This document shows positions 1-22,138 of a stretch of 22,138 nt of DNA, one piece after another; positions within the stretch are counted from its first letter, which is position 1; each line of letters opens with the position of its first letter. The stretch comes from Candidatus Hadarchaeales archaeon (GTDB lineage Archaea > Hadarchaeota > Hadarchaeia > Hadarchaeales > Hadarchaeaceae). The notes under the pieces were generated by a model. That model was not told where the DNA came from, searched no databases, and saw nothing but the letters and a program-made list of their open reading frames with translations. Location: NCBI GenBank assembly GCA_038851565.1, contig JAWCKV010000014.1, forward strand, positions 1 through 22,138, in the 5' to 3' direction. A program made the position numbers and the translations under genes.

Positions 1-452
1 TCCGCAACTATCGCAATCGGCGAGTGCGTTTCAATGGAGGTGGGAGCCCCCGTCCCCCTTAAGGATGCCCTGGATGAGGCGATGCCGTCGTGGGAGGCGG
101 CGGTTGGCACGGAGATGAACGGCTTTCCCTCCAGGAAGGATGCGACCTTCGCAACATCGATGGATCTTCCCCCTCCCACCCCGAGTAAAAAATCGTTCTC
201 CCGTGCAATGGGTCTGATCCTTTCGACGGTTTTCATGTCAGCCTCGGTTATCGTCACGTGGGCTGCGACAAATCCCGCATCCTTCAGCATTTCCTCTGCC
301 CTTTGCCCGGCGATTTTGAGGGTCTTCGGGTCAGAGACCACCAGGGCTCTCCTTCCAGGACATAGCCTGATGCATATCTCCGGAAGGTTTCTGAAAACCC
401 TTGGCCCCATCCACACCTCCCTTGGAAGCTGTATCCTCTTTGGTTCCTTCAG
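1..452 (-). CDS. egsA: sn-glycerol-1-phosphate dehydrogenase (3' end runs off the window; probable CTG start)
   Basis: Not in the ORF track. Manual minus-strand translation gives (L/M)KEPKRIQLPREVWMGPRV...LLGVGGGRSIDVAKVASFLEGKPFISVPTAASHDGIASSRASL, with the G1PDH motifs GGGxxID and PTxxSHDG. A GGTGA Shine-Dalgarno-like site precedes CTG at 452-450. Confidence 0.92.
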   Translation of the reverse strand, partial: MKEPKRIQLPREVWMGPRVFRNLPEICIRLCPGRRALVVSDPKTLKIAGQRAEEMLKDAGFVAAHVTITEADMKTVERIRPIARENDFLLGVGGGRSIDVAKVASFLEGKPFISVPTAASHDGIASSRASLRGTGAPTSIETHSPIAIVA

Positions 453-482
453 AACCTCACCAGTTCAAAGTTCTCGAATAAG

Positions 483-531
483 GCTTAAATACAGATAGCC
501 CCTGTTTTTTTATGGTTGCTTTTAACGCAAC
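483..531. promoter_or_regulatory. Divergent promoter region egsA / psmB
   Basis: Minus-strand TATTTAAG at about 485-492. Plus-strand TTTTAA at 520-525 lies inside the inverted repeat GTTGC-N7-GCAAC (515-531). Confidence 0.45.
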
Positions 532-550
532 GTTTTTGAGGTGCAGCGGG

Positions 551-1174
551 TTGAAGGATGAGAAGCTGGAATACCTGAAGGGGACCACAACTGTAGGGAT
601 CGTGTGCGCGGACGGGGTGGTGTTAGCCACCGATACGAGGGCCACCATGGGCTACGAGGTGGCCAGCAAGATGGCGAGGAAGATCTACAGGATAACGGAC
701 ACCATAGCCTTCACGGTGGCGGGAGGAGTTGCGGACACACAGCATCTTGTGGAGCTGATGAAGGCGGAGGCAGGGTACTACGAGATGAGTGAGGGAAAGC
801 CTATGGGGGCCAGGGCATGCGCCAAGCAGGTCTCCGCAATAATGAACTCGAATAGGTTTTTCCCGTATCTCGCCAACCTCCTAGTCGGCGGGATGGATGA
901 GGGGGCCCCGGCGCTGTTCTTCCTCGACATGGATGGTGGCATGACCGAGGAGAAAATGGTTGCAACAGGCTCCGGCTCCCCGGTGGCCTACGGTGTTCTT
1001 GAGAACGAGTTTCGCGAGGGCATGAAGGTCAAGGAGGCCCTGCCCGTGGTCGTTAAGGCCGTGAGAACAGCGATGAAGAGGGACATAGCGACCGGGAACG
1101 AGGTAATGGTCGCGGCAGTGACCCGGGAAGGCTACAGGGAGCTCACCCCGGAAGAGATAAAGAACCTTTCCTGA
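551..1174 (+). CDS. psmB: Proteasome beta subunit
   Basis: Short propeptide MKDEKLEYLKG followed by the catalytic TTTVGIV; ATDTRAT, ATGSGS and RDxxTG motifs. TTG at 551 follows a GAGGTG RBS and is preferred over the ORF-track start at 512. Confidence 0.95.
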   Translation: MKDEKLEYLKGTTTVGIVCADGVVLATDTRATMGYEVASKMARKIYRITDTIAFTVAGGVADTQHLVELMKAEAGYYEMSEGKPMGARACAKQVSAIMNSNRFFPYLANLLVGGMDEGAPALFFLDMDGGMTEEKMVATGSGSPVAYGVLENEFREGMKVKEALPVVVKAVRTAMKRDIATGNEVMVAAVTREGYRELTPEEIKNLS

Positions 1175-1189
1175 GCAAAAGCTGATCCC

Positions 1190-3097
1190 ATGGCTGCAGA
1201 GGAACTCCTGAAGGAGATAAAGCGCATAGTGAAGGAGGAGATGCCGTTCTCCGACTCAGTGGTGGATGTAGACTTCGAGGGACCACGCGTGGTTCTTTAC
1301 TGCAGGAGCCTGGACCTTCTCATTGAGAACGGGGATGCGATAAAGGAGCTCGCGCGGAGGATAAGGAAGAGAATACTCCTCAGGCCCGATCCTTCCATCC
1401 TCACATCCAAGGAGCACGCGGAGGAGAAGATAAGGGGGATGGTTCCGGATGAGGCCGGCGTCACCGACATAATCTTCAACGAGGACGTGGGAGAGGTGGT
1501 GATCGAGGCGGAGAAGCCGGGCGTGGTCATAGGAAAGGGAGGGGCCCTGCTCAGGGAGATCAATTACGAGATAAAGTGGACTCCCAGGGTCATCAGGTCT
1601 CCGCCCATAAAGTCTGACTTCATAAGGAAGATACGCCTCTCCATGCTGCAGAATGCGGCCGAAAGAAGGGAACTCCTGAGGAGAATAGGGAGACGCATTC
1701 ACAGGGAGCCAAAGGCACGCGGGGACTGGGTGAGGATTACGGCGATGGGAGGTGCCCGCGAGGTAGGACGCTCATGTTTCCTCCTCCAGACCCCGGAGAG
1801 CAGGATAATGGTGGACTGCGGCATCAACGTGGCCTCCGATGAGAGGGCATACCCCCACCTTGAGATACCGGAGGCGAGGCTCTCGGAGCTCGACGCCGTT
1901 GTGATCTCCCATGCCCACCTCGACCACTCGGGATTTGTGCCATACCTGTTCAAATATGGCTTTGACGGCCCGGTATACTGCACCGCCCCCACCCGCGACC
2001 TCTCCGTCCTCCTTCAGATGGACTATGTTGAAATAGCCGAGAGGGAGGACAAGCAGCTTCCATACGACAGGAGGGACATCGTGAACTTCCTCTCCCACTG
2101 CATACCGCTTGATTACGGGGATGTGACGGACATAGCGCCTGACGTGAGGATAACCCTCCATAACGCGGGCCACATACTTGGCTCGTCAATAGTTCACTTT
2201 CACATAGGGGAGGGCCTTCACAACGTGGTCTACACCGGCGACATAAAGTTCGACAGGTCAAGGCTCCTCTCCTCAGCGGTGTGCACCTTTCCGAGGGTGG
2301 AGACGCTGATACTTGAAAGCACATACGGAGGTGCGGAGGACATACAGCCGCCGCGGGAGGAGGCGGAGAGGGAACTCCTGAACGTGATAAACGAAACCAC
2401 GCGCAGGGGGGGCAAGGTGATGATCCCGGCGTTTGCAGTCGGAAGGGCGCAGGAGGTGATGGTGCTCCTCGAGGACAGCAGGAAGAGCGGCATTGTCGAG
2501 AACGTCCCGGTATTTCTGGACGGCATGATCTGGGAGGCAACGGCCCTCCACACCGCATATCCCGAGTACCTCTCTCAGGATCTGAGGGAGAGGATATTCA
2601 GGGCCGATGAGAATCCTTTCCTCTCAGATAACTTCAGAAAGGTCTCAGGTCCGGACGAGAGGGCCAAGATAATCGAGGGAGAGCCGTGCGTGATAATATC
2701 CACCGCAGGCATGATGGCCGGGGGTCCAATACTTGAGTACTTCAAACACCTCGCGCCCGATCCAAAGAACGCGCTGGTCTTTGTCGGATACCAGGCCGAG
2801 GGGTCCTTGGGAAGGCGCATACAGGGAGGCTGGAGGGAGATACCTCTCAGGACGGAGGGCGGCAGGGTTGAGGAGGTAAAGGTGAACCTGGAGGTCAAGA
2901 CGATCGAGGGCTTCAGCGGCCATGCGGACAGGGCGAAGCTCCTCAACTACGTCAGAAGGATGTCCTCCAAGCCCCAGAGGATAATAACCGTGCACGGTGA
3001 CGAGACGAAGTGCATGGACCTCGCAAGCACGTTGCACAGGCTGTACCGCATCGAGACGAGGCCCTTCACGAACCTCGAGGCCATCAGGCTCAGATAG
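1190..3097 (+). CDS. fttA: KH-domain beta-CASP ribonuclease aCPSF1 / transcription termination factor FttA
   Basis: 635 aa with N-terminal KH domains (GVVIGKGG), the metallo-beta-lactamase motif SHAHLDH, AGHILGS, and the beta-CASP motifs FSGHAD and VHGD. It follows psmB, the usual archaeal synteny. Confidence 0.95.
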   Translation: MAAEELLKEIKRIVKEEMPFSDSVVDVDFEGPRVVLYCRSLDLLIENGDAIKELARRIRKRILLRPDPSILTSKEHAEEKIRGMVPDEAGVTDIIFNEDVGEVVIEAEKPGVVIGKGGALLREINYEIKWTPRVIRSPPIKSDFIRKIRLSMLQNAAERRELLRRIGRRIHREPKARGDWVRITAMGGAREVGRSCFLLQTPESRIMVDCGINVASDERAYPHLEIPEARLSELDAVVISHAHLDHSGFVPYLFKYGFDGPVYCTAPTRDLSVLLQMDYVEIAEREDKQLPYDRRDIVNFLSHCIPLDYGDVTDIAPDVRITLHNAGHILGSSIVHFHIGEGLHNVVYTGDIKFDRSRLLSSAVCTFPRVETLILESTYGGAEDIQPPREEAERELLNVINETTRRGGKVMIPAFAVGRAQEVMVLLEDSRKSGIVENVPVFLDGMIWEATALHTAYPEYLSQDLRERIFRADENPFLSDNFRKVSGPDERAKIIEGEPCVIISTAGMMAGGPILEYFKHLAPDPKNALVFVGYQAEGSLGRRIQGGWREIPLRTEGGRVEEVKVNLEVKTIEGFSGHADRAKLLNYVRRMSSKPQRIITVHGDETKCMDLASTLHRLYRIETRPFTNLEAIRLR

Positions 3098-3641
3098 ATG
3101 ACGTTTCCTCGTTTGACATTGGCCTGACCCTGGCCCTCGGGTCTGCTATCGCGCTGTTGCCGTGCGGGTCCATGAGTATGAGGAGAGCCCGCTTCTCCCC
3201 CCTCTTTATCTTTTCTATCCCCTCCAGCCTGGCCTTTCCCTCCCTCCTCCCGCTCTCGTCCGCGTTTTCCATCGCGGTTTCCACGGCCTCCTTTATCCTG
3301 TTCAGAACTCCCTCCACGTTTGAGACATATCCCTGGGATGCGGGGCCGGGCCTCACCGTCACCGCGAGTTCGGGTATCCTTATGATGCCGGTGCTTGACT
3401 TGACCACCCTCACCTTCATGTCATCCTCTGACGTTATTTCGAACTCATACGCAATCGGATCCCTCCTCTCGGTCTGCATCACGTCAGCCTGTCTGAAGCC
3501 GCATCTCTCGCACAGAGCCAGCGTTTCCATGATCTCCCCGAAATACGGCACCTCGTCTATTCTTCCCCTGACAACGAAGGACCCAGATGATCCACAAAGA
3601 GGACATCTCTCAACCGGGAGGACGAACTCCCGCCTTCTCAT
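3090..3641 (-). CDS. ZPR1-related zinc finger protein
   Basis: CPLC...PYFGE...CERCGF, RVVKSSTGIIRIPEL, PGPASQGYVSNVEG, and DPHGNS. ATG at 3641 follows GGTGA; the longer ORF-track start overlaps sepF. Confidence 0.9.
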   Translation of the reverse strand: MRRREFVLPVERCPLCGSSGSFVVRGRIDEVPYFGEIMETLALCERCGFRQADVMQTERRDPIAYEFEITSEDDMKVRVVKSSTGIIRIPELAVTVRPGPASQGYVSNVEGVLNRIKEAVETAMENADESGRREGKARLEGIEKIKRGEKRALLILMDPHGNSAIADPRARVRPMSNEETSSI

Positions 3642-3658
3642 CAGTTCACCAAAGGGAT

Positions 3659-4027
3659 CTAGGAGGCCTTTTTGAACTCTATGCTGACAAACCGGGGTGT
3701 TGCGATGACCTTTGAGTCCGTCAGGCGCCCCACGCTGCCGCCTATCGCCTGGCATATCCCCTTTATCTGGTCTATCGCCCTCTTCAGCTCCTCCGGGTTC
3801 TGGTTCATGAGGGCTCCTATTTCGATTATCATGATGTTTCCGCTCCTCAGCTCCTCAGCAATTTCCTGTACGTCCAGCAGGCTGCGCATCTCCATGCTCT
3901 TCACGTATATGGGCTCTATTTCAGCGGTCGGCTTCGCGCTCTTCACATTTACCTCCATGACCGGCACCTCAGGTGCGGGAGCCGGCGGTGAGTTTCCTCC
4001 GAAGATCCTCCTGAAGGCTTTCACCAT
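3659..4027 (-). CDS. sepF: Cell division protein SepF
   Basis: N-terminal amphipathic segment (VKAFRRIFGG), a Pro-rich linker and a core with ELRSGNIMII...LKRAIDQIK...IGGSVGRL..KVIATP. The start could also be 4039 or 4024. Confidence 0.85.
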   Translation of the reverse strand: MVKAFRRIFGGNSPPAPAPEVPVMEVNVKSAKPTAEIEPIYVKSMEMRSLLDVQEIAEELRSGNIMIIEIGALMNQNPEELKRAIDQIKGICQAIGGSVGRLTDSKVIATPRFVSIEFKKAS

Positions 4028-4088
4028 CTCACCCGACATTTTACCTAACACCTACAAGCTATTTAACTTTGCGGATGATTAGGCCCCC

Positions 4089-4559
4089 TCACTCGCTCAG
4101 GCTCCATATTTTGTCCCCCACATGGTGCAGGGTCTTCACCACCTTTCCCTTGGGGGCTTTCATGTTATCAGAGGGGACGAGGGCCACGCCCACCGCTATG
4201 GGTTTGCCGTGTTTCTCATCCACAACCGCAACCGGGTCGCCCTCCTTTATGCCCGGATCGACCGCGGTCACTCCTGGCCCCATCACATCCGCCCCGGATG
4301 CCACGTGTGGAACCGCCCCCATGTCCACGATCACCCTCGGGAGCCTTGCGCCCCTGAGCAGGGCGGGTATCGCGGGATATAGTTTCTCTCCCTCCCAGAA
4401 GAGCAGGGGTCTTCCATCAACCACGGCTGCCTTGCCCCAGTTGAATTCGAAAATCTCCACCCGCTCCATCACCTCCTGGGGCACGCCGAAGGCAGATGCC
4501 AGAAGCGCCAGATCCTTCAGCTCCCTTTTTCTTGGCCTGTATCTCCTCGCCGCAGGCAT
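4089..4559 (-). CDS. PUA-domain RNA-binding protein (MCT-1/Tma20-like)
   Basis: VIVDMGAVPHVASGADVMGPGV...HGKPIAVG...KGKVVKTLHHVGDKIW. Confidence 0.9.
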   Translation of the reverse strand: MPAARRYRPRKRELKDLALLASAFGVPQEVMERVEIFEFNWGKAAVVDGRPLLFWEGEKLYPAIPALLRGARLPRVIVDMGAVPHVASGADVMGPGVTAVDPGIKEGDPVAVVDEKHGKPIAVGVALVPSDNMKAPKGKVVKTLHHVGDKIWSLSE

Positions 4560-4651
4560 TTTATCGAATACAACTTGTTATCCGGGGTAATTTGGCTTAC
4601 GAACGCATCCAGAAGGGTTAAAAACAGGGCTGATGATGATGTGATGATTCG

Positions 4652-4876
4652 ATGACCCAGAGACCGCTTGACGTGCTGAACAGGGCGCTCGGCTCCCCAG
4701 TGCTGGTCGGGCTCAAGGGGGGACGAGAGCTCAGGGGGAAGCTGTCAGGATTCGACGTGCACGTAAACCTGGTGCTCGAGGAGGCCGAGGAGATACAGGG
4801 AGGGGAAGCGGTCAAGCGGTATGGGGTCATGGTGATAAGGGGAGATAGCGTCGTTTACATCTCTCCCGCAGGTTGA
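4652..4876 (+). CDS. lsm: Sm-like archaeal protein (SmAP1/Lsm)
   Basis: RPLDVLN, the Sm1 motif [14 protein letters not shown] and the Sm2 motif [11 protein letters not shown]. Lies directly upstream of rpl37e. Confidence 0.95.
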
Positions 4877-4881
4877 GCTGA

Positions 4882-5067
4882 ATGGTCAAGGGAACTCCAT
4901 CTATGGGCAAGCGCCACAAGGTACAGCACATACGGTGCCGCAGGTGCGGAAGGCGCGCCTATCACGCACAGAGAGGGGTCTGCGCCGCCTGCGGGTACGG
5001 AAGGTCCCGGAGGATAAAGCGCTACAGCTGGAAGAACAAGACGGTCCAGGGGCTGCGCCTGAAATAG
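4882..5067 (+). CDS. rpl37e: 50S ribosomal protein L37e
   Basis: [11 protein letters not shown]...[13 protein letters not shown]...CAACGYG. Confidence 0.96.
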
Positions 5068-5111
5068 CCTCCACAAAACTCAAAAGGTCTGGGCATAACA
5101 TCCCTTTTGGT

Positions 5112-5218
5112 GGGCCGGTAGATCAGCCTGGAAATGGAGGGGAATATCTCCTTTCAACAGATTGATCGTCCGCTTGGCATGCGGGAGGTCGCGGGTTCAA
5201 ATCCCGCCCGGTCCACCA
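5112..5218 (+). tRNA. tRNA-Ala(GGC) with a non-canonical D-loop intron (about 5134-5162)
   Basis: Acceptor stem GGGCCGG/CCGGTCC with the Ala identity pair G3.U70. D-stem GATC/GATC, anticodon arm TCCGC-TTGGCAT-GCGGG, T-arm GCGGG-TTCAAAT-CCCGC and encoded CCA. A 29-nt insert in the D-loop forms a BHB-like motif. Confidence 0.93.
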
Positions 5219-5223
5219 CGCTT

Positions 5224-5237
5224 AAAAACGATTTATA
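5224..5237 (+). promoter_or_regulatory. BRE/TATA promoter of tRNA-Val
   Basis: AAAAACGA followed by TTTATA, ending 22 nt upstream of the tRNA 5' end. Confidence 0.55.
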
Positions 5238-5258
5238 CCGGACAGCCTAGATTCATTG

Positions 5259-5333
5259 GGGCCCGTGGTCTAGTGGTATGACGTCACCCTGACACGGTGA
5301 AGTTCCGGGGTTCGAATCCCCGCGGGCCCACCA
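5259..5333 (+). tRNA. tRNA-Val(GAC), intronless
   Basis: Acceptor GGGCCCG/CGGGCCC, anticodon arm TCACC-CTGACAC-GGTGA, T-arm CGGGG-TTCGAAT-CCCCG, and encoded ACCA. Confidence 0.96.
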
Positions 5334-5385
5334 CCTTTTCGGGCGCCTTTTTATTAGGGATAAACGTCAAGTATGCGTGGTCTGG

Positions 5386-6606
5386 ATGAGGCGTGCGTGT
5401 CTGGCGGTCATGATGGCTTCCCTCTTGATGCTGGTTTTCGGAAACCCGGCCAGCGCAGCTCAGGCCGATAATTGCGGGGTCGCTCCGGAAAATGGACCCT
5501 GGTCCTCCACGTTCGAGTTCTTTCTGGTTTACAGGGACAACTCTGGCGCCCTGCCTGAGGCGGGATATCCCCTGATATACCTTGACAACGTTGGGTTCCG
5601 GATGTCGGAAAACGATGAGCTGGACACGGACGCCTCTGATGGCAAGGTTTACATTTTCAGATGGACTCCGGGGGCTGAGAACATGGGGGATCACTCGTTC
5701 TATTTTCTGGTCGTGGACAACCTGGGGCGGGAGGTCAGGTATCCGCGGGAGGGCGCAGTGAGCGGTCCAGCGGTGTTGAAGGCCCAGGCCTCAATCCGTT
5801 CCGGAGTTTCAAGGACCAAGGTCTCCCTAGGGGATAAGGTTGATATATCGGGCATGGCGCTCGATGCCGCGGACAACACACCTATCGGCGGGGCATCCCT
5901 CACGCTCTGCAGGGTAAAATATGAAAATGGATCTCAGGCCGACGTTCCGGTCATGGAGCTCGTGAGCGAACAGGATGGCGGATTTTCAGCCGAGCTTGAG
6001 GTATCCGAGCAGGGCATTTCGTGTTACAGGATAAAGCTCGAGGACGATCTTCGCTATGAGAGCACGGTCTCGGACATCGTTTATGTCTCCAGCCTTGATG
6101 ACGGGGCACTCATCCTGAGCTATGTCGGGATATTCGGCGCGGTGCTCGTCCTCTTGAGTCTCCTCCTCACGGCGGGGCTGGCGAGGACTTTCTCAATTGG
6201 CATTTCTGCGGTTGGATCTCTTGTCGGATTCTTCCTGATGTACCTGGGAGCCGGGGAGCTCGGGGTGCTGGCCGCCGGGGCCGTATCCGGCTACGTGTCC
6301 GCAAGGAGGATTAGGGAGTGGGGCAGGCAGCTCAGGCTCGGCCTTGTGGCGGGGCTAATCCTGACGTTCCTCGTCGGCTGCATCATAGTGTACTTTCTCA
6401 CCCTTCCTCCCGATGTTCTCCGATTCAACTATTCGGTTACCCAGGGCGAGGTTTACTCTTCCCTGTTCCAGTGGTCACTTTACTCCGCCTTCCTGTTTGC
6501 CGTGCTGGCAGGCTTGGGAGCGGTGCTCGGGGGACTGTTACGCAAAATCTTAAAGCCGGGCGAAAGAGAGAGTTCACAGGTAGCGGGGAAAGACGCAGCG
6601 GGGTAG
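5386..6606 (+). CDS. Hypothetical membrane-anchored surface protein (signal peptide, beta-rich extracellular domains, about 5 C-terminal TM helices)
   Basis: Basic plus hydrophobic N-terminus ending ASA-AQA, then an acidic beta-strand-rich region, then a Gly/Leu-rich hydrophobic C-terminal third. TTTTATTA lies about 30 nt upstream. The start may be 5377 (GTG) or 5386 (ATG). Confidence 0.75.
   Translation: MRRACLAVMMASLLMLVFGNPASAAQADNCGVAPENGPWSSTFEFFLVYRDNSGALPEAGYPLIYLDNVGFRMSENDELDTDASDGKVYIFRWTPGAENMGDHSFYFLVVDNLGREVRYPREGAVSGPAVLKAQASIRSGVSRTKVSLGDKVDISGMALDAADNTPIGGASLTLCRVKYENGSQADVPVMELVSEQDGGFSAELEVSEQGISCYRIKLEDDLRYESTVSDIVYVSSLDDGALILSYVGIFGAVLVLLSLLLTAGLARTFSIGISAVGSLVGFFLMYLGAGELGVLAAGAVSGYVSARRIREWGRQLRLGLVAGLILTFLVGCIIVYFLTLPPDVLRFNYSVTQGEVYSSLFQWSLYSAFLFAVLAGLGAVLGGLLRKILKPGERESSQVAGKDAAG
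6541..6554 (+). promoter_or_regulatory. Putative BRE/TATA promoter for the tRNA-iMet, inside the upstream CDS
   Basis: CGCAAAA followed by TCTTAAA, an AT-rich patch in otherwise GC-rich coding sequence, ending about 43 nt upstream of the tRNA. Confidence 0.4.
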
Positions 6607-6784
6607 AGCGGGAGGCGAGCGCTTCCCTGCCCCTAAGGCAGCGTGGAGTGCCCGCCGGGCTCATAGGACATCGGGTTTACCCGATGCGCTGCGAGACCCG
6701 GAGACGTCCGTGGAGTTTGCACGGGCGCTGGAAGTCGGTGGTTCAAGGGAGGAAGCCCCTCTGAGAATCCACCCCCCGCTACCA
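6597..6784 (+). tRNA. Initiator tRNA-Met(CAT) interrupted by four introns (exons 6597-6606, 6637-6665, 6696-6703, 6734-6747, 6768-6784)
   Basis: The joined exons give a fully paired 78-nt cloverleaf: AGCGGGGTAGGGCAGCGTGGAGTGCCCGCCGGGCTCATAACCCGGAGGTCGGTGGTTCAAGTCCACCCCCCGCTACCA. It has A1-U72, G11-C24, three consecutive G-C pairs in the anticodon stem, a CAT anticodon and CCA. Each insert forms a hairpin and a strict or relaxed BHB. Confidence 0.93.
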
Positions 6785-6802
6785 CGCTTTGACGGTGACG
6801 AG

Positions 6803-7405
6803 ATGCTAATGGCCGTGCTGCTGATGATACCCACGATCCTGATCCTCGGCCCAGGTGCAGGTGCGGTCCTTGCCCTGAGCAGCGGCTTTTCCACCGCTGA
6901 GGCCATCCTGGCTGTGAGCCTGATACACGTTGGACTTGTTCCGGTTTGGTTCGGAATATTCGAGCTTCTCAGGTACACGATCAGGTACGAGAGGAGGGTG
7001 CTGAGGAAGTTCTTGAGATACGGAAAGATAGAAAGGTCATTGCGGAGTGCCTCAAGGGCAAACCTGATCGAGTTCGAGAGAAGGGTGGGGCAGCTAGGCC
7101 TGGGACTGGGAACCGCTGTTTTCACGTTCATCTTTGGCATCTCCTGGGCAGCTCTGGTCGCCCTCGCCCTCAACGTAAAGAGGCGCACCATTTTCATCTC
7201 AATCGCCCTGGGGGCGCTCGCATCTGGGATCTTCTGGAGTGCAGCTTTTGCCGGGTTGGGCGTCCTTGTCCCAAACCTCTGGGCGATGTACATCCTCGGT
7301 TTTGTTGTGACGCTGTGGTTCATGACTTACAGCAGAAGGAAGGAGCGCAGGGTCATTCAGGAGATGTCGAGGACCTTGAGGAAAATCGGGGCGGATAGGT
7401 CCTAG
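6803..7405 (+). CDS. Integral membrane protein, possibly small multi-drug export (COG2426-like) family
   Basis: About 5 hydrophobic segments with a basic loop, and a GISWAALVALALNVK motif. ATG at 6803 follows GGTGA; the ORF-track start at 6710 lies inside the tRNA. Confidence 0.6.
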   Translation: MLMAVLLMIPTILILGPGAGAVLALSSGFSTAEAILAVSLIHVGLVPVWFGIFELLRYTIRYERRVLRKFLRYGKIERSLRSASRANLIEFERRVGQLGLGLGTAVFTFIFGISWAALVALALNVKRRTIFISIALGALASGIFWSAAFAGLGVLVPNLWAMYILGFVVTLWFMTYSRRKERRVIQEMSRTLRKIGADRS

Positions 7406-8541
7406 CCGATCATGCCCTTCTTCCAGAGGTACTCCGCCGCCAGGACCGCCCCCTTCGCTGCCCCGAGCTCCGTGTTGTGCGAGAGGACCGTGTACTGAAA
7501 GCCCCTCTCAAACGAGTTCGCCTCAACGCCTCCCACGGCCACAACCATCCCCCCTTCCATCATGCAGTCAAACCTGGGCTGGGGCCTGTCCCTCTCCTCC
7601 ATGACCACTATCGGCCTTTCAGGAGCGGTTGGAAGCTTCATCCTCTGGGGCTCCCCGACGTAGTTCCTCCACGCCCTCTTGAGAGATTCCACATCGCAGG
7701 TTTTAGAAGTCTGGATGAAAACGGACTCGGTGTGTCCGTGAAGCACCGGTACCCTGTTGCATTTGCAGGCGATTCTGAAGCCCGCTGGCTCTATCCTTCC
7801 AGACCTGAACTTTCCGAGTATCCTCAGGGTCTCCTTCCTCACCTTGTCCTCCTCTTTCTCGATGTATGGTATAACGTTGCCCTCGAAGGTTCCCGGAACG
7901 AATGAGTCCAGCTCGGTCGGGAGGGAGCTCCCCTGCGTCCTGCGCTGCTCAGCCCACCTCAAGACCGCGGCGTATCCGGCTCCGGAAACCGCCTGCATCG
8001 AGGCCATGATCACCCCCTCGAGTCCGAACTCATCGTGTATGGGCTTGAGCGAGAGGGCAAGGCCTATGGTGGTGCAGTTCGGCTGCGGAACGACGAATCC
8101 CTTCCATCCACGGCTTTTTTTCTGAACCTCGATCATCGCCACATGCTCTTCGTTGACGCCCGGAAGGTAGGTGAAGCTGTCCTCAAAGTAGCGATATGCG
8201 GAGGCCGTGCTCACCACGGGCTTCTCTCTTGCCACCCTTCCCTCCAGCTCCAGCGCAACCTCTGAGGGAAGCGCGGAAAAGAACAGCTCGGCGTTTTCCG
8301 TGGAGACCCTTGTCACATCCCTAACGCGCATATCCAAGATCTCATCTTTGGGGGCCTCCTTCAGGAGCCAGCGTGAGCCCGCTTCTCCGTAACCAAGCGC
8401 CTCCGAGTACGATCTCCCAGCGGATTTTTCGGACGCGTATAGGGCAGTTATCTCAAACCACGGGTGGCCCTGAAGGTTCACCACGAACTTCTGCCCGACC
8501 TCGCCTGTGGCCCCGAGGATCGCAACCGGGATTTTTTCCAT
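7402..8541 (-). CDS. asd: Aspartate-semialdehyde dehydrogenase
   Basis: GATGEVGQ Rossmann motif, catalytic PNCTT, MQAVSGAG, RVPVLHGH and SHNTELGAA. Confidence 0.95.
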   Translation of the reverse strand: MEKIPVAILGATGEVGQKFVVNLQGHPWFEITALYASEKSAGRSYSEALGYGEAGSRWLLKEAPKDEILDMRVRDVTRVSTENAELFFSALPSEVALELEGRVAREKPVVSTASAYRYFEDSFTYLPGVNEEHVAMIEVQKKSRGWKGFVVPQPNCTTIGLALSLKPIHDEFGLEGVIMASMQAVSGAGYAAVLRWAEQRRTQGSSLPTELDSFVPGTFEGNVIPYIEKEEDKVRKETLRILGKFRSGRIEPAGFRIACKCNRVPVLHGHTESVFIQTSKTCDVESLKRAWRNYVGEPQRMKLPTAPERPIVVMEERDRPQPRFDCMMEGGMVVAVGGVEANSFERGFQYTVLSHNTELGAAKGAVLAAEYLWKKGMIG

Positions 8542-8607
8542 GCTTCACCCACTCTAAATACGGCTAAACTCTTTTATCGGTTTTTGAAAAAGTCCTCTGG
8601 GACATGC

Positions 8608-8739
8608 ATGCCCAGGAGAAAATACGGCCATATGGTTGGCCCCCTTCCAAGCCCCCCAAAGCCGGAGAAGTGCAGGTTCTGCAGGCTTCGGCGCCCCTGT
8701 CCATATCACGGGGACAAGAAGGGAGGATCTGGGCGTTGA
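8608..8739 (+). CDS. Putative 43-aa basic zinc-binding microprotein
   Basis: MPRRKYGHMVGPLPSPPKPEKCRFCRLRRPCPYHGDKKGGSGR fills the asd-dapB gap and carries CxxC-x5-CxxH. TTTTAT lies about 30 nt upstream. Confidence 0.5.
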   Translation: MPRRKYGHMVGPLPSPPKPEKCRFCRLRRPCPYHGDKKGGSGR

Positions 8740-8742
8740 CCT

Positions 8743-9519
8743 TTATCTCAGCCCAAGCACGTCATCCATCCCGTGTATCTCTCCGGGCTTTCCCCCCTTC
8801 ACGACGTGCCTTATGGCATTCACGACGCCTGCGACGAACGCCTCCCGGCTATTTGCCCTGTGAGCGATCTCAATTCTCTCCTCCGGCCTAGAGAATATCA
8901 CGGCGTGCTCTCCCACCACCTCCCCTTCCCTGATGGATTTTATCGGTATTTCATCGTGTGCCCTGCCGAGCGCCCTAGCCAGGATCTCGGCGGCCTTCTT
9001 CGCGGTGCCGCTCGGTGCGTCCTTTTTGTGAACGTGATGTACCTCCACTATCTCAACGTCGTATTCCGGGCCGAGCATTTGCGCGGCGTGCTCAATAGTT
9101 TTGAAGAACACGTTGACCCCCACCGACATGTTTGGCGATATCACAGCGGGAATCCTCCCCCTTTTTATTGTTTCCTCAATGGTCTTCATCTGTTCTCCTG
9201 TGAATCCGGTGGTCCCAACCACCACAGCCGCTCCAGCATCCGCAGCGGCCTTCACGTTTTCCACGGCAGCAGATGCGTTCGTGAAGTCCACAAGTACCTC
9301 GGGACTTGAACCTGCCAGCACTTCCCTGATTCGATCCGCACCCGCTATCTTCACGCCGATGCTCCCGACTCCCGCGACAACCCCGGCGTCCTTACCTATC
9401 TCCGGATTGTCCGGGGCATCCACGGCCCCCACGAGCTTCATGTCCTTCTCTCTGGAGATCTGCCGGACTATGAGCCTGCCCATGCGCCCGCAGGCCCCGC
9501 ACACAACCACCCTTATCAC
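8743..9519 (-). CDS. dapB: 4-hydroxy-tetrahydrodipicolinate reductase
   Basis: GACGRMG, VDFT, VVGTTG, PNMSVGVN and EVHHVHKKDAPSGTA. Confidence 0.96.
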   Translation of the reverse strand: MIRVVVCGACGRMGRLIVRQISREKDMKLVGAVDAPDNPEIGKDAGVVAGVGSIGVKIAGADRIREVLAGSSPEVLVDFTNASAAVENVKAAADAGAAVVVGTTGFTGEQMKTIEETIKRGRIPAVISPNMSVGVNVFFKTIEHAAQMLGPEYDVEIVEVHHVHKKDAPSGTAKKAAEILARALGRAHDEIPIKSIREGEVVGEHAVIFSRPEERIEIAHRANSREAFVAGVVNAIRHVVKGGKPGEIHGMDDVLGLR

Positions 9520-10400
9520 GGTCGCACCAGCTTCATTTCGGCAAGAACCTGTCGAAGCTTTTTCTGGTTCTCGGGCTCCATCTCCACCAGCGGAAGCCTG
9601 ACCCCTCCCGCTGGCATCCCCATCCAGTTCATGGCAGTCTTCACCGGAGCGGGATTGGTCTCTATGAAGAGGGCCTTGTAGAGCGGCCGGAGTTCTCTAT
9701 CTATCCTCTCCGCCCTCTCAACGTCACCCGACCGAAAGGCCTCGATCATGGCAGCCACTTTGTCCGGAACGATGTTCGATGCCACTGATATCACCCCAAC
9801 TCCCCCCAGCTTCATCATCTCAAGTGTGTCGGAGTCGTTTCCGGATATCACCACAAAGTCCTCGCCGCGAGTTAGCTCAATTATCCTCCTCACCTGGTTC
9901 ATGTCGCCGCTCGCCTCCTTCACCCCAACTATGTTCTTGAGCCTCGCCAGCTTTGCCATGGTCTCCGGAAGCATGTTCACACCGGTCCGGGAGGGGATGT
10001 TGTATATCACCTGGGGGATGTCCACCTCCTCCGCGATTTTCTTGAAGTGTGCGTAAAGGCCGGCCTGCGTCGGCCTGTTGTAGTACGGGACCACAAGGAG
10101 GGCCCCATCCGCCCCGGCCTCCTTGGCGTGCCTCGTGAGCATGATGGCCTCCCATGTGCTGTTGCTTCCGGTTCCGGCGAGGACGGGCACCCTCCCGTTC
10201 GCTGCCTCCACCACGATGTCCACAACGCGGTTGTGCTCCTCGTAGGAAAGCGTGGAGCACTCTCCGGTCGTTCCCACGGGCACCAGGCCGTGTATCCCGC
10301 TCCTTATCTGGAACTCCACGTTCTTTTTCAGTCCTTCTTCGTCCAGCTCTCCATCCGGGCCAAAAGGCGTGACCATCGCTGTATATGCGCCCTCAAACAT
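9516..10400 (-). CDS. dapA: 4-hydroxy-tetrahydrodipicolinate synthase
   Basis: VTPF, GTTGE, PYYN, YNIPSRTG, GVKEASG and FIETNPAPVK. Confidence 0.96.
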   Translation of the reverse strand: MFEGAYTAMVTPFGPDGELDEEGLKKNVEFQIRSGIHGLVPVGTTGECSTLSYEEHNRVVDIVVEAANGRVPVLAGTGSNSTWEAIMLTRHAKEAGADGALLVVPYYNRPTQAGLYAHFKKIAEEVDIPQVIYNIPSRTGVNMLPETMAKLARLKNIVGVKEASGDMNQVRRIIELTRGEDFVVISGNDSDTLEMMKLGGVGVISVASNIVPDKVAAMIEAFRSGDVERAERIDRELRPLYKALFIETNPAPVKTAMNWMGMPAGGVRLPLVEMEPENQKKLRQVLAEMKLVRP

Positions 10401-10410
10401 CCCCTGTCCC

Positions 10411-11631
10411 CTATATGTTCTCCATTCCCTTCCTGAAAAGCCTGAGCGCCTTCTCCCTGTCCTCCCACTTCACGAAGAAGCTGATGGATGCCCTGCTTGA
10501 AAGTATCTCGACTATGTTTATTCCGGCCTCCGCCACCGGTGCAGTAAGCTTGGCGATTACTCCGGGCGTGTATATGAACTTCTCGCTCTGGGCCACTATC
10601 ATCGCCAGCCTCTCCTCGCTTGTTACGGCCTTCATGTGTTTGTCCCTGAGCACGACATCGTGGATGAGCCTGAGCGCCTTCTCCGCGTCATCGTTGGACA
10701 CGTAAACTGAGAACGACCTCGGGCCTATGGAAACTCCAAATATGTTGATCTTCGCCCTGCTGAGGGGCTGCGCCACCTTTGCGAGTATGCCAGGGGTGCG
10801 CTGCATTTCCTCGCCCACCACGGTGAGCATGCAGAGCATCTTCTCGAAGAGCTCCACCCCGGCGGTCTCCTCCTCCCTTGGCCCTATTATTATGGTCCCC
10901 CCCGCTCTCAGGTTTCCATGCCTGAAGTGTATAACCCTTGCTCTTATATCAGGATCCTTGTAGTTCATCGCCCTGCTGTGCATCACCCTTGCCCCGAACC
11001 TGGCGAGATCCCTCATCTCCTCCACGGTGAGTTCGTTTATGATGCGCGTCCCCCTGACCATGTTCGGGTCTGCGGTCATCACACCGTCGACATCGGTAAC
11101 GATTATCACCTCGTCTGCCTTTGCGCATTTACCGATCAGGAATCCCGTCGTGTCGCTTCCTCCCCTCCCTATGGTCGTGATTTCACCCGATGGCGTGCGT
11201 CCCAGGAAGCCGCATATCACCGGAACCGCCCCCTTTTCCATGATGGGAACTATATGCCTCCTCACCCTCCTCTGGGTCTCCTTGAGGTCTATGTTTGCCT
11301 CCTCAAACCTGTCGTCAGTTATAACGGGCCACCTCTCATCGAGCGGATCTATGAACTCACATGGAATGCCCAGCTTTCTGAGGGCGGACGAGAATATCCT
11401 CACGCTGACCCTTTCCCCCATCGCCATTATGTAGTCCATCTCCTTCTTGCTCCACTTTCCGCACCTCTGGGCTGCCTCCACCAGCGCGTCCGTGGTGTGC
11501 CCCATTGCGGACACCACAACCGCGACCTGGTTTCCTTTTTTGTATTCCCTTGCGACCGCCCTAGCGCAGAGATGGACCCGTTCCATGTTGCCGACGCTGG
11601 TGCCGCCGAACTTCACGACCAGCCTTTCCAA
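10411..11631 (-). CDS. lysC: Aspartate kinase with C-terminal ACT domains
   Basis: VVKFGGTSV, VVSAMGHTTD, TTIGRGGSD and TDVDGVMTADP. The TTG start directly follows the lysA stop. Confidence 0.94.
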   Translation of the reverse strand: MERLVVKFGGTSVGNMERVHLCARAVAREYKKGNQVAVVVSAMGHTTDALVEAAQRCGKWSKKEMDYIMAMGERVSVRIFSSALRKLGIPCEFIDPLDERWPVITDDRFEEANIDLKETQRRVRRHIVPIMEKGAVPVICGFLGRTPSGEITTIGRGGSDTTGFLIGKCAKADEVIIVTDVDGVMTADPNMVRGTRIINELTVEEMRDLARFGARVMHSRAMNYKDPDIRARVIHFRHGNLRAGGTIIIGPREEETAGVELFEKMLCMLTVVGEEMQRTPGILAKVAQPLSRAKINIFGVSIGPRSFSVYVSNDDAEKALRLIHDVVLRDKHMKAVTSEERLAMIVAQSEKFIYTPGVIAKLTAPVAEAGINIVEILSSRASISFFVKWEDREKALRLFRKGMENI

Positions 11632-12936
11632 TCACATCCACCCGGGCACCCTGTCGAGCTGGGTGAGGTACTCAAAGGTTTCCCTCTCCCGCACCACTTC
11701 AGCCTTCCCATTGTTCACCATGACCATCGCCGGACGGGGCTGGGCGGTGTGCTGGTTTGACATGGATAGCCCGTACGCCCCAACGTCGAATATCACCGCG
11801 AGGTCGCCCTGCTCCGGCTTCTGCAGCATCCTTTCCTTGCCCAGGAAATCCCCCGACTCGCACAGCGGCCCGGCCACATTGACCAAGACCTCATTCTTCT
11901 CGGATATCTTGTTTGCAAGTTCTATGTGGTGGTATGCCCCGTAGAGCGCGGGCCTTATCAGCGCATTCATGCCGGCGTCCACGGACACCCATGTGGGCAT
12001 TCCCGGCCTCTCCTTCACGTAGCCGACCCTTGCGAGCAGGACTGTGGAATCGCCCACGATGTACCTGCCGGGCTCAAGGCAAACAGTGAGGTCAGGTATG
12101 TTCCTCTCCTCAACCACCCTCCTCACCACCCCTATCATCCTCTCGGCAACCTCCCCGGGCTGCAGCTCGCGATCCTCAGGCCTGTACGGGATCCCTATCC
12201 CGCCGCCGAAGTCCACGTGCGAGAGCCATATCCCGGTTTCCTCCTTCACCTGCACGAGGAGCGCCATCAGTTTCTCTGCCTCCTCCAAGAATGGAGCTGT
12301 GTCGAGCAGCTGCGAGCCTATGTGTGCGTGGATCCCCAGCACCTCAACCTCCTTCATCCTGGCAGCCGCCTTGTAGGCCTCGATCGCCTGTCCGCTCAGA
12401 ACATCAAAACCGAACTTGCTTTCCCTGAGGCCCGTTGCTATGTAGGGATGTGTGTCCACCCTGACATCCGGGTTAACCCTGAACCCGATCCTGGCCTTCT
12501 TCCCCAGCTTTCCCGCGATGCGTCCCACCGCCTTCAGCTCCTGGAAGTTATCGACGTTTATCATCACTCCGTTTGCCACGCACATCTCGAGCTCCCTCTC
12601 GGTCTTGTAGTTTCCGTTGAAGACCATGTCCTTCGGCTCGATGCCTGCTCTCATCGCTATCCTCAGCTCGCTGAGGGAGCTCACGTCCGCCCCCGCCCCC
12701 TCGGTTTGGAGAACCTTGACCACTGCGGTGTTGAAGTTGGCCTTAAGCGCGTAGAACACCTTGACCCTCGGCCACCTCTCGGAGAAAGCCCTGTAAAACC
12801 TCCTGTATTTTTCCCTTATCCTCTGCTCGTCGGTAACGTAGAGCGGCGTCCCGAATCGCTCCGCCAGCTCGACCGCATCCACCCCGCCTATTGTCAGGTG
12901 ACCCCTCGAGTTCACGCCGAAGTGTGATTTCAGCAT
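11632..12936 (-). CDS. lysA: Diaminopimelate decarboxylase
   Basis: FGTPLYV, YALKAN (PLP lysine), HAHIGSQ, DFGGG, EPGRYIV, GPLCESGD and GAYG. The true start is ATG at 12936, overlapping the upstream stop (TGATG). Confidence 0.94.
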   Translation of the reverse strand: MLKSHFGVNSRGHLTIGGVDAVELAERFGTPLYVTDEQRIREKYRRFYRAFSERWPRVKVFYALKANFNTAVVKVLQTEGAGADVSSLSELRIAMRAGIEPKDMVFNGNYKTERELEMCVANGVMINVDNFQELKAVGRIAGKLGKKARIGFRVNPDVRVDTHPYIATGLRESKFGFDVLSGQAIEAYKAAARMKEVEVLGIHAHIGSQLLDTAPFLEEAEKLMALLVQVKEETGIWLSHVDFGGGIGIPYRPEDRELQPGEVAERMIGVVRRVVEERNIPDLTVCLEPGRYIVGDSTVLLARVGYVKERPGMPTWVSVDAGMNALIRPALYGAYHHIELANKISEKNEVLVNVAGPLCESGDFLGKERMLQKPEQGDLAVIFDVGAYGLSMSNQHTAQPRPAMVMVNNGKAEVVRERETFEYLTQLDRVPGWM

Positions 12937-14288
12937 CAGCACCTGCGCTCCACCTCCCTTATGGATTCCTCGAGGATGTCGAGCCCCAGCTCGAGGTCCC
13001 TCTCCGGAATTGTGAAGTTGGGGGCTATCCTTATGGAGGACTTCCCTCCCCTGAACAGGAGCAGCCCACGCTTGAGCGCCTCCTGCATCACCATCTCCCT
13101 CTCGTCCACCCCGTAGTCCTTCGTGTTCCTGGACTTCACGAACTCGATCGCCATCAGGAACCCCATCCCCCTGACGTCTCCAACTATTTTTGATTTCTCC
13201 CCGATTTCCTTCAGCCGCTTCAGCGCTTTCTTCCCCAGCCTCGCCACCCTGTCGACCAGCCTTTCCTCCTTCAGGATCTTCAGCCCCTCTATTGCGGCGG
13301 CGCACGCCACCAGATTGCCTCCAAACGTGGAGGCATGTGCGCCTGGCTTCCAGTCCATGATGCTCTCCCTCGCTATTGTGGCCCCTATCGGCGCGATCCC
13401 GCCCCCGAGTCCCTTCGCAAGGCATATTATGTCGGGAACCACTCCCCAGTGCTCTATCGCGAACATCTTTCCAGATCTTCCAAGCCCCGTCTGTATCTCA
13501 TCAGCTATGAAAATCCAACCGTTCTCCTCGCATAGCTCCTTGAGCATCGGGTAGAAATCCGGTGGAGGTATCACGTATCCTGAGGTCCCCTGGATGGGCT
13601 CTGTTATCACGGCCGCAACCTCGTTTGCAGGCACCCTGTCCCTCGTCGCCCTGATTATGTACTCTATGCACATGTGAGATACCTCGGAGGGTTTCCAGCC
13701 CATTGGCGGCCTGTATGGATTTGGAAACGGCATGAAGCTCACCCCGGGAACCAGCGGCGCGAAGCGCTCGGAGTACTTCACGTTGCTGGTTAGGCTGAGG
13801 GAGCCCATGGTCCTTCCGTGAAATCCGCCCTCGAAGGCTATCATCCTGGGACGCCCCGTGTGCCACCTCACGCACTTGAAGGCTGCTTCAACCGCCTCAG
13901 TCCCGCTGTTGGACAGAAAGACCTTTTTGTTAAACCTTCCGGGCGTCATGCTGACCAGGCGCTCAGCGAGGTCGACCTGTGCCTCATAGTAAAAGTCGGT
14001 CCCGGCGAAGTGTGTCAGTTTTCTCAGCTGCTTCTCCACAGCAGCGATGAGCCTCGGATGGGAGTACCCGTAGTTCATCACAAACATTCCGGAGGTCAGG
14101 TCTAGTATGACGTTTCCATCCACGTCCTTTATGTAACATCCCCATCCTTCCTCAGCCACCACGGGCTCAGCTCGGGTGTATGAGGGTGACATGACCCTCC
14201 TGTCCCTCCTGAGAAGCCTCTTCGCGCGTGGTCCCGGAATCAGGCTTTTTATCCTCGGGCCACCCCCGACCCAGGATGGTTTTTTCAC
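12936..14288 (-). CDS. Class III PLP-dependent aminotransferase (acetylornithine/4-aminobutyrate aminotransferase family)
   Basis: DVDGN, NSGTEAVE, FHGRT, EPIQG, DEIQTGLGRSG, AKGLGGG (PLP lysine) and HASTFGGN. First gene of the lysine cluster. Confidence 0.9.
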   Translation of the reverse strand: MKKPSWVGGGPRIKSLIPGPRAKRLLRRDRRVMSPSYTRAEPVVAEEGWGCYIKDVDGNVILDLTSGMFVMNYGYSHPRLIAAVEKQLRKLTHFAGTDFYYEAQVDLAERLVSMTPGRFNKKVFLSNSGTEAVEAAFKCVRWHTGRPRMIAFEGGFHGRTMGSLSLTSNVKYSERFAPLVPGVSFMPFPNPYRPPMGWKPSEVSHMCIEYIIRATRDRVPANEVAAVITEPIQGTSGYVIPPPDFYPMLKELCEENGWIFIADEIQTGLGRSGKMFAIEHWGVVPDIICLAKGLGGGIAPIGATIARESIMDWKPGAHASTFGGNLVACAAAIEGLKILKEERLVDRVARLGKKALKRLKEIGEKSKIVGDVRGMGFLMAIEFVKSRNTKDYGVDEREMVMQEALKRGLLLFRGGKSSIRIAPNFTIPERDLELGLDILEESIREVERRC

Positions 14289-14314
14289 GGTCGCACCTTC
14301 TTACAAATCAGCAT

Positions 14315-14336
14315 CATCTGGTTATAAAAATAGATG
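14315..14336 (-). promoter_or_regulatory. TATA box of the lysine operon flanked by a short inverted repeat
   Basis: CATCT-GGTTATAAAAAT-AGATG. The minus strand reads TTTTTATAAC about 33 nt upstream of the GTG start. Confidence 0.45.
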
Positions 14337-14400
14337 TAGCGGAAAACTGGGGGATGTAGGCTGGTTTTATTTGGCTAATGGTAAGTTCATCTGGTGGAAT

Positions 14401-15300
14401 ATGGCAGCGGGTGAGGAGGTCACGTTGGAGGCGGTCAGGCGCGTGTTGCCAGAAAGGCGCCCGGATGCCCACAAGGGGGATCATGGAAGGGTGGTTGTCG
14501 TGGGCGGAAGCGTGAGGTACGTGGGGGCTCCAGCGCTTGCAGCGTTGGCCGCACTGAGGACAGGATCGGATCTCGCGATAGTGGCAGCTCCGGAAAAGAC
14601 CGCCTGGGCGATCAACGCCCTCTCTCCCGACCTCATAACCGTAAAGCTTCCCTGTGAAAACCTTGAGCCCGGGTCGGTCGATGAGATACTTGAGGAGGCT
14701 GCGAGGTCAAACGCGATGGTGGTCGGTCCGGGCCTTGGCAACGATAAAAAAACTTTGGAGGCGGTTGGGCTGCTTCTGCAGGACATCAGGAGAAGTTATC
14801 CGCGGCTTCCGCTGGTGATAGACGCGGACGCGCTGAGGACATTTCCACCGGAGATCTCCCGCGGGATGCCCTGGGTTCTAACCCCTCACGCGGGTGAGCT
14901 CGCAGAGATGACTGGTCACGCGCCGCCCTCTGTGCTCGATGAGCGGATCAAGTCCGCGGAGATGGCATCAAGGAAGTTCGGATGCGTGGTGCTCCTCAAG
15001 GGAAGAATTGACGTGATCTCATCCCCGGATGGAGGAAGGATGCTGAACAGGACCGGTAATCCCGGCATGACCGTGGGGGGCACCGGGGACGTCCTCTCCG
15101 GGATAGTGGGCTCCCTTCTCGGACAGGGGGTGGGGCCGTTTGAGGCAGCATGGGCTGGGGCATTGATATGCGGGAGGGCCGGAGACCTCTGTATGAGGGA
15201 AAAGGGTTATGAATTCATAGCGTCAGATTTACTGGACAAAATACCAGAGGTGTTTGGAGAGATAAGGAGGAAGAGACGTGGCAAAGTTCGAGGTCGCTGA
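14401..15300 (+). CDS. nnrD: NAD(P)H-hydrate dehydratase (YjeF C-terminal domain, stand-alone)
   Basis: [37 protein letters not shown] and [13 protein letters not shown]. Start at ATG 14401; the ORF-track extension overlaps the divergent gene. Confidence 0.92.
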
Positions 15301-15424
15301 GAGGCGGATATTCAACGTGAAGATATGCATGAGATGTTACGCTCACAACCCGATCAAGGCCACAAAGTGCAGAAAGTGCGGTTACTCAGGGCTCAGGCCG
15401 AAGTCGAGGGAAGAGCGTGCGTAG
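15278..15424 (+). CDS. rpl40e: 50S ribosomal protein L40e
   Basis: Below the ORF-track size cut-off. [48 protein letters not shown], with a GTG start after an AGGA-rich RBS. Confidence 0.95.
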
Positions 15425-16172
15425 GGTCGAGGAAAGGCTGAGGAAGATCATAAAGAGGGATGGTGCGGCCCACCTCACCCTGATAGACCCGGAGAAGCAG
15501 GACCCCAGAGCTGCGGGAAGGATCGCGCGCGATGCCGCCGATGCTGGGACTGATGGCATAATGGTGGGGGGATCGACCGGGGCTACAGGGAAGGTGCTGG
15601 ATGAAACCGTGCTTTCGATAAAGAGGTCCACGGACCTTCCGATAATACTTTTTCCTCCGGGTGAGGGAGGAATATCGAGGCATGCAGACGCGATATTCTT
15701 CATGAGCATGCTAAACTCAACTGATCCATATTTCCTCTCCGAGGCCCAGATGAGGGGAGCGCCTCTCGTGAGGAAGTTCGGAATAGAGCCGATACCTATG
15801 GGCTATATACTCATAGAGCCAGGCGGGGCGGCTGGAAGGGTGGGGAAGGCCAGGCTGGTGCCCAGGGAGAGGTCAGATCTGGCGGTGGCGTATGCCCTGG
15901 CTGCGCAGTACTTCGGGATGCGGTTTATCTACTTGGAGGCCGGCTCCGGCGCTGATCGTCCCGTCCCGGTGGAGATGGTGAGGGCGGTTAGGAGGAACAC
16001 GGAGGTCACGCTCATAGTGGGAGGCGGAATAAGAACCCCGGAGGCAGCAGGGGAGAGGGTCAGGGCCGGGGCCGACATAATAGTTACGGGGACAATTGCG
16101 GAGAATGCCGGAGATCGCGTGAGGGTCTTGGGCGAGATAATAAGGACAATTAAATCATGCGCCTGTGCTTAG
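15417..16172 (+). CDS. Geranylgeranylglyceryl phosphate synthase
   Basis: [48 protein letters not shown] and GADIIVTGT. Confidence 0.94.
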
Positions 16173-16374
16173 CGCACGAGATGCAGGCGTAGCCCTTAAC
16201 TTCAGGAAGGAATATCCTCCTCCTGTCGATTCCGGGTATGTTCCTTAGCTCTCCCATTCCGTACCTCTTCTTAACTGGGATCGCCTTTATCCTAGGTACC
16301 AGTCGCCCGCAGTATACGCATGAAACTGGCTGGCTCCTGCCTCCGGCCTTATAAAGACCCCACTTCTTGCCCAT
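16150..16374 (-). CDS. rps26e: 30S ribosomal protein S26e (eS26) homologue
   Basis: GRSQPVSCVYCGRLVPRIKAI...[13 protein letters not shown] matches the eS26 pattern (GR...VxCxxCGxxVPxDKAI...YCxSCAxH). GGGGA RBS upstream. Confidence 0.78.
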   Translation of the reverse strand: MGKKWGLYKAGGRSQPVSCVYCGRLVPRIKAIPVKKRYGMGELRNIPGIDRRRIFLPEVKGYACISCAKHRRMI

Positions 16375-16429
16375 CGTCCCCTCTGGTGATTAACCTGCCA
16401 GCCTATAAACGATTTGTGGGCTTCTGGCG

Positions 16430-17020
16430 TCAATACTCCTCGCACTTGACCTGGTAGAAGCTCCTCGGGTGTCCACACGATGGACACACCTCCGGAGGCT
16501 CTGTGCCGTAGTGGACGTACCCGCACTCCCTGCAGACCCACCACACCGGCTTAGGCTTCTTGAAAACTGTGCCCTCCTTGACCTCCTTAAGGAGCTTCCT
16601 GAACCTCTCCTCGTGGTGCTCTTCTGCCTTGGCGATCGCCCTCAGCCTCGCTGCGATCTCAGGAAATCCCTCCTCCTCCGCGGCTTTGGCGAACTCCGGA
16701 TACATCTTCGTGTGCTCGTAGTTCTCTCCGGCTATGGCCGCCTCAAGGTTCTGGGCGGTGTTTCCAAGCACCGTTGGTACCCCCGCATCCACCTTTATCT
16801 CCTCGATTTTCTCGCCGCTCTTGGCCTTCAGCTCGTTTATCAGCTTGAAAAGCCAGCTGGCGTGCTCCCTCTCGTTGTCCGCGGTTATCATGAATATCTC
16901 GCCGATCTGCTCGTATCCCTCCTTCCTAGCGGCCTTCGCGTAGAACGTGTACCTGTTTCTAGCCTGCGACTCGCCTATGAATGCCTTCGCCAGGTTTTCA
17001 ATCGTTTTCTTCGTATCCAT
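16430..17020 (-). CDS. rbr: Rubrerythrin
   Basis: [34 protein letters not shown] and a C-terminal rubredoxin-like CRECGY...CPSCGH. Start at ATG 17020; the ORF-track extension runs into the RNase P RNA. Confidence 0.95.
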
Positions 17021-17043
17021 CCCAAGGTCGTTTGGTGCAGCTG

Positions 17044-17060
17044 CATAAAAAGCCTTTTCC
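17044..17060 (-). promoter_or_regulatory. BRE/TATA promoter of rubrerythrin
   Basis: Minus-strand GGAAAAGGC followed by TTTTATG, ending about 24 nt upstream of the ATG, so the mRNA is probably leaderless. Confidence 0.5.
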
Positions 17061-17064
17061 GAGG

Positions 17065-17363
17065 CGCCGGCGTGCTGGCCGTAACCCACCTTCTGTTTTA
17101 GGCGACATTCAGCTGAGCGGGCTACCACCCGCCTCCGGCAGGCGTTCATCGGCGGAAACTTGCCCTTGCATCCCGCGGGTTGGCCGTTTCATCCTCTCCG
17201 GAACAACTTCAGCCTTCCGGCATCATCATGCACGAACCGGGAGGTGTCGTTTCTGTGCCATTGCCCCAACCTCTCGGCTGGGCCCTTGCGGGCTCGCGGG
17301 CCTGCCCGATGGGTGGAGTTTCCTCAGGCTTTCGCCCGACGGTCGCCCACCAGCTCGCCGGCA
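17065..17363 (-). ncRNA. rnpB: RNase P RNA (archaeal, type A)
   Basis: Minus strand carries the P4 motifs GAGGAAACTCCACCC (17325-17311) and AAACAGAAGGTGGGTTAC (17098-17081). P1 is GCCGGCGAGCTGG/CCAGCACGCCGGC. Also present are ACAGAAA and TGAAAC, P8 GCCC-GCAA-GGGC, P9 CCAGCC-GAGA-GGTTGG, and an upstream TATTATTA. Confidence 0.93.
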
Positions 17364-17608
17364 CAGTAAACTATGGTCATGGGATAATAATACGCTTCCT
17401 GCCGGCCCGTATGCCCGCCATCTCCGGCGGCGCTGGCCTTGGTTCCTGAGAAGGGTTCTCCATGGACGCTCTCAGCCCCCGCAGCAGCGTTTGCATCGTT
17501 TGCGAAAGCCCGCGATCCATGGGCAGTTGGACAGTGGACGCGGGCATCGCCCGTTTATGTTCGCGGGGAAAGACTTAAGCCGGTCAATCGAACTCTTAAT
17601 CGGTTTGC

Positions 17609-18355
17609 ATGATCGAACTCGTGTGGATCCTGCTGGCGACCTTTCTGGTGAGCCTCATTTCCTTCGTCGGTGCGACAACGCTCATTCTGTCTGAGAAAAT
17701 GCTCAAACGCCTTCTCCTTGTCCTCGTCGGATTCTCCGCTGGAGCCCTCATCGGAGGCGCCTTCTTCCACCTCCTGCCGGAGACGATTGAGGGAGTTGCC
17801 GGGGGCCAGCTCATGGACGTTTTCACAGTGCTCATCTCTGGATTCGTGATTTTCTTCGTCATGGAAAAGCTCCTCTGGCGCCACTGCCACGAGAGAAAGT
17901 GCCCGATTCACACTTTCGCCTATCTGAACCTGCTCGGCGACGGGGTGCACAACTTCATAGACGGACTGATAATAGCGGCGAGCTTTATTGCCAACTTTCA
18001 GCTTGGGCTGGTCGCAACGCTGGCTGTGGCAGCCCACGAGGTCCCGCAGGAGCTTGGGGACTTCGGCGTCATAGTCTACGGGGGAATAGGGCCGCGCAGG
18101 GCCCTGGCGTTGAACTTCATCACGGCGCTGGCGGCCGTTGCCGGCGGCTTATCCGGGTACTGCTTTAATAATTACCTGAGCGGACTGATGATATTCTTCC
18201 TTCCGTTCGCGGCTGGGGGTTTTCTGTATATAGCGGCCTCCGATCTCGTGCCGGAGCTTCACAAGGAGAGGGAGAGGACCAGGGTTGTCGCATCCTTCTC
18301 CGCCTTCATCCTCGGTATCCTCCTGATGGGGGCAATGAGATATGTTCTCGGCTGA
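17609..18355 (+). CDS. ZIP family divalent metal (Zn/Fe) transporter
   Basis: HLLPE, His/Cys loop WRHCHERKCPIH, GDGVHNFIDG, AHEVPQELGDF and YIAASDLVPEL. Confidence 0.93.
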   Translation: MIELVWILLATFLVSLISFVGATTLILSEKMLKRLLLVLVGFSAGALIGGAFFHLLPETIEGVAGGQLMDVFTVLISGFVIFFVMEKLLWRHCHERKCPIHTFAYLNLLGDGVHNFIDGLIIAASFIANFQLGLVATLAVAAHEVPQELGDFGVIVYGGIGPRRALALNFITALAAVAGGLSGYCFNNYLSGLMIFFLPFAAGGFLYIAASDLVPELHKERERTRVVASFSAFILGILLMGAMRYVLG

Positions 18356-18383
18356 TGAACGGTTAACCAACGGTGATGATGAA

Positions 18384-19409
18384 ATGCAGCGCAAAAAAAG
18401 CTTGATGGCCGCCCTGGCGTGGTCACTCCTGCTCTTCGGCCTGTTCACGATAATCTATCACAGGGTAACCGGCAGCCCTCTCTTTCCGGTTTACGACTAT
18501 GGAGATCTGAAGTCGTATCACCCGGTCTTGATCCCCCTCGTATACGTGGCCAACTACATCAGCAGGGCATGGGGCGCTTTCCTGTTTGCCTTCATGCTCG
18601 GAGGATTCATCGAGGCCTTTGTGCCTCGGGAGAGGATGAGGGGCTACCTCTCGAGCAGGAGCGCGAGGTCCTATGTTCTGGCCGCACTTTTCGCCCCCGT
18701 GCTCGCGGTGTGCTCCTGCAGCATGATACCCATCTTCGGGGGCATACTGATGGCAGGGGCTGGGCTAGGCCCGGCGCTCACATTTCTTCTCATGGCACCG
18801 GCCGGAAACTTCCTCGCCATACTCTTCACCTCGGAGCTCATCTCACCGGTGATCGCGGGCGCCAGGTTCGGCTTCGCGTTTCTGGGGGCAGTGGTGATAG
18901 GCTTCCTCGCATCGAGAACTCCGTGGGGGAAGTCGGTCGAGGAGAGGTTCGCAGGACTCTCTGCCAAGTCAGCAGAAACTGTGAATATGGGATTAAGGGA
19001 CAAGTCCGTAAGCGCTGTGCGGGAGGCATATGTCCTCGTGAGGATGGTGCTTCCATATCTCATCATAGGGGTGGCGGTTGTTAGCTTCATAGATGCATAC
19101 ATGCCAAGAGACATCATCGGCGCGTACTTCACCGGTCCCCTCGGGGTGATCCTCGGCGCTGCGATAGGAGTCCCGCTGTACACTCCGACCCTCGTTGAGG
19201 TTTTCTTCGTTAAAGCACTGATGGGGGCCGGAATGTCGGCCAGCGCCGCCCTCGCCTTTCTTCTAGGCGCTCCGATGTCCTCGGTACCGTCAATGATGGG
19301 AGTTTCCAGGATCATAGGATGGAGGACTGTGCTCACGTATGCCGTGCTGGCCATTCTCTGGGCGATGGCCGCAGGATTCGTGTACATGGTTTTTATAGGA
19401 GGAATGTAA
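18384..19409 (+). CDS. DUF318/ArsP-like permease
   Basis: Multi-TM protein with VCSCSMIP, FLLMAP, GVPLY and ALAFLLGAP motifs. ATG at 18384 follows GGTGA. Confidence 0.85.
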   Translation: MQRKKSLMAALAWSLLLFGLFTIIYHRVTGSPLFPVYDYGDLKSYHPVLIPLVYVANYISRAWGAFLFAFMLGGFIEAFVPRERMRGYLSSRSARSYVLAALFAPVLAVCSCSMIPIFGGILMAGAGLGPALTFLLMAPAGNFLAILFTSELISPVIAGARFGFAFLGAVVIGFLASRTPWGKSVEERFAGLSAKSAETVNMGLRDKSVSAVREAYVLVRMVLPYLIIGVAVVSFIDAYMPRDIIGAYFTGPLGVILGAAIGVPLYTPTLVEVFFVKALMGAGMSASAALAFLLGAPMSSVPSMMGVSRIIGWRTVLTYAVLAILWAMAAGFVYMVFIGGM

Positions 19410-19429
19410 AATGGAGGGGGTGGGAGAAG

Positions 19430-19684
19430 ATGGTTAAGATAGAGGTTTTCGGCAGCGGATGCCTGAAATGCATGAAAACTGAAGAAAACTGCAGAAAGGC
19501 CGTGAGGGAGCTCGGCATAGATGCTGAGGTCACCCACGTGTATGACTTTGTAGAGATGATGAAGAGGGGAATCACGAGCAGCCCCGCGGTGGCGATAGAT
19601 GGAAGGCTCGTGGTGAGCGGAAGGGTGCCGGAGGTTGAGGAGATAAAGAGGTTGCTGGGCGAAAAGAGACGAGCCGACTGGTAG
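19430..19684 (+). CDS. Small redox-active disulfide protein (thioredoxin-like, MTH895 type)
   Basis: MVKIEVFGSGCLKC...GITSSPAVAIDG...SGRVP. GGAGG RBS upstream. This family is a typical partner of DUF318 permeases. Confidence 0.9.
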   Translation: MVKIEVFGSGCLKCMKTEENCRKAVRELGIDAEVTHVYDFVEMMKRGITSSPAVAIDGRLVVSGRVPEVEEIKRLLGEKRRADW

Positions 19685-19914
19685 AGCGGGAACGGTCGAG
19701 TCCCTAATCGCTGCTGTGAATATAAGGATAAACGTATATGCCCGTTCGAAAAAAGCGGGAAGGAGTTCAGCTTCCTCTTCGCACACCACTGAGAACTGAA
19801 AAAACATCAGCTCTGCGGCGATTGCTGGGAGGAGCATCGCGACGTGCTCCGCTCACGGGAAGCCGGAAAGCTGCTGTGGACAAGGAGTCCATTTTTCGGA
19901 AAACAGGTGCCCAT

Positions 19915-19931
19915 AAACAAAAATTTTATTA
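19915..19931 (+). promoter_or_regulatory. BRE/TATA promoter of the por operon
   Basis: AAACAAAAA followed by TTTTATTA, ending 26 nt upstream of ATG 19957. No RBS, so probably leaderless. Confidence 0.55.
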
Positions 19932-19956
19932 GGGCCCCTCCCCCATCTCTAACGTC

Positions 19957-20490
19957 ATGATGGAGATAAGATTTCACGGTCGCGGGGGTCAGGGCGCTGT
20001 CACCGCCGCAAGGCTCCTTGCTCAGGCGGCGTTCTACGAGGGAAAATATTCCCAGTCATTTCCTTTCTTCGGCGCTGAGAGGAGGGGGGCCCCGGTTCTG
20101 GCCTTCGCGCGGATAAACGACCGGCCCATAGGGATAAGGACCCAGATATACGAGCCGGACTGCGTGGTCGTGCTCGATCCATCCCTCCTGAAGTTCGTCA
20201 ACGTGGCGTCCGGAATAAAGAGGGATGGAAAGATAGTGCTCAACGCGAAGGAACCGGTGAAGTTCCCCGGCGCCAGCACATACATAGTCGATGCCACGGG
20301 CGTCGCCATGGAGACGCTGGGCGCGCCGATAACCAACACTGCGATGCTGGGGGCCTTCGCCAGGGCGGCCGGAGCGGTGGGTCTAGAGTCCGTCATCAGG
20401 GCGATCCAGGAGTATTTCCCTTCAAAACTCGTTGAGAAGAACGTTAATGCCGTGAAGGTAGCGTATGAGAGGACGAGGTTGGTGGAATGA
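19957..20490 (+). CDS. porG: Pyruvate/2-oxoacid:ferredoxin oxidoreductase gamma subunit
   Basis: [24 protein letters not shown] and NTAMLGA. Confidence 0.94.
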
Positions 20491-20755
20491 GCTCGAAGAG
20501 GATAACTGTCGGGGCGGTCGTGCTGGAGCCCGGGAACACCGTTCGGAACGAGACGGGAAGCTGGAGGAGCATGAGGCCGGTCGTCGATGAGTCCAAGTGC
20601 ACGGGGTGCGGGATCTGCTGGCTCTATTGTCCGGATGCGGCCATAAGCAAGGGGAAGCCGGTGAGAATAGATTACAGGTACTGCAAGGGCTGCGGCATAT
20701 GCGCCAACGAGTGCCCTGCCAAGGCGATAAGGATGGTCATTGAGGAGGAGGGGAA

Positions 20756-20759
<4 letters not shown>
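20487..20759 (+). CDS. porD: Pyruvate/2-oxoacid:ferredoxin oxidoreductase delta subunit (2x[4Fe-4S])
   Basis: [21 protein letters not shown] and [13 protein letters not shown]. Confidence 0.95.

Positions 20760-22138
<1,379 letters not shown>

Follow-up and report, generated by a model that had tools for sequence, protein, structure and literature searches.

A leader copy of the acceptor strand accompanies early introns in the multi-intron initiator tRNA genes of Hadarchaeota

The window that we analysed, a whole stretch of 22,138 nt from contig JAWCKV010000014.1 (assembly GCA_038851565.1) of a Candidatus Hadarchaeales archaeon, carries on its forward strand an initiator tRNA-Met gene at 6597–6784 that is interrupted by four inserts. 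Their excision leaves a 78-nt cloverleaf, called by ARAGORN as tRNA-Met(cat) and made up of exons of 10, 29, 8, 14 and 17 nt. Exon 1 (6597–6606; tRNA nucleotides 1–10) ends in a codon that doubles as the stop of an upstream open reading frame; exon 2 (6637–6665; nucleotides 11–37) holds the D arm and the anticodon CAT, and is followed by exons 3 (6696–6703; nucleotides 38–45) and 4 (6734–6747; nucleotides 46–59) and by exon 5 (6768–6784; nucleotides 60–76), in which the CCA is encoded. The spliced product has A1–U72, G11–C24 and a GGG/CCC anticodon stem (29–31:39–41), and we take the first of these and the three G–C pairs of the last to be hallmarks of archaeal initiator tRNAs. All eight boundaries were reproduced by spliced alignment to the intron-free initiator gene of a related genome (G010), with a score of 107 against a mean of 3.2 (sd 5.3, maximum 19) for 100 dinucleotide shuffles. 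Compared with intron-free genes of its kin, the spliced sequence is identical at 72/75 positions to four and at 67–70/75 to five others. The five exons are colinear and on a single strand, and the gene is thus neither split nor permuted.

As the first-pass annotation of this DNA had anticipated for standard finders, the unspliced gene goes undetected by ARAGORN and by the Rfam model RF00005, and under either the host genome (G000, a Hadarchaeota archaeon) seems to be without an initiator tRNA. The locus is the sole initiator gene detected in this genome, a bin that is 87% complete; another copy, whose presence had been thought worth checking, was not found there, and a separate elongator Met gene lies on contig C8. 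DNA contigs of two runs from two studies (X1 and X2) span the gene, and the listing shows no mismatch within it; one of the two runs may be the source sample. We are close to certain that the four-intron initiator gene is real and, judging from its sequence, the four inserts are likely to be spliced out.

The inserts had been described as BHB-type introns at 10/11, 37/38, 45/46 and 59/60, and the ARAGORN call, the template alignment and the 72/75 identity to kin all bear out these positions. Intron 4 (59/60; 6748–6767, 20 nt) is indeed a perfect hBHBh' motif, with 4/4 central, four inner and five outer pairs. Intron 3 (45/46; 6704–6733, 30 nt) has the HBh' form, with the complete central helix and eight inner pairs reported earlier, one of the central pairs being a G–U, and with no outer pairs; its central helix draws on nucleotides 40–43 of the anticodon stem. 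Intron 2 (6666–6695, 30 nt), at the canonical site 37/38, has five outer pairs, and intron 1 (10/11; 6607–6636, 30 nt) has no contiguous outer helix and builds its central helix from nucleotides 5–8 of the acceptor strand. Both are relaxed motifs with three of four central pairs, as previously seen; of the strong inner hairpins ascribed to both, intron 1 has an inner helix of five pairs, and intron 2 has a single pair, followed by a small loop and a 7-bp hairpin. Introns 3 and 4 combine a 4-bp central helix and 3-nt bulges with at least one flanking helix, the usual make-up of a BHB; the relaxed class to which introns 1 and 2 belong is a permissive one, and their geometry recurs in 19/19 kin genes with a 10/11 intron and in 26/30 with a 37/38 intron. 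The 10/11 intron is present in 19 of the 51 parsed kin genes, and U8 faces C every time.

Exact removal of these short inserts restores a tRNA, and 9 of the 51 kin genes are intron-free. The same four positions are occupied in three other genomes (G001, G022 and G042), with diverged intron sequences. We saw no clear likeness in sequence between the four introns and the other tRNA introns of the host genome, which has 27 introns in 19 of its 37 tRNA genes (11 strict, 9 with one flanking helix and 7 with three central pairs), and no homing endonuclease among the 24 window ORFs scanned. Loose ends at 6637 in runs X7, X1 and X3, which seemed to join exons 1 and 2, were set aside as evidence of splicing: in their flanks they look like genes of genus g13 with a 37/38 intron alone, and they come from another species' gene. 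Run X7 is labelled metatranscriptomic and is probably DNA.

The gene as delimited by the first-pass annotation leaves out the less ordinary part of the locus. Positions 6579–6588 on the forward strand, three leader bases followed by a repeat of tRNA nucleotides 1–7, form a copy of the acceptor 5' strand, a predicted surrogate for it. The copy is the exact reverse complement of 6774–6783 in exon 5 (two matches in the window versus 0.08 expected) and repeats the true strand 15 nt upstream of the latter; it pairs with the 3' end at 10/10 positions, the true 5' strand at 8/10. The spacer between the copy and nucleotide 1 (6589–6596, 8 nt) offers three possible pairs with the copy here, and the spacers of kin mostly hold a 5–6-nt partner able to fold back on it. 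A putative BRE/TATA-like promoter lies at 6541–6555, with the TATA-like box (6549–6555) beginning 33 nt ahead of the copy's first base. The distance from such a box to the copy is 29–34 nt in copy-bearing genes that have one (27/28), and the distance to A1 is 27–37 nt in copy-less genes that have one (16/22). As this spacing equals that at which copy-less genes begin, the sequence makes the leader copy the likely start of the transcript. A bacterial promoter and terminator scan, which does not cover archaeal promoters, gave no match.

The promoter lies within the 3' end of an upstream ORF (5377–6606, forward strand) of 409 aa, which has a hydrophobic C-terminus and no Pfam match and whose tail crosses both the tRNA promoter and the leader. 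Sequence resembling this ORF was found upstream of the initiator gene in 23 other loci of the 54 searched. Protein constraint on the copy was rejected, the frame and stop of the ORF relative to the copy varying among kin or the stop preceding it. Among the initiator kin, the copy is retained at 9–10/10 pairs over repeat units varying from 14 to 23 nt. The upstream copy is substituted at nucleotides 3, 5 or 7 in 11/29 genes, the downstream true strand being invariant, and in 2/29 genes, of one genus, a change in the copy is matched by one at the 3' end.

Searched across the genome collection, a pattern for initiator genes with a 10/11 insert gave 37 matches. The 18 from archaea all belong to Hadarchaeota; the 19 bacterial ones were treated as chance, having, among the matches listed, scores of 28–43 or no parse. 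A D-stem motif matched 52 of the 66 Hadarchaeota genomes and a further search added two; the resulting 54 loci gave 51 complete genes, two loci being cut by contig ends (L083 and L092) and one left unparsed (L097), and five extra motif matches with scores of −22 to 34 (L074, L076, L087, L093 and L096) were excluded before counting. Nine of these genes have no intron, 12 have one, 2 have two, 6 have three, 14 have four, 7 have five and a single gene has six. Four is hence the commonest intron count in the phylum (14/51), and 22/51 genes reach or exceed it. The gene with six introns, from G003, is interrupted at 4/5, 15/16, 30/31, 37/38, 45/46 and 59/60 and splices to tRNA-Met(cat). Viral contigs yielded no initiator gene among seven matches (scores −20 to 20).

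The leader copy tracks the early introns. Counting as a copy any leader 10-mer that pairs with nucleotides 66–75 at 9–10 positions, we found one in every initiator gene interrupted at 4/5 or 10/11 (28/28) and in 1/23 of the genes free of such an intron. The single copy-bearing gene without an early intron among those parsed, that of G016, has congeners with the intron, and the remaining copy-less genes pair at seven positions or fewer. To the eye, the unparsed L097 has a 10/11 intron and a copy; it would raise the count to 29/29. Six genera contain both states, and in each of them the copy accompanies the intron. No copy accompanies introns at 14/15 or beyond, in which the central helix is formed outside the acceptor strand. 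The association extends to other tRNAs: the host genome has two more early-intron genes, Asn (8/9) and Lys-CTT (9/10; given the label Met by its template), both with a tandem copy, which gives 3/3 early-intron genes with the copy versus 0/34 others. Among 154 non-initiator genes (those of the host genome, loci fetched from G010 and from G025, and loci selected by pattern in 20 and 21 of the 66 genomes, the pattern missing genes with D-loop introns), the copy is present in all 13 early-intron genes (Asn at 8/9, Lys at 9/10) and in 1/141 others. The copy pattern had 119 matches in metagenomes, and there are 13 initiator genes among the 80 matches listed, 11 with a 10/11 intron and two, identical to each other (L247 and L287), with a 64/65 intron instead. 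The kin are non-independent, and all these genes together are worth three types of tRNA and some six contrasts.

What the copy might do was explored with ViennaRNA models, which describe secondary structure with no tertiary structure, Mg or protein. In 19/19 precursors that retain the 10/11 intron alone, the copy occupies the 3' strand with a probability of 0.73–1.0. The modelled cost of forming the 10/11 motif at 37 °C, as the median of the 19 genes, is 3.9 kcal/mol for the intact leader, 7.9 once A's stand in for the copy and 10.3 for a leader of 3 nt; at 70 °C, the corresponding costs are 4.2, 6.3 and 8.3. At 37 °C, the cost rises in 18/19 genes on replacement of the copy and in 19/19 on shortening of the leader. 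The lone exception is the window gene (9.5 with the copy, 8.6 with A's and 12.7 with the short leader), which follows the trend at 70 °C (5.2, 6.8 and 9.2). For the 4/5 introns, the copy gives no gain in motif formation (median 0.0). The energy by which leader and exon 1 would be tethered is −15.0 versus −6.9 kcal/mol without the copy in the 10/11 genes (19/19) and −13.0 versus −1.5 kcal/mol in the 4/5 genes (9/9).

Once the introns are removed and with the leader intact, the true strand is favoured in just 6/29 genes at 37 °C and 3/29 at 70 °C, and in the window gene the copy is ahead by 5.1 kcal/mol. A simple switch in which the 3' end is released by refolding of the leader after splicing was discarded: the copy still outcompetes the true strand unless an end is trimmed. 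Cutting the three bases before the copy makes the true strand the favoured one in 27/29 genes at 37 °C and 18/29 at 70 °C and leaves the help to splicing nearly the same (median 4.1); a model of 3' trimming does so in 11/29 at 70 °C. In the full precursor, the motif costs are 2.7 for intron 3, 4.0 for intron 4, 6.4 for intron 1 and 11.3 for intron 2. With intron 3 taken out, intron 2 is no cheaper in the model (11.2–11.4), and the overlap of the two at nucleotides 40–43 was dropped as the reason for intron 2 ranking last. A consensus fold of seven genes has a competing 9-bp helix that buries the 5' splice site of intron 1, which counts against easy cutting.

From the observed anatomy of the gene, the copy with its 10/10 match, its co-occurrence with early introns and the enzyme genes at hand, we infer the following course of events. 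Transcription would begin about at the leader copy, and the copy would pair with nucleotides 66–75, freeing nucleotides 5–8 for the central helix of intron 1, a helix incompatible with the regular acceptor stem. After cutting, the 10-nt exon 1 would be held to the body of the tRNA through the copy until ligation. An end-trimming step is then required, because the copy beats the true strand in the spliced RNA with an intact leader: RNase P cutting at the first base of the copy, or trimming of the 3' end, would strip the copy of its 3-bp advantage, the true strand would displace it and a second RNase P cut, at 6597, would yield the mature 5' end. In Methanopyrus kandleri, end-trimming is reported to precede splicing (PMC3695527); a model with the first cut made early fits this ends-first order as it stands in the available text, and from it the second cut at 6597 is predicted. 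The predicted order of intron removal is introns 3 and 4, then 1, then 2. Going by the folding models, we think it probable that the leader copy is a surrogate acceptor strand that enables the removal of intron 1, tethers exon 1 and is later displaced.

Other readings of the copy have to be weighed. The introns could be real and the copy a neutral relic, left by a duplication of the 5' end on arrival of the intron cassette and since tolerated. The place of the copy, which is that of the ancestral 5' end relative to the TATA-like box, fits this, as do its persistence in G016 and L247/L287, which have no early intron, and the lack of any modelled motif gain for the 4/5 introns and, relative to the run of A's at 37 °C, for the window gene. 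Against it, the copy stays paired at 9–10/10 positions across three tRNA types with a variable spacing of 14–23 nt; introns elsewhere bring no copy (1/141 genes), copy and intron are jointly absent within six genera and, in the models, a needless copy should impede maturation. We consider this origin unlikely.

It is harder still to credit a reading in which the real exon 1 is the upstream copy, with a fifth intron made up of the repeat unit from one copy to the next. The copy does sit at the usual promoter distance and out-pairs the downstream strand at the 3' end, but in none of the 29 genes does any register that keeps the mature sequence provide four central pairs along with an inner helix, and which register comes out best varies from gene to gene. 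The repeat units, moreover, are just 6 nt in Lys and 8–11 nt in Asn, too short for a BHB intron, and it is the upstream copy that is substituted in 11/29 genes and the downstream strand in none. Nor do we give much weight to a regulatory brake, by which the copy would keep initiator precursors in an unfinished fold until freed by growth conditions. Such a brake would agree with the predicted dominance of the copy-paired state, which extends to the spliced RNA, yet the copy follows the position of the intron and not the type of tRNA: it is missing from 22/23 initiators that have no early intron and occurs in the Asn and Lys genes that do have one. The least credible reading of all is that of a pseudogene, or of a locus produced by faulty assembly, that makes no tRNA, for although the bin is 87% complete and seemingly mixes two related genomes, so that another copy could be missing, no other initiator gene was found in it, the exons are intact at 72/75 to intron-free kin, the same four positions recur with diverged introns in three further genomes and DNA runs from two studies cover the locus.

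The reading as a surrogate strand also calls for enzymes, and their genes are present. The EndA of the host genome, 179 aa long, has its best full-length match in Methanocaldococcus jannaschii 1a79 (E 1e-40) and has the catalytic Tyr, His and Lys; in pairwise alignments, its Tyr–His spacing equals that of 1a79, and it is without the ARMAN-2 insert and the Aeropyrum pernix loop. EndA matches occur in 59/66 genomes, exactly one in 56 of the 59 and of about 180 aa in most genomes, and family searches in four and five kin found no second (beta) subunit over the cut-off. At the level of genes, this is an alpha4-type endowment, with one EndA of about 180 aa and no gene for a beta subunit. The host genome itself has two EndA copies, 89% identical and both adjoining trpS; they are not an alpha/beta pair and likely stem from the mixed bin. 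It also has an RtcB gene, cut by a contig end, and the window contains an RNase P RNA gene at 17070–17358.

Introns near the acceptor stem pose a folding conflict, as the bases of the splice motif are locked in the most stable helix of the tRNA and exon 1 is just 4–10 nt long. The way in which a spare leader strand comes and goes with introns of this kind, in three types of tRNA, suggests an uncomplicated solution in cis. A leader-encoded strand that resolves the conflict would bear on whether archaea trim tRNA ends before or after splicing and on the spread of introns to any tRNA position. The locus also bears on annotation, given that ARAGORN and Rfam leave the host genome without an apparent initiator tRNA. 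More tentatively, we propose in general terms that an archaeal leader-encoded surrogate strand may act as a splicing chaperone and exon tether, be cleared by two RNase P cuts and let introns invade positions 4–11, in Hadarchaeota together with a plain single-gene EndA that would cope with as many as six introns, relaxed for the most part, in the initiator tRNA. The interest of the locus rests on this strand; the intron count alone is a modest matter.

The literature on tRNA introns, Hadarchaeota and acceptor-stem leader copies or decoys, as far as its texts were available, gave no description of a leader copy. The maximum number of tRNA introns is stated as three (PMC8450103, PMC3239211, in the available text), three is the highest intron count in Cyanidioschyzon merolae according to the accessible part of PMC3728597 and, in that of PMC11291895, multiple introns are reported in over half of tRNA genes. 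An October 2026 preprint, in the text available, puts the number of intervening sequences in a single gene of Asgard archaea at up to five (bioRxiv 10.64898/2026.10.13.758758). The expectation that four introns exceed the described maximum thus holds against the figure of three and fails against the five of Asgard archaea: four is no record, and the six of G003 are above any published count found in these texts. The first-pass comparison with Thermoproteales was sound in its published three-intron figure, the host here being a member of Hadarchaeota and not of Thermoproteales.

Multi-intron tRNAs of Thermoproteales and other archaea resemble those studied here in their short BHB or relaxed introns at canonical and noncanonical sites and in their stepwise removal (PMC8450103, PMC4090602, PMC3239211, in the parts available). 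Against at most three introns in genes of the Thermoproteales type, the Hadarchaeota host has four in this gene and its kin up to six; and where the accessible text of three papers ties relaxed motifs to two-subunit enzymes (PMC3239211, PMC4090602, PMC12397907), most Hadarchaeota genomes have a single short EndA gene. The acceptor-strand leader copy goes unmentioned for Thermoproteales-type genes in the available portions of PMC8450103, PMC4090602 and PMC3239211. The tRNA genes of Asgard archaea are alike in having many introns, up to five, in being often missed by standard finders and in their patchy gains (PMC11291895, bioRxiv 10.64898/2026.10.13.758758, as far as available); our host genome has fewer introns overall (27 in 19/37 genes), concentrated in the initiator gene, and the words 'leader', 'initiator' and 'Hadarchae' are absent from the main text of the preprint. 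A single short EndA in an intron-rich lineage, which we had considered as a novelty, has already been reported: Kaneta et al. 2018 described, in the text accessible to us, an alpha4 EndA together with increased tRNA disruption in one Hadesarchaea genome and credited an 'L3' loop (PMC5829648). Most of the genomes that we searched likewise have one EndA gene of about 180 aa, and the enzyme of our host genome keeps the Tyr–His spacing of 1a79 and is without the A. pernix loop and the ARMAN-2 insert. In split and permuted tRNA genes, flanking transcript also pairs for splicing and is then discarded (PMC4090602, in its available part). There, the leader pairs with the trailer, building the BHB or joining the halves; here, within one colinear gene, the leader would replace an exon strand in cis.

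The initiator tRNA gene is flanked in the window by two hydrophobic proteins on the forward strand, both of which keep their synteny in many kin. The upstream one is a 409-aa open reading frame with no Pfam match (5377-6606, +), and the predicted tRNA promoter sits within its end; the downstream one (6803-7405, +) has a weak match to Sm_multidrug_ex, under the cut-off. Beyond it lies a lysine (DAP) pathway cluster, asd-dapB-dapA-aspartokinase-lysA (7402-13425, -), in which roughly the first 200 residues of the 597-aa decarboxylase reading frame match no Pfam family. An archaeal RNase P RNA (17070-17358, -; 221 bits) is overlapped by spurious reading frames, and a run of TGA/ATG triplets directly precedes the LSm start codon (4631-4655, +). 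A tRNA-Ala(GGC) gene (5112-5218, +) contains a 29-nt D-loop intron at about 5134-5162; ARAGORN misses this gene, and Rfam gives no more than a weak hit there, to tmRNA or to part of a tRNA.

Elsewhere in the genome bin, tandem leader copies, second copies of the acceptor 5' strand that lie upstream of a tRNA and can pair with its 3' end, accompany tRNA-Asn (contig C27:1076-1224, -; introns 8/9 and 37/38) and tRNA-Lys(CTT) (C7:22474-22588, +; introns 9/10 and anticodon-stem), and with the acceptor strand released, the early introns of both genes form strict hBHBh' motifs. The tRNA-Asp gene (C33:7983-8108, +) has one intron within the 3' acceptor strand and another in the T arm; a copy of the 3' strand was looked for in the first 25 nt of its trailer and none was seen. 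The bin itself is likely a mix of two related genomes, since EndA-trpS (C49 and C10, the EndA copies being 89% identical), tRNA-Arg(CCT) (C8 and C15, one intron-bearing and one without) and tRNA-Pro(TGG) (C10 and C49) are each present twice.

The 37/38 introns of tRNA-Asn, 55-62 nt in length, have conserved internal motifs in common (loci L169-L190), and the internal motifs of the Asn, Trp and elongator Met introns resemble C/D guide boxes; these introns may encode guide RNAs.

Among initiator genes (L005-L013, L017 and L073-L088), a 34-nt intron at 37/38 and a 21-nt intron at 30/31 are near-identical across several genera yet patchy in occurrence, which suggests that they spread laterally via recombination. 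In all 16 initiator genes with a 45/46 intron, the canonical-site intron is present too. The initiator gene of two loci, L247 and L287, has introns at 29/30 and 64/65 and a leader copy without an early intron; the 64/65 intron leaves a very short last exon, which the leader copy might hold. A leader copy also accompanies the initiator gene of a related Hadarchaeota genome (G003, locus L018, contig C41, about 5360-5610), where removal of six introns (4/5, 15/16, 30/31, 37/38, 45/46 and 59/60) gives a tRNA-Met(cat). Six is the highest intron count that we found anywhere, in our own loci or in the literature.
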